In this document: one piece after another, positions 1 through 64,000 of the stretch
How the letters are laid out: every line of letters begins with the position of its first letter
Position numbering within the stretch: position 1 is the first letter of the stretch
DNA from: an uncultured Chloroflexia bacterium
Lineage (GTDB): Bacteria > Chloroflexota > Dehalococcoidia > DSTF01 > JALHUB01
Direction of reading: 5' to 3'
Assembly: GCA_963726245.1 (NCBI GenBank)
Contig: CAVSBT010000037.1
Location: forward strand, 32,001 to 96,000
Length of the DNA stretch: 64,000 bases
Program-made: the position numbers and the translations under genes
Notes under the pieces: model-generated
Seen by the model: only the letters and a program-made list of their open reading frames with translations
What the model was told of the DNA's origin: nothing
Database searches by the model: none

Positions 1-406
1 GATGACTCGGGAATTGAAGTGGACGCGCTGGGCGGCGCGCCCGGCCCGCTCTCGGCCCGTTTCGGCGGCGAGAACGCCAGCGACCAGCAGCGGGTGGCCC
101 TCCTCCTGGAGCGACTGAAGGGGGTACCGCCCGAGAGACGTTCGGCCCGCTTTCGTCTGCCTCATCGCCGTCGCCCGGCCGCAGGGAGAGGTCAGCCTCT
201 TCGAGGGCCGGTGCGAGGGGCAGGTGGCGGAGGAGCCCCGAGGCGAGGGCGGCTTCGGCTACGACCCCGTCTTCCTGCTGCCGGAGCGCGGGCTCACCAT
301 CGCGGAGCTGCCTCCCGAAGAGAAGAATACCGTCAGCCACCGAGGGCGTGCCGCCCGCCAGGCGAAGGCCCTCCTAGAAGGGCTGCTTCGTGAGTGTCGA
401 GCCTGA
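1..406 (+). CDS. rdgB: Non-canonical purine NTP pyrophosphatase (RdgB/HAM1), 5'-partial, one frameshift near 155
   Basis: [18 protein letters not shown] in one frame; GFGYDPVF and SHRGRA motifs in the 224..406 frame. Confidence 0.9.
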
Positions 407-1427
407 GTTCATACCCCTGACACCCCTGGTCGACCCCTTCCAGCGCGTCATCAGCTACCTGCGCGTCTCCGTCACCGACCGCTGCAACCTGCGCTGCGTC
501 TACTGCATGCCCGAGGAGGGCATCGAGTTCCAGCCGCGTACGGAGATCCTTAGCTACGAGGAGATCCTGACCATTGTGCGGATGGGCGCCTCTATGGGGC
601 TGCGCAAGGTGCGCCTCACCGGCGGCGAGCCCCTGGTGCGCCACGGCATCGCGGACCTGGTGGCCATGATCGACGGCGTCCCCGGCATCGAGGACATTTC
701 CCTCACCACCAACGGCATCGCGCTGTCGCGGATGGCGGAGGACCTGGCGCGGGCCGGCCTGCGACGGGTCAACGTCAGCCTGGACACCCTGCGGCCGGAG
801 CGCTTCCACGAGATCACCCGCTGGGGCCGCTACGAAGACGTGGTGGAGGGCATCGCCGCCGCGCGGGCGGCCGGCCTCTCGCCCATCAAGATCAACGTCG
901 TCGTCATGCGCCAGATCAACGACGACGAGGTGCTGGACTTCGCCCGCTCCACCTACGAGCAGGACTGGGACGTCCGCTTCATCGAGCTGATGCCCTTCAT
1001 GGACGAGCAGGAGACCTGCATCAAGGACACCTCCCTGGTGCTGGGCTTCGTGCCCACGGAGGAGATCAAGCAGCAGATCGAAAAGGAGCTGGGCCCGCTC
1101 GAGCCCTCCCAGACGGCGGCGGGCTACGGTCCGGCGCGCTACTTCAAGCTGCGAGGCGCGAAGGGCAACATCGGCTTCATCAGCCCCCTCACCGAGAAGC
1201 ACTTCTGTGAGACCTGCAACCGCATGCGCCTCACCGCCGACGGCAAGATACGCCCCTGCCTGCTCACCGACCACGAGGTGGACCTGAAGTCCATCCTCCG
1301 CGGCGGCGGCGGCGACGAGGCGCTGCGGCAGGGCATCCTGGAAGCGCTCCGCACCAAGCCCGACGCCCACCACCTGACCGACGGCAACCGCCCGCGCTGG
1401 CGGAAGATGATCCAGATCGGGGGCTGA
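390..1427 (+). CDS. moaA: GTP 3',8-cyclase (radical SAM, molybdopterin synthesis)
   Basis: [37 protein letters not shown]-terminal IGG. Confidence 0.97.
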
Positions 1428-1436
1428 GGCGGGACG

Positions 1437-1996
1437 ATGGGGATCGGCCACTCGCGCATAAGCCGGAGCGGCTGGGCTAATCCGGGAAGCGCCGGTGTTC
1501 TACGTGGCGAGCGTGAGCGCCCGACCTCAATCAGGGCCTGCGGGCCAGGGCCCAGCTGGACCTCTCGCCGAGGGGCGGCTCGCCTCTGCACATCATCGAT
1601 GAGCGACGCGTGGCCTAGCTATGATTCAGGGGCAGCGGCGACGAGACCGGCCGGCACTCGGCCGCCGAGTGGATGCCCATCACGATCATGGTGATGTCGA
1701 CCGGTGCGCGCGACGCGGCCATAGTGCGTCTCTACGGAGATGCGACGGTGGCCCCGCTAGAGGAATCGCCCCTCGCTGATCTGCTGCGCGCCTCAGCGGC
1801 CGAGCACCTGGGGCTGCCTGAGCGCCAGGTAGTCGACGTGGACGATAGAGGGCCACCCAGACGAGCTGTGGCTACTGGAGATGTAGATCCAGCAGTCTTC
1901 GAGTCGTCTCGCAGCGGATGTGCCTCACAGCGCGAGGCGGCCGTCGATTCAAGCAGCCAGCTTGACTCTGTCAGCTTCAGCGGCGACCTGTGCTAA
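1437..1996 (+). pseudogene. Degenerate or fragmented hypothetical ORF between moaA and moaC
   Basis: Coding-like segment (AIVRLYGDATVAPLEESPLADLL) in broken frames; family not confidently identified. Confidence 0.3.
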
Positions 1997-2005
1997 AGTG
2001 ACGTC

Positions 2006-2491
2006 ATGGCTGAGAAGAGACGCCTCACCCACCTCGATTCCGCCGGGCGCGCGCGCATGGTGGACGTGAGCGCCAAGGCGGACACGGCCCGCGTGGCCGT
2101 GGCCCGCGGCAGCGTGCGCATGCGGCCGGAGACGCTGGCCCTCATCCAGTCCGGCCGCGTGGAGAAGGGCGACGTGCTGGCCGTGGCCCGCCTCGCCGGC
2201 GTCATGGCCGCCAAGAAGACCCACGAGCTCATCCCCCTCTGCCACCCTCTCCTCCTCACCGACATCGACGTGCAGATCAGCCCCGACGAAGCCGAGAGCG
2301 CCGTCCACATCGAGGCCACTGTGCGCAGCACGGGCAAGACGGGCGTGGAGATGGAGGCGCTGACGGCGGTGGCGGTGGCCGCCCTCACCGTCTACGACAT
2401 GTGCAAGGCCGCCGACCGCGCCATGCGCATCGAGGGCGTGCGGCTGGTGAGGAAGAGCGGCGGCAAGAGCGGCGAGATCGTCCTCGAGTAG
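2006..2491 (+). CDS. moaC: Cyclic pyranopterin monophosphate synthase
   Basis: [36 protein letters not shown]. Confidence 0.97.
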
Positions 2492-2507
2492 GTTGGCGGC
2501 CAAGGGG

Positions 2508-2577
2508 CCGCTCATGGTTCGACCGGCTCACCATGAGCGGAACGTATCAGCCGCTCACCCTGAGCCTGTCGAAGGGC
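2508..2577. repeat. REP-like palindrome, TTCGAC.GGCTCA family (other copies 28523-28651, 44078-44191, 46142-46174, 49281-49301)
   Basis: CCGCTCATGGTTCGACCGGCTCACCATGAGCGG plus inverted CCTGAGCCTGTCGAAGGG; recurs in intergenic spaces. Confidence 0.85.
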
Positions 2578-2602
2578 GGGCGGCGACTTTGCCAGCACCC
2601 CG

Positions 2603-3019
2603 CTAGGGGCGGCGCCGCTCAGACCTATCTCGCCTGGGCTGCTCCAGCAGCAGCTCGACCACCCTTGTGAGGGCGTGGTAGGCGTAGACCACGTAGTCGC
2701 AGGGGTGGAGGTCCAGCTTCTTGAGGCGCTCCTCCCGGGCGTCGACGGGGTCGCCGGCGCCCTGCGAGAAGTCGATCTCCACCTCCAGCTCGTAGAGCTC
2801 CGCGTCGGGGCCCAGCACCACGCAGCCGCGCTCGCGGCTGGCGAGGGCGCCCGGCTCCACCTCGATGCCGTAGGTGAAGAAGGCGCCCGGGAAGGGCGGG
2901 AAGGGGTCCAGCTTCTGGACCGCCTCCTGCAACAGATGGCGGAGCTGCTCGGCGGCCCTCTCGACTATGAGGTCGGCGTGCGCCTTGTGGGCCAGGGGAT
3001 CGGTCTCTTCGTTGCTCAT
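2603..3019 (-). CDS. Hypothetical protein
   Basis: 138-aa ORF with normal GC-rich codon usage. Confidence 0.7.
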   Translation of the reverse strand: MSNEETDPLAHKAHADLIVERAAEQLRHLLQEAVQKLDPFPPFPGAFFTYGIEVEPGALASRERGCVVLGPDAELYELEVEIDFSQGAGDPVDAREERLKKLDLHPCDYVVYAYHALTRVVELLLEQPRRDRSERRRP

Positions 3020-3304
3020 GGCTGAGGCAGTTCGCTCACTCGGGATTATAGGATCCGCCGCCAGATTCCGGCAACGACGCCGGCCTCAGAGTCATTGAAA
3101 TGGTTGACGCGAGTGTAGGGGCAGGGCTCGCCCCTGCCCAGCCCAGGGCGCCTGCAAGAGGCGCCCCGACGAGCAACCAGTCGCTCTCCTAACGAGCCCT
3201 TGACCACTCGCTGGGGCGCGGGCATACTCGAACCGCCCGCCGCCCGGCAGCCAGGTCCGTTCCCAGAAGCCGCTTCCGCAGCCTGCGAAAGGTTGGTGGC
3301 CGCC

Positions 3305-4571
3305 GTGAAAGCCGTCTTCTCCAGTCTCAGTCCCGCCCGCGTCCTATTCACGAGGTTCATGCGACGCCTGGGTCGCGCGCCCTACTTCGGCCCTCTCTCC
3401 ACCGTCTACCTCCGCGACGTCCCGTCGCCGCCTGCGCCCGGCCCAGGCCAGGTCCGGATCCGCAACCGCCTCTGCGGCATCTGCGGCTCAGACCTCCACT
3501 TCGTCCTCGGCGAAGGCGACTTTCGCATCGCGCCCGCCGCCATCCCGACGGCCGGCTTCCCCTACATGGGCCACGAGATTGTCGGCGATGTGACCGAGGT
3601 GGGGCCGGGCGTCACCCGCTTCAAGGTGGGAGACCGCGTGGTCCAGGAAAAGTCCATTAGCTGTCTGGCAGTCGGGCGGCAGCCGCTCTGCCGCCAGTGC
3701 GCCATAGGCAACTACAACCTCTGCGAGACGCCGGTCGAGGAGCTGCGCACCAGCATCGTCGGCGGCGGCTGGAGCGAGGAGATGACAATCGCGGAGGGCT
3801 TCCTCTTCCCGGTCCCCGATGAGATCAGCGACGAGCAGGCCGTCCTTATCGAGCCCCTGGGCTCCGGCCTGCGGGCGGTCACCCGTCGCACCCCCCGGCC
3901 GGGGGAGAAAGTCCTCATCATAGGCCAGGGCACGCAGGGTCTCGGCGCTCTGCTATCGATCCGCGCCGTCCAGCCCGACTGCCACGTCACCGTCCTGGCC
4001 CGCTTCCCATACCAGGCCGACATGGCCCGGCGCTGCGGCGCGGACGAGGTGATCATGCTGGGCGCCGACCTCTACCAGGAGGCGGCCCGCCTCACCGGAG
4101 GCAAGGTGTACCAGGGCATGTTCGGCAACCGCATGCTCCTGGGCGGCTTCGACGTGGTGTACGACTGCGTCGGCCTGCCCAGCACCCTCAAGGACGCACT
4201 GCGACTGGCCCGGGCCCGGGGCACCGTGGTCCTGGTGGGGGTCTACCTGGAGCCCATGAAGATAGACCTCACGCCCGCCTGGTACTGGGAGGTGGACCTC
4301 ATCGGCGTGTATGCCCACGGCGCCGAGGACTGGCAGGGCGAGCGCGTCGGCACATACGAGCTCATTGCCCGCCTGATGCGGGAAGGGAAGATGAACGTCG
4401 ACGGCTTCATCACCCACACGCTTCGCGCTGCCCGACTACCGGCAGGCTATCGCCACCGCCATCCATCAGTCGCGCACCAGCGCCATCAAGGTCGTCTTCG
4501 ACTACCGCCGATTCTACGTAGGGGCGGTTCGCGAACCGCCCCTACATGCGCCCGCCGAGGAGGCCCCATGA
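3305..4571 (+). CDS. Zn-dependent (MDR) alcohol dehydrogenase, frameshift near 4421
   Basis: CGICGSD, GHE.VG, Cys cluster; shifted frame ends AIKVVFD...; its TGA overlaps the next ATG (ATGA). Confidence 0.85.
4518..4545. repeat. GTAG-type REP palindrome (related copies 3115-3139, 6710-6767, 57471-57531, 57567-57594)
   Basis: GTAGGGGCGGTTCGCGAACCGCCCCTAC perfect inverted repeat. Confidence 0.85.
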
Positions 4572-5858
4572 GCTACGCCGACCTGCGCTTCCCCAAAGGT
4601 TTCCTCTGGGGCTGCGCCACCTCCGCCCACCAGGTGGAGGGCAACAATACCAAGAACAACTGGTGGGAGTGGGAGCAGGAGACGGGCCACATCAAGGGCG
4701 GCGACATCTCCGGCGCGGCCTGCGACCACTACAACCGCTTCGACTCCGACTTCGCCCTGGCCCGAGAGCTGGGCCACAACGCCCACCGCCTCTCCATCGA
4801 GTGGAGCCGCATCGAGCCCGAGGAGGGCCGCTGGAACATGAAGGAGGTGGCCCACTACCGGAAGGTCATGGAGTCGCTCCACAGCCACGGCCTGACGCCC
4901 ATGGTCACACTCCACCACTTCACCAACCCGATCTGGTTTGAGCGCCAGGGCGGCTGGACGAACCCCCGCTCCGTCGACCTCATCGCCCGCTATTCGGGCT
5001 TCATCGCCGGAGAACTGGGCGACCTGGTGCCCTTCTGGTCAACCATCAACGAGCCGATGATCGTCGTCGTCGCCGTCCTACCTCGTCGGCGCCCACCCGC
5101 CCTGCCGGAGCGACTGGAGCGCGGCCGTGACCGTCGCCCGGCACCTCCTCCAGGCGCACGGCGGCATGTACCGGGCCGTGAAGGAGGCGACGTCCCACAA
5201 CCCGCAGGTCGGGCCGGTGCTCGCCATGCCCTACATCGAGCCCTTCGACCCGAACTCGGAGGAGGACCGCGAGGCGGCCCGCGGCTCCGACCTTCTGATG
5301 AACGAGTACTTCCTGGCCGGGATCAGCACGGGGACGGTGGGGCCACCCGCGGGCCAGGGCGAGGAGGTCCCGGGCCTGAAGGACTCCTGGGACTTCATCG
5401 GCATCAACTACTACAGCCGCCATCGCATCGCCCACGACCAGCCGCCGGACATCAGCGGAGCGCCGCCTCCCGACGCCGAGCTCACCCTCATGGGCTACGA
5501 GGTCTACCCGGAGGGCTTCTACCGCCAGTTGGCCCGCTTGAAGCAGTACGGCCTCCCCGTCTACGTCACCGAGAACGGCATCTCCACCAAGGACGACACC
5601 CAGCGCTGCCGTCACCTGCTGCGCCACCTGGCAGAGGTGCAACGCGCCATCCAGGAAGGGACGGACATCCGGGGCTACCTGCACTGGAGCCTCATTGACA
5701 ACTTCGAGTGGGCGGATGGCTACCAGCAGCCGTTCGGGATGGTGGCTATCGAGCCCGGCACGCTCAAGCGGCGGCCGCGGCCCAGCGCCTACCTCTTCCG
5801 CGATGTCGCCCGCGGCAACGCGGTGACAGCAGCCCAGCTTCAGGAGTACGTGGGGTAA
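4568..5858 (+). CDS. Glycoside hydrolase family 1 (beta-glucosidase-like), frameshift near 5070
   Basis: FPKGFLWGCATSAHQVEG, TINEP acid/base, TENG nucleophile, WSLIDNFEW. Confidence 0.93.
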
Positions 5859-5869
5859 GGAGGTATCAC

Positions 5870-6679
5870 ATGTCCAAGGTCCTCTACGACAAGCAGGGCC
5901 ACGTCGTCACCATCACCATCAACCGGCCGGAGGTGATGAACGCGCTCGACTTCGAGACCGGGGACCTCCTGGTGGAGGCCTGGTGCCGCTTCCGGGATGA
6001 CGATGACGCCTACGTGGCCATCCTGACCGGCGCCGGGGAGCGCTCCTTCTCGGCCGGGGCCGACCTGAAGATGATCTCTCAGCTCGACCGCACCCCCTGG
6101 AGCGTGGACCGCCTGCGCACCCGCATCTACAACGCCAAGGGCGACGTGGGCTACACGCGCGGCTTCGACATCTTCAAGCCGACCATCGCCGCTATCAACG
6201 GCTACTGCTTCGCCGCCGGGCTGGAGACGGCCACCTGGTGCGACATCCGCATCGCCGCCGAGCACGCCGAGTTCGGCTGCCTGGAGCGGCGCTGGAACGT
6301 CGGACTCTCCGACGGCGGCACCGTGCGCCTGCCCCTCATCGTAGGGCTGGGGCGCGCCCTGGAGCTGATCGTCACCGGCCGTCGCATCGACGTACAGGAG
6401 GCGCTGCGCATCGGCCTGGTGCACGAAGTCGTGCCGAAGGAGCGCCTGCTGCCGCGCGTCCGCGAGCTGGCGGAGCACATCTGCACCCTCCCCCAGGGCG
6501 CTATCCGCAGCGATAAGGAGTCGGTCCTGCGCTCCTACGGCCACACGCTGGAGGAGCGCTACCGCATCGAGGCGGAGATGTTCCACAACCAGCTGTGGTT
6601 CCGAGAGGACAGCCCTCAGGAGGGCGCCGCCGCCTTCATCGAGAAGCGAAAGCCCCGCTGGAAGAAGCAGGGGCTGTAG
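5870..6679 (+). CDS. Enoyl-CoA hydratase/isomerase (crotonase family)
   Basis: ITINRPEVMNAL, FSAGADL, KPTIAAINGYC; AGGAGG SD upstream. Confidence 0.92.
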   Translation: MSKVLYDKQGHVVTITINRPEVMNALDFETGDLLVEAWCRFRDDDDAYVAILTGAGERSFSAGADLKMISQLDRTPWSVDRLRTRIYNAKGDVGYTRGFDIFKPTIAAINGYCFAAGLETATWCDIRIAAEHAEFGCLERRWNVGLSDGGTVRLPLIVGLGRALELIVTGRRIDVQEALRIGLVHEVVPKERLLPRVRELAEHICTLPQGAIRSDKESVLRSYGHTLEERYRIEAEMFHNQLWFREDSPQEGAAAFIEKRKPRWKKQGL

Positions 6680-6797
6680 GGCGGGTTGCGGGAGGCAGGG
6701 ATACAAATCGTAGGCGGGGGTCTTCTGACCCCCGCCAGCCCATCGGGGTCTGAAGACCCCGACCTACGTTCGATGAAGCGCCCCTGCGGGCGGGCCG

Positions 6798-7727
6798 CTA
6801 CCCTCCGGCCTTCGTCAGCGCTTGGTCGATAGCGGCCTTGAACACGGTGTACGGCTGCGCCCCTTCGATGAGGTTGCCGTTGACGAAGAAGGCAGGCGTA
6901 CCCTGCACGCCGGCGGTGATGCCGTCCTGCTCGTCCTTTTGTACCTCCGACAAGTACTTGTCGGAGTCCAGGCACTGGTTGAAGGTCGCAGTGTCCAGTT
7001 GCAGGGTAGCCGCATAGTTCTTCAGACTCGCGTCGTCCAGCGCGCTCTGGTTCTGGAAGAGGAGGTCGTGGTACTCCCAGTAGGCCCCCTGCTCATTGGC
7101 ACACTCGCTGGCCTCAGCGGCCTTGAGAGCATACTGATGCAGGCTGGTGAGCGGAAAGTCGCGGTAGACGAAGCGGATCTTATCGCCGTAGTTCTGCATG
7201 ATCTGGGGAAGCGTGTCCGTTTGGAAACGGGCGCAGTACGGACACTGGAAATCGCTGAACTCGATGACCGTGACTTTGGCGTCCGCCGGCCCGAGGGCGG
7301 GGTCGTTGTCTGTGGACACATCGACGGGCCCGACGGTGGGTGTCGGCCCCCCCGCCGTGGGCTGGGCGACCACTGCCGCCTGCGCACCCCCGCCTTCATT
7401 GGAGGCGACCTTCGAGTGGGTGAACATGCCCAATACGAAGATGCCGACGGCGGCGAAAGCCACCAAGGTGACGGCGGCGGCCAGCGCCACCGGGCCGCGC
7501 AGCACACCGGGCACCGCCACAGTGGGAGACGGAGGGACCGCCTCGACCGGCGCCGTCTCCGGCTCCGGTGCCGTCTCCGCACCCTGGACGGTCTCCGGCT
7601 GCTCAGCCGACAAGAGCTCGCCCGTGGCCGGCGTCTCCTGGCTCGCTTCCGGCATACTCTCTTCCATTCCCGACGGCGGTGGGACCTCCTGCGATCCCTC
7701 CTGCCGTGGCTCCTTCGGTTCCTCCAC
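6798..7727 (-). CDS. Membrane-anchored DsbA-family oxidoreductase
   Basis: TM segment, EFSDFQCPYC, GVQGTPAFFVNG. Confidence 0.92.
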   Translation of the reverse strand: MEEPKEPRQEGSQEVPPPSGMEESMPEASQETPATGELLSAEQPETVQGAETAPEPETAPVEAVPPSPTVAVPGVLRGPVALAAAVTLVAFAAVGIFVLGMFTHSKVASNEGGGAQAAVVAQPTAGGPTPTVGPVDVSTDNDPALGPADAKVTVIEFSDFQCPYCARFQTDTLPQIMQNYGDKIRFVYRDFPLTSLHQYALKAAEASECANEQGAYWEYHDLLFQNQSALDDASLKNYAATLQLDTATFNQCLDSDKYLSEVQKDEQDGITAGVQGTPAFFVNGNLIEGAQPYTVFKAAIDQALTKAGG

Positions 7728-8000
7728 CGGTCACCTCCACTGATCTCGATGAGCAACAAGCCGGAGGCCTGTGGATCCGATCTCCCTACCGGCCTCCGGT
7801 GTATGCCACTCTAACGAGGAAAGCCTTCCCTGTCAATCACAGGCGCATACCCAACCGAATCTGTCAACGGATAAACAGATGCAAAATCATCACTTCATCC
7901 GTTCGCCCTGCGTTGACCGATCTTCTCCCCCAGGAGACAGCCTGCGCGTTAGCATGTATCCTGAGTCCAACCACCAAGAGGAGCCACCCCCAACACTTCG

Positions 8001-8816
8001 ATGAGCCGCCAGCCGTCCCCTCCGCCTCAGAGCTACAGGATGCCGCCGCTCTACCTCATGGCCGTGATCGTATCCGTCCTCACAGGACGCCGCCGCTCCT
8101 TCACCGCCGACGGCCGCCGGCTGCTGAGCCGGCTCTCCATTCCACCGCGCATCGTCGGCGAAGAGCACATACCGGCGCGAGAGCCCTTCGTCGTAATCGC
8201 CAACCACTACCAGCGACCCGGGCTGTGGGTCGTGTGGGGCGGCCTCCTCATCTCGACGGCGGTGGCGCGTCGCCGGCAGGAGTTGCCGGAGGTGCGCTGG
8301 GCAGTGGCCGGAGAGTGGCGGGGACGCCTGGTGGGCCCGCTGCCCTGGCCGGCCCCCTTTCTGCGCTGGCTCTTCCGGCGCCTCGCCGCCACCTTTGGGC
8401 ACATCGTCGTGCCGACGGCCGACTTCATGTCGGCGGGGCGCGCCCAGGCGGCGCGCGCCATGCTGCGGACCCTGCGGCCGCCCGCCGGCGCGGCTGCGCC
8501 CCCGCCGTTGGGACTCTTCCCAGAGGCGGGCAACAGCCCGGACCGCTCTCTGCAACGGCCCGATTGGGGCGTCAGGCGGCTGCTGCTCCACCTCTGCCGC
8601 GGGGGCACACCGGTGCTGCCGGCAGCCCTCTGTGAGGTCGACGGCGCCCTGACGGTCACCTTCGGACCTCCGGTCAGCCTCGAGCGCTTCCAGGCCGCCG
8701 GCGGTGAGGCCGCGGACGCCGCCCTGGATGAGGTCATGCTGGCGGTGGCACGGCTGCTGCCGCCGTCCATGCATGGCGCCTACGCCGGGCGGGAGCTCCC
8801 GAAGGCCAGCCTCTAG
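8001..8816 (+). CDS. PlsC-like lysophospholipid acyltransferase family protein
   Basis: VGEEHIP..PFVVIANH and LGLFPEA motifs. Confidence 0.7.
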   Translation: MSRQPSPPPQSYRMPPLYLMAVIVSVLTGRRRSFTADGRRLLSRLSIPPRIVGEEHIPAREPFVVIANHYQRPGLWVVWGGLLISTAVARRRQELPEVRWAVAGEWRGRLVGPLPWPAPFLRWLFRRLAATFGHIVVPTADFMSAGRAQAARAMLRTLRPPAGAAAPPPLGLFPEAGNSPDRSLQRPDWGVRRLLLHLCRGGTPVLPAALCEVDGALTVTFGPPVSLERFQAAGGEAADAALDEVMLAVARLLPPSMHGAYAGRELPKASL

Positions 8817-8915
8817 GCTGGCAGGGCAGCCAGGCTCCCTCCTTCGGCGGGCAGGCAAGCCTGGCCTTCGGCGACTGTCATCCTTTACGCCACCTGTGCG
8901 CTCGGTTAAGCTGGA

Positions 8916-10082
8916 ATGGACGGTTTCCACACTGCGGCCACGTACGAAGCCGAAATGACGATAGAATCGACACCCGGCGCCATGGATCCCGAAGGGCTGC
9001 GGACCGTCGAGGCCCTATTCCGGCAGCAGATCGATGAGGGGCTCCATCCCGGCGCCTCTCTGGCTGTCTATCGCCACGGCCGCCTGGTGCTGGAGTTGTT
9101 CGGCGGCCTGGCCCGCCTGGCGGACGGGCAGGCCGAGCAGGAATCGGGCCGGCCCGTGACGCCGGAGACGCTCTTCGTCCTCTTCTCCGCCACGAAACCT
9201 TTATCGGCCGTCTGCCTTCACATCCTCCTGGAGCGGGGCCGCTTCGACCTGGACGATCCTGTCGCTCGCTTCTGGCCGGAGTTCGCGCGCAACGGCAAGG
9301 CCGCCGTGACCGTGCGCCACGTCCTCACCCACAGCGGCGGCTTCCCTCAGCACCCGCCGCAACTTCCGCCGCGGAAATGGGGCGATTGGAAGGTCATCGT
9401 GCAGGCGATGGAGGAGATCGAGCCCATTTGGGAGCCGGGGCAGGACACGGGCTACCATCCACTCAACTTCGGCTGGGTGGTGGGCGAGCTGGTACGCCGC
9501 ATCGACGGTCGGCCCATCTCGCAGTTCCTGAAAGACGAGGTAACCGGCCCTCTTGGGATGCATGACACCTACCTGGGCCTGCCGCCGGAACTGGAGGGAC
9601 GCGTCGCCCGTCTCTACGCAGCGGACGAAGAAGTAGATCCCCGGGTAGTGGCCGTGTTCAACCGGCCGGAAGTCCACCAGGCGGTAATCCCGGCCGGAGG
9701 CGGAATCAGCGCGGCCCGCGACCTGGCTCGCTTCTATGCCACGCTGGCGGCCGGTGGGACGCTCGACGGCATGCGCATCCTCTCGGCGGAGAGCGTGGAG
9801 CGCGCCACCGCCCTGCAGGTGCACGTGCAAAGCGACCGCACGCTGGGCATCCCCATGCGCTGGGCCCTGGGCTTCCACCTGGGCGGGAACCCCGTCGACC
9901 TGTTTGGGTACAACACGAGTCCCCGCGCCTTCGGCCATGGCGGACACGGCAGCTCCGTCGGCTGGGCGGACCCCGACCTGGGGCTGGCCGTAGCCATCAT
10001 CACCAACGGCCTGCGGAGTCCTGCCGGCCACGCCATGCGGGTCGCGGCCCTGTCCGAAGCCATACGAAAGGCCTGTCTCTAG
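8916..10082 (+). CDS. Serine hydrolase (beta-lactamase/EstB-like)
   Basis: FSATK (SxxK), LTHSGG, GYH, FGHGG. Confidence 0.9.
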   Translation: MDGFHTAATYEAEMTIESTPGAMDPEGLRTVEALFRQQIDEGLHPGASLAVYRHGRLVLELFGGLARLADGQAEQESGRPVTPETLFVLFSATKPLSAVCLHILLERGRFDLDDPVARFWPEFARNGKAAVTVRHVLTHSGGFPQHPPQLPPRKWGDWKVIVQAMEEIEPIWEPGQDTGYHPLNFGWVVGELVRRIDGRPISQFLKDEVTGPLGMHDTYLGLPPELEGRVARLYAADEEVDPRVVAVFNRPEVHQAVIPAGGGISAARDLARFYATLAAGGTLDGMRILSAESVERATALQVHVQSDRTLGIPMRWALGFHLGGNPVDLFGYNTSPRAFGHGGHGSSVGWADPDLGLAVAIITNGLRSPAGHAMRVAALSEAIRKACL

Positions 10083-10179
10083 GCGCGTCCCAGCGGGAAG
10101 CGAGGCGCCCGCCTGCCGATAGACATCCGGGGGGCCGTCCGTCGCGCTTGCCTGCGCCAGATTGGGGCCTAGAAGGAAC

Positions 10180-11004
10180 GTGTCGCTCGAAGAGCTGTTG
10201 CTGCTGCCCCTGGGGCTGGTGTCCGGCGCCTACGGGACGATCATCGGCGCCGGAGGCGGCTTCGTGCTCGTTCCGGCGCTCCTTCTCCTCTACTCCGACA
10301 AGCCCGCCGACCAGCTCACCGCCATATCCCTGACCGTCGTCCTCCTCACCGGCATCTCCGCCTCCATCGCCTACGGCCGCCAGAGGCGCATTGATTATCT
10401 GACCGCCCTCCTCTTGGGCTTCGCCACCGTGCCGGGCAGCATCCTGGGCGCGCTGGCTGTCCATGATGTTCCCCGACCCGCCTTCGACATCGTCTTCGGG
10501 GCGCTGCTGCTGTCTGTGGGCGCCTTCACGCTGCGTCGGCGCGAGGTTGTCGCTGTCGGCGAGCCCCTGACTGGTCCCGGCGTTCTACACCGCGAGCTGG
10601 CTGCCGAAGACGGGGAGACCTATCACTACGCCTATCCCGTGCCGTACGGGCTGGGCATGAGCGGAGGCACAGGCTTCCTGGCCGGCCTCTTCGGCATCGG
10701 CGGCGGTGTGATCCAGGTACCGATGATGATCGGGTTCCTGCGCATCCCGCTGGCAGTCGCCGTGGCCACCTCGACGCTCATGATCGTTCTCGTTTCGGCG
10801 AGTGCCGTCAGCGTGCACGCCGTGGGCGGCGAGCTAGCCGGACACAACCTTGTCATCGCTCTCCTGCTATCGGCGGGGGCGGTGCCCGGCGCCCAACTCG
10901 GCGCTTTCCTGGCGCGCCGATTCGCCTCGACCACGGTGACCGGCCTGCTGGTCGCCGCCCTGGCCCTCGTGGGCATCCGCCTCATCCTGCGCGGGTTCAT
11001 CTAG
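10180..11004 (+). CDS. TauE/SafE sulfite exporter family membrane protein
   Basis: GAGGGFVLVP and GIGGGVIQVP repeats, multiple TM segments. Confidence 0.9.
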   Translation: MSLEELLLLPLGLVSGAYGTIIGAGGGFVLVPALLLLYSDKPADQLTAISLTVVLLTGISASIAYGRQRRIDYLTALLLGFATVPGSILGALAVHDVPRPAFDIVFGALLLSVGAFTLRRREVVAVGEPLTGPGVLHRELAAEDGETYHYAYPVPYGLGMSGGTGFLAGLFGIGGGVIQVPMMIGFLRIPLAVAVATSTLMIVLVSASAVSVHAVGGELAGHNLVIALLLSAGAVPGAQLGAFLARRFASTTVTGLLVAALALVGIRLILRGFI

Positions 11005-11058
11005 CTGCCTTGCGGACGAAGCTGAAGGGGTTGTCGAGAAAGACCCATCGGCGTGATC

Positions 11059-11131
11059 TGTCATTCGGAGTCCGCCTGAGGCGGACGAAGAATCCGGTTT
11101 GGCCGGACTCTTCGCTTCGCTCAGAGTGACA
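11059..11131. repeat. TGTCA...TGACA miniature palindromic element with nested GTCCGCCTGAGGCGGAC hairpin
   Basis: Terminal inverted repeats TGTCATTC.GAG / CTC.GAGTGACA. Confidence 0.65.
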
Positions 11132-11199
11132 GGGCGGGAGGGCTCTTCAAGCGGCCCGAAGCTCCGTCCCTACATCGAAGGTCGACCGCTATGCGGAGG

Positions 11200-12229
11200 T
11201 CAACTGGTGGGCGTAGGCGTGGCGGCGGGTGTAGCGGGAGCCGGCGGCGGGTTCTTGGGGACGGGTATCTCCGGCTGCGGAGGAGGAGCGGGTCTCTTCG
11301 GCACAGGGATCACCCCCTTCGCCTCGAACCACCAGGTAGGCACCAGCGTCGGCGTCACGGTCGGCGTCGGCCGAGGCGGCGGCGCACTGGGCGGGCCAGG
11401 TGTCGCGGTGGGAAGGATGACGCGCTGCGCCAGGAAATTGCGCGACGGCGGCACGTAGACCTCCTCGCCGCGGGCGGCCCGGCTGGGGAAGATGCGCACG
11501 AGGGCGCGAGCGGGAAGGCTCCGCGGCAGGTTGGCCGACACATACCTCCCGCCGGTCAGCGGCGTACCGCCCTTCAACCTCATCGAAGGTGATGGGAACG
11601 GTCTCGTTCGACCGGTCTCCCGGCACCGTGCGCTCGACCTGGAAGTGCAGGTGGGGTCCGGCCCAGCCGCCGTCGCCGCAACTGAGGCCGCTGCTCCCCG
11701 AGTAGGCGATGGCATCTCCCTGGGCGACCAGCGCCCCCTCCTGCACGAGCGCCCCCTCGTAGTCGATGTGCAGGTAGAGGCCAGAGGTGCCGTCGCCGTG
11801 GTCGATAAGGATGTAGTTGGCGCGTCCACCGAAAGCGGAATCGCACCCTCCCATGCTTTCGCCGTCGCGAACCATCGAGACCCGGCCGCCGCGCGCCGCC
11901 AGCACCAGCTCGTACCCGAGGTCGAAGTCCCAGGCGTACAGCGACTGGTGGGTAGGCGCTTCCCCAGGCGCCTGCGCCACGGCGTGGCTGAGGCCGGGCG
12001 CCCAGGGCAGCCGGTAGCCCGGCGGCGCCGGGAACACGGGTTGAGAGCCCTCCGTCAGGGAACTGCGCAGCGTCAGGAGTCCCTTGACCAGGGAGGACAG
12101 CGGCGGAGGCACGGGCTGCGAGCTGGGTAGACGCTCAAGGCCGGTAGAGGTCGTCGCCCCCAGGAGAAACGGCGCCAGGCAGAGCAGGACCCCCAAGGGG
12201 AGACACAAACCGGCACGGCCCCTTCTCAT
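11200..12229 (-). CDS. M23 family metallopeptidase with Pro/Thr-rich tail, frameshift near 11570
   Basis: H...AWDF, YLH, GPHLHFQ motifs; N-terminal signal. Confidence 0.8.
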
Positions 12230-12350
12230 CAGCCTTCGATCTCCTTGTCCACCCCACAAGCCAGCGAGCGATCCGGCCCGCCTCGGCGCAGCCCTCCATA
12301 CTGTTGTCGGCTCGTCCTGTTCAGGTCTGATGGCGGGGTCTTGACATATT

Positions 12351-12764
12351 CTATTCCCCGATAACCTTAACTACCACCCGCTTGCGCCGCCGGCCGTCGA
12401 ACTCGGCGTAGAAGACCTGTTCCCAGGGGCCCAGGTCGAGCCGGCCGCTGGTGATGGGAAGAAGCACCTGATGGTGAATAAGCGTTCGCTTCAAGTGAGC
12501 GTCGCCGTTGTCCTCGCCGGTGCGATGGTGGCGATAGTCGGCGCGGGTGGGCGCCAAGCGCTCCACCCACTCCCAGAAGTCCTCCCAGAGGCCCGACTCG
12601 TTGTCGTTGACCCAGATGCCGGCTGTGATGTGCATGGCGCTGACCAGGCACATCCCCTCGCGGACGCCGGACTTCCCGACCACCTCCGACACACGGTCGG
12701 TGATGTTGAGAAGGTCGCGCCGCCGCGGCGTTTCGAACCACAAGTACTCGGTGGAGCTCTTCAT
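12351..12764 (-). CDS. yjbQ: YjbQ family (secondary thiamine-phosphate synthase)
   Basis: [26 protein letters not shown]. Confidence 0.93.
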
Positions 12765-12813
12765 GGCCGCCTCCGTCGCAAAATCATGGGCTGCTGACGC
12801 GATGGTAGCACCG

Positions 12814-14016
12814 TTAGCCTGAGGGCTCGGCTACCAGAATCTCGATGGCAGGAAGCAGGACGGGGGTCGGATCCTCCATCCAGTTCATCGCTGCCGCGAT
12901 GGTGATGTCTTGGGCCGGAAGATGACCGACGAACGCCGTGTAGCCGGCCGTCATCCCAAGGTGGCCGATCAGTTCGGTCCCATCAGGGAACACATACTTC
13001 TGCATGCCGAGGCCGTATCCAACCTGTCCACCCTGGTCCGGCGCATCGATGAACGCCAGCATATCATCCAGAGTGCCGGCATTCTGGAACAGTTCACCAG
13101 ACAGCACAGCGTCCAGCAACAGGGCGAGGTCTGATACCGTCGTCACCAGCGCGTCTCCGCCCGCGGCCCCCGCCATTGAGGGGTCAACTCCGGTGATGTC
13201 CACTACGGCGCCGGAGACGGCGGCATACCCGTGGGCGTGGTCGCCGGGAATCGAAACGTCGCCCGGCTCAGGTAGCAACGTGTTCTCGAGGTGGAGCGGC
13301 CGTATCACGCGGTCGGTCACCTCGTCCCGCCACGACCGGCCGGTGGCTCGTTCGATAATCAGGCCGATCAAGTTATAGTCGGTGTTCGAGTAATGGTAAC
13401 TTGCGCCGGGAGCGAAGAGAGGCGGCTGCTGCGCGGCGAGATCCAGGAACTCGTTGACGTCCCAGACCTTTGTGGGGTTGCCTGCGATCTCTCCTATTAC
13501 GGCGGGGGTGAGCCACTCCGGAATCCCGCTGCTGTGGTTCAGGAGCATCCGCACCGTGATCTTGTCGCTGCCGGGAAACTTGCTGGTGATGCTCTCGGGC
13601 AGTACGGCCGGCAGGGGGTCGTCTAGAGAGAACCGCCCCTCCTCCACTAGCTGAAGGGTGACTACGGAAACAAATATCTTCGCGATGCTGCCCGCACGGA
13701 ACCTGTCGTCAGGGCGCATGGGCGTTTCGGTTTCGACGTCACCCAACCCGGACGTGCCAACCCAGGTGCCGAGATCAGGACTGCTCACGTAGAGAATGGC
13801 CCCCGGGAAGCTGGTCTCCGGTTTCTCGACCGCAGCGTCGAGTACCGCCTGCAGCCGGCCGGCAAGCGCCTCGTCGAATGCCCTTGCAGTTGGGACCGCG
13901 GTCGATGCGGCGGGCGGCGTGCGCTCGCTCACGCTGCTGCCGCCGGTGCAGGCCATCGCAGCAAGTGGCACAAGCACGATGGTGAAGACCAGGCCGATCC
14001 ATCCGTGCACTCTCAT
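12814..14016 (-). CDS. Lipoprotein serine hydrolase (D-alanyl-D-alanine carboxypeptidase-like)
   Basis: Lipobox AMAC, GSIAK, LLNHSSG, YSNTDY, GHLG. Confidence 0.9.
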
Positions 14017-14137
14017 TGCCGCGGGCCTTCCTCTCTTGCTGGCTTCTTCGCGCGTACACTAATTCACCCGTCGGCCGAGACGCAACTTGCCCGCGAGTGC
14101 CAGGAGTTCCAAGCCCGCTAAGCCAAATAGATTGACC

Positions 14138-14189
14138 CTGCGGGATGAATCCCGCAGCTTCGCGAGAAGCTGAGGGTTTCAACCCTCAG
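14138..14189. repeat. Inverted doublet of GAAG-type REP (other copies 53890-53924, 59452-59475)
   Basis: CTGCGGGATGAATCCCGCAGCTTC-gcga-GAAGCTGAGGGTTTCAACCCTCAG. Confidence 0.8.
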
Positions 14190-14302
14190 ATGGAATCTGC
14201 ATACTTGAAGACCATCTAGGCTGGCACGACTGCCAGGCTGAAGCGCGGCCTTCGGAGGTGGCCTTCTCGACCATCAAGGGTGGGTCGTGACTGTTAGCGG
14301 GC

Positions 14303-15391
14303 CTAAAGCCGGTTGAGGGCGTCGACGAAGGCGCGCAGGCGGCCGTACCTACGACGGTTGAACCAGAAGGCGATGCGAGCGTGCTCGAGGGCATCGCCGT
14401 CGGCCACCTCCGCCGGCAGCGGTTCGATGACCTCGAACGTGCCGGACTCCAGGAGGTCGGCGAACTCTCGCCGGAGGCGGGTCAGGTCGCTCACGCCGGG
14501 CGCTCGAAGCAGCCGCAGCACGAGCCGGTGGCCGACGTAGCGCTGCGACTGGTAGTTGCGGTAGAAGCCGGTCACTTCGTTGAGGGCGTCTTCCACGTCG
14601 TGAGTGAAGTGGAGGAGGTTCATGTCGTCGAGGGAGATGAGGCCGCGGCGGGCCAGGTTCCCTTCCACGAAGGCGCGCCAGTCCGCCCAGTAGGTGCCGC
14701 CGGGGGCCTCGAGAAGGACCACCGGGTGAAGGTCGCTCTTGCCGGTCTGGACGAGAGTCAGGAGCTCGAAGGCTTCGTCCAGGGTTCCGAAGCCGCCCGG
14801 CAACAGCACGAAGGCGTCCGACTCCTTGATGAAAGTGACCTTGCGCGTGAAGAAGTAGTTGAAGTTGATGAGCTTGGGGTCGGCCTCGATGATCGGGTTG
14901 GCCTCGGCCTCCATGGGCAGCCTGATGTTCAGGCCGAAGCTACGACGGGCGCCGGCGCCGTCCTGCGCAGCCTGCATGATGCCCGGGCCGGCGCCGGTGA
15001 TCACCATCCAGCCCCGCTTGACGATGCCGGCCGTGAACTGACGGGTATAGCCATAGTCCGCGTCGTCCTCGGTGGCGCGGGACGAACCGAAGACGCTCAC
15101 CTTGCGGATGCCTCGATAGGGTGCGAACACCCTGGCGACGTAAGCGAACTCTTTCAGGGCAGCGTTGATCAGCTTGAGGTCGGCCGGGGCCGTGTCGCCG
15201 CGCGCCAGGCGAAGGACGGAGGCCACCATCGCTTCGACGATGTCTGGCCGGCGCTCGATCCCGAGACCGCCGACGAAGTCGCGAATCCGGGCGTCGAGCT
15301 CCGCATCGCCGGTACCGTAAGGTTTTCGCCGCCTCGTGCGGCTCTCTATCATGCGCGAATCCTTCCTCGCCAACAGTCCTGTTACCATCAT
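14303..15391 (-). CDS. LOG family (TIGR00730-like) nucleotide monophosphate nucleosidase
   Basis: VSVFGSSR, ITGAGPGIM, LPGGFGTLDE. Confidence 0.9.
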   Translation of the reverse strand: MMVTGLLARKDSRMIESRTRRRKPYGTGDAELDARIRDFVGGLGIERRPDIVEAMVASVLRLARGDTAPADLKLINAALKEFAYVARVFAPYRGIRKVSVFGSSRATEDDADYGYTRQFTAGIVKRGWMVITGAGPGIMQAAQDGAGARRSFGLNIRLPMEAEANPIIEADPKLINFNYFFTRKVTFIKESDAFVLLPGGFGTLDEAFELLTLVQTGKSDLHPVVLLEAPGGTYWADWRAFVEGNLARRGLISLDDMNLLHFTHDVEDALNEVTGFYRNYQSQRYVGHRLVLRLLRAPGVSDLTRLRREFADLLESGTFEVIEPLPAEVADGDALEHARIAFWFNRRRYGRLRAFVDALNRL

Positions 15392-15754
15392 CGGCGGTCG
15401 AGGAGCCGCTTTTCAAGGTCTGCCCCAAAGTGCTGCCGAAACCTGACGCTGGCCGCTCAGCGCAATCGCCCTTTGGTCGAGACCACGCGTGATTGCCTCC
15501 CCTAGCTCTGGCTTGCGCCCGCAGGTGTAGACTGCCTTTCGCCCCCTTGCGGCCGTCGTCACGGAATCGTTAGTATGGTGAATCGCGGGTGGGAGTTGAC
15601 AGTGCTCCGGCCTTTTCTCTCGCACAGCCTGTGAGCCAGGCTGCCAGAAAGACGGCGCCTCAGGTTCGCGCCTCAAGACGCTTAGTCGCAACGCAAGATG
15701 ACTGGATTTGGCAGTCGGGGCGGGAGACGCTCAACTGATCAGAGGAGGCCCCAC

Positions 15755-16408
15755 ATGCCTCAATCTGGACAAGTCAGCGGGACCGTATTCCTACGGCCGG
15801 TGCGCATGGGGCTTGCATTCAAGCCCAACCTCGAAAGCCTAGTTCGCTCAGTACAGAGTGCGACATGCTCATGGGGCGGAGTCTTTCATGCGCTTCTCCC
15901 GCCAGAGCCAGCACATGCATCCCTGGCGCTTGCCCGGAGCCTGGGGGTCGATGTGATCTGGCCAATGGATCAGGACCCTCTCTCCGACCGCCTTTCCAAG
16001 ACGTCTGGGTTCAATTGGACGGGGTGGAACGGGCCGTTCGAAGTGTCGGACAGCAACCTTGGTTCGCGACTGCTTGATCCCAGCTGGCTCCTTGATGACG
16101 TCAATGGGTCATCGCTTGTGCTTCCGCGTTGGAGCCAGGACGACCCACTGCGCGAATTGTTTGCTGTCTGGTTCGGTGTGTATCCAGATTCCGGGCCGGG
16201 TCGAGAACTTGCTGGGCTGTACGGCGAACGTGCCAAAGAGGTACACCTCGCTCGGCTCGGTTCGGTACCAGCGCTGGCTGGCAGCTTGACACCAATAGAG
16301 GTGACAGGGCTGGAGATTGAGCATAAAGGAGAATGGGCCGGGACCGGAATCATGGTGCTCGATCCGCGCAATCCCGCGCACCTTATGCTGCTCTGGAACG
16401 TCCGGCGG
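15755..16408 (+). pseudogene. Truncated N-terminal fragment of a foreign-looking hypothetical protein
   Basis: GAGGAGG SD plus ATG, lower GC; frame has no stop of its own and runs antisense into the next gene. Confidence 0.5.
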
Positions 16409-17242
16409 CTAGGCGGAGGGCGCGGCCGACCTCGCCAGGTAGTCCTCTGCGTCGCGGCGCAGGCGGGCTTTCTCGGAGGGAGTCATCGGCTTCGAGGAGA
16501 CGGCGAGAGTCACGTTCTCCTCCACCTCCCAAGGGAAGCGCATGCCCGGGATCACCACCGACAGGTGACGGTTGGAGAGGACGTAGCGCAGGAGCGTCTG
16601 GGCGTTCAGGCGGTCCTCCAGGTGAAAGGCCTTCAGCGCCCCCACCATGCCGAACCCGCCCAGCGGCTTCATGACGATGACGCCGATGTCCTTTCGCTGC
16701 GCCAGGCGGATAAGTGGCTCGTTCCGGAGGTCGAAGACGTTGTACCTGAGCTGAATGGTGTCGAACTCGCCGCTGTCGACAGCCTGGCGCAGCACCCGGT
16801 GGGAGTGGCTGGAGAGGCCGACGTAGCGGACCAGACCCCGCTCTTGAGCCTCTCTCAACCCCTCCAGGGCGCCGCCGGGGGCCATCACCTGCTCCCACTG
16901 GTCGCGGCGGACGTCGGCAAGCTGGTAGATGTCGACTGCTGACAGGCCCAGGTGCTCCAGGCTTCGCTCCAGGTCGCGCAGGGCGGCGTCCCGCGAGCGA
17001 CCGAGCGTCTTGCTGGCGACGTGTACCGAGGCCCGGCCGGCTAGCCCGCTGAGGGCGCCGCCAATCATGTACTCGCTGCCCCGGTAGAGGCGTCCCGTCT
17101 CGACGAGGTTGACACCCAGGGCGAACGCTCTGCGCAGGGCCTCTTCACCCTCGGCGGAGCCGGCCACCTGGGCGCCGCCGAAGCCCAGCTCGCCGACCAG
17201 CAGGCCCGTGCGCCCCAGCCGCCTCAGACGTAGCTCAGGCAT
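16409..17242 (-). CDS. Aldo/keto reductase
   Basis: RRLGRTGL..LGFGG, ETGRLY, GLVRYVGLSSH, MKPLGG. Confidence 0.92.
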   Translation of the reverse strand: MPELRLRRLGRTGLLVGELGFGGAQVAGSAEGEEALRRAFALGVNLVETGRLYRGSEYMIGGALSGLAGRASVHVASKTLGRSRDAALRDLERSLEHLGLSAVDIYQLADVRRDQWEQVMAPGGALEGLREAQERGLVRYVGLSSHSHRVLRQAVDSGEFDTIQLRYNVFDLRNEPLIRLAQRKDIGVIVMKPLGGFGMVGALKAFHLEDRLNAQTLLRYVLSNRHLSVVIPGMRFPWEVEENVTLAVSSKPMTPSEKARLRRDAEDYLARSAAPSA

Positions 17243-17303
17243 GGGTCCCTTCTTCTCTCCTCAGACGCCCCGTCGTTCTCTACTACTCTAGCAGCAAGCC
17301 CTC

Positions 17304-17355
17304 TTGACTGCCGACAGGCTCCAGGATATAGTGGTTATGGACATAGGTCCATAAC
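17304..17355 (+). promoter_or_regulatory. Sigma70-type promoter with palindromic operator
   Basis: TTGACT-17bp-TATAGT followed by GTTATGGAC-atag-GTCCATAAC. Confidence 0.75.
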
Positions 17356-17356
17356 T

Positions 17357-17857
17357 ATGCCGAGACCGATCAAGTGGCGCTGTGTGACCCACGTACCGTC
17401 GGTCACCTACTTCAAGCCGGCGGGCCAACCCCTGCGTGCCCTGGAAGAGGTTGGCCTGACGGTGGAGGAGGTAGAAGCCCTCCGACTCAAGGACCTGGCG
17501 GGGTTGGAGCAGGAGGAATGCGCCGAAAGGATGCGCATCTCCCGCCCCACGTTCCACCGAGTCCTCCAGTCCGCCCGCCGGAAGGTGGCCGACGTTCTGG
17601 TGAACGGCAAAGCTCTGCGCATCGAGGGGGGGAACTTCGCTCTGCCCAGACAGCCCTTTCAGTGTCGGCTCGATGGCCACGTGTGGACCGTCCCATTCGC
17701 AGCTCTCGTGGCGGGGCCGCCGCCGGCCTGCCCCCGCTGCCAGAGCCCGAGCGTGCTGGCCGTTCACCCCCACGGCCACGGCGCCGGCCGTGGGCGGGGC
17801 CGCAGGCGAAACCAGCCGCAGGACGAGCGCGACCTGTACTACGGAGGTGAAACTTGA
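17357..17857 (+). CDS. DUF134 family putative HTH regulator with C-terminal Cys motif
   Basis: MPRPIKWR, EEVEALRLKD..GLEQEECAERMRISRPTF, GKALRIEGG, CPRC. Confidence 0.9.
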   Translation: MPRPIKWRCVTHVPSVTYFKPAGQPLRALEEVGLTVEEVEALRLKDLAGLEQEECAERMRISRPTFHRVLQSARRKVADVLVNGKALRIEGGNFALPRQPFQCRLDGHVWTVPFAALVAGPPPACPRCQSPSVLAVHPHGHGAGRGRGRRRNQPQDERDLYYGGET

Positions 17858-18072
17858 TCACCACACGAGGAAGAGGCTTCGGGAAAGGCCGAGCGTCGGG
17901 CGGCACCACCATCTGTCGATGCCGCCGCTGCGGCCACTCCCAGCCCCACGACCGCGGCGTTCCCTGCACCTCGCTTCCCTGCCCGAACTGCGGGGCGAAA
18001 ATGCTCGGCGAGCGCTGCACCCAGAAGTTGACTGCAAAGCTTCAACAGAGATTAGGAGGACAACATGCGTAG
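17854..18072 (+). CDS. Small Cys-rich (zinc-ribbon-like) protein
   Basis: CRCRRCGHSQPHDRGVPC...CPNCGAKM; GGAGG SD; overlaps both neighbours. Confidence 0.7.
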   Translation: MITTRGRGFGKGRASGGTTICRCRRCGHSQPHDRGVPCTSLPCPNCGAKMLGERCTQKLTAKLQQRLGGQHA

Positions 18073-18517
18073 AAGACATCGTCGAATGTACCAGCTCACC
18101 GGCCTGCCGGGCTGGGCGCGGTCCGGCCATCACGGCGGCGGTTGCTGCTGCGGCGAGCACGGCCCATCCCACCACGAATCCGGCCATCACGGCGGCGGTT
18201 GCTGCTGCGGCGAACACGGCCCATCCCACCACGAATCCGGCCATCACGGCGGCGGTTGCTGCTGCGGCGAACACGGCCCATCCCACCACGAATCCGGCCA
18301 TCACGGCGGCGGTTGCTGCTGCGGCGAGCACGGCCCATCCCACCACGGACCCATGCCCCGGGAGGCGTGCCACGAGCCCGCTTGGGCCAGCCCCTGCGGG
18401 GCGCTTCCGACCGCGGAGGAGGAACGGGACTTCCTGAAAGCCCAGGCGGACGCCCTCAGGCGCTACCTGGGGCGCATCGAGCGCCGCATTAGCGAACTGG
18501 AGCCAAGCGAGGCTTAG
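18065..18517 (+). CDS. DUF5320-like protein with His/Cys-rich tandem repeats
   Basis: MRRRHRRMYQLTGLPGWAR N-terminus, C-terminal EEERDFLKAQA coiled coil; AGGAGG SD. Confidence 0.75.
   Translation: MRRRHRRMYQLTGLPGWARSGHHGGGCCCGEHGPSHHESGHHGGGCCCGEHGPSHHESGHHGGGCCCGEHGPSHHESGHHGGGCCCGEHGPSHHGPMPREACHEPAWASPCGALPTAEEERDFLKAQADALRRYLGRIERRISELEPSEA
18122..18349 (+). repeat. 4 x 57-bp near-perfect tandem repeat encoding SGHHGGGCCCGEHGPSHHE
   Basis: Units start at 18122, 18179, 18236, 18293. Confidence 0.95.
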
Positions 18518-18556
18518 CTACAGCGGCCAGCCGCCGCTGGAAGGGGAGGTCAGCGC

Positions 18557-18952
18557 ATGAAGCTAGCAGTCGTCTCGGAGGATGGGGTGAAGGTCAGCCA
18601 GCACTTCGGCAGGGCCCCCTACTACGTCGTCGTCACGGTGGAGGAGGGCCAGATCGTGGGCAGCGAGAGGCGGGAGAAGGCCGGCCACCACACCTTCGCC
18701 GCCCAGGAGCACCACCCACCGAGGCATGAGCAACATGGGTACGGGGTCGCGGCCGGCGCCAAGCATGAGCAGATGGCTGAGGTCATCGCCGACTGCGATG
18801 CCGTCATCGCCGGCGGCATGGGCCGGGGCGCCTACGAGGCCATGCAGGCGCGCGGCATCCGCCCCGTCATCACCGACCTGCTCGACCTCCGCGAGGCGGC
18901 GCTACAGTGCGCCCAGGGGACGCTGCCCAACCTCACGGAGCGCCTGCACTAA
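18557..18952 (+). CDS. NifB/NifX-family iron-molybdenum cofactor binding protein
   Basis: VSQHFGRAPYY, DCDAVIAGGMG.GA, His-rich loop. Confidence 0.9.
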   Translation: MKLAVVSEDGVKVSQHFGRAPYYVVVTVEEGQIVGSERREKAGHHTFAAQEHHPPRHEQHGYGVAAGAKHEQMAEVIADCDAVIAGGMGRGAYEAMQARGIRPVITDLLDLREAALQCAQGTLPNLTERLH

Positions 18953-19120
18953 CGCCCGTCACCGCAAGCAGCCCGGCAGGAGCGCCTCCGTCAACCACAC
19001 AATAGGATTCGCTCTTGCCCTTGCGGCAGTCCCGTCGATATCGCCCTCTCCCCCCCGCGGATCATAGGATACAATGCAGTCGACGCGGATTTCAGCCGTG
19101 GACTCCAAGGGGGCGAAACC

Positions 19121-20713
19121 ATGCCGTCCAAGCAAGAGATACAGGAAGCGCTGGCCCGGAGGCTCCTCCTGGGGGAGCTGATCGCCCGCAACGCCCGTAA
19201 GTTCCCCGACAAGGAAGCTGTCGTCTTCGGCGACACACGCCTCACCTACAGGGAGTTCAACGCCCGCATCAACCGGCTCGCCCACGCCTTCATAGACATG
19301 GGCATCGGCCACGGGGACAAGGTCGCCATCCTCATGTTCAACTGCCACCAGTACCTGGAGTGCTACTTCGCCCTCGGCAAGATCGGAGCGGTGGCCGTGC
19401 CCCTGAACTTCCGGCTCCACCCTGACGAGATCGTCTACATCACCAACAACGCCGACGCCATCGCGATGGTGGTGGGCGAGCAGTTCGTCGACACGATGAG
19501 AGGCATCCAAAGAGAGCTGCCCCTGGTCAAGCAATACGTCTCTGTTACAGCGACGCCGGTGGAGGGGATGGCCCACTACGAGACCCTCATCCGCAAGTAC
19601 CCGGACGACGAGCCCCTCGTCCTGGTCGACGAGGAGGACCCCGCCTTCATCATGTACACGGCAGGAACCACCGGGAGGCCGAAGGGAGCGGTGCTGACCC
19701 ACCAGAGCCAGGTGATAATGTGGATGCTGGTCGGCATTCAGGTGATCTCCGAGCCTGGCGCAGGCAACGTGTGGGACTGGCGGATATGCTCGCCTCCCCC
19801 GATCTTCCACCTGGCGTCCTTCGGCACCTGCCAGGAGGGGCTGCTCCTCGGAGCGACCGTGGTCCTGCCTACTGAGGTCTTCAACCCACAGGAGATCATG
19901 GAGATCATCGAGCGGGAGAAGACCGACTACATTCTGCTCATACCAGCCATGGCCAGTTTCCTTCTCCAACTGCCCGACCTGGGCAAGTACGACGCCAGCT
20001 CCCTGAAGGTCTGGGGGTCGGGCGGCGCCGTCCTGCCCACCCAGACCCGCAAGGCGATGCTGGAGCGCTTCCCAGGCCTGATGGTCTACGACTGCTTCGG
20101 CCAGACGGAGACGGGCGCCGTGGTCTGCGCGCTCAGGCCCTCGGAGGCCGAGCGAAAAGTAGCCTCCGTAGGCAGGCCCCTGCCCTTCGTCGAGGTCCGC
20201 GTGGTGGATGACGAGGACCGGGACGTGCCCATCGGCGAGGTTGGGGAAGCCGTCTACCAGGGGCCCAACATCATGAAGGAGTACTACAAGAACCCCGAAG
20301 CTACCGCCCGGGCCATGAGAAACGGCTGGTTCCACTCGGGGGACCTGGTGCGCCAGGACGAAGAGGGCTACATCTACGTCGTCGACCGCAAGACGGACAT
20401 GATCGTGAGCGGCGGCGAGAACATCTACCCCGCCGAGGTGGAGGAGGTCCTGTACCAGCACCCCAAGATCCTGGAGGCGGCCGTCATCGGTGTCTATGAC
20501 GAGCAGTGGGGCGAGGCGGTGAAAGCGGTGGTGGTGCCCAAGCCGGGCGAAACGCTGACCGAGGAAGAAGTCATCGACTTCTGCAAGCAGCACCTGGCCA
20601 GCTACAAGAAGCCCAGCTCCGTCGACTTCATCGATGCCCTGCCGAGGAATCCCGCCATGAAGGTGCTGAAGAGGGTCCTTCGGGAAAGGTACGGGAAGTC
20701 GGTCAGGTACTAG
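19121..20713 (+). CDS. Long-chain fatty acid--CoA ligase
   Basis: YTAGTTGRPKG, FGQTE, GWFHSGD, DRKTDMIVSGGENIYP. Confidence 0.95.
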   Translation: MPSKQEIQEALARRLLLGELIARNARKFPDKEAVVFGDTRLTYREFNARINRLAHAFIDMGIGHGDKVAILMFNCHQYLECYFALGKIGAVAVPLNFRLHPDEIVYITNNADAIAMVVGEQFVDTMRGIQRELPLVKQYVSVTATPVEGMAHYETLIRKYPDDEPLVLVDEEDPAFIMYTAGTTGRPKGAVLTHQSQVIMWMLVGIQVISEPGAGNVWDWRICSPPPIFHLASFGTCQEGLLLGATVVLPTEVFNPQEIMEIIEREKTDYILLIPAMASFLLQLPDLGKYDASSLKVWGSGGAVLPTQTRKAMLERFPGLMVYDCFGQTETGAVVCALRPSEAERKVASVGRPLPFVEVRVVDDEDRDVPIGEVGEAVYQGPNIMKEYYKNPEATARAMRNGWFHSGDLVRQDEEGYIYVVDRKTDMIVSGGENIYPAEVEEVLYQHPKILEAAVIGVYDEQWGEAVKAVVVPKPGETLTEEEVIDFCKQHLASYKKPSSVDFIDALPRNPAMKVLKRVLRERYGKSVRY

Positions 20714-20765
20714 CAGCGCACCGAGCGGCTGCGCCGGCGGCGGCGAGAGGTGCAAGGAGATTCCC

Positions 20766-21239
20766 ATGGCCTTGACACTCGAGGGACGCGTTGAGCTGGT
20801 GGACGGCATGACGTTCAGGGGCGTGTCCGGCTCAGGCCACGCAGTGCTCATGGACGCCGACCCCGCGGCCGGCGGGCAGACGCGGGGCCCGCTTCCCATG
20901 GAGGTGGTGCTTCTGGCCTTCGGCGGCTGTACCGGGATGGACGTCATCTCCATCCTGCGCAAGATGAGGCAGGACGTGGCCGGTTACGAAGTGCGGCTCG
21001 TGGGGAACCGCACGGCGGAGCAACCGACGGTCTTCACCGATATCACCGTCGAACACGTGGTGCGGGGGCGCAACCTCAACGTGGACAACGTGCTGCGCGC
21101 CATCGAGCTCTCGGTCACCCGCTACTGCCCCGTTTCGGCGATGCTCAGCAAGGGCGGAGTGCGCATCACCGAACGCTACCGGCTCATCGACGAGGCCACC
21201 GGCCAGGAGCAATCGGGGCTCCGCGAGACGAACCTCTGA
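20766..21239 (+). CDS. OsmC family protein
   Basis: GPLPME..L.AFGGCTGMDV, YCPVS. Confidence 0.9.
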   Translation: MALTLEGRVELVDGMTFRGVSGSGHAVLMDADPAAGGQTRGPLPMEVVLLAFGGCTGMDVISILRKMRQDVAGYEVRLVGNRTAEQPTVFTDITVEHVVRGRNLNVDNVLRAIELSVTRYCPVSAMLSKGGVRITERYRLIDEATGQEQSGLRETNL

Positions 21240-21653
21240 CCGCACTACCCTCGGGAAGTGCAGAGGGGGCCCTGCCCCCTCTGCCGGGGGTCTGGGGGTG
21301 TCCCCCAGGTTCAATATTCTTCCCAGGGCGGGTGGGCGGGCAGAACCACCTACCGTCAGGCACATCGAGCCAAACAGTTCATGACCATTAGCCCCGTCTT
21401 CAAGGGGGCGGACGGAGCTGAAGCTCCGTCCCTACGTCTCCTGCCAGGCTGAAGCCTGGCCTTCGCGTGCAAGGCCTGCAGTCGTACCTCAACATTTGAC
21501 GTTTAGGCTCCGGCGCAGTACTGTACGAGAACCACAAGCACGAGGCTGACAGCTTTACTCTCACGCGGGCCCCCGGCAGGGACCGGCACAGCCGGATTCG
21601 CAGGAGAAGCCAGCGAGGAAGGTGCAACACGAGACGTGACGGGCGCGCGTTCA

Positions 21654-23937
21654 ATGGACCTCAATCGGCTGGAGTCCCGCGGCCGCTGGCTGCGGCGGGG
21701 ATTCCTCCTGTTGTTTCTGGGCCTGGCCCTGGCCGGCGGGGTCTACCTCTGGCGGTCCAAGTTTGGCGGCGGGGAGCAGCAGAGCACCCAGTTTGAGGCT
21801 GTCCCGGTAGCCAAGGGGCTCATTCGCGCTACCATCGCTACCTCCGGCACCGCCGAAGCGAACGACGACACCGACCTTCGTTTCGCGACCATTGGCCGCG
21901 TCAACCAGATCCTGGTGACCCTCGGTCAGCAGGTGAAAAGCGGCGACGCTCTCGCCGTGCTGGAATCGGGCGACCTCAAGGACCGCCTGGCTTCCGCCCA
22001 AGCCAACGCGGCGGTGGCGCGGATTCGCCTCCGTCAGCTCCTCAAGGGCGCCGATGAGTCTGACCTCCTGGCCGCCGACCAGGCCATCGCGACCGCCCAG
22101 ACAACCCTCAGCAAGGGCCAGGACGACCTCAGCGAACTCCTGAAGGGCGCCTCGGAGGCGGACCTGGCGGCCGCCGAACAGGCCGTGGCGCTGGCCCAAT
22201 CAAACGTGGACGCCGCCGAGGCGAAGCAGAAAGCCCTGGTTGACACTCCCTCAGCAGCCATCCTGGCCGCGGCCCAGGCAGGCTTGACCAGCGCCCAGGC
22301 GGCCCAAGCCAAGGCCCAGAATGACCTCGACACGCTGCTGGAAGGGGCCTCCGACGCGAACATCGCCACCGCCCAGCAGGCCGTAGCCTCGGCACAGGCA
22401 GCGCTGGATGCGGCCAACGCCAAGCTCGCCGCGCTCCAGGACGCCCCCTCCAACGCGGACAAGGCGGCAGCTCAAGCGGCCGTCACCGCCGCCCAGGCCA
22501 ACGTCAACACCGCCAGCAACCTCGTGGACAGCGCTGAGGCTGGCCTGAACTCCGCGGAGGCGGTCCTGCGAGCGGCCGGCACCGCCTACTGCAGCGGCGC
22601 CAGCCACCCTCTACGTGGTCCTCCCTGTGTAGTCCGGTTCCTCCTTCTCCTCCTCCCTGCCCATCAGTCAGTCGCACATCAACGATCTGCTGGACGACCA
22701 GGGCGACAACCCCGCAGACGCCGGGTTGATATCGACGCTGGTGCAGGCGAACAGCGCCTACATCGCGGCCCAGAACACCGCCGACAGCGCTGAGTCTAGC
22801 CTCCAATCGGCGCAGGCCGGGCTGACCGCGGCCCAGGCGAAGCTGGACTCGCTGGGCACCATACCAACGTCTGAGGATACCCAGGCCGCCCAGGCCGCGG
22901 TCACGGCCGCCCAGCAAGGCGTGGCGGCGGCGAACGCGAACCTGGCGGAGCTTCAGAAGGCGGCGGACCCCGAGACGGTGCAGGTGGCGCGAGACGCCGT
23001 GGCCGCCGCCGCCGCCAACGTTACGGCGGCTCAGGCGCAGCTCAACAATCTGGCGCCGTCCACAGAGGACCTGACCGCGGCGCAAGCCGCCGTCGACGCC
23101 GCCAACGAGAGCCTCACGGCGGCGCAGGCGAAGCTGGAGGACACGCAGAAGGGCCCGGACGCCGAGGCCATACAGGCCGGAGAGGATGCGGTTCGCGCCG
23201 CTGAGGCTGCCATGAACGCCTCCATAGCCAAGCGCGACAAGCTCATCGAGGGCGCCGAGCCCGAGGACATCGACCTCGCGACGGAGAACGTCCACCTGGC
23301 CGACATCGCCGTCAGCCAGGCCCAGAGAGCCGTCGACGAGGCTACGCTCAAGGCCCCCTACGACGGCTCGGTGTCCGCCGTTGACGTCCAGGTCGGCGAT
23401 TTCGTCTCATCTCAGTCGCCCGCCATCACCATGCTGACGCCGGGGGCCCTCAAGCTGACCCTCTCCGTGGGCGAGACAGACCTGCCCAGCCTGAACGTGG
23501 GCATGGTGGGCCTCGTGAACTTCGACGCCCTTACGAACCACCCCTTCCCGGTAGTGGTCACACGCATTGGTCTGGGGCCCAAGGTGTCGCAGGGCGTCGT
23601 CACGTACGCCGTGGAGTGCGCCATATCCGGCGTTGGGGACACACCGGACGCGCGGCCGGTGCCGGGGATGAACGGCACGGCCATCATTGTCACCGAGCAG
23701 CACCAGGATGTGGTGGTGGTACCCAACCGCGCCATCCGCCGTCGCGGTGACGCGGTCGTGGTGGACGTAATGGTCAACGGCAAGGTGGAGACCCGCACCA
23801 TCACGACGGGCCTCAGCGACACCGATAACACAGAGGTGCTGTCAGGGCTGGCCGAGGGAGACCTACTGGCCCTGCCCTCCACCACGGCGGGGACTGCGAC
23901 AAAGACACCGGAGGTCCTGCCGGAAGGGATCAAGTAG
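21654..23937 (+). CDS. Efflux periplasmic adaptor (MacA/HlyD-like) with very long coiled coil, frameshifted near 22600-22640
   Basis: N-terminal TM, lipoyl halves GRVNQILV..GQQVKSGD and LKAPYDGSV, PGMNG, VVVPNRAI, GLAEGD. Confidence 0.85.
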
Positions 23938-23939
23938 CC

Positions 23940-24653
23940 ATGGCGATGATCCGGCTGCACGAGATCAGCAAGGTCTACCAGCTCGGGTCCATGACCGTGC
24001 AGGCTCTCCGGCCGCTGGACTTGGAGGTGGAGCGCGGCGAGTTCGTCGCCATCATGGGCCCGTCGGGATCGGGCAAGTCCACCCTCATGAACATCCTGGG
24101 CTGCCTGGACAAGCCCAGCAGCGGCCTCTACGAGCTGGACGGCCTGCCGGTCAGCTCCTACGGCGAAGACCGCCTGGCCGAGGTGCGGAACCGTCGCATA
24201 GGGTTCGTCTTCCAGAGCTTCAACCTGCTTCCGCGCACGCCCGCTCTCGCGCAGGTCGAGCTACCCCTCGCCTACCGGGGCATCCCCCGGCGAAGACAGC
24301 TTGCCGCCGAGGCCCTGTGTGAGCTGGGCCTGGCCGAGCGCATGCACCACCGGCCGACGGAGCTATCGGGCGGCCAGCAGCAGCGGGTGGCCATCGCGCG
24401 CGCCCTGGTGAGCAACCCGTCCCTCATCCTGGCCGACGAACCCACCGGCGCCCTCGATACCGCCACCAGCCACGAGATCATGGAGATCTTCCGCCGCGTC
24501 AACGAGGAGCGCGGCATGACGGTCCTCCTGGTTACCCACGAGAGCGAGATTGCGGCGTATGCCCGACGCACGATTCGGCTGCGCGACGGCGTCATAGAGA
24601 GCGACCAGCGCAACGGCTCGCGGCCCGTGCCCAGCCCGGGGGTTACGCCGTGA
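23940..24653 (+). CDS. ABC transporter ATP-binding protein (MacB/LolD-like)
   Basis: [26 protein letters not shown]. Confidence 0.96.
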   Translation: MAMIRLHEISKVYQLGSMTVQALRPLDLEVERGEFVAIMGPSGSGKSTLMNILGCLDKPSSGLYELDGLPVSSYGEDRLAEVRNRRIGFVFQSFNLLPRTPALAQVELPLAYRGIPRRRQLAAEALCELGLAERMHHRPTELSGGQQQRVAIARALVSNPSLILADEPTGALDTATSHEIMEIFRRVNEERGMTVLLVTHESEIAAYARRTIRLRDGVIESDQRNGSRPVPSPGVTP

Positions 24654-25906
24654 ACATCTTCGACACGATGGGCACGGCCCTCCAGGCGCTCACGGCCAAC
24701 AAGCTGCGCTCATGCCTCACCATGCTGGGCATCGTCATAGGAGTGGGCGCCGTCATCGCGCTGATGGCGGTGGGACAGGGAGCGCAGAGGGACATCACCG
24801 GGCGCATACAGGGGCTGGGCACCAACCTCCTCTTCGTCAAGCCAATCCAGGTCAAGATGGGTGGGGGCCTCCAGGGCGAAGCAATCACCCTGGTCGACAC
24901 CGACGCCGACGCCATCAACGACCCGGACCGCTTCCCTTACGTCGACAGCGTTGCCTCCCAGACGATAACCTTCCAGGCCTCACTGAACTACCAGGGGCAG
25001 AGTGTCATCGCCCCCGGCCTGGGCGTGAGCCCACAATACGCGTACGTGCGGGAGTTCTACCTGAGCAGCGGGAGCTTCATCTCCGATGCCGACATCGTGC
25101 GTAAGGGGCTGGTAATGGTGCTGGGGAGCCGCACAAAGGAGCTGCTCTTCGGCGACACGGACCCGGTGGGCAAGACGGTACGACTAGCGGTGGGACCCAG
25201 CGCGCTTGGCCTCAACTTCATCTTCCGCGTCGTCGGCGTCATGGAGCCCAGAGGCGCCAGCGGCAACGGCGACGAGGACGACCAGTTCTACCTGCCCCTG
25301 CCGACCATGCAGGCCCGAATACCGTTCCTGCGCAATCCCCAGGGTCTCAGCAACATCGCTCAGATCAACGTGCGCATCAAGGACCGGAAGTACTTCGACC
25401 AGGCCAAGCAGGAGATCGGCCAACTGCTCCTCGACCGCCACGGTCAGGAGGACTTCATCATCCGCAGCCAGTCCGACCTTGTCTCCACCGTCGGCGAAGT
25501 CTCCCAGACGCTCACCATCCTCCTGGGGAGCATCGCCGGCATCTCCCTGGTGGTGGGCGGAATCGGCATCATGAACATCATGCTGGTGTCGGTGACGGAG
25601 CGAACGCGGGAGATCGGCATCCGCAAGGCGGTGGGCGCCCGCCGGCGGGACATCATGACGCAGTTCATGATCGAGGCGCTGACAGTGACCTTGCTCGGTG
25701 GAGCGGTAGGAATAATCCTGGGGATGGGAGCCGCGGAGTTGGCGAACGGCCGCACCGTCGGGGACCGCACGGTGAGCACCCTGGTGACGCCGTTCTCGGT
25801 GATAGTGGCCTTCGGCGTGTCGGCCGTGGTCGGCCTCTTCTTCGGGATCTACCCCGCCTTCAGCGCCTCGCGCCTCAACCCCATCGAAGCCCTCCACCAC
25901 GAGTAG
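24650..25906 (+). CDS. ABC transporter permease (MacB/FtsX family)
   Basis: LTMLGIVIGVGAVI, GGIGIMNIMLVSVTERTREIGIRKAVGA. Confidence 0.96.
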   Translation: MNIFDTMGTALQALTANKLRSCLTMLGIVIGVGAVIALMAVGQGAQRDITGRIQGLGTNLLFVKPIQVKMGGGLQGEAITLVDTDADAINDPDRFPYVDSVASQTITFQASLNYQGQSVIAPGLGVSPQYAYVREFYLSSGSFISDADIVRKGLVMVLGSRTKELLFGDTDPVGKTVRLAVGPSALGLNFIFRVVGVMEPRGASGNGDEDDQFYLPLPTMQARIPFLRNPQGLSNIAQINVRIKDRKYFDQAKQEIGQLLLDRHGQEDFIIRSQSDLVSTVGEVSQTLTILLGSIAGISLVVGGIGIMNIMLVSVTERTREIGIRKAVGARRRDIMTQFMIEALTVTLLGGAVGIILGMGAAELANGRTVGDRTVSTLVTPFSVIVAFGVSAVVGLFFGIYPAFSASRLNPIEALHHE

Positions 25907-25956
25907 CGGCGGGGCGCAGGTCACCCCCTCCTTCCACACCAAACTACCACCATGCC

Positions 25957-26520
25957 ATGAGCGTTAACGGCCGGCAGCCGATATCATCTACAGAGGCTGC
26001 AACGATGCCGGCAGAGAAGCGGGCCGCCAGGATCATGGCGTGGGCATTTGTGCTCGGCGCCCTGGTCGGGCTCGCCATCTTCGTCCTCTTCTACCGCCAG
26101 ACCGACGGCTGGGCGGAGAACACGACCAAACCGCCACAGGGTCAGTATGAGCCGGTGACGGCCAAGGCCCTGGAAACCTGGCCCTGGACCTACAAGGACA
26201 AGCTGGTCGTCATGACGGGCGACGTCCGCCAGGTGATCGACGTGCCGGGGTACATCGACCCGCTGGTCCAGGTCTCCGGCCGGCGGCTGTTAGGCGGGCT
26301 GCACTTTCAGCGGCAGGTGGTTCTCGGCTTCGAGGAGGAGCGACAGGTCATCGCCGCCATCGACTTCTCGACGCCGCCGGAGCTGCCCGCCAGGCTCACC
26401 GTTTCCGGCCGCGTGCGAGGGCCAAGGCCCGTCTCCAGCCCACTCGGCGATGAGCCCACACAGCCCGTCATCGAGGCCTACGAAATCTGCGCCGACGACG
26501 GCACCTGCTGGACACCCTAG
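25957..26520 (+). CDS. Hypothetical membrane-anchored protein
   Basis: 187-aa ORF with a single TM segment. Confidence 0.65.
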   Translation: MSVNGRQPISSTEAATMPAEKRAARIMAWAFVLGALVGLAIFVLFYRQTDGWAENTTKPPQGQYEPVTAKALETWPWTYKDKLVVMTGDVRQVIDVPGYIDPLVQVSGRRLLGGLHFQRQVVLGFEEERQVIAAIDFSTPPELPARLTVSGRVRGPRPVSSPLGDEPTQPVIEAYEICADDGTCWTP

Positions 26521-26646
26521 GCGCCAGTGCGCCCCGCAAAGGCCCGACACCGGGCTTGACAACCGACCTCACCGCTGCCAACCTATTGACCGGCCGGCGC
26601 CACGACCCTGGCCTTCGAGCGACCCCGGGTGGAGGAGGTGAGCGGA

Positions 26647-27836
26647 ATGCTACTGGAGCGGCGTGTCGGAAGGCGGCAGCTTTCTAGAAGCGGGGGTCGC
26701 CCTGGCGGCGGCCGCGGGCCTCGGCTTCACCTGCACTCCCCCTCTTCCCTGGCCGCCTGTCGCACAACGGGGCCGCGCGAACGGTGCCCGGCACCTGGCC
26801 TGGGTGTGGCAGTTCTCTCACGACGGCGCGCCGGAGCAGATCGCCTCCGCGCTCGCTCAGTACAACCTGGGGATCATGCTGAAGACGCACGACGGGACCG
26901 ACTGGATGTCGCGCTACGACCCGTCGGTTTGCGGCGTCTGGGGGCCGGAGCAGGTGGGCGTCCTGGCGGCCTACTACGAGGCGTACGGCGTTCCGTTCCA
27001 CGCCTGGTGCGTGGTCAAGGGGCTGGAGCCGGAGCGGGAAGCGGAGATGTGCGCGCAGGTCATCGCCGCCGGCGCGCGAAGCATCACCGTCGACCTCGAG
27101 CCGCACGCGGGCTTCTGGCAGGGCACGACCCAGGCCGCGGTCACCTTCGGGCGCGAGTTCCGAAAGCGGCAGCCAACGGCCATCCTCAACGTCTCCCTCG
27201 ACCCGCGGCCCTGGGTGATACCCAGGGTGCCGCTGACGGAGTTCTCGTCCTTCGCGCAGGGGTTCGTCCCCCAGAATCTACTGGGAGACGTTCAACTCGT
27301 CCGACAACGTGCAGCGCTTCCAGTCCAGCGGATACCCGCCGGGCAAGGACGGCATCACGCCGGAGTTCTTGCTTAGCGTCACTCGCAAGGTGCTCAGCCG
27401 TTACGGCCACCCGATTCAGCCCGCCGGGCAGGGCGCCTCCACCAACATGACGGCCTGGAACCACTTCCTGAACGCCGCCCGCGGGGCGGGTATTCTCACC
27501 GTCTCCGTCTGGCGCTACGGCGTGACGAGCGGCGACGTGTGGCGGCTGCTGAGCAAGTGGCCGTGGCAGCCCGGCCCCACGCCGTCTGCTGCCGCCCTTA
27601 GCAAGGGAGGCAACGCCAGAGTCGCCAGCACCGACTCCTGCCTGAACGTGCGCGAAACGGCTTCCACGAAGGCCTCCATCAAAGCCTGCCTGGCGGACGG
27701 AACCATCGTCCACGTCGTCGACGGGCCGGTGGCGTACGAGGGCTACCGCTGGTGGCTCATCGAGACGCAGGCGATGCGGGGATGGTCGGCCGAGGCGGGG
27801 CTGGACGGCGCCAAGTGGCTGGTCCCGTGGCCGTAG
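26647..27836 (+). CDS. Tat-signal protein with glycoside-hydrolase-like core and C-terminal SH3b-like domain, frameshifted
   Basis: RRQ(F)L..G twin-Arg leader after repair; VDLEP; CLNVRETAST..DGPV..GYRWW..GWSAE. Confidence 0.6.
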
Positions 27837-27977
27837 CCGCCGTTCAGACGGCCTGTTACAGAAGGCAGCGGCCAGTCTTTAGACCGGCTCAGGACGACCG
27901 TGTCTGGATTCGGCTCATGGAGACCTGCGAACCTACGAGCGGCACGTCGAGGCCCGGCCCAGAGAGGAGTTGTGCCC

Positions 27978-28517
27978 GTGGAGTGCCCGAAGTGTCACAA
28001 GCCCCTCGAGAGCGTCGCCATCGGCCGCGTCCGCGTCGAGCGCTGCGCGCAGTGTGGCGGCACCTGGTATGAGAAAGACCAACTGCGGGTGCTGAAGGAC
28101 AAGGAGTCGCAAGGCGACTACCGCTGGATTGACTTCGACCTGTGGAAGGACGTCGGCAAGTTCCGGGCGCGGCGGCAGCAGCGCTACTCCTGCCCCAGGG
28201 ACGGCCTGCCGATGACGACGGTCCATTACGGCGATGCGTCCATCGCGGTTGACCTATGTACTGAGTGCAAAGGCATCTGGCTGGACAAAGGGGAGTACGA
28301 CGGGATCGTCAGGTACCTGGAGAAGGTGGTGGATACGAGCTCCGTTGGGGATTACCTCGAAGACATGCGGGACGAGTTTGTCCAACTGGTCGAAGCTCGT
28401 GAGGCCCCATGGAGCGTGATGAAGGACCTATCCAAGATCCTCTACCTGCTCGAGCTCCGCTTTGTGGTGAACCACCCCGACCTGGCCCGCCTCACCTCGG
28501 CGTTCCCCAAGTTCTAG
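27978..28517 (+). CDS. Double zf-TFIIB-like zinc ribbon protein
   Basis: CPKC...CAQCGGTWYE and CPRD...CTECKGIWLDKGE. Confidence 0.8.
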   Translation: MECPKCHKPLESVAIGRVRVERCAQCGGTWYEKDQLRVLKDKESQGDYRWIDFDLWKDVGKFRARRQQRYSCPRDGLPMTTVHYGDASIAVDLCTECKGIWLDKGEYDGIVRYLEKVVDTSSVGDYLEDMRDEFVQLVEAREAPWSVMKDLSKILYLLELRFVVNHPDLARLTSAFPKF

Positions 28518-28700
28518 GCTGGCCGCTCGCCCTTCGACAGGCTCAGGGTGAGCGGGGTGTGGGTCCGCTCGTGGTGAGCCTGTCGAACCATGAGCGGACG
28601 GCCCGCCCTTCGACCCTTCGGCATCGCTCAGGGCAGGCAGGCTCAGGGTGCCATTCTTCGACGCGCACCCCGGCGGGGCTGCGTGCCGTCGACTTGGGGA

Positions 28701-30256
28701 TCAGGGACTGCGAACAGCCGTCAAGTAGTCCTCGTCGAAGTCGCCGGTGCCGCGCTGACTCTCTAGCCACGTTGCGAAGGCTAGGACGAAGACGTCGAAC
28801 TCGATAAGGACTTGTCGTCGTTGGAGGCGGAGCCATACGTCGGCGGGAACAGGCTTGTCTTTGAGGATTGCGTCCTTCATGGCGTCGAGTTCTCGGAAGA
28901 CTTCTGCTGGGTTGGCTCCGAGGCGTATACGGCGGGCGTTGAGCGAGCGGGATTCGAGGAGTTCGAAGAGGGTGCCTTCGTTTTGGGCAAATGCCTGGAG
29001 GTCGACGCCGCTGATAGGAAGGACGAGTATGTTGGTCTTGCGGATGATCTTGGTGATTACCTTGAGGGCATCGTCGGCGTAGGTCGAGGTAGTGGCGAAG
29101 AGTATCGCATCATATCCGTCGAGCAAGGCTATGCCGAATTCGCGGAGTATGTGTTCGGAGCGGATGGACGCGTTGCCGTAGGCTTTGCACTGGACAAGCC
29201 AGCGTTGGTCGTAGCCGGGGCCGGTACGATCGGCGATGACGTCGACTTCGAATTCGGTGCGCTTACGAATCTGTATGTGGCGGAGACCCAGACGCCAGCA
29301 GATCTTTGCAGCAAGACCTCCAAGGTGCGAGCGCGCTGGTCCTTGGTTAGCAGCTTGTCCTTGAGCTGGTCGACGATTGATGCAAAGGTCTGGTCGAATA
29401 TGGCATCAGGGACGACGCCTGAGAGCGATAGATCAGTAGCAAAGCTTTCGAGCGCCGCTGCTTTCTCGGAGTCCAGTATGCGGTAGGGACTCTTCTTGTC
29501 TCCCTTCTTGCCGAGGAATTCAACGAGGCCGGCGTCGAGGAGCGGTTTGAGAATGGCGGGCATCTGATGGACATTGAGGAGGCGCCAGCGGAGAGCCTCA
29601 GCTAGCCCGCGGATCTCGCCAGCGGTGCCGGTGCCACCTAGTCGGACGAGAGCCTCGAAACAGTCACGGGTGTCCTGGGGGAAAGCTTCGAGGGTTTGAA
29701 CGTCGCCTAGCGCGACGCCGGTGATCCGGGTGAACTCGGCTTCGCCGAGTCGGTAGTTCTTGACGACTCCACCCCATTCGAGAAGGCTGTGGAGGGATGA
29801 GATGTTGTTCAGGTCGCGCCATTCTTCAATGCCGTACTTGCCTGCCAGGTAGTTGGCTACCTCCTGTCTCGTGGGCCGTTTGCCAGGTTGTCCGAGGGTG
29901 TGCAGGGCACGAGCAAATTGCCACCCGGCATGGTTGAGGAGGACTTCCTTGGTGAGAGCGTCCCGGAATCCGTTCGGGTCTTTCCTGAGCGCATAGAGGG
30001 CTCGTCCGAAGTGGGTGAGCCGTCCATCGGCGGTGAGAATGCCGAGGTTCTCGGGTCCAAGGCTTGCGATGGTGTTGGCCGAAATGGAGTGAGTAGAGAA
30101 GCCCTTGCGGATGCCGGCCTTCTTCCAGGATCGGAAAATGGCCGTTGCAAGCTTAGCGCGGTCACCCTGGTGGCGATGGGCAAGGCGCACCAACTGAGGA
30201 AGGTCGTCGATTTTGGGGTTGAGGTCGCGTATGAACGGGAGGACTCTTGTGCCCAA
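28701..30256 (-). CDS. Restriction endonuclease with Mrr-like catalytic domain, one frameshift near 29310
   Basis: Repaired frame reads EVDVIA...WLVQCK; adjacent to MTase; lower GC. Confidence 0.75.
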
Positions 30257-30276
30257 GATTCACCCCCTTCGAACAG

Positions 30277-31422
30277 CTAACCAGGCTTCCGCATCACGAT
30301 GAGGTGTTCGTTGGCCATGTGTCGCCGGTAGTCTCCGCGAACCATTTTCGATTCGTCAATGACCGGGCACAGTATGTTGGTGTCGAAGGTGAAGCCTGCC
30401 TGTTCGGCCATCTTGGCTACATCAGCCGACGAGAAGTGGCTGTTCGTGCCGTAGAGGATTGCCAGGACCCGTCGGGGCTTCAGCACGCGGTACATTTCCC
30501 GGAAGGAATCTGTGAGGTCAGCAGCGAAGTCCTTGGATGTCTCGAGCGGCTTCTTGGGCCTGTGAAGTTGAAGAAACTCGAGGTGTAGCCGATAGATTGA
30601 GGCGTACTTCGAGCCAGTGCCGTACGGGGGGGAGGTGAAGATGAAATGGAGGCTGTGGTCGGGCAATATGTCGGCCATGTCGCGGTTGTCCCGGGTGTAG
30701 ATTTCGACGTGGGGTGGCGGGCTAGGCAGCTGTTCGAGGAAGTGCCTCTCGCGGGTAGCCATGTCGAGCAATCGAGCTTGGAAGCGAGAAACGGCGTTGG
30801 GGAGCGGCTTGCCAGGTTTGATGTGAAGGTGGGCCTCCATGTTTCCCGCCCTGGAGGCCATGCGGACGATGCTGGAAAAGGCGACTTTGAGGAAGTCCAG
30901 GCGGTCGGGGTTGGGCTCGTCAGCGATACAGGAGAGAATGGCGGCGAATTGACGCTGGGTCTCCTCTGGGAACCAGTAGTCGATGTTGACGACGGGAGGA
31001 AGAACCGACTGAGGGTTGGAGATTGTTGTGACGGTGAGGCCAATGCGTTCGGCGAGGGCTCGGGCCTCGGCGAGTGAGTACTGGACGGGTGTTGTCTTGA
31101 CCTTCGAAACCAGGGTGGCAATGGGGAGGATATCGACGCCGACAGAGTGACGCCCTGTAAGCATGGCTTCCACGAGGGTGACTCCGGCGCCGCAGAACGG
31201 ATTGCCGACGGTTTCGCCGGGCTCAGTGAACCTCTCAATAGCCATTCTGGCAATGGGGGGCGGGCACATGGCGAAGTAGGGGTGGAAGCGGTGAACGGTG
31301 TGGTAGGCCTTGTTGTCTCTGACGACGACCCACTCCTCGTCGGGCTTCAGGTCGTCGTCAGCCACTTGGGACCAAGCCTGCGCGGCCTGGGTTTCGAACA
31401 GGGTTGTTTGCTTGCCGTCCAT
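30277..31422 (-). CDS. Amino-DNA methyltransferase (SPPY type, likely m4C; motif I before motif IV)
   Basis: HRFHPYFAM, NPFCGAGVT (motif I), FTSPPY (motif IV). Confidence 0.88.
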   Translation of the reverse strand: MDGKQTTLFETQAAQAWSQVADDDLKPDEEWVVVRDNKAYHTVHRFHPYFAMCPPPIARMAIERFTEPGETVGNPFCGAGVTLVEAMLTGRHSVGVDILPIATLVSKVKTTPVQYSLAEARALAERIGLTVTTISNPQSVLPPVVNIDYWFPEETQRQFAAILSCIADEPNPDRLDFLKVAFSSIVRMASRAGNMEAHLHIKPGKPLPNAVSRFQARLLDMATRERHFLEQLPSPPPHVEIYTRDNRDMADILPDHSLHFIFTSPPYGTGSKYASIYRLHLEFLQLHRPKKPLETSKDFAADLTDSFREMYRVLKPRRVLAILYGTNSHFSSADVAKMAEQAGFTFDTNILCPVIDESKMVRGDYRRHMANEHLIVMRKPG

Positions 31423-31526
31423 CGGACTCGATTTTAGTCGATAGTCACGTGGTGCGACAGGGGGTGGGCGACGCGGAATCTGAGCCTGCCCGTCCGCTTG
31501 GGCGGCACTCGCCGCCTCTCCAGCCC

Positions 31527-32637
31527 CTAACCGGCGGCGGCGGCCTCCTCTCGAAGGCGGAGCTCCTCCTGGCACGCCACCGGCCCTCGACGCAGCAGAG
31601 CCGCCAGGCACTTGGCGCAGCTCAGGCACTTCGACGGCGACGTGTCGCCGCGCTGCCAGCGGGCGATGAGGTCCGGCTCGCGGATCAGCGGCCTGCACAT
31701 CGATATCATGTCGGCCTCGCCGTTGCTGAGGATCGCCTCGGCCATCGAGAGGCTGCGGATGCCGCCCACAAGCATGACCGGAATATCGACGGCGCGCTTG
31801 GCCTCGGCGCTGTCCGCGCGGAAGTAGGCCTCGCTCCTCGTCCTCCGGCTTCCTCACCCGGGCGGCCCTCATGGCCTGCCCGGCGCTCACCTCCACGGCG
31901 GAGAGGCCCTCGGCGGCCAGCGCCTTCAGCGCCTCCAGCCCCTCGCTCAGCGGAAGCCCGCCGTCGCCGTGATCCTGGAGGCCTATCTTCATCCATACGG
32001 GGTAGTCCTCGCCCACCGCCCGTCGCACGGCGCGCAGCACCTCGACGTGAAAGCGCCGGCGTCCTTCGGGCGAGCCGCCCCACTCGTCCGTCCTGTGGTT
32101 GGTCAGGGGCGACAGGAACTGGCTCATGAGGTAGCCGTGCGCCGAGTGCAACTGGACGGCATCGAATCCGGCCTCTTTGCCCCGCGCGGCGGCGGCGGCG
32201 AAATCGGCCACGGTCGCCTCGATCTCGGCGGCGGTGAAGGCCCGATGGGGAAGCGGATACGACTCGACGTGGGAAGGCGCCAGGGCGACGCGGTCCGGGT
32301 CCTGAAGCATCCCTGTCTGCATCCCCGCGTGCGCGATCTGGAGGGCTATCCTGGCGCCGTGGTCGTGGGCGACCCTCGCCAGGCGTCGCAGCCCCGCGAT
32401 GTGGCGGTCTTCGGCGGCGCCGTACTGGCCGAGGGCGGCCTTCCCCTGCTCCGAGACGTAGGCATAGCCGGTGACGATGAGGCCCACGCCGCCGCGTGCC
32501 AGGCCCTCGAAGAGCTCCACGGAGGCGTCGGTGACCTCGCCGTCGTCGGTCGCCGTGTGGTCCCAGGTGGCGGAGCGCAGGAAACGATTGCGCATCTCGA
32601 GTCCGTCGATGGTAATCGGGTCGAAGGGGCTGGTCAT
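31527..32637 (-). CDS. NADH:flavin oxidoreductase (Old Yellow Enzyme family), frameshift near 31830
   Basis: NRFLRSAT, QIAHAG, GFDAVQLHSAHGYLMSQFLSP..N.RTDEWGG, CRPLIREP. Confidence 0.92.
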
Positions 32638-32671
32638 AGTATCTCCCTTGGAATCTAAGAGGGGCCCGGCC

Positions 32672-33151
32672 TCACGCCTCAGGGCGGGCGAGCTCGTCAC
32701 ATATCCTGCTGTCGAGCCAGTCGAAGGCTGCCTGGACCACGGTGTAGGCGCTCTCGTAGTCCTCTTCCCCGATGTCCAGCCCAGCATGCTCGGTGACGTA
32801 CGTGCCGGCGTGTACCAGGTTCCTCGTCTTCTGGACCGCCGACGCGTAGTCGCCGACGTCTCCTGGAGCGGCAGGGAGCCATGTCATGTCCTTGCCCACA
32901 TCAATTAGCTCGCCCAATGTCCATTTCTGGGGAGGCTTCGGCGCCCCCCTGTTGGTCTTGGGCACTCTGGCGGAGGCTCTCACGTTGTCTACCTGGCATT
33001 CCGCCATGAGAAGAAGCCCCGCCTCAAGCGCCGAGCCGAGCATGACACATCCCGCCAGGTATGCCCCAATCTGCCGGCACCTCTCGGCTTCGGCGCGGTA
33101 GAGGTCTACAAGCCGCCATACTTCCGTTGACTGTCGTGCGTCTGTCTCCAT
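32672..33151 (-). CDS. Hypothetical helical protein (DUF4145/HEPN-like)
   Basis: AYLAGCVMLGSALE, WTLGELI, RNLVH (RxxxH-like). Confidence 0.6.
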   Translation of the reverse strand: METDARQSTEVWRLVDLYRAEAERCRQIGAYLAGCVMLGSALEAGLLLMAECQVDNVRASARVPKTNRGAPKPPQKWTLGELIDVGKDMTWLPAAPGDVGDYASAVQKTRNLVHAGTYVTEHAGLDIGEEDYESAYTVVQAAFDWLDSRICDELARPEA

Positions 33152-33621
33152 GCTTCATGTCTCCCGTATCAGGTGGTGTGGGTCGCGAGTCAGGCCGCGC
33201 GGGACTCGCGGCGAAGCTCCTAGCGGAGTCCCGCATGTTCCATCGTCATGCTAACACCGGCGCCGGTGTGTGGACCACCTGGGGGGAGCGGGCATCGAGT
33301 CACTCCGCCTGGAGGCCCATCCCACTGCTGCCACAAGAAAGAGGAGCACCCTTGAGCTGGTGACTGGGGTGCTCAAGGGCGCGGGCGAGAGGACTGTGTG
33401 TGCTGGTGGCGGGGATTCATCCTCTCGCTACTAATACATTCGGCTATAACCCACTGTTTCCGTAGTCCCACGAGGATAGCGCAGACGCCGGGTTGAGACC
33501 ACGAATGGACGGTCCCGGAGGCCGCCGCTGGTGTTTCGCGGCAGGCACGCGCCGAGAACGAAGACGGGGCCGCAAAGGCCCGGTCTTGTCTACTGGCGCC
33601 GTCTAGGATATCGATGTCGCC

Positions 33622-33702
33622 TTACTTGGCGCTCGGCCCTTTCTTGGGCTTGTCCTGCTTAGGCTTCTTGACTTTCTTGCCGCCCTTATCCTTGCGTGCC
33701 AT
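33622..33702 (-). CDS. 26-aa Lys-rich small protein MARKDKGGKKVKKPKQDKPKKGPSAK
   Basis: GAAGGAGGG SD 5 nt before ATG; hairpin downstream at 33563-33585. Confidence 0.6.
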   Translation of the reverse strand: MARKDKGGKKVKKPKQDKPKKGPSAK

Positions 33703-33724
33703 TGTGTCCCTCCTTCAGTTCTCG

Positions 33725-34378
33725 TCAGGATTGTAACAGGAGCCGGAGCCGCAGTCGAAGGGTTTTGACGCGCGGGTCGGCGCGTCGGACGCCGATAGCT
33801 GGATTGCCAACCTTCAGGATGTCCGCGTCACCGGCTTCTACCGGTATGGCGTCCCCCTGGCTCACATCAATGAAGTGAACGGAGAAGGCTCCAGGCTGTG
33901 GAATGTTGGTAGGTGCGGGGGTTGGGGCTACGGCCAGGGCCGTCACACAGACCCACACGGCGTCGAGGAAGTTCACCGTCAACAGGTCGCCGGCTTGCGG
34001 CGCGGCTGAGGAGAAGCCCTGGAATCGGTTCTGGGCAGCGTCGTAACGCCAGATGGACTGCAAGGCGCTGGACGGCTCAATGGCCTCGACCACGCTCTCG
34101 GTCGTCCAACCGGGGTGGGGGTGCCCCACTGGTGTCCGATTGGGGAAGGTGAGCGCGATGTTGTTGCAGCCCTCGTAGAGGGTCTTGGTAGAGCCAGGGG
34201 CCGGAAGTGTTATGGTGGCGACCTGCTGGGCGCTGAGTCGCGCGCTGATCGCCACACCGCCACCGCCTGCCTGCGCCGAGTAAACGCGGCCCGCCGCAGG
34301 CACCGACTCGAACAGGACCGCCCCGACCGTTGCTGCGGCCAGAACCCATCGAACCAGTCTCGTTGATGCACGCATCAC
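33725..34378 (-). pseudogene. Secreted protein truncated at the start of a ComEC/MBL-like domain
   Basis: Signal peptide, PT linker, then FSVHFIDVSQGDAI followed by low-complexity sequence. Confidence 0.5.
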
Positions 34379-34589
34379 GAGCCTCCCCGTATATTCCTGG
34401 CGTCCACGATAGACAGCTCCGTTGGCGGGACGGTCAGAGGCGGGCTGCGTAGGAATATACCACGAATGTCAAGATTCTTCGCCGCGTCGGGGTTGCAGGG
34501 ATCTGCCCGGTTGTTCGCTCCCCTACCGGGACCAGCACGCGTCCGATGAGGGGGATCGGGTGTGGAAATGGTGACTGGCAGAGGACCCT

Positions 34590-34720
34590 TGGTGGGCGAT
34601 GCAGGCCTTGAACCTGCCTGCCGCCCGGCAGGCCTGTGGCCTTCTGGGTGTAGGGCGTTTCGGGGTAAGCGCTCTGCGGCGTCCCTTCGCCCGTATTGTT
34701 CGACACCTTGCGCGGGAGTA
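34590..34720 (-). repeat. att-like copy 4: degenerate tRNA-Val 3' half plus diverged arm, with a 20-bp palindromic insertion
   Basis: TGGTGGGCGATGCAGGCCTTGAACCTG[ins]TGGCCTTCTGGGTGTA..GGTAAGCGCTCTGC..CGCGGGAGT. Confidence 0.8.
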
Positions 34721-34760
34721 GATTGCATTCATGGAAAGTCACCCGAGAGCAAGGAGATAC

Positions 34761-36044
34761 ATGATGAAGCGCTGGACATTCGTCGCACTTATCCTTTTCC
34801 TCATGGCAGCCGGCCTCGTCGTGGCCGGCTGCTCGAGCTCGAAGGACGAAACATCGGGCCCGACGCCCGGCGGTCCGGTTCCCGGCGTCACCGACACCGA
34901 GATCCTGCTGGGGACGCACATGCCGCTGAGCCAATCGCCGGCCTCGGCCTGGGGCGTTGTCGCCGATGGCATGAGGGCCTACTTCGACTACATCAATTCT
35001 CAGGGTGGTATCTACGGCCGCAAGATCAAGCTGCTAGTCGGGGATGACCACTACAGCGCGCCGGACGCGGTGGAAGTCGTGCGGGGCCTGGTGGAGCAGG
35101 ACAAAGTCTTCGCGATCGTGGGCGGCCTCGGCGACTCGTCGCACCTCGCCGTCATGAGCTACCTTGAGGAGAACGGCGTGCCTGACCTGTTCATCGGAGG
35201 CGGCATGCCGGAGTTCACCGATCCCGTCGTGAAGACACGCTTCAGCATGGTGACCGACTACGACACCGAGGGGAAGATCAATACGGACTATATGAAAGAG
35301 CACTTCGCCGGCAAGACGTTAGGCATCATCTACGAGAATAACCAGGGCGGCTCGTTGGGCTTGCAGCGGACCAAGGAGGGATTGGCCGACTCAGACATCA
35401 AGATCGTCTCCGAGCAGGCTTACGATTTCGGGAATTTCGACCTCACTGCGCAGGTGCAGCGCCTGAAGGCCGACAACCCCGAGTTCGTCTACGTGATAGG
35501 GAACCCGGGCTCTCTGGCCAGCGCCTTGAAGGCGGCTCGCGAGACCCTTAGCTGGGATGTGCCGTTCATGACCAGCGCTGTCTCTGCCGTCGAGATGACG
35601 ATTGCGCTCGCCGGAGCCGCCAACGCCGAAGGTCTGATCAGCTTCACAACGGGCAGGATGATCTCTGAGACGGACGATCCGGGCGTGCAGCGCAACATCG
35701 AGCTGATGAAGCAGTTCGCGCCCAACGTCGAGCCGAGCAGCCTGACGGAGTACGGCATAAGCACCGCTGAGTTGGTCGTGCAGGCACTAAAGAACGCCGG
35801 CCCGAACCTCACACGCGAGAGCGTTGTCGATGGGGCGGAGCAGATCCGCGGTTACTGCTGCATCGCTTGCATTGCACCGGTCAACCTCAGCCCGACCGAC
35901 CACCGCCCCGACGAAGCAGAGTGGCCCGAGCAGGTGGTCGACGGGAAGTGGAAGCGCATGTCGGACACGCCGGTGAGCTACGAGTCGACGCCCAGCGACG
36001 TCACCGCGTGCGAGAACGGGGAGCCGGTGAACAAGGGCCAGTAG
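34761..36044 (+). CDS. ABC substrate-binding lipoprotein (LivJ-like), orphan cassette cargo
   Basis: Lipobox VAGC, PGVTDTEILLG, INSQGGIYGRKI...DD.Y. Confidence 0.9.
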   Translation: MMKRWTFVALILFLMAAGLVVAGCSSSKDETSGPTPGGPVPGVTDTEILLGTHMPLSQSPASAWGVVADGMRAYFDYINSQGGIYGRKIKLLVGDDHYSAPDAVEVVRGLVEQDKVFAIVGGLGDSSHLAVMSYLEENGVPDLFIGGGMPEFTDPVVKTRFSMVTDYDTEGKINTDYMKEHFAGKTLGIIYENNQGGSLGLQRTKEGLADSDIKIVSEQAYDFGNFDLTAQVQRLKADNPEFVYVIGNPGSLASALKAARETLSWDVPFMTSAVSAVEMTIALAGAANAEGLISFTTGRMISETDDPGVQRNIELMKQFAPNVEPSSLTEYGISTAELVVQALKNAGPNLTRESVVDGAEQIRGYCCIACIAPVNLSPTDHRPDEAEWPEQVVDGKWKRMSDTPVSYESTPSDVTACENGEPVNKGQ

Positions 36045-36111
36045 GTTACGCCCTCGGCAACCGTGCCCTCCTAAACCGCGGTTGCGGTGACCTCAGCCGT
36101 GCAGGGTAGCC

Positions 36112-36228
36112 TGGTGAGCGATGCAGGGCTCGAACCTGCGACCTTCTGTGTGTAAAGCATCTGAGCCTGAGCGCTGTGCAACAGATTCAGCACCCCTGAG
36201 CGAAAACGCGGAAGTTATCATCTGGAAC
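36112..36228 (-). repeat. att-like copy 3: tRNA-Val 3' half plus conserved arm
   Basis: TGGTGAGCGATGCAGGGCTCGAACCTGCGACCTTCTGTGTGTAAA|GCATCTGAGCCTGAGCGCTGTGCAAC...CGAAAACGCGGAAGTTATCATCTGGAA. Confidence 0.92.
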
Positions 36229-36365
36229 GGGCGACAGTCGAGGTGCAACTAGCATGCCCGACTGGGAATGAGAAGGCCGCCCCTGAGGACGGCCCCTCGG
36301 CCACCTTCTACCCGATCTCCACGTATCAGCCGCCAGGGCACACACGGCCCCGGCAGCAATGGGCG

Positions 36366-36729
36366 CTATTGCTTCGCGTAGTTGCTCGCGCCGTTCCAAT
36401 CTACCAGCGACGACCGGCTCGTTCCCGACGACCCAAGCGTCGTGCCCAGACGGCATCGCCACTACTTCTCCCGGGCCAATCTCGAACTCGGAGCCATCCG
36501 CCATCAGAACGTGAAGGCGGCCCGAGAGCTGGTACTGGAAATGAGGCGCCTCACACCATTCCGTCTTGGCGATCGGCTTCACGTGTTTAGACCATCTCCA
36601 GCCAGGCTCTAGGGTGATCCGGCCGACGGTTCCGCCCCCAATGTTAATGACCTCCAGCCTTCCCTTCTCGAAGGTCCTCGTCTCGTCGGGCGACTTCAGG
36701 TCCTTCCGCTCGTAGCTTGCCATCGTCAT
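36366..36729 (-). CDS. Cupin domain protein, frameshift near 36408
   Basis: LEPGWRWS, CEAPH, GHDAWVVGNEP; repaired end LVDWNGASNYAKQ*. Confidence 0.85.
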
Positions 36730-36891
36730 TCTCCTCCTATGATGCGACGTTCTTGATGCGAACAGTGGGTAGCTTGTCGCTCAGCAGACTAGCGCCCCAT
36801 CTCGTGGCTATCAGCGTGGCCCTCCCGGTTGCAGCGGTCTTCCTGGAGAGATCAGCACAACACTCGACGCGCGGGTGTCTAACCGAAAGAA

Positions 36892-37200
36892 CTAGGAGCT
36901 GTACCTCTTGCCGATCGTCTCCAGTCCCGCCTTCCGGAGGTCTTCCGGAGTCATCGCAATCCGGAACTTCACGGTAGCATTGAAGCTGAGGAAGAATGGC
37001 TCCGCAAGGGCCGGTATCCTTGACGGCTCCGACACGTCAACGATCAGGACCGCCCCGCGAAAGCCATCCCGCTCGGTGAAGTAAACCGCTTCGGGCTTGA
37101 TATCTTCTAGCGCTTGCTGAATCTTTGCGCCGACGGTGCCGTTCCGGGTAAGGGTGTTGAAGGGTTCCACCGGAAAATCGACGAGCATTACCATGCGCAT
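36892..37200 (-). CDS. Small DUF3303/GYD-like protein
   Basis: IKPEAVYFTERDG.RGA, IPALAEPFF, AMTPEDL; GGAGG SD. Confidence 0.75.
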   Translation of the reverse strand: MRMVMLVDFPVEPFNTLTRNGTVGAKIQQALEDIKPEAVYFTERDGFRGAVLIVDVSEPSRIPALAEPFFLSFNATVKFRIAMTPEDLRKAGLETIGKRYSS

Positions 37201-37460
37201 GATTACGTCCTCCCATTCTGGCGTCCGACTGGCCGCCTCTCCTAAGCGTAGGGGTCGGATGTGAGGGGCACGTGAACGAGAACCGGTGCGCCGTGAAGAA
37301 AGCATGCAGAATGAAAGGTGAGTCGGCGATGGACCGGGGGGATCGGCTATTGGGCCGTTCCAGGCGCAGGCTGGCGGCTGGTTGCACGCTGTAATCCTCC
37401 GGGGTGCAACTGTCGCAGCCTCAAGCGTTCATTGAGTCAGAGAGGGCAGCCATCCCTCAT

Positions 37461-37605
37461 AATCTGGAAAGTGAATCTGTTTGGAGTTCTGGTGGGCGAT
37501 GAGGGACTTGAACCCCCGGCCTTCTGTGTGTAAAGCATCTGAGCCTGAGCGCTGTGCAACAGATTCGGCACCCCACCGAAAACGCAGAAGTTATCATCTG
37601 GAAAC
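37461..37605 (-). repeat. att-like copy 2: tRNA-Val 3' half with conserved arms on both sides
   Basis: CTGGAAAGTGAATCTG..GTTC-TGGTGGGCGATGAGGGACTTGAACCCCCGGCCTTCTGTGTGTAAA|GCATCTGAGCC...TTATCATCTGGAAA. Confidence 0.92.
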
Positions 37606-37674
37606 GAAGGCTCTGAGACGGCCGCATTCGCCAAGGACCGGCCGTCGTATCGGGGGGAGCTTCTGCCTTATGGG

Positions 37675-39024
37675 CTAGCTTGCCCGCCAGCGCCTCCGGA
37701 CATACCATGCTGCGGCTGCGAGCACGACGAGCGCTGCTGCCGCTACCGCTACGACGACGTACTGCAAAGACGAGGAGCCACCGGCGGCAGACGAGGAGCC
37801 ACCAACGGCAGACGGCGAGCCACCAGCCGCAGACGGGGAGCCACGAACGGCAGATGGCGAGCCACCGGCCGCAGACGGCGAGCCGCCGACGGCAGAGGGC
37901 GAGCTACCGACCGCGGACGGCGAGCGGCTTGGGGCATGGGTAGGCGCGGGGGTTGATGTAGGGGTTGTAGGCGTGTCTTGGATCACCGACACGGTGCCGC
38001 TGCCTTGGTTCGCCACATAGATGCGGTTCGTGTTGGGGTTGACATCTACGGCCGCGGGGAAACTCCCGACCGCCACGGTGGCGACGACCTTGTTGCTGCC
38101 GCCGTCGATGATCGAGACGTTGTTGCTGTTCATGTTCGCCACGTAGATGAGGTTTGTGTTGGGGTTGACGGCCACGCTTTCGGGGCCGGTCCCAACCGCT
38201 ACGGCGGTGATGACCGTGTTGGTGGTGCCGTCGATGACGGAGACGTCGTTGCTGGCAAAGTTCGTCACGTAGATGCGGTTCGTGTCGGGGTTGACGGCTA
38301 CACTGGAAGGGTTAGTCTCGACAGGCACGGTGGCGACGACCGAGTTGGTGGCGCCGTCGATGACGGAGAGGTCTTTGCTGCCATAGTTCGTCACGTAGAT
38401 GTGGTTCGTGTTGGGGTTGACGGCCACGGCCAAGGGGAAACTCCCAGCCGCTGCGGTGGCGACGACCGTGTTGTTGGCACCGTCGATGACGGAGACGTTG
38501 TGCTGCCATATTCGGCGCGTAGATGAGGTTCGTGTTGGGATTGACGGCCACGCGCTGGGGGTAGCCATATTGGACCGCTACGGTGGCGACGACCGTGTTG
38601 CTGCCGCCGTCGATGACGGAGACGTTGTGCTTGTGCCACCGTTCGCCACGTAGATGTGGTTCGTGTTGGGGTCGACGGCCACGCCGTAGGGCATGGTGCC
38701 GACCACTATGGTGGCGACGACTGTGTTGCTGCCGCCATCGATGACGGAGACGTTGCCGCTGTCATAATTGGTCACAGTATTGGGCACGTAAATAAGGTTC
38801 GTGTTAGGATTGACGGCCACGCCGTCGGGCTTAGTCCCAACTGCTACGGTGGCGACCACCACCGGGCCGCCGCTGGCGCCGGCCGTTGGGGCCTGGCCGC
38901 CATGCGCGGAGATGATGCCTGCGCCCAAGGTGGCGATAAACGCAAGTAACAGCAAGTGAGGAAGGGTGGCTGTCTGAGCTTCTCGGGGACCGGCAAGGCG
39001 CATCTGCAACCTCCTTGTTGGCAC
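37675..39024 (-). CDS. YVTN/YncE beta-propeller surface protein with C-terminal TM anchor, frameshifted near 38510-38630
   Basis: Repeated VAVNPNTN.IYV.N..S..VSVIDG units; signal peptide; terminal hydrophobic helix plus RRR. Confidence 0.88.
37769..37925 (-). repeat. About 7 x 21-bp tandem repeat encoding an SPSAVGG-like linker
   Basis: GACG..GAGCCACC...CGCA-like units. Confidence 0.85.
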
Positions 39025-39146
39025 GGCCAGGCAGACATTTCAGAAACGAGCCACAAGCGCGGCAAGTATAGCGTTGTCCAAGCGTTTGTCAACCCTCTCC
39101 CCTGGACTGTGGTGATCTTGAGGCACGGAGGTAAACGGAAGTCAGA

Positions 39147-39292
39147 AGCTGGAAAGCGAATCTGGAGGGGGTTCTGGTGGGCGATGAGGGACTTGAACCC
39201 CCGACCTTCTGTGTGTAAACCATCTGGCGGTAAACGCTGTGCAACGGAATCGGGATGGGTGACCGAAAACGCGGAAGTTATCAGCTGGAAAA
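39147..39292 (-). repeat. att-like copy 1: tRNA-Val 3' half with conserved arms on both sides
   Basis: CTGGAAAGCGAATCTGGAGGGGGTTC-TGGTGGGCGATGAGGGACTTGAACCCCCGACCTTCTGTGTGTAAA|CCATCTG..CGCTGTGCAAC..CGAAAACGCGGAAGTTATCAGCTGGAAA. Confidence 0.92.
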
Positions 39293-39402
39293 TGGGGCAT
39301 TAGTCGAGACTGCGACTAGTACCAGTGGAAGCTCTGCGCGATGGGGAGCGACGAGACAGCGTCGCCAGGGGACGATGGCGATTTAAGCAGGCGCATTTGC
39401 CG

Positions 39403-39430
39403 TTGACAGTCGGTGCATATGCATTACAAT
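39403..39430 (+). promoter_or_regulatory. Sigma70-type promoter inside the smallest cassette
   Basis: TTGACA-16bp-TACAAT. Confidence 0.65.
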
Positions 39431-39496
39431 GCCGTCATCGGAAAGGGCTGGTACGGGCACTGCTTGGCCCGGGGGCGGGAGAACAAGGAGGGGTCA

Positions 39497-39796
39497 GTGC
39501 TGTTCGCAGACATCTACACCTACAAGGGGAACTTGGGCGAGGAGGACCAGAGGCGCATAATCAACCTCTTCACCAATTGGGCACCACCTGCCGGCGTAGA
39601 GATCAAATCGCACTACGAGTTTGCAGACGGCTCAGGCGGCCTCACCATCTCGGAGGTGTCGACGCCCGCCGCGCAGTACGAAGCATGCGCCGCCTGGTCC
39701 GCCTTCATGGACCAGAGGATAGTGCCGCTGCTCGATGTCACGGAATCCGTCCCTCTCGCAATGAAGGTAGGCGCCTGGCGGGATTCTGTGCGCTAG
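39497..39796 (+). CDS. DUF3303 family protein
   Basis: F.NWAPPAGVEIKSHY.FADGSGG; AAGGAGG SD before GTG. Confidence 0.8.
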   Translation: MLFADIYTYKGNLGEEDQRRIINLFTNWAPPAGVEIKSHYEFADGSGGLTISEVSTPAAQYEACAAWSAFMDQRIVPLLDVTESVPLAMKVGAWRDSVR

Positions 39797-39922
39797 TACC
39801 GAAGGGGTCAGTCAGCCTCGTCACCGAGTCACATGGGGTTGGGCCGCGGTCCGGCCCTTTCCGTTTCCAGGCTGTGGCTGAGGACGAGCCGTCCGGGTTC
39901 AGGCTAGAACCGGAGGTGGTTC

Positions 39923-39999
39923 TGGTGGGCGATGCAGGACTCGAACCTGCGCCCTTCTGTGTGTAAAACAGACGCTCTTGCCAACTGAGCTAATCGCCC
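39923..39999 (-). tRNA. tRNA-Val(TAC)
   Basis: Cloverleaf: GGGCGAT/ATCGCCC acceptor, GCTC/GAGC D stem, TCTGT-TTTACAC-ACAGA anticodon arm, GCAGG-TTCGAGT-CCTGC T arm, ACCA end. Confidence 0.97.
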
Positions 40000-40098
40000 A
40001 CCCGCTGAGGGCAAGTGAATCCTAGGCCAATCGAGCCGGGCCGGTCAAGGCGAGACGCAGCCCCACGTAGCGGCCACGCCTCTTCGCTGTCGTCAAAG

Positions 40099-41286
40099 CT
40101 AGAAGATGCCAGTCAGAGCCGCGTACACACCGAATCCCGAGGTGGCCGCCAGCGTCAACCCCACCAGGACGGAGTAGGCTCTCCCGAGACGGTAGGGCTC
40201 CGGGAGCGCCTTTATGGCCAGCAAGAAGAGAAACCCCAGCACGTTGGGGAGGAGGAGTGCGTTCAGCACCTCGACGGCCACGGCGACCTTCACCAGGTTG
40301 GCGCCCGCCAGGATCACGCCGGCGCCGAGCAGAAGACCCGCGGTGTAGACGCCATAGAACCACGGCGCTTGGCGAGGTCGATGCTCCAGCGATCGCTTGT
40401 AGCCTGCCGCCTCACCCAGTCCCCAAGCAGCGGTGATCGATACCACGATGGCCCCCAGCAGAGCGCCGCCACTCACACCCAGGGCGAAGAGCACGCGTCC
40501 GGCAACCCGGCCCAGGTACGGAGTCATGGTGGCGGAGATGTGCTGAACCGAGTCCAGCGCGCCGTGGTCACTCGCCGAGCCGATTGTCGCCGCTGCAGCC
40601 ACCAGGATCGCGCACATGATGAGTTGGGTGGTCAGCGCGCCCAGCGCGGTGCCCAGGCGACCCCGCCCCAGATCCTCCCGCCGCAAACCCTTGTCCGCCA
40701 CCGCCGACTGCTGAAAGAAGATCATCCAGGGCATGACTACGGCCCCAATGTTGGCGGCAGCGAGGTATAGGTAGCTGGAGTCGGAGATCGGGATGGAGAC
40801 CGAGCCTCGAGCCAGATCGCCCACATCAGGGTGGGCCTGCCAGGCAACCGCCACAAAGGCCAGCTCAAAGGCGCCGATCGCCAGTGCTACCCGCTCCACT
40901 GAGCCGTAGGAGCCGGACCAGACGATCGCCAGCATGAGCAAGACGGCGGCAGGCACGGTGACAGCCGTTGGCACGCCGAAGAGGAGGCCGACCCCGGCCA
41001 GCCCGCTCAGCTCGGTAAGCAGGGCCCCGATGCAGGCGACGGTCAGCGCCGAGACCGAGAGCCAGGCCCAGCCTGCCCCGAAGCGATCGCGGATCAGTTC
41101 AGCGTAGCCGCGGCCGGTGGCGATCCCGAGCCGAAGGGTCAGCTCCTGGGCGATGAACAGGATGGGGATCAGGACCAACTGCAGACCGAGCAGTCGGTAT
41201 CCCCATTGGGCCCCGCTCTGCGCAGCGGTGATGATGCTGCCGGCCTCAGTGTCGGCAAGCATGACCACCAGGCCGGGTCCGAGCAC
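40099..41286 (-). CDS. NRAMP-family divalent metal transporter (non-canonical motifs)
   Basis: LGPGLVVMLADTEAGS, AQSGAQWGY, IGAVVMPWMIFFQQS. Confidence 0.88.
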   Translation of the reverse strand: MLGPGLVVMLADTEAGSIITAAQSGAQWGYRLLGLQLVLIPILFIAQELTLRLGIATGRGYAELIRDRFGAGWAWLSVSALTVACIGALLTELSGLAGVGLLFGVPTAVTVPAAVLLMLAIVWSGSYGSVERVALAIGAFELAFVAVAWQAHPDVGDLARGSVSIPISDSSYLYLAAANIGAVVMPWMIFFQQSAVADKGLRREDLGRGRLGTALGALTTQLIMCAILVAAAATIGSASDHGALDSVQHISATMTPYLGRVAGRVLFALGVSGGALLGAIVVSITAAWGLGEAAGYKRSLEHRPRQAPWFYGVYTAGLLLGAGVILAGANLVKVAVAVEVLNALLLPNVLGFLFLLAIKALPEPYRLGRAYSVLVGLTLAATSGFGVYAALTGIF

Positions 41287-41489
41287 CCATAGCCAGGTGC
41301 GGACGCTTGCGCGGCGCCGCTTGGGATCTGCCGCAGGCGAATCTAGCTGGACGATGGTGCGGTTACCCGTCCCTAAGGGTACGTGTTAGTAATGACTCAC
41401 ACAAGCCTCCAAGACCACCCGACCCCGCTGAGGCAGACGCCGAGCGAATGCAGATCGACCCCGCTACCGTGTTGTCGCTGGTTTTGGTC

Positions 41490-41790
41490 GTAGCTCGCGG
41501 ATGCGGCTGAGCAAGAAGACGTGGTAGTCCATGGAGAGGCCGAACAGGATGGCGAACAGGAAGATGAGGCAGCCAGGCCTCGATGCTCCGCACCGCTGGA
41601 ACCCGAGCAGGCCGGCGCCGAGGCCGTGCTGGGTGACCAGCACGAGCAGCCCGTAGGCGGCGCCGACGGAGAGCAGGTTCATGATGACGCTTTGATCGGC
41701 ACCACGATCGACCGGAAGATGACCAGCAGAGGATGAAGCTGAAGCTGAGCACGAAGAGCGAAGACGATGGGCGTGTATAGACGACAGCAT
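41490..41790 (-). pseudogene. MMPL/RND transporter internal fragment
   Basis: MNLLSVGAAYG and FAILFGLSMDYHVFLLSRIRE, frameshifted, both ends missing. Confidence 0.75.
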
Positions 41791-42575
41791 GGCGAAGCCA
41801 TGAGGTTGCGCGATGTCGCCGCCGACGAGCACCGCTGGCCGGCACACCGCGAAGGCGTGGAACGTAGTACTCGTAGCCTCCGCCGCGTCTTGAGGCGTGG
41901 TTGCTGTTGGCATCTGCTGACGGGATCTCACGAAGGCCAGGTCTCCGTGGCGTTCGCCTCGTAGGTCGGAGTGCGAAATATGGATCGCGGCGAGGATGGA
42001 TTGAGGCGCTGGACCCGTTGAACCGCGTCGAGTTCACGGGTATCGATAACGACTGCGCGGCGAGATCAGGCGGCGTGAACTCCTGTTCAGTGTAAGGAAG
42101 GCTTGCTTCGCGGAAGGCTGTGGGCAGGGTGCTACGCCGGAGAATCCGGTGTTGATGTTGAAGTAGGGTATGGCGGAGGAAAGGGGCGCGACGAAATTAT
42201 AGCGGGTGGCGCGTCACGTGCGCAGGCGTCTTAGAACCGCCGGAGCTGCTCGGAACGCGGTTTGGTTGCGCTGGATGAATTGAATGCGATTTTAGTTGAC
42301 TTTGTCGCTTAGCAGATTTATCACGGTTGGTAGCAGGGTTAGCGACGTTGCTATCGTTGCGCTCGCGATCAATACTGGTACTGATGGCGATGCTGGTCGT
42401 CTCACGGCACGGGACTATCCGATTCCACCGGGCGGACGCTCAGGCCCGCCCTGGGCCCGGTCAAGGCGAGCGACCCGGCTCTCCGAGTGACGCAGCCGCC
42501 CTAAGCGGCTACACTGGCTCCGCACTTGCCTGACGGCGGGCGGGCCCGCCTGCCATTCCGCATCCGGAGGGTCTC

Positions 42576-44067
<1,492 letters not shown>

Positions 44068-44217
44068 GGCCCCGGGTGCTTCGACAGGCTCAGCATGCCA
44101 TATGGCCTGCCTTCGCTACCGGCAGCCCATTCAGCAGCCTGAGCTTGTCGAAGGGCGTCCTGAGCGCGCCGAAGGGTCGAACCACGAGCGGCCCGCCAGG
44201 GCTAGATGAGCAGCGCT

Positions 44218-44898
44218 TCAGGGCTTGGCGGAGGGAGCCGTCTCCGTCTCCTCATGGTCCACGACGAGCTTGCTGCCGTTCCAGCGGTAGAAGGTGTGGT
44301 GTAGCTGGCTGGGACAGCAGAGGGGGTCCTCCGGGGCGTAGAGAGGCTCCGTATCCACCAGCACGCCGTCCTGGACGGCGACCGTGACCCGTCCGGCCGC
44401 CGGCTTCACCTCCAAGAGCTCCTTCAGGTCGCCCCCGCGATAGCCGAAGACGGCGTAGGCGATGGTGCCGCCGGTGCCGCCGGAGCTGATGGGCACCACC
44501 GCCTCATCAACTCCGTCGCCGGTCAGATCAGCGAAGATGATCTGCTGGGCGACCAGGCGGCCGCCGCTATCCTGCAGCAGGGCCTTCACGGCCGCCACCT
44601 GCGAGAAGTCCACCTCGCTGATGCCGCCATCGGGGACGGCCGTCTCCGCGGCGGCCGTTTCCGTGGGCTCGGGCTCCGACGAGGGTGAGGCCGAGGCCGC
44701 GGATACGCCCGTGGCCTCCGGCTCCTGGCTGCCGCCGTTGTCGCAGGCGGTCACCGCCAGGGCAATCCCGACCAGCAGCAGGCCCGCCGCCCACAACCGC
44801 AGATCGAGACGCCTTCCCTCGCGGCGGCGCCTGAAGGCACCGGCCGGCGCTCGTTCATCCCCCCCGGCGCGGCCCATCAAGAGACGTCGCCCTCCCAC
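44218..44898 (-). CDS. Putative lipoprotein (LppP/LprE-like)
   Basis: Lipobox [24 protein letters not shown]; start uncertain. Confidence 0.7.
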
Positions 44899-45954
44899 AC
44901 GTTGTTGGCTGGATTAGCGTCTGTCGGCTCCGTCATCGCCGCAATCACGCGCACATGCGTCCCCGGCGGCGCCAGGACGCCCACGACCTCGACCGTGTCG
45001 AAGCCAAGGGGCTCGATGGTGAGCTGGTAGGTAGACGCGGTCGTGGGCTCCGGCGCACCCCCAACATAAACCGTGACCACGACCGTGACCTGCACCGCCG
45101 GAGCGCTGGTAGGATTCTGAATCACCACCAGCAGGCGGTTCGTTTCGGGGGAGCGGAAGACGCCGTGAACCGCCAGGTCGAGGGCGACATCGGGCGCGAG
45201 CTGCTTGGCCAGGCCGTTGTTTCCGTCATCCTCCTCAGGGATGAGGTTGGTGGAGTCCGCGACGACCAGCACGAGCTCCGGCCGGTAGATCACCTGGTCT
45301 TGAAGGAGGATGCGCACGTTGGCGCCCGGCGGCAGGGCGTCGGTGAGGGTCACGGCCTCCGCCACCACGCCGCGAACCAGGAACTCGATCTTCTGGCCGG
45401 CCGGCACTGTGCTGTGCCCCTCGTTGCCCAGGAGCACGCCCAGGACATCATTGGACACGAACGTGTCAAGCACCACGAGGTCGGGCAGCACAGGAGGCGG
45501 CGTCGGCGTCGACGTGGGCTGCGGCGTCAACGTCGGCGGATGCGGGAGTGACCGTGCCCGCCGGCTGCGTGGGCGACGGCAGCGCCGGCGTTTGACCGGG
45601 CGACGGCGTCTGGCCTGGGAGCAGCGTGGGCGCCGGCCCCGGCGTCGCGGTGTCCTCCGGCGGCGGAGTCGTCTCCGGCGTCTCCTCGGGAGGCACGCCG
45701 CTGGTGGGCGTCTCCGTCTCCGCTGCGGGCGTGACGGCAGACGGTGTCTTGCTCGGCGTGCCCGTGCCGGCGGGGGTACCCGCACGGGCTGTGCGGGTGA
45801 CGGTGGTGGTACGGGAAGCGGGTGTGCGGGTGGGAGAGCCGACGACGCTGGGTCCACTCTCGCTTCCGCCGCAGAAGGCGAGGACGAGAGCAGCCAGGGC
45901 GGCCCCGGCAACGAGGGCCACCAACGAGCCGATGAGCGGCCAGCGCAGGGTCAC
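44877..45954 (-). CDS. Membrane-anchored Pro/Thr-rich protein with CARDB-like domains, frameshift near 45545
   Basis: TM, PT linker, PDLVV, IPEEDDGNN, DANPANN. Confidence 0.7.
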
Positions 45955-46213
45955 GGAAGGCTCCCCCTCAGGGCTCTCCCAGGTCGGGCGGGCGACCCCT
46001 GTCCCGATCGTGGAAGCCTACCTCGCCACCACGTCGCAGCATAGTCCCGAAAGACCCTCTTGGCAAGATGCGCCTATAGATGGGCACAGACAGAGACAGA
46101 TTCTGTGGCGGTCCACCAGAGTGCTGACAAGGCTGGGTGCGCCGCTCCTGGTTCGACAGGCTCACCATGAGCGGCACCTGAGAACGCTCGTCTGGCCTGT
46201 CGAAGCGGCGGCG

Positions 46214-47210
46214 CTACCCTGAAACCGCCTCAGGGTTGACGAGGTTGGCCGGCTTCTCTCCGCGCAGGACGGAGAGAATGGCGTCCGCCGCCATGTCCGC
46301 CATCCGGCGGCGCGTGGCGACGCTGGCGCTGCCGACGTGCGGCGTCAACGTCAGGTTATCGAGCTCCAGGAGCGGGTCGCCGGGCGGCACCGGCTCCACC
46401 TCGGCCACGTCCAGGCCCGCGCCGGCGATGCCGCGGGAGCGGAGGGCCTCGCAGAGGGCCTGCTGGTCCACGACGCCGCCGCGCGAGGTGTTGATGAGGA
46501 TGGCGTCGGGCTTCATCAGGCCCAGCTCTCGGCGGCCGATGAGGTGGCGGGTCTCGGCGGTGAGCGGCACGTGTAGCGTCACGAAGTCGGACTCTCGCAG
46601 GAGCGTGTCCAGGGGCACGAAGCGGGCGCCCAGCTCCGCCTCCAGCTCCTCTCGACGCTGTCTGCCGCAGTAGAGGAGGCGCATGGCGAAGCCGCGGGCC
46701 CGGCGGGCTACGGCGCGGCCGATGGCCCCCAGCCCGACGATGCCCAGGGTGGCGCCGTAGACGTCGTGCCCCAGGAGGAACGAGGGGTGCCAGGTGGGCC
46801 AGCCGCCGCTGCGGGCCAGGCGGTCCCCTTCCACGACTCGACGCGCCGCCGCCAGCAAGAGGGCGAAGGCGAGATCGGCCGTGGTCTCCGTGAGGACGCC
46901 GGGGGTGTTCGTCACCAGCACACCGCGAGCGGTGGCAGCCGCCACGTCGATGTTGTCGTAGCCCACGGCCATGTTGCTGACGATGCGCAGTCCGGGGCGC
47001 GCCATCGAGGAGCGCGGCGTCGACGCGATCCGTGAGGAGCGTGAGCAGGGCGTCGGCGCGGGCGGCGCGGCGCAGGAGCTCCTCCCGAGGTGGCGGCTCC
47101 TGGTCGGGCCAGACCTCAACCTCGGCGGCGGGACGCAGCCTCTCGACGGCGTCGCCGGGCAGCTCGCGCGTGACGAACACGTAGGGGCGAGCGGACGCTT
47201 CAGCGGTCAT
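46214..47210 (-). CDS. D-2-hydroxyacid dehydrogenase (glyoxylate reductase-like), frameshift near 47005
   Basis: AVGYDNID, GIVGLGAIG, INTSRG, LDV...EP, PHVGSA. Confidence 0.92.
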
Positions 47211-47235
47211 CGAGTGCTTCAGCGTCAGGGGCGCG

Positions 47236-47508
47236 CTAGCTCCGCCAGAACTGCCACCACTTTCGCGGCTCCGGGGCGGCAGGCGGCGCCGCCTCCCGCG
47301 ACGGCTCCGCGGCCATGGACGGCGGCGCCGGCGCCTCGGCGGGCGCCTCTTCGACGGCGCCGAGGAACTTCGCCGGCTCGGCGTCGAACCGCTCCTTGCA
47401 CCCGACGGCGCAGAAGTAATAGGTGACGCCCTCGTAGTCGGAGGTGGCCGCCGCCTCCTTCGGGTCGATCTCCATGCCGCAGACCGGGTCCTTCACTAGA
47501 TCAGCCAT
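47236..47508 (-). CDS. YHS domain protein
   Basis: KDPVCGMEI, YYFCAVGCKERF. Confidence 0.88.
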   Translation of the reverse strand: MADLVKDPVCGMEIDPKEAAATSDYEGVTYYFCAVGCKERFDAEPAKFLGAVEEAPAEAPAPPSMAAEPSREAAPPAAPEPRKWWQFWRS

Positions 47509-47577
47509 ACCAGCCTCCCTTCTGGCCACTCGCTGAGGCCAACGCATGCCGCGGTTGATTTGCTGTTGCCGGTACGC

Positions 47578-48042
47578 TCAGCAGCCCGCACGACGCTCGG
47601 CCTCGCGCTTTGTATGTCTGAGGCCACCGTCGATCGCCTTCTGGAGCGCCTTCCGCATGCGGCCCTTGAAGGTGCTTGCGATAAGCCCTTCCCACGACTC
47701 TTCGGTGCGAAGTCGCGTGGTGCCTTCCGACGGCAGCAGCTCCCACACGTGCACGGCTCTTATGCCCATCGTCCTGCCCGTCCAGGCCAACAGTCGCGGA
47801 CTCTCGACAGCTCGAAAGGTGGATCTGATGAGCCCTGGGCCTGCCTTCCAACTGAACTGGGTCCCAGGCGCCACTGCTCCAGCAATCTTGGCCGACCGCA
47901 CATCTGGATTCCAAGTCGGCCACGCCTCAATGTCCGTGATCAATTGCCAGATCAGTTCTGGAGATGCCTTGATTTCGATCTCGCCCTCCGCAACAACAGG
48001 AGCATTCTTGTTGACCGCAGACTCGGCCCTTCCGCTGGTCAT
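47578..48042 (-). CDS. SRPBCC (polyketide cyclase/dehydrase) family protein
   Basis: IKASPELIW..ITD..WPTWNP, LAWTG. Confidence 0.85.
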   Translation of the reverse strand: MTSGRAESAVNKNAPVVAEGEIEIKASPELIWQLITDIEAWPTWNPDVRSAKIAGAVAPGTQFSWKAGPGLIRSTFRAVESPRLLAWTGRTMGIRAVHVWELLPSEGTTRLRTEESWEGLIASTFKGRMRKALQKAIDGGLRHTKREAERRAGC

Positions 48043-48214
48043 TGTCCCTCCTCAACACACCGCCCCCTCCCCCAGAAAACCTCGCATCCGGCCGCCATTA
48101 TACACCGGCCGGGTAGAGGGCGGCCCCTTACCCCTCTGGCCCCGTGATGGGAACCCGCTTCAAACATCGCAGGCGGTTTGCAGAGGCGGGTGCATGTGGT
48201 AGTTTGTTGGCGCC

Positions 48215-49260
48215 GTGAGCGTCTTCCTCAACCTGTGGGAGCCCGTCTACGTCCGCCGTCGCGTGCTGATGCGGCTGGCGATCAGCGCCATCCTGGTGGG
48301 CGTCCTGATCTGGCGCGTCAACATCGGCGCCGCCCTCAGGACCCTCACCCACGTGGACTATATCTACGCCCTCCCCGCCCTCGCCCTCTTCACCCTGGCG
48401 AAGCTGGTCTTCTCCGTACGCTGGCGTGTGATGCTCACGCGGCTGGGCCAGCCGTCGGCCCGCGGCCTCTTCGGCATCATGCTCGTCTCGAACATGGCGA
48501 ACAACGTCCTGCCCCTCCGTCTGGGCGACGTGCTGCGCGTGCAGGTGTCGGCGCAGCGCTTCGGCATCTCCCGCTCCGGCCTCGCGTCCAGCGTCTTCGT
48601 CACCGAGACGCTTCTCGATGGCGTCACCTTCGCCGTCCTGGGGCTGGTCGGGCTGGCGCTGCTGGATATACCGCAGAGCCTCAGAGACTTCCTCTGGGCG
48701 ATGATCGGCGGCGCGGCAGTTGGCCTGCTCTTGGCCGTTCTCGGCGCCCACATCTCGGTGCCCCAGGGCTGGAAGCCGGGTCGATGGCTGGGCTGGCTGC
48801 CGCCAAGGGCGCGCCAGGGCGTCGCCGACATCTTGCCGCCGTTCGTGGAGGGCATGGCGGCGCTGCGCCACCCCTGGATGGGCACCCAGGTGCTGGTCCT
48901 CTCCTTCACGGGCTGGCTCCTGGAGGGGGTGATGTTCTGGCTCTTCGGCCTCGGCTTCGGGCTGCATCTCTCCTTTGGGTCCTACCTGGTGATCATGATC
49001 GCGACCAACATGGTCATCTCCGTGCCGCTGGCGCCCTCCAACGTGGGGCCCTATGAGGTGGCCGTGGCCGAGGTCGTGACTCTCCTGGGCGTGACGCGCT
49101 CGCTGGCGGAGGCTATGCCATCGCCACCCACCTGCTGAACATCCTGTGGGTGAGCCTCACAGGCGTCATAGCGATGTGGCTACTCGGCCTGCGCTTCCAG
49201 GACATCTTCTACCTGCGCGCCCAGGCCAGTCCGCCGCGGCGGGCTCCCACCCGCATCACA
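48215..49260 (+). CDS. Flippase-like / lysylphosphatidylglycerol synthase TM domain protein (UPF0104), frameshift near 49110, end approximate
   Basis: RW..L, NNVLPLRLGD..R, P.APSNVGPYE. Confidence 0.8.
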
Positions 49261-49409
49261 GGGGACGAGAATGCGGAGCCCCCTTCGCCAGGCTCAGGGT
49301 GCTGAATGGGCTGCTGGCGGCACATGGCAAGCGGACGTCCGCTGGTGGCCGGCTCCAGATTGATGATAAAATGAAGTGACTAACTCGACATTGTTTCGGA
49401 GGCAGGCCC

Positions 49410-49745
49410 ATGCCCCACAAGGACCCGCGAGAGCCGTTCACCCGCCTCAGCGCCGCTGAGACCAAGCGGATGCTGGAGAACGGCGGCGCTCAGGTCGTCG
49501 ACGTGCGGGAGGGATGGGAGTACCAGAGCGGGCACATCCCCGGCGCCGACCACATACCCGTGAACACCGTCTTCGCCCGCCGCAGTGAGCTGAGCCCTGA
49601 CCAGGACATCATCTTTGTCTGCTCCGTGGGTCAGCGCAGCGCTCTGGCCTGCGAGATGGCGGCGGCGGCCGGCCTCAGCCGCATATACAACGTGGAGGGC
49701 GGGACCGAAGCCTGGGTCGACGCGGGCTATCCGGTCGAGAAGTAG
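49410..49745 (+). CDS. Rhodanese domain protein
   Basis: VDVRE..EY..GHIPGA, CSVGQRS, NVEGG. Confidence 0.92.
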   Translation: MPHKDPREPFTRLSAAETKRMLENGGAQVVDVREGWEYQSGHIPGADHIPVNTVFARRSELSPDQDIIFVCSVGQRSALACEMAAAAGLSRIYNVEGGTEAWVDAGYPVEK

Positions 49746-49748
49746 AGG

Positions 49749-50507
49749 CTAGCGCAGGAAACCGACGCCGGAGTAGATGAAGTAGGCCCCCAGGACGAGA
49801 AGGAAGAGCCCGCAGACCCCCAAGATGCCCCGGTAGACGGCCCCGCTCATGATGCGCCGCCCGGTGGCGAGGACGAAGGCCACCAGCGTCAGCCAGGCGA
49901 AGTCGGAGAGGACGTGGGCGGTGAAGAAGGAAGCCACGCCGGCCGCTCCATGCTCCAGCGACTGCGACATGTAGGCCGCCCCCACACTGGCCCACCAGAT
50001 CACCCAGTAAGGATTGGAGACGCTGACCAGCGCTCCCGCCGGGGCGAGGACCAGGGCCATCGCCCCGACCCGCGGCGAGGCGGGCGTCTGGTCGTTGCCG
50101 GCGGCGGCAGCGAGCACCCTCGCGCCGTACCCGCGACGGACGGCCGGCGCAGGGCCTGGGTTGCCGCCGGCTGGCTCCGTCGCCAGGCTCTCGCGTCCCA
50201 GGCTCAGCGATTGGCTGGGCGCGCTGCGCAACATCCCGTAGCCCATCCAGAGGAGGAAGGCGCCGCCGGCCAGGGCGATGGCGGCCGTGACCGGGCCCTC
50301 ATCTTCCAGGAACCCCTTCAGTCCCACGGCCAGGCCGATGACCAGCGCCAGCTCGATGATGGCATGGCCGGCGCTGATCACGGGACCCACCCAGAAGCCG
50401 CGACGGAGCGTCTCGCGGACGGTGAGCGTGAACAGGGGGCCGGGCATAAGGGCGCCGGAAAGGGACACTACGAAGGACGTGCCGAAGATCGCCAGCAGGC
50501 CAAGCAT
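49749..50507 (-). CDS. LysE family transporter
   Basis: LSGALMPGP, GH..IE, NPYWVIWW. Confidence 0.88.
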   Translation of the reverse strand: MLGLLAIFGTSFVVSLSGALMPGPLFTLTVRETLRRGFWVGPVISAGHAIIELALVIGLAVGLKGFLEDEGPVTAAIALAGGAFLLWMGYGMLRSAPSQSLSLGRESLATEPAGGNPGPAPAVRRGYGARVLAAAAGNDQTPASPRVGAMALVLAPAGALVSVSNPYWVIWWASVGAAYMSQSLEHGAAGVASFFTAHVLSDFAWLTLVAFVLATGRRIMSGAVYRGILGVCGLFLLVLGAYFIYSGVGFLR

Positions 50508-50909
50508 GGTGCAAAAGGGCCCGCCCGGCCAGCGCCGTCGACGGGCCTGCAAGTAGTGTCTCATTCCGCTCGGTCGCTGGTCAACGATTCGTGCCGCCGG
50601 TGACCGGTTCGTCATTGGTCGGAGAATCCTCTACCCCCGCCTGAAGGCGAGGGCATAGATTCGCTTTCTGATGCCCCAGCGTTCACGCTGGGGTCATGTC
50701 CGAATCCGGCGACCGGAGGCCCACCAAGGATGCACCAATCACGGCCGCCGTGGAGCGCTCCCGCCGTTTCCCTTGCTGGCTACACCGGCACCTGCTAGAA
50801 TGCAGCGGATTCGAGGGCGCAGGGCGTCTACGTCCCGCGCTCTCGGCTCGCCAGGAGGCTGTCGCTGCCAGCCCGGCGCCGGAAGTCGAACGCCAGTGGG
50901 AGAGGAGCC

Positions 50910-52001
50910 GTGAAAGAAGCACGCGGTGCCTTGGGAAAGATCAACGTCGCCATCATCGGGGTGGGCAACTGCGCCTCGTCGCTGGTGCAGGGCGTCCACT
51001 TCTACCAAGACGCCGCCGAGAAGACCCTCATCCCCGGGCTCATGCACCCCAACTTGGGCGGCTACCACGTCGGTGACATCAACTTCGTGGCCGCCATCGA
51101 CATCGATGTCAACAAGGTAGGCAAGGACCTGGCAGAGGCCATCTACGCGCCTCCCAACAACACGTACCGCTTCGCCGATGTCCCGCCGACGGGCGTGCGC
51201 GTCTCGCGCGGCATGACCCACGACGGGCTGGGCAAGTACCTCTCGCAGATCATCACCAAGGCCCCGGGCCCCACCGACGACATCGTCGGCATCCTGAAGG
51301 CAACCGGGACCCACGTCGTGGTCAACTACCTGCCCGTGGGGTCGGAGGAGGCCACCAAGTGGTACGTGGAGCAGGTGCTGACGGTGGGCTGCGGCTTGGT
51401 CAACTGCATCCCCGTCTTCATCGCCAGGGAGAAGTACTGGCAGCGCCGCTTCGAGGAGCGAGGGCTGCCCATCATCGGCGATGACATCAAGTCGCAGGTG
51501 GGCGCTACGATCGTCCACCGCGTGCTGACGCGAGTCTTCCGCGACCGCGGCGTGCGCCTGGACCGGACGTACCAGATCAACTTTGGCGGCAACACCGACT
51601 TCCTGAACATGCTGGAGAGGGAGAGGCTGGAGTCGAAGAAGATCTCCAAGACCAACGCCGTCACCTCGCAGTTGGACTACGAGCTGCCCGCGGGCGACGT
51701 GCACGTAGGCCCCAGCGACTACATCCCGTGGCTGCTGGACCGCAAGTGGTGCCACATCCGCATGGAAGGAACCACCTTCGGCAATGTGCCCTTGAACATG
51801 GAGGTGAAGCTGGAGGTATGGGACAGCCCCAACTCGGCGGGCGTGGTCATCGATGCCATTCGCTGCTGCAAGCTGGCCCTGGACCGCGGCACGGCCGGCG
51901 CCCTCGTCGCCCCTTCCGCCTACTTCATGAAGTCGCCGCCGCAGCAGTTCACCGATGACCAGGCCCGTGTCATGGTCGAAAAGTTCATCGCCAAAGGGTA
52001 G
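50910..52001 (+). CDS. ino1: myo-inositol-1-phosphate synthase
   Basis: [41 protein letters not shown]. Confidence 0.96.
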
Positions 52002-52002
52002 C

Positions 52003-52923
52003 GTGCTCGTCCAGCGCGTCATCTACTGGGTCTTCCGGTTCCTCATTTTCATCGGCCGCCCTTTTCCCGTGCGGGTGGGCTACTTCGTGGCTCCCATCAT
52101 CGCCGACATCGTCTATCCCTTCTACCGGCACGGGCGCCGCGCGCTCTACCAGAACCTGGAGCGCGTGCTGTGCACCAATGACCGGCGGGTGCTGGGCCGG
52201 GTGGCCCGAGGCGCCATCCGCAACTTCTCCAAGTACGTCGTGGACTTCATCCACTTCTACACCATGTCGCTTGACGACATCCGCCGCCGCATCGTCTTCG
52301 ACGACTTCGAGCCTCTTAACGCCGCCGTGGCCGAGGGCAAGGGGATCATTTTCGTCACCCTCCACTTCGGCAACTGGGACATGGGGGCGGCCGGCCTCGC
52401 CGCCTACGGCTACCCCGTGGACGCCATCGCCGAGACCTTCGAGCTACCTGCGATGAACGATCTGGTGCAGGGCTACCGGCGTCAGCTTGGCGTGAAGATC
52501 ATCCCTATGGAGCACGTCGGGCCCGGCGTACTGCGGGCCCTGCGGCGGGGCGACATCCTGGCCTTACTCATCGACGTGCCGGCGCCGGGGGCCAGCGTAG
52601 AGGTCAACTTCTTCGGCGACCTCACCGAGGTGGCAGCCGGGCCTGCCCGCATCGCCCTCCGCACCGGCGCCCGAGTCATCCCCGCAGTCATCGCTCGGGA
52701 GCCGGGTCGCGACGAGATCATGCGGGCCCTCCTGGATTTCGACGTGCGCCTGGAGCCCACCGGGGATGAGGAGCAGGATGTCCGGCAGCTCACCCAGAAG
52801 ATCATGTCGTCTCTCGAGCGCTTCATCCGCCAGTACCCCGACCAGTGGTTCATGTTCCGCCCAATGTGGCCGACGCCTCGACCGGCGCCCGAGCCTTCGC
52901 GAGTGCTCGCCCTGAAGGACTAA
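52003..52923 (+). CDS. PatA/LpxL-like lipid acyltransferase (1)
   Basis: HFGNWD, ALLID, FFG, YPDQWFMF. Confidence 0.88.
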   Translation: MLVQRVIYWVFRFLIFIGRPFPVRVGYFVAPIIADIVYPFYRHGRRALYQNLERVLCTNDRRVLGRVARGAIRNFSKYVVDFIHFYTMSLDDIRRRIVFDDFEPLNAAVAEGKGIIFVTLHFGNWDMGAAGLAAYGYPVDAIAETFELPAMNDLVQGYRRQLGVKIIPMEHVGPGVLRALRRGDILALLIDVPAPGASVEVNFFGDLTEVAAGPARIALRTGARVIPAVIAREPGRDEIMRALLDFDVRLEPTGDEEQDVRQLTQKIMSSLERFIRQYPDQWFMFRPMWPTPRPAPEPSRVLALKD

Positions 52924-52966
52924 GGCGCCGACCGCCGCCGCCGACAGACACAGGTACGTTCGGCCC

Positions 52967-53884
52967 ATGTGGAAGTACGTCGCCCTTCTGGTCGTGTCCA
53001 AGACCCTGGCCTGGCTTCCCACGCGGGCTGCCTACGCGATCGCCAGGGTTGTGGGCGACGCGTCATACCTGCTCCAGGGCCGCACCCGCCGGCACGTCAA
53101 GGACAACATGCGCCACGTCCTGGGGCCGGACGCCAGCGAGAAAGAGGTGTCCCGCGCAGCCCGCGACGTCTTCCGCAACGTCACCCGCTACTACGCCGAC
53201 CTCATTCGCCTGCCCCGCCTCGATCCCCACCGCCTCCTGACACACGACGTGACCATTCACGGACTGGAAACCCTAAAGAACGCCATCGCCGAGGGCAAGG
53301 GCGTCGTACTGGTCAGCGGTCACTATGGCAACCCGGAGCTGACCGTGCAGGTCATGGCGGGCTTCGGCGTCCAGGCCTACGTGCTCACGGAGCCCCTTCA
53401 GCCCCGACAGCTCTCGGACCTCGTCCACCGTCTTCGCTCCACCCACGGCCACATCTACCGACCGGTGAGCATGTCGGCCGTCAAGGGGGCCATCCGCCAC
53501 CTGCGCCAGGGCGGGGTCGTGGCCATTCTCTGCGACCGCGACATACAGAAGACGGGCCAGTTGCTGCCCTTGTGTGGCTCCCCTGCCCGCTTCCCCGTCG
53601 GCGCCGCGATGCTGGCGGTGCGCACGGGCGCCCAGCTCGTGCCGGCCTTCAGCCAGAGGCACGGGCCGGGCCGCGACGAGGTCTGGGTCGATCCGCCCCT
53701 TTCTCTGGAGCGCACCGGCGACGAGGAGCACGACGTGCGCGCCATTACGGAGAAGATCCTGGCCCGCTTCGAGGAGTATCTGCGCCGCGATCCAGGCCAG
53801 TGGATGGTCCTGGAGCCCGTCTGGGGGCAGGAGTGCGCCGAAGACGGGACCCTTGTCAACTCACAGACAACTTCTGCGCATTGA
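52967..53884 (+). CDS. PatA/LpxL-like lipid acyltransferase (2)
   Basis: HYGNPE, ILCDRD, DPGQWMV. Confidence 0.88.
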   Translation: MWKYVALLVVSKTLAWLPTRAAYAIARVVGDASYLLQGRTRRHVKDNMRHVLGPDASEKEVSRAARDVFRNVTRYYADLIRLPRLDPHRLLTHDVTIHGLETLKNAIAEGKGVVLVSGHYGNPELTVQVMAGFGVQAYVLTEPLQPRQLSDLVHRLRSTHGHIYRPVSMSAVKGAIRHLRQGGVVAILCDRDIQKTGQLLPLCGSPARFPVGAAMLAVRTGAQLVPAFSQRHGPGRDEVWVDPPLSLERTGDEEHDVRAITEKILARFEEYLRRDPGQWMVLEPVWGQECAEDGTLVNSQTTSAH

Positions 53885-54050
53885 AATGCGCAGCTTCCTC
53901 GAAGCTGAGGGTTTCAACCCTCAGGGATGAAGCCAAGCGGCAAATGCCGATGGCTGGCCAGTCGTTCACCTCTCGGTGCCTCGCTTGCGGTACAATGAGG
54001 GCGTTGGGGATAGTTCTTGCACTGTGAGCCGGTCTAGGTAGGGATAAGCT

Positions 54051-54806
54051 TTGGGCAAAGCCGATCTGCACATCCACACGGCCCGCGGCGACGGCATGGC
54101 CGACCTGCCGGAGCTGCTGGCGCACGTCCAGCAGAACACGGACCTGACGGTGATCGCCGTGACCGAGCACGATGACTCGCGGCCGGGCCTGGAGGCCCGC
54201 GAGATGTGGGCCCGCGGCAACTACCGATTCGAGGTCGTGCCGGGCGCCGAGCTGACGACCCTGGAGGGACACCTGCTGGCTCTCTACTTGGAGGAGCCCG
54301 TCGAAAGCCTGCGTCCGCTGGCCGAGACGCTGGAGGCCGTACACAGGCAGGGCGGGCTGTGCGTCATCCCTCACCCCATGAGCTGGCTCACGCGCAGCAT
54401 CGGCCAGCGGAAGATCGACCGCATCCTGGGCGACGGTCGGGACGGCGTCTACTTCGACGGCATGGAGGTGGCCGACCAGAGCGCCGGCGCCCGTGTCAGC
54501 ATCGGGAAGGCGCGTCGCCTCAACAATGAGCGCTATCACTTCGCGGCGGTGGGCGGCAGCGACGCGCACTTCCTGGCCGTGGTCGGGAGCGCCTACACCG
54601 TTTTCGAGGGGCACGGCGCCGAGGACCTGCGGCGGGCCATCCTGGCCCGCACCACTGAGGGCGTGGACGGCCATAGCCCGTCACTGATGGAGATTGGGCT
54701 GCGGCAGGTGGTGCGGCAGCAGGTGCGAGGCTTACTGGTAACGCCTCGCAAGATGGGCTGGCGGCGCACCATCGCCAGCTTCTTCACGCGGTTCCTGCCG
54801 AAATGA
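54051..54806 (+). CDS. PHP domain phosphoesterase
   Basis: ADLHIHT, AVTEHD, GH, PHP, GGSDAH. Confidence 0.88.
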   Translation: MGKADLHIHTARGDGMADLPELLAHVQQNTDLTVIAVTEHDDSRPGLEAREMWARGNYRFEVVPGAELTTLEGHLLALYLEEPVESLRPLAETLEAVHRQGGLCVIPHPMSWLTRSIGQRKIDRILGDGRDGVYFDGMEVADQSAGARVSIGKARRLNNERYHFAAVGGSDAHFLAVVGSAYTVFEGHGAEDLRRAILARTTEGVDGHSPSLMEIGLRQVVRQQVRGLLVTPRKMGWRRTIASFFTRFLPK

Positions 54807-55963
54807 AGATCGGACTCATTTCGCCGTACGACTTCGCCGTGCCGGGTGGCGTCAACTCCCACATCGAGCACCTGGCCGAGAACTTCGAGCGATTGGGCCA
54901 CGAGGTGCGCATAGTAGCGCCCTGCTCACGACCCCGGGCAGCCACCCTGGGGAAGAACGTTGTCTGCATCGGGCGACCGATCGGCGTGCCGGCCAGCGGC
55001 TCGGTGGCCCGCATCGCCCTCTCCCTGCGGCTGGCCCCGCAGGTGAGGCGGGCGCTGGCGGCGGAGAGCTTCGACGTGGTCCATATCCACGAGCCCTTCG
55101 TGCCGTTCCTGCCCGTCCAGTTCCTGCGCTTCTCAGACGCGACCAACGTCGCCACCTTCCACGCCGCCAAAGAGGGCGGCAGCCGCTGGTACGCTTACGG
55201 GCGGCGGGTGCTGCGCCGCTGGTTCCGAAACCTGGACGGCAAGATCGCCGTCTCCCTGTCGGCCATGCGCCTGATAGGCCGCTACTTCCCCGGCTACTAC
55301 AACATCATCCCCAACGGCGTCGACGTGAGCCACTTCTCGGCGCCCGCGGAGCCCCTGCCCCAGTACTGCGACGGCAAGCTAAACATTCTCTTCGTGGGCC
55401 GGCTGGAGAAGCGCAAGGGGGTCGCCAACCTCCTGCGGGCCTACACGCGCGTGAAGCAAGAGATGCCGGAGACGCGCCTCATCATCGTCGGGCCGGAGAC
55501 GCGCCTTAAGCAGGGCTACGAGCGCACGGTGAAGGAGGCGGGCCTCGAGGACGTGGTGTTCGCCGGCTTCGCTCCCTACGATGAGCTGCCGCGCTACCAC
55601 CGCACGGCCCACGTCTTCTGCGCCCCGGCCACCGGCAACGAGAGCCAGGGCATCGTCCTGCTGGAGGCGATGGCCGCCGGCAAGCCCATCGTAGCGAGCA
55701 ACATCGAGGGCTACGCCGGCGTCCTCACCCACGGCATCGAAGGCCTGCTGGTCCTGCCCAAGAACACCGAGGGCCTGGCCGAAGCCCTGCTCCAGCTCCT
55801 GCGCGACCCGGAGCTGCGTCAGACGATGGGCGAGCGGGGACGGCTGCGGGCGCCCGAGTTTGGCTGGGAGCGCATCTCCCAACGCGTCCTCTCCTACTAC
55901 GAGCGCCTGCGCTACGAGAAGCAGACCGGCCCGTCGCCGGAGGAGGAGGTCGTCAGCCAGTGA
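54803..55963 (+). CDS. GT4 glycosyltransferase, PimA-like
   Basis: SPYDFAVPGGV..H, HIHEP, RKG, ESQGIVLLEAMAAG. Confidence 0.9.
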   Translation: MKIGLISPYDFAVPGGVNSHIEHLAENFERLGHEVRIVAPCSRPRAATLGKNVVCIGRPIGVPASGSVARIALSLRLAPQVRRALAAESFDVVHIHEPFVPFLPVQFLRFSDATNVATFHAAKEGGSRWYAYGRRVLRRWFRNLDGKIAVSLSAMRLIGRYFPGYYNIIPNGVDVSHFSAPAEPLPQYCDGKLNILFVGRLEKRKGVANLLRAYTRVKQEMPETRLIIVGPETRLKQGYERTVKEAGLEDVVFAGFAPYDELPRYHRTAHVFCAPATGNESQGIVLLEAMAAGKPIVASNIEGYAGVLTHGIEGLLVLPKNTEGLAEALLQLLRDPELRQTMGERGRLRAPEFGWERISQRVLSYYERLRYEKQTGPSPEEEVVSQ

Positions 55964-56613
55964 AGGGGCCTGCCACGAGCGGCAAGACGTTCACGCTGCT
56001 GCCTCACTCGCTGCCCCGGCGATTCATCGATCCGGTGGCCCTGGCCGTCTCGCGGACGGGCCTGACTCCCAACGCCCTCACCGCTCTAGGGCTGGTCGGC
56101 AGCCTGGCGGCGGCGGCGCTGGTGGCCGGCGGCTACTTCCTCGTCGGGGGGCTGGTGGTGCTGGCGGCGGCGGCCCTGGACCTCCTGGACGGCGCCCTGG
56201 CCCGCGCCACCGGTCGCGTCACCATCTTCGGCGGCGTCTTCGACTCCGTCCTCGACCGGCTGGGCGAAGCGGCGGTGCTGGGCGGCGTGCTCTTCCACTT
56301 CAGCGAAGGGGGCCACCGCCCGGAGGTGATGCTGACCTTCATCGCCGTCGTCGGGTCGATAACGGTGAGCTACGTGCGGGCGCGCGCCGAGGCCGCGGGC
56401 CTGAAGCTGACCGATGGCATATTCACCCGCCCGGAGCGGGTCATCGTCCTCGGGCTGGGGCTGATGGTCGACCAGATGCTCATCGCCCTCTGGATCCTGG
56501 CCGTGCTCACGGTCTTCACCGCCCTGCAGCGCCTGTTCGTCGTCTGGCGACGGCTGGAGCGGCGAGAAACCGCCGCCTTCGTTGCAGGACCGCCACAAGG
56601 GGTAGAGCCGTGA
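55960..56613 (+). CDS. CDP-alcohol phosphatidyltransferase (phosphatidylinositol-phosphate synthase-like)
   Basis: TPNALT, DLLDGALAR...GGVFDSVLDR, VSYVRARAE, RPER. Confidence 0.9.
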   Translation: MKGPATSGKTFTLLPHSLPRRFIDPVALAVSRTGLTPNALTALGLVGSLAAAALVAGGYFLVGGLVVLAAAALDLLDGALARATGRVTIFGGVFDSVLDRLGEAAVLGGVLFHFSEGGHRPEVMLTFIAVVGSITVSYVRARAEAAGLKLTDGIFTRPERVIVLGLGLMVDQMLIALWILAVLTVFTALQRLFVVWRRLERRETAAFVAGPPQGVEP

Positions 56614-57371
56614 TACCGCTTCGAGAGCAGGAGTACATCAAGGAGGCGTTCGCCCGGGAGCTGGTGGGCCCGGTGCGCATCGACTACTTCACGCAGCGAG
56701 CCAGCGCGCTCTACGTGCCGGGTCGCGAGGAGTGCGCCTACTGCGAGGACGTGCGCCAGATGCTCGAGGAGCTGGCCGCCCTCAACGACAAGATCAAGCT
56801 CACGGTGCACGAGTTCCGGGACGCCCGCGAGGCGGCGTCCCGCCTGGGCGTGGATAAGATACCGGGCATCGTCATCCGCGGGCCGGCCAACCGAGCCATC
56901 AAGTTCTATGGCATGCCGACCGGCCACGAGTTCCCCGGCCTCATCGACAACATTGTGGACGCATCGCGGGGGAAGGTGGACCTGGCGCCGGAGACCGTCC
57001 GGCGTCTCAAGAAGCTGAAGCAGGACGTGTCCATCCAGGTCCTGGTCACCCCCACCTGACCGCACTGTCCGGTTGTGGCGCGTGCCGCCCACAAGATGGC
57101 CCTGGAGAGCCCCCGCATTCGAGCCGACGTCGTCGAGGTCAGCGAGTTCCCCCGCCTGGCACAGCGCTACCAGGTGCGCGGCGTCCCCACCACCGTCCTC
57201 AACGAGCAGACGCTGGTAGTGGGGGCGATGGACGAGCGCATGCTGCTCGAACAGGTGATGAAGGTGGCCGAGGGCGCCGGCCTCCCGCCGCCTTCGGGCC
57301 AGGCAGGCGCCACGACACCCACCCAGGAGGCCCCGCAGCAGCAACAGCGGCCGGCCGGCGGCGGTAGCTGA
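56610..57371 (+). CDS. Protein disulfide oxidoreductase (double thioredoxin fold), probable selenoprotein (TGA 57057-57059 = Sec)
   Basis: N-terminal CAYC; in-frame TPT-TGA-PHC continuing to YQVRGVP. Confidence 0.85.
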
Positions 57372-57684
57372 TACTGCCGTAACCCCTGCCCGTTCGTGAC
57401 CCCGGTCCCGCGAAATCCCCGCCCCGGATCTGGGCACGACCCCGGCGTGAAGAGGCAGTTACGCAAGTCCGTAGGCCAGGCTTTCCAGCCTGGCCGCACG
57501 AGAGGCACCGAGGCTAGAAAGCCTCGGCTACGGTGTTCTGCAACACCCTCTGAACGCCGGAGACAAGTAGGGGCGCAGCATGCTGCGCCCCTACGGACGC
57601 GGCACAAAGAATCTGTCGGGTCTCAAGACAGATGTTTCGTTTGACGCCGTCTATACAGGCTCCGTCACCCCCCGGAAACCCCAC

Positions 57685-57713
57685 TTGACAGTGGTTCGGG
57701 CCGGTGCTAGATT
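57685..57713 (+). promoter_or_regulatory. Sigma70 promoter of the hrcA operon
   Basis: TTGACA-17bp-TAGATT with TG extension. Confidence 0.8.
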
Positions 57714-57723
57714 CTGATCGTAG

Positions 57724-57750
57724 TTAGCACTCTCACGGTTAGAGTGCTAA
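57724..57750 (+). promoter_or_regulatory. CIRCE element
   Basis: TTAGCACTC-N9-GAGTGCTAA perfect consensus upstream of hrcA. Confidence 0.97.
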
Positions 57751-57794
57751 TTGACGAAAGGAGCCCCTCGGGCAGAGTCCCCGGGGGAGAAGGC

Positions 57795-58808
57795 ATGCTG
57801 GCGGAGCGTCGCTCTCAGATCCTGCGACTCATCGTCGAAGAGTACGTGGACTCGGCGGTGCCGGTGGGCTCAGAGACCATCGTGCGCAAGCACCGCCTGC
57901 CCGTCTCCTCGGCCACCATTCGCAACGAGATGGCGAGGCTGGAGGAAGAGGGGTACATCACCCACCCTCACACCTCGGCGGGGCGCGTGCCCTCCGACAC
58001 GGGCTATCGCTACTACGTCGAGAGCCTGATGGAGGAGCAGGACCTCACGCCGGAGGAGAGGGAGACCATTCGCCACCAGTTCCACCAGGCCGGGCGTGAG
58101 CTGGAGGAGTGGGTCCGCCTGGCGGCGGCCGTCCTCGCCCAGTCGGTGCGCAACATGGCCGTGGTCACCACGCCGCGCTCGCCCCACTGCCGCCTCAAGC
58201 ACCTGGAGCTGGTCAGCCTGCATGACATGGTGGTCCTGCTCGTCCTGGTGCTCCACGACGGGCGGCTCGTGCAGCAGATCATGACGCTCTCGGAGGCGCT
58301 GAACCAGGACGACCTCACCGCCGCGGCGCACAAGATGACGGACCTCTACAAAGGGCTGACTGCCTACCAGGTCCGGAGCAAGGCGGTGGAGCTGTCCACC
58401 CTGGAATCGCAGGTCGTGGAGCGGGTCCAGGCCCTCCTGACCACAGAGGACGAGGGCCGCTTCGACGAGGTCTGCCTGGAGGGGGTGCCCCTGGTCCTCG
58501 GCCAGCCCGAGTTCTCGCACACCGAGAAGATGCTCGACCTGCTGGCGGTGCTCGACGAGTACAGCCTGACGCGCCTGCTGCCCCTGCGCAGCCTGGCCGG
58601 CGAAGGCATCACCGTCGTCATCGGGCATGAGAACCGGGAGGACGTCCTGAGCGAGTGCAGCCTGCTGGTGACTCGCTACGGCGTGCCGGGCGCCCTCAGC
58701 GGCGCCCTGGCGGTGCTGGGCCCCACCCGCATGCGTTACCCGCGCACCATATCCACCGTGCGCTACCTGAGCGCCCTCATGAGCGATCTCGTCAGCCAGT
58801 ACGTCTAG
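57795..58808 (+). CDS. hrcA: Heat-inducible transcription repressor
   Basis: PVGS, SSATIRNEM, PHTSAGRVPSD.GYRYYV, GPTRM.Y. Confidence 0.97.
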   Translation: MLAERRSQILRLIVEEYVDSAVPVGSETIVRKHRLPVSSATIRNEMARLEEEGYITHPHTSAGRVPSDTGYRYYVESLMEEQDLTPEERETIRHQFHQAGRELEEWVRLAAAVLAQSVRNMAVVTTPRSPHCRLKHLELVSLHDMVVLLVLVLHDGRLVQQIMTLSEALNQDDLTAAAHKMTDLYKGLTAYQVRSKAVELSTLESQVVERVQALLTTEDEGRFDEVCLEGVPLVLGQPEFSHTEKMLDLLAVLDEYSLTRLLPLRSLAGEGITVVIGHENREDVLSECSLLVTRYGVPGALSGALAVLGPTRMRYPRTISTVRYLSALMSDLVSQYV

Positions 58809-58841
58809 CAAGGAGCGCTGGCGGAGCAGGGTGATGATGCC

Positions 58842-59462
58842 ATGACGGAGAAAAAGAAAGAAAAGCACGACGAACACATCGTCGACCGGCGCGCATCCTC
58901 GCGCCTGGGCGGCGACGACGCCCCCGGCGAGGCCGCCGTGGAGGAGACGCCTGTAGAGGCGGAGGACATCGAGACGCTGAAGGCCCGTGTGGAGGAGGAG
59001 AAGTCGAAGGCGGAGTCCTACCTGGCGAACTGGCAGCGCGCCGCCGCCGACTACCAGAACCTCAAGCGCCGGGCCGAGAAGGAGCGCGAGGAGTACGGCC
59101 GCCTGGCCACCGCCGCCCTCGTCATCAACATCCTGCCCCTGCTCGACGACCTGGAGCGGGCGCTCCAGAGCGTCGACATCCGGCTGGCGGGGCTGACCTG
59201 GGTGGACGGCATCCGCCTCATCTATCGCAAGTTCCAGGCCGTCATGGAGGCGGCCGGCGTCAACGAGATCAAGGCGGAGGGCGAGGCCTTTGACCCCAAC
59301 CTGCACGAGGCCGTCATGTACGGCGAGGGCGAGGAGGGGAAGGTAGTCTCCGAGGTCCAGAAGGGGTACCGCCTCGGCGACCGCGTCATCCGCCCCGCGA
59401 TGGTGGTGGTAGGGAAGAAGGCCGAGGCAGGGGAGGAGAAGCGGGACACGCCTGCGGGATGA
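58842..59462 (+). CDS. grpE: Nucleotide exchange factor
   Basis: RAAADYQNLKRR, FDPNLHEAV, QKGY..GDRVIRPAMV. Confidence 0.96.
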   Translation: MTEKKKEKHDEHIVDRRASSRLGGDDAPGEAAVEETPVEAEDIETLKARVEEEKSKAESYLANWQRAAADYQNLKRRAEKEREEYGRLATAALVINILPLLDDLERALQSVDIRLAGLTWVDGIRLIYRKFQAVMEAAGVNEIKAEGEAFDPNLHEAVMYGEGEEGKVVSEVQKGYRLGDRVIRPAMVVVGKKAEAGEEKRDTPAG

Positions 59463-59628
59463 ATCCCGCAGCTTCTTTGCAAGGAACCCGCAGAAGGGCG
59501 AGCTGAAGCTCGCCGCTACGACGAGATAGATTCTGAGTGCGTCCAAGAGGGCGGCGGAGCCCTCGCTTTGTCAGGGGGACAGCAGGCGACTGCCCACTTT
59601 CGAAATCAACAATCCCGGGAGGGAGACT

Positions 59629-61534
<1,906 letters not shown>

Positions 61535-61574
61535 CGAACGGCGGAGCCGGAAGCAACTGTGAAACCGACGTGTT

Positions 61575-61602
61575 GAAGGGGGCGTGGCCCCCTTCTTCAT
61601 TT
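61575..61602 (+). terminator. Probable intrinsic terminator after dnaK
   Basis: GAAGGGGGC-GTG-GCCCCCTTC followed by TTCATTT. Confidence 0.65.
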
Positions 61603-61683
61603 GCGGACGGTTGACAGTGCGCCGTGTGGGGGTATGATGGCGGCAGATTGTTTAAGTCAGGCTCTAAGACAGGGAGGTTCGTT

Positions 61684-62553
61684 ATGAAACGGTGGCTACG
61701 GCACAGCTTGCCGCTAATCTGTCTGGTGCTCGTCGCCGCCCTTGTTGCGTCGGCGTGCGGAGGTGACAACGAGGAGAAAACTGCCTCCCCGACGAAGGCG
61801 CCTGCGGGCTCGCCCACGGCGTCGCTCTCGGCGGGCGTCCCGGAGCTGAGCGACGGCACCCTCCAGGTGGGCAGCGACATCGCCTATGCGCCCATCGAGT
61901 TCTACGAGGAGGGCACTCAGAACGCTACGGGCCTCGACGTGGACATGGCCAACGCCCTGGCCAAGGAGCTGGGCGTCAAGGCCGAGTTCCAGAACACCGG
62001 CTTCGACGGGATCATCTCCGCTCTCGAGGCGCAGCGCTTCGACGTCATCATGTCGGCGATGACGATCACGGCGGACGCGACAGCAGCAGATCGACTTCAT
62101 CCCCTACTTCACGGCGGGCACCGGCATCCTGGTCCAGGCCGGCAACCCGAAGAACATCCAGTCCCTCGCCGATCTCTGCGGCAAGAGCGTGGCCGTCCAG
62201 TTGGGCACCATCCAGGTGGACCAGCTCAACGCTCAAAACGAGCAGTGCACCGACGAAGATATCGATCACCACTTTTGACCAGAACCCGCTGGCCGTGGAG
62301 CAGTTGACGCTGGGCCGCGTCGACGCCGTCACCGCCGACTACCCCGTCGCCGGCAACGACGCCCGCCTGTCGCAGGGCAAGCTCGAGCTTGTGAACACGC
62401 AGTTCGAGGCGGCGCCCTACGGCATCGGCGTGCGCAAGGACTCTACAGCGCTGAACGCCGCTCTCAAGAAGGCCCTGCAGAACATCATGAACAACGGTGA
62501 GTACGACAGCGATCCTGACCAATTGGAACCTTGAGGCCGGCTCCATCAAGTAG
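61684..62553 (+). CDS. Polar amino acid ABC substrate-binding lipoprotein, multiple frameshifts
   Basis: Lipobox ASAC, YAPIEF, GLDVD, RFDVIMSAMTIT, PYGIGVRK; TTGACA-16-TATGAT upstream at 61611. Confidence 0.85.
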
Positions 62554-62644
62554 AACGCGTCTCAACCCGGCAGCACAAGCCCCCGTCCCGCCCAGCGGGC
62601 GGGGGCTTTCCATGATCACGACCGTCAACGGTTGGAGGTGACCG

Positions 62645-63490
62645 ATGGACGTATTCCTGTCGATAACATTCGATGGCGGCGCCGTCAGGGAGTTCTTCTT
62701 CAACGGCGTCATCCTCCGCGGTGTCCGCACCACCCTCGAGGTCACCGTCCTGTCCATGCTCCTCGGCGCCGTGCTGGGCATCGTCCTTGCCGTCATGCGG
62801 GTGTCCCACAGCCGGATACTGTCGGGGTTCTCGGCGTTCTACGTCTGGTTCATCCGGGGGACGCCTGTGCTGATCCAGCTCCTGGTCGTGTACAACGGCA
62901 TCCCCCAGATGGTGGGCAGCCGGGAGTTCACCCTCTTCCTGACGCCCTTCCGGAGCGCCCTCATCACCTTCAGCCTCAACGAAGCAGCCTACATGGCGGA
63001 GATCGTGCGGGCGGGCATCCAGGCCATCGAGCCGGGCCAGATGGACGCCGCCAAGTCCCTGGGCATGCCTAACCTTCAGGCGATGCGACGGGTCATCCTG
63101 CCCCAGGCGCTGCGCGTGGTCATCCCGCCCACCGGCAACGAGTTCATCGCGATGCTCAAGAACACCTCCATCGCCTTCGTCGCCGGCCTCGTGGAGCTGA
63201 CCACCGCCGCGCGCCTCATCTATTCGGTGAACTTCAAGACCATGGAGCTGCTGGTCGTCGCCTCCATCTGGTACCTGATCATGACCACCGCCTTCAGCGT
63301 GTTGCAGGCCGAGCTGGAAGCGCGCCTGGCCATCGTCGAACGCGAGCGGGTGCTTCCGCTCAGCACGCGCGTCCTGCGGGCCCTGGGCGGCAGGCCGCGA
63401 GCGCTGAAACTGTCTCACCGTTCTGCTATTCTATGGTCACGCTTGGCCACGATGGGGGTTTGGGGAAGATGGGCAGTAGCTCGAGCTTGA
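62645..63490 (+). CDS. Polar amino acid ABC permease
   Basis: IRGTPVLIQL, AAYMAEIVRAGI..I..GQ.DAA..LG. Confidence 0.94.
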   Translation: MDVFLSITFDGGAVREFFFNGVILRGVRTTLEVTVLSMLLGAVLGIVLAVMRVSHSRILSGFSAFYVWFIRGTPVLIQLLVVYNGIPQMVGSREFTLFLTPFRSALITFSLNEAAYMAEIVRAGIQAIEPGQMDAAKSLGMPNLQAMRRVILPQALRVVIPPTGNEFIAMLKNTSIAFVAGLVELTTAARLIYSVNFKTMELLVVASIWYLIMTTAFSVLQAELEARLAIVERERVLPLSTRVLRALGGRPRALKLSHRSAILWSRLATMGVWGRWAVARA

Positions 63491-64000
63491 TGCTCGACGT
63501 GCAGGGCGTGCACAAGAGGTTTGGGTCGCTGGAGGTGCTGCGCGGCGTCGACCTCCAGGTGAAGAAGGGCGAGGTGCTGGTCCTCATCGGGCCCAGCGGC
63601 TCGGGCAAGAGCACCCTCCTGCGCTGCATCAACCACCTGGAGAAGATCGACGCCGGCCACATCTACATCGACGGGCAGCTCCTGGGCTATCGCGAGGTCA
63701 ACGGGCGGCTCATCGAGGAGCCGGAGGCGCGGGTGGCCCGCGTGCGCGCCACCATCGGCATAGTGTTCCAGCGGTTCAACCTGTTCCCCCACCTGACAGC
63801 GCTGGGCAACGTCATTGAGGCGCCCATCCACGTGCGAGGCCTCTCTCGACAGCGCGCCGTCGAAGAAGCGCAGCCGCATGCTGGAGAAGGTGGGCCTCGC
63901 CGACAAGATGAACGCTTACCCATCGCAGCTATCGGGCGGGCAGCAGCAGCGGGTGGCCATCGCCCGCGCCCTGGCCATGCAGCCGAAGCTGATGCTCTTC
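63490..64000 (+). CDS. Polar amino acid ABC ATP-binding protein (3'-partial)
   Basis: [42 protein letters not shown]. Confidence 0.93.

What the first reader, a model, noticed from the sequence alone, without database searches (positions are those of the whole stretch)
34560..39999. tRNA-Val-anchored array of integrase-free mini gene cassettes (integron-like system candidate)
Seen: an intact tRNA-Val(TAC) at 39923-39999 (-) is followed by four same-orientation copies of its 3' half, starting at 39175, 37490, 36112 and 34590. Spacings are 748, 1685, 1378 and 1522 bp. The three best copies match the tRNA up to the anticodon loop (TTTACAC), then switch to a shared ~70-bp non-tRNA arm (CATCTG..CGCTGTGCAAC..CGAAAACGCRGAAGTTATCAKCTGGAA). 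The 34590 copy is a diverged version. Each interval holds only 1-2 unrelated genes in mixed orientation: DUF3303; YVTN propeller; cupin plus DUF3303-like; orphan ABC binding lipoprotein. No recombinase is visible in the window. Established: tyrosine integrases commonly cross over in the tRNA anticodon loop and can form tandem islands, but such islands normally carry their integrase and are far larger. Inference: these are non-autonomous cassettes serially inserted by a trans-acting integrase, newest nearest the tRNA, with the tRNA acting like an integron attI site.
Basis: partly seen in the sequence, partly recalled or inferred. Interest (0 to 1): 0.92.

Follow-up and report, generated by a model that had tools for sequence, protein, structure and literature searches.

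The report
Integrase-less mini-island array at tRNA-Val
A soil and wetland Chloroflexota genome carries, behind its only tRNA-Val(TAC) gene, a row of very small inserted gene units that lack their own integrase, which suggests a quiet way of collecting accessory genes that standard island finders would miss.

Summary
tRNA-Val(TAC) at 39923-39999 (-) is followed by four same-strand copies of its 3' part. Three are fused at the anticodon loop to a shared non-tRNA arm; the fourth is decayed.

The arm is one side of a long attachment site. The same arm-bounded arrays follow tRNA-Val in at least 16 of 61 related Chloroflexota genomes and occur on 38 metagenome contigs. Fifty-seven units measure 589-4534 bp (median 1248). 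The cargo of 63 units (six from other families) falls into 44 sequence clusters.

Only 1 of the 57 units (L107) holds a full integrase. It is a 302-aa Xer-like tyrosine recombinase gene placed directly after the tRNA-side arm. Two others hold fragments of it.

The window units have no recombinase trace, and no cognate integrase was found in this genome (83% complete).

My reading: this is a tandem array built by site-specific integration of a small element family, and most units are now non-autonomous. Movement by an integrase supplied in trans is plausible but not shown. Inert decay explains part of the data.

It is not an integron. It is a new variant of tRNA-island accretion, comparable to cis-mobilizable elements.

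The parts
39923..39999 (-). tRNA-Val(TAC), the only tRNA-Val(TAC) gene in the genome. It is the target site. Its 3' part (39923-39967) is the current copy of the core.
39413..39796 (+). Unit 1 cargo: a DUF3303 protein of 127 aa. Unit 1 spans 39172-39922, 748 bp half to half.
   Evidence: Homologous cargo is found in G011, G014 (inverted) and G016.
39220..39325 (-). Distal (P) arm of unit 1. It is the most atypical of the three arms.
39175..39219 (-). Displaced tRNA 3' part, copy 1. Its T stem is GGGGG/CCCTC.
39136..39174 (-). tRNA-side (P') arm of unit 2. It is the same arm that precedes the integrase gene in L107.
37675..39024 (-). Unit 2 cargo: a secreted NHL/YncE-like beta-propeller with a Ser/Pro-rich repeat and a C-terminal anchor. 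It is read as two ORFs (38578-39024 and 37675-38568).
37535..37640 (-). Distal (P) arm of unit 2
37490..37534 (-). Displaced tRNA 3' part, copy 2
37460..37489 (-). tRNA-side (P') arm of unit 3
36892..37305 (-). Unit 3 cargo: a 137-aa ORF with no family match
36187..36729 (-). Unit 3 cargo: a cupin-like gene. The ORF runs into the arm, probably through a 1-base frame error near 36406.
   Evidence: table 4
36157..36262 (-). Distal (P) arm of unit 3
36112..36156 (-). Displaced tRNA 3' part, copy 3. Its T stem is GCAGG/CCTGC.
34731..36044 (+). Unit 4 cargo: a Peripla_BP_6 solute-binding lipoprotein. This is the oldest unit. It sits at this place in 7 genomes of two genera and is flanked by full arms on both sides in L124.
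34590..34720 (-). Decayed arm plus tRNA 3' part, with a ~20-nt insert (copy 4)

Best explanation
The locus is a tandem array made by repeated site-specific integration into the single tRNA-Val(TAC) gene. The elements belong to a family of very small integrative elements found in this Chloroflexota lineage.

Structure of the attachment site (shown):
- A core equal to the tRNA from the anticodon loop to CCA.
- A distal arm of about 100-180 nt.
- A tRNA-side arm of about 40-100 nt.
- The arms carry repeated ...GATAACTTCC / ...CTAACTTCC-type motifs.

Mechanism (inferred):
- The crossover lies at the 7-nt anticodon loop.
- Each insertion hands its own 3' tRNA part to the working gene and pushes the previous 3' part, now fused to the element's distal arm, further away.

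Who is autonomous:
- Autonomous members carry a 302-aa Xer-like tyrosine integrase gene directly behind the tRNA-side arm (shown on L107 and L123).
- The four units in the window, like 56 of the 57 units surveyed, have no full integrase and carry one or two accessory genes.

My odds for each step:
- The array was built by this integrase family: about 0.85.
- The integrase-less units arose from integrase-bearing elements by loss of the integrase side: about 0.7. This would often be a deletion starting at the core.
- At least the units that keep both arms (window units 2 and 3) can still be excised or inserted when a cognate integrase is supplied in trans or by a neighbouring element: about 0.4.
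For: 1. Junction anatomy. Identity with the tRNA starts exactly at the anticodon loop. Three junctions share the arm.

2. T-stem changes. The T stem differs between copies by compensating changes: 3 of 8 predicted pairs have a change on both sides with pairing kept. This is expected if each 3' part once served in a working tRNA.

3. Spread. Full-length arm plus half matches of 55 bits or more, starting at model position 20 or lower, occur in 16 of 61 related genomes. That is 11 of 18 in the same family, G000 included. They also occur on 38 metagenome contigs.

4. Location. Arrays directly follow tRNA-Val(TAC) in G009, G011, G012, G014, G010 and G002.

5. Unit size. The 57 units are 589-4534 bp, median 1248.

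6. Cargo diversity. The 63 cargo sequences fall into 44 clusters, 38 of them singletons. They include DUF1330, GYD, hemerythrin, RelA/SpoT-like, SIR2-like, patatin, enoyl-CoA hydratase and others.

7. Variable order. The same cargo sits at different ranks, and once inverted. The window's DUF3303 unit matches the tail of G011 unit 2 and matches G014 unit 1 inverted. G009 unit 2 matches G012 unit 1 at 94%. G009 unit 5 equals G014 units 2 plus 3.

8. Integrase-bearing sibling with the same arms. L107 reads tRNA-Val, tRNA-side arm, a second GATAACTTCC motif, ribosome-binding site, a 302-aa integrase (PF00589 94.7 bits plus a SAM-like N domain), four cargo ORFs, then arm plus half. L123 carries a second one, 82% identical.

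9. Motif co-variation. In another family both arms change together, to ...GAGCTGATAACTGG.... The arm blocks GATAACT, GTTTTCG and ACAGCGCT also persist in a sister element at tRNA-Gly(TCC), whose integrase is 55-58% identical.

10. Secondary-site insertion. In G016 the arm is joined at the same point to CTATCAC|GCAGG..., and G009 holds that site unoccupied.

11. No remnant here. The window units show no integrase trace (best tblastn E about 1). No PF00589 or PF00239 match lies on contig C37.

12. Near-consensus arms. Of 37 units whose arm scores 115 bits or more, 35 have neither an integrase nor a fragment.
Against: - No cognate integrase was found in this genome (83% complete). None of the 61 related genomes has one above 58% identity.
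- Nothing was found in viral contigs.
- Only 18 of 57 units keep the tRNA-side arm motif, and window unit 1 does not. Many units may therefore no longer be substrates.
- Three units hold integrase fragments right behind the core: L079 unit 2, an L143 unit and an L127 unit. Decay in place does happen.
- Shared cargo between genera is 83-90% identical in DNA. The flanking binding protein is 80-87% identical in protein. Vertical descent with deletions between the direct repeats can therefore explain much of the variation.
- By eye, in the pair window unit 1 / G011 unit 2, the arm is more diverged than the cargo.
- The arm model was built from this window's own copies, so its scores favour them.
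- Public runs gave only short contigs and no valid excision or circle junction.
Confidence: 0.7

Rival explanations
1. Inert scars. Every unit is the decayed remainder of a once integrase-bearing island. Nothing moves today. Differences between genomes come from deletions and homologous recombination between the repeated arm and half sequences.
For: - Integrase fragments lie directly behind the core in 3 of 63 units.
- 39 of 57 units lack the tRNA-side arm motif.
- No cognate integrase was found in 61 genomes.
- Some units look fused, with an internal arm missing: G009 unit 5 equals G014 units 2 plus 3.
- Arm scores fall with distance from the tRNA in G011, G014 and this window.
- Cargo identity between genera is similar to that of the flanking gene.
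Against: - 35 of 37 units with near-consensus arms show no trace of an integrase. Random decay should leave more intermediates and a wider range of sizes than a median of 1.25 kb.
- Arm blocks stay conserved across families while the cargo is unrelated.
- The same cargo type occurs next to the tRNA in some genomes and in an ectopic array in G009.
- The arm is joined to a secondary site in G016 that is empty in G009.
Confidence: 0.25
2. Host Xer recombinases, not a dedicated integrase, move the integrase-less units. This would resemble elements that exploit XerCD at dif, or the dif modules of Acinetobacter plasmids.
For: - Two Xer-type recombinase genes (about 160-170 bits to PF00589) are present in every family genome searched.
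- The element's own integrase is Xer-like in sequence: XerC model 161.8 bits, below the cut-off of 335.
- The units lack an integrase.
Against: - A dedicated integrase gene sits directly behind the tRNA-side arm in L107 and L123.
- The core is a tRNA anticodon stem-loop, and no dif-like site was identified. I did not search for dif.
- Arm motifs co-vary with the integrase lineage.
Confidence: 0.05
3. The arm plus tRNA half is a structured RNA or a folded single-strand site, such as a tRNA-like processing signal or an attC-like hairpin. In this reading it was repeated for a regulatory purpose and is not an attachment-site junction.
For: It is strongly conserved, always on one strand, and ends in a tRNA T arm and CCA.
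Against: - RNAalifold on 23 copies from three families predicts only the T arm (8 pairs) and nothing in the arm.
- There is no Rfam family other than tRNA.
- The arm is also found joined to non-tRNA sequence at the same breakpoint.
Confidence: 0.03
4. Assembly artefact, or plain tandem duplication of the tRNA gene region in a metagenome-assembled genome.
For: The genome is a 46-contig bin with 6% contamination. One arm copy sits at a contig end, C42.
Against: - The same architecture occurs in two single-contig genomes, G009 and G011, and on 38 independent metagenome contigs.
- The intervals hold unrelated genes, so this is not duplicated sequence.
Confidence: 0.01

Closest known systems
Cis-mobilizable elements (CIMEs) and tandem accretion of islands at tRNA genes. 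Described for ICESt1-related elements of Streptococcus. I read passages of the review PMC5704250; the primary papers are only cited there.
   Same: Both are elements that have lost integration genes but keep attL and attR. Both lie in tandem at the 3' end of a target gene and grow by new site-specific insertions. Composite excision is possible.
   Different: - These units are far smaller (median 1.25 kb) and occur up to five or more in a row.
- The parent is a ~4.5-kb integrase-plus-cargo element with no conjugation or mobilisation genes seen by Pfam.
- The host is an uncultured Chloroflexota lineage.
- No mobilisation has been shown.
Tycheposons of Prochlorococcus. I read passages of the preprint 10.1101/2020.12.28.424599.
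   Same: Both are cargo-carrying elements with tyrosine recombinases that target tRNA genes. Successive insertions are separated by partial tRNA copies, with older elements pushed inward. Fragmented integrases and extra partial tRNAs are read as older events.
   Different: - The passages I read describe tycheposons as integrase-carrying, with degenerate remnants beside them.
- Here the integrase-less form is the rule (56 of 57).
- Each unit keeps a long conserved arm.
- I did not test homology of the integrases.
Integrons. The definition is from general knowledge, recalled. IntI membership was tested with NCBIfam.
   Same: Both are one fixed insertion point that collects many small, diverse, mostly single-gene units without recombinases of their own. 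The newest unit is probably nearest the insertion point.
   Different: - There is no IntI and no integrase next to the site.
- There are no attC hairpins. Each unit instead carries a ~200-275-bp double-strand-type attachment site that includes a tRNA part.
- Genes lie in both orientations.
tRNA-gene islands of the anticodon-loop class, as catalogued by Islander. I read passages of PMC4383910. Williams 2002 is cited there and was not read.
   Same: Both show an intact tRNA gene plus displaced 3' fragments as direct repeats, an attachment site centred on the anticodon loop, and a tyrosine integrase family.
   Different: Islander requires an integrase inside each island and rejects candidates under 2 kb. 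It lists only 4 tandems of three or more among 3919 islands. Arrays like this one would be filtered out.
Xer-dependent integrative elements and plasmid dif modules. Recalled; the Islander paper mentions islands that rely on host Xer.
   Same: Both are integrase-less modules that can stack in tandem at one recombination site and carry one or a few genes.
   Different: The site here is a tRNA anticodon stem-loop with long arms. A dedicated Xer-like integrase exists on sibling elements.

Membership tests
Integron | IntI-type integrase encoded next to the insertion site | tested here: not met
   No PF00589 match on contig C37. The sibling elements' integrase scores 65.6 bits on TIGR02249 against a cut-off of 265.
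Integron | attC sites: imperfect inverted repeats that fold as hairpins at each cassette end | tested here: not met
   The consensus fold of 23 junctions gives only the tRNA T arm.
Integron | Mostly promoterless cassettes in one orientation behind a common promoter | tested here: not met
   Genes lie on both strands in the window and in relatives. Promoters were not tested.
tRNA-targeting genomic island (tyrosine integrase, anticodon-loop class) | Intact tRNA gene plus same-strand displaced 3' fragment(s) bounding the inserted DNA | tested here: met
tRNA-targeting genomic island (tyrosine integrase, anticodon-loop class) | Integrase gene on board | tested here: not met
   Not met for the window units. 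Met for sibling L107.
tRNA-targeting genomic island (tyrosine integrase, anticodon-loop class) | Breakpoint at the anticodon loop | tested here: met
   Identity starts at TTTACAC in all three junctions. The breakpoint is the same at a secondary site. Strand exchange itself is not testable here.
Cis-mobilizable element (CIME) | Integration and transfer genes lost, both att sites retained | tested here: met
   Window units 2 and 3 have both arms and no recombinase. Unit 1 lacks the tRNA-side motif.
Cis-mobilizable element (CIME) | Derived from an ICE or IME | tested here: inconclusive
   The parent-like element L107 has an integrase but no recognisable transfer genes. Integrase fragments occur in 3 of 63 units.
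Cis-mobilizable element (CIME) | Excision or transfer together with a functional neighbour | not testable with these tools
   Public runs gave only short contigs.
Tycheposon | Tycheposon-type recombinase and hallmark modules | not tested
   I ran no comparison with tycheposon proteins and read only passages of the preprint.
Xer-dependent element (IMEX / dif module) | dif-like 28-bp XerC/XerD site at the junctions | not tested
   I did not define a dif site for this lineage.

The most novel reading that the evidence does not exclude
The integrase-less units form a self-standing class of minimal mobile elements: one or two genes plus a ~250-bp attachment site. They circulate in soil and wetland Chloroflexota by borrowing a rare Xer-like integrase. 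The single tRNA-Val(TAC) gene then acts as a gene-collecting platform, functionally parallel to an integron but built from classical attP x attB recombination.
Probability: 0.3. Interest if true: 0.85.

Novelty: new variant of a known kind. Interest (0 to 1): 0.62.

Why it matters
Island finders demand an on-board integrase and a minimum size. Islander rejects candidates under 2 kb and those without an integrase. Arrays of sub-2-kb integrase-less units would therefore be invisible to them.

In the f1-type arrays surveyed here this is the usual state of the tRNA-Val(TAC) locus. Those arrays hold a very diverse pool of small accessory genes: 44 clusters among 63 units.

If the units still move, this is a second natural way to stack single genes at one site, next to integrons. 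It would come with a defined small integrase and a defined ~250-bp site that could be tested at the bench. If they do not move, the arrays are still a clear record of how small islands lose their integrase.

Tried and rejected
- **310-aa recombinase.** This tyrosine recombinase lies 1.2 kb from an arm in G002 and G016, and I considered it as the missing integrase. I rejected it. It is a separate multicopy gene whose spread does not follow the arms: it is in 11 of 14 genomes of family f4, where no full-length arm match of 55 bits or more was listed, and it was not found in G000, G001, G004 or G005, while G010 and G012 gave only Xer-like matches of about 30% identity. It is only 27% identical to the L107 integrase. 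Copies share just the ~1-kb gene.
- **Other G009 integrases.** Those next to tRNA-Pro(GGG) and at 2.26 Mb have no link to the arms.
- **Larger arm-bounded intervals in other families.** I looked there for an autonomous element. The G018 interval of 18.8 kb holds only metabolic genes. The two G026 intervals of 4.6 and 5.1 kb hold a sigma/anti-sigma pair, DUF4331, TPR proteins and unknowns. None has PF00589 inside.
- **Viral contigs.** The arm pattern gave 0 matches. The L107 integrase gave no relative.
- **Public runs.** No run held more than 0.25 of the sampled words, and all were short Logan contigs. The listed joints have sides under 50 letters and fall between the repeats themselves, so I count none as an excision or circle junction. 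Many contigs diverge at 36224-36227, the outer edge of arm 3, into unlike sequences. This is only a weak hint of variable neighbours. Parts without cover say nothing.
- **Empty-site search.** I looked for an empty site for the single unit at G009 2.12 Mb. The result was swamped by other repeats and was inconclusive.
- **Not used.** I did not use structure prediction, complex prediction, the protein-atlas search or the search of protein representatives.
- **Unpublished genome.** G045 is among the 61 genomes in the tallies. No specific claim rests on it.
- **Supplements.** Supplements of the tycheposon preprint were closed. They may show integrase-less examples that I could not see.

Full report
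ARAGORN finds a single tRNA in the window, tRNA-Val(tac) at 39923-39999 on the minus strand. Rfam confirms it and finds no other credible family between 30000 and 45000. The repeat finder gives five in-register copies of the tRNA's 3' part at 34590, 36112, 37490, 39175 and 39923, with spacings 1522, 1378, 1685 and 748 (family D8). It also gives a 128-nt family for the three good junctions (D6). In the sequence and the alignments, identity with the tRNA begins at the anticodon loop TTTACAC and runs to CCA. Upstream, the three good copies share a non-tRNA arm. Against the whole genome, copy 2 matches copy 3 at 89% (E 2.6e-37) and copy 1 at 84% (E 6.8e-32). A fifth copy opens the 4.8-kb contig C42. 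This tRNA-Val(TAC) gene is the only one of its kind among the 57 tRNA genes called in the genome.

**Gene content is mostly as reported.** Unit 1 holds a DUF3303 protein. Unit 2 holds an NHL/YncE-type beta-propeller read as two ORFs. Unit 3 holds a weak cupin match and a 137-aa ORF. The fourth interval holds a Peripla_BP_6 binding lipoprotein. The 137-aa ORF is not detectably DUF3303-like. No tyrosine or serine recombinase domain lies on the window's contig.

**The organism.** The genome is a 2.68-Mb, 46-contig bin, 83% complete, with 67% G+C. Records that share the arm are titled as uncultured Chloroflexia or Dehalococcoidia MAGs.

**The arm marks a widespread element family.**
- I built a sequence-only model of arm plus half from the window copies and C42. 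Those copies match it by construction.
- Full-length matches of 55 bits or more occur in 16 of 61 related genomes: 11 of 18 in the same family including G000, 3 of 14 in family f2 and 2 of 13 in family f5.
- An exact two-block pattern of the arm occurs in 15 stretches of reference-genome contigs, in 38 metagenome contigs and in no viral contig.
- In G009, G011, G012, G014, G010 and G002 the arm copies follow tRNA-Val(TAC) on the same strand, as in the window.
- From nhmmer hits I cut out 57 units of the family-f1 type and 6 from other families. The 57 measure 589-4534 bp, median 1248. The 6 measure 1.4-18.8 kb.
- Short metagenome contigs bias this sample toward small units. The genome-borne arrays show the same range, 0.75-2.55 kb.

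**What the junctions look like in full.**
- Alignment of 36 copies with flanks and of 25 copies with 230 nt of upstream sequence shows that the distal arm is conserved for about 100-180 nt in many copies.
- About a third of units start, right after CCA, with a conserved tRNA-side arm. By a fuzzy motif test this is 18 of 57.
- Both arms carry related motifs: ...CAGATGATAACTTCC on the distal arm and ...CAGCTTCTAACTTCC-like on the tRNA side.
- In family f2 both arms change together, to ...GAGCTGATAACTGG-like forms. That is the pattern expected of protein-binding sites that evolve with their recombinase.
- A consensus fold of 23 copies from three families predicts only the tRNA T arm. Three of its eight pairs are kept through changes on both sides. 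It predicts no structure in the arm. This argues against a structured RNA or an attC-like hairpin.

**An integrase-bearing sibling exists.**
- I ran tblastn with eight recombinases against all units. One full integrase was found, in the largest f1 unit, on locus L107.
- L107 reads in tRNA direction: tRNA-Val(TAC), the same tRNA-side arm as window units 2 and 3, a second GATAACTTCC motif, a ribosome-binding site, a 302-aa ORF, four cargo ORFs, then the distal arm plus half.
- The protein has PF00589 (94.7 bits) and a SAM-like N-terminal domain. By eye it keeps the usual catalytic motif residues in the sequence printed.
- It is Xer-like but below the cut-offs of XerC, XerD and integron integrase models.
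- L123 carries an 82%-identical gene behind a degenerate tRNA-like site and ends in the arm.
- Fragments of this integrase lie directly behind the core in three further units: L079 unit 2, an L143 unit and an L127 unit.
- The protein collection holds about ten clusters at 82% identity or more, nearly all on contigs under 9 kb. It also holds thousands of more distant relatives, named XerD or integrase by their sources.
- In 61 related genomes the best matches are only 50-58% identical. Those in G009 and G002 sit beside tRNA-Gly(TCC), with an arm-like sequence 5.7-6.3 kb away that is fused to the reverse of the tRNA-Gly 5' half. This is a sister element with the same arm blocks and a different target.
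- Neither the window region nor the rest of G000 has a cognate integrase or a fragment.

**Evidence on insertion and mobility.**
- The binding-protein gene lies at the far end of the array in seven genomes of two genera.
- In G011 and on L124 that gene is itself followed by an arm plus half. In the window it is followed by the decayed copy 4. I therefore read it as the oldest, fixed unit.
- Between the tRNA and that gene the content differs: 3 units here, 5 in G009, 3 in G014, 2 in G011 and 1 in G015.
- Shared units sit at different ranks, and one is inverted.
- In G016 the arm is joined, at the same breakpoint, to CTATCAC|GCAGG.... G009 has that site unoccupied, with a matching CTGC...GCAG inverted repeat around a 7-nt spacer. 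This points to integrase-type insertion at a look-alike of the anticodon stem-loop.

**Evidence against present-day mobility.**
- No cognate integrase was found in the genomes that hold arrays.
- The tRNA-side arm is lost in 39 of 57 units.
- Cargo identity between genera (83-90%) is no higher than expected for vertical descent.
- In one orthologous pair the arm is, by eye, more diverged than the cargo.
- Public runs gave no usable junction.

**Reading.** The array was built by serial integration at the anticodon loop of tRNA-Val by this element family. This step is well supported. Most units are non-autonomous. Two facts suggest that the integrase side is often lost by deletion starting at the core: integrase fragments begin 4-22 nt behind the core, and the tRNA-side arm is frequently missing. 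This is inference. It remains open whether integrase-less units still move when an integrase is supplied. In favour, 35 of 37 units with near-consensus arms have no integrase trace, and window units 2 and 3 keep both arms.

**One unexplained point.** A subclass of halves carries a ~20-nt insert. Under a crossover at the anticodon loop, such halves should once have been part of the working tRNA.

**Comparison with known systems.** This is not an integron: no IntI, no attC, and genes in mixed orientation. It matches the logic of tandem accretion and cis-mobilizable elements at tRNA genes (passages of PMC5704250). It also matches tycheposon islands with partial tRNAs and remnants (passages of the preprint). 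It differs in scale (units around 1 kb), in the dominance of integrase-less units, in the long conserved arms, and in host. Islander's rules would exclude it (passages of PMC4383910). My four literature searches listed no description of such arrays in Chloroflexota. This covers only the open-access library held here.

Noticed in passing
window 36383-36420: The cupin-like ORF (36187-36729, -) runs 14 codons into the arm. Contigs of relatives in three runs lack one base at 36406. Without that base the frame would end at a typical cupin C-terminus upstream of the arm. This is either a frameshift or an assembly error.
   Followed up: partly
window 37675-39024: The beta-propeller gene is split into two ORFs in different frames. 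It contains 126-nt blade repeats and seven 21-nt repeats (37747-37946) that encode a Ser/Pro/Gly-rich linker before a hydrophobic tail.
   Followed up: no
window 30277-32787 (-): An 836-aa ORF matches both an Old Yellow Enzyme-type flavin oxidoreductase domain and an N6/N4 DNA methylase domain. This is an odd combination and may be an ORF-calling artefact.
   Followed up: no
G000 contig C42:1-107 (L004): A fifth arm-plus-half copy sits at the very start of a 4.8-kb contig. The repeats probably break the assembly, and a further unit or a strain variant of the array is unplaced.
   Followed up: partly
L052 9373-10302, L053 6320-7252, L055 10598-11596: A 309-310-aa tyrosine recombinase gene is conserved as a ~1-kb module in unrelated contexts. 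It has several copies and many fragments per genome across the order. It seems to be a separate mobile gene of unknown target.
   Followed up: partly
L105 474-6302 (G009) and L144 2354-8791 (G002): A sister element of about 6 kb lies beside tRNA-Gly(TCC). Its integrase is 55-58% identical to that of L107. Its distal arm shares the blocks GATAACT, GTTTTCG and ACAGCGCT and is fused to the reverse of the tRNA 5' half, so the element sits on the 5' side of the gene.
   Followed up: partly
L083 2043-9505 (G031): Arm-like matches accompany two tRNA-Arg(TCT) genes 4.7 kb apart. This may be a third target of the arm family.
   Followed up: no
window 34590-34690; L058, L062, L054, L059, L063 junctions: A subclass of the displaced tRNA parts has a ~20-nt GC-rich insert between the variable loop and the T stem. 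It recurs in several genomes and loci. It is hard to reconcile with a crossover at the anticodon loop unless it spreads by conversion between junctions.
   Followed up: partly
L046 11610-15518 (G009), L135 149-4418: In the sister genus the array lies directly downstream of an rRNA operon: tRNA-Ile, tRNA-Ala, then about 3 kb, then tRNA-Met and tRNA-Val. In the window's genome an Nramp gene precedes the tRNA instead.
   Followed up: no
L050 5880-6630 (G009): Two other ~100-nt sequences near an ectopic arm are multicopy in five related genomes. They look like further small repeat families.
   Followed up: no
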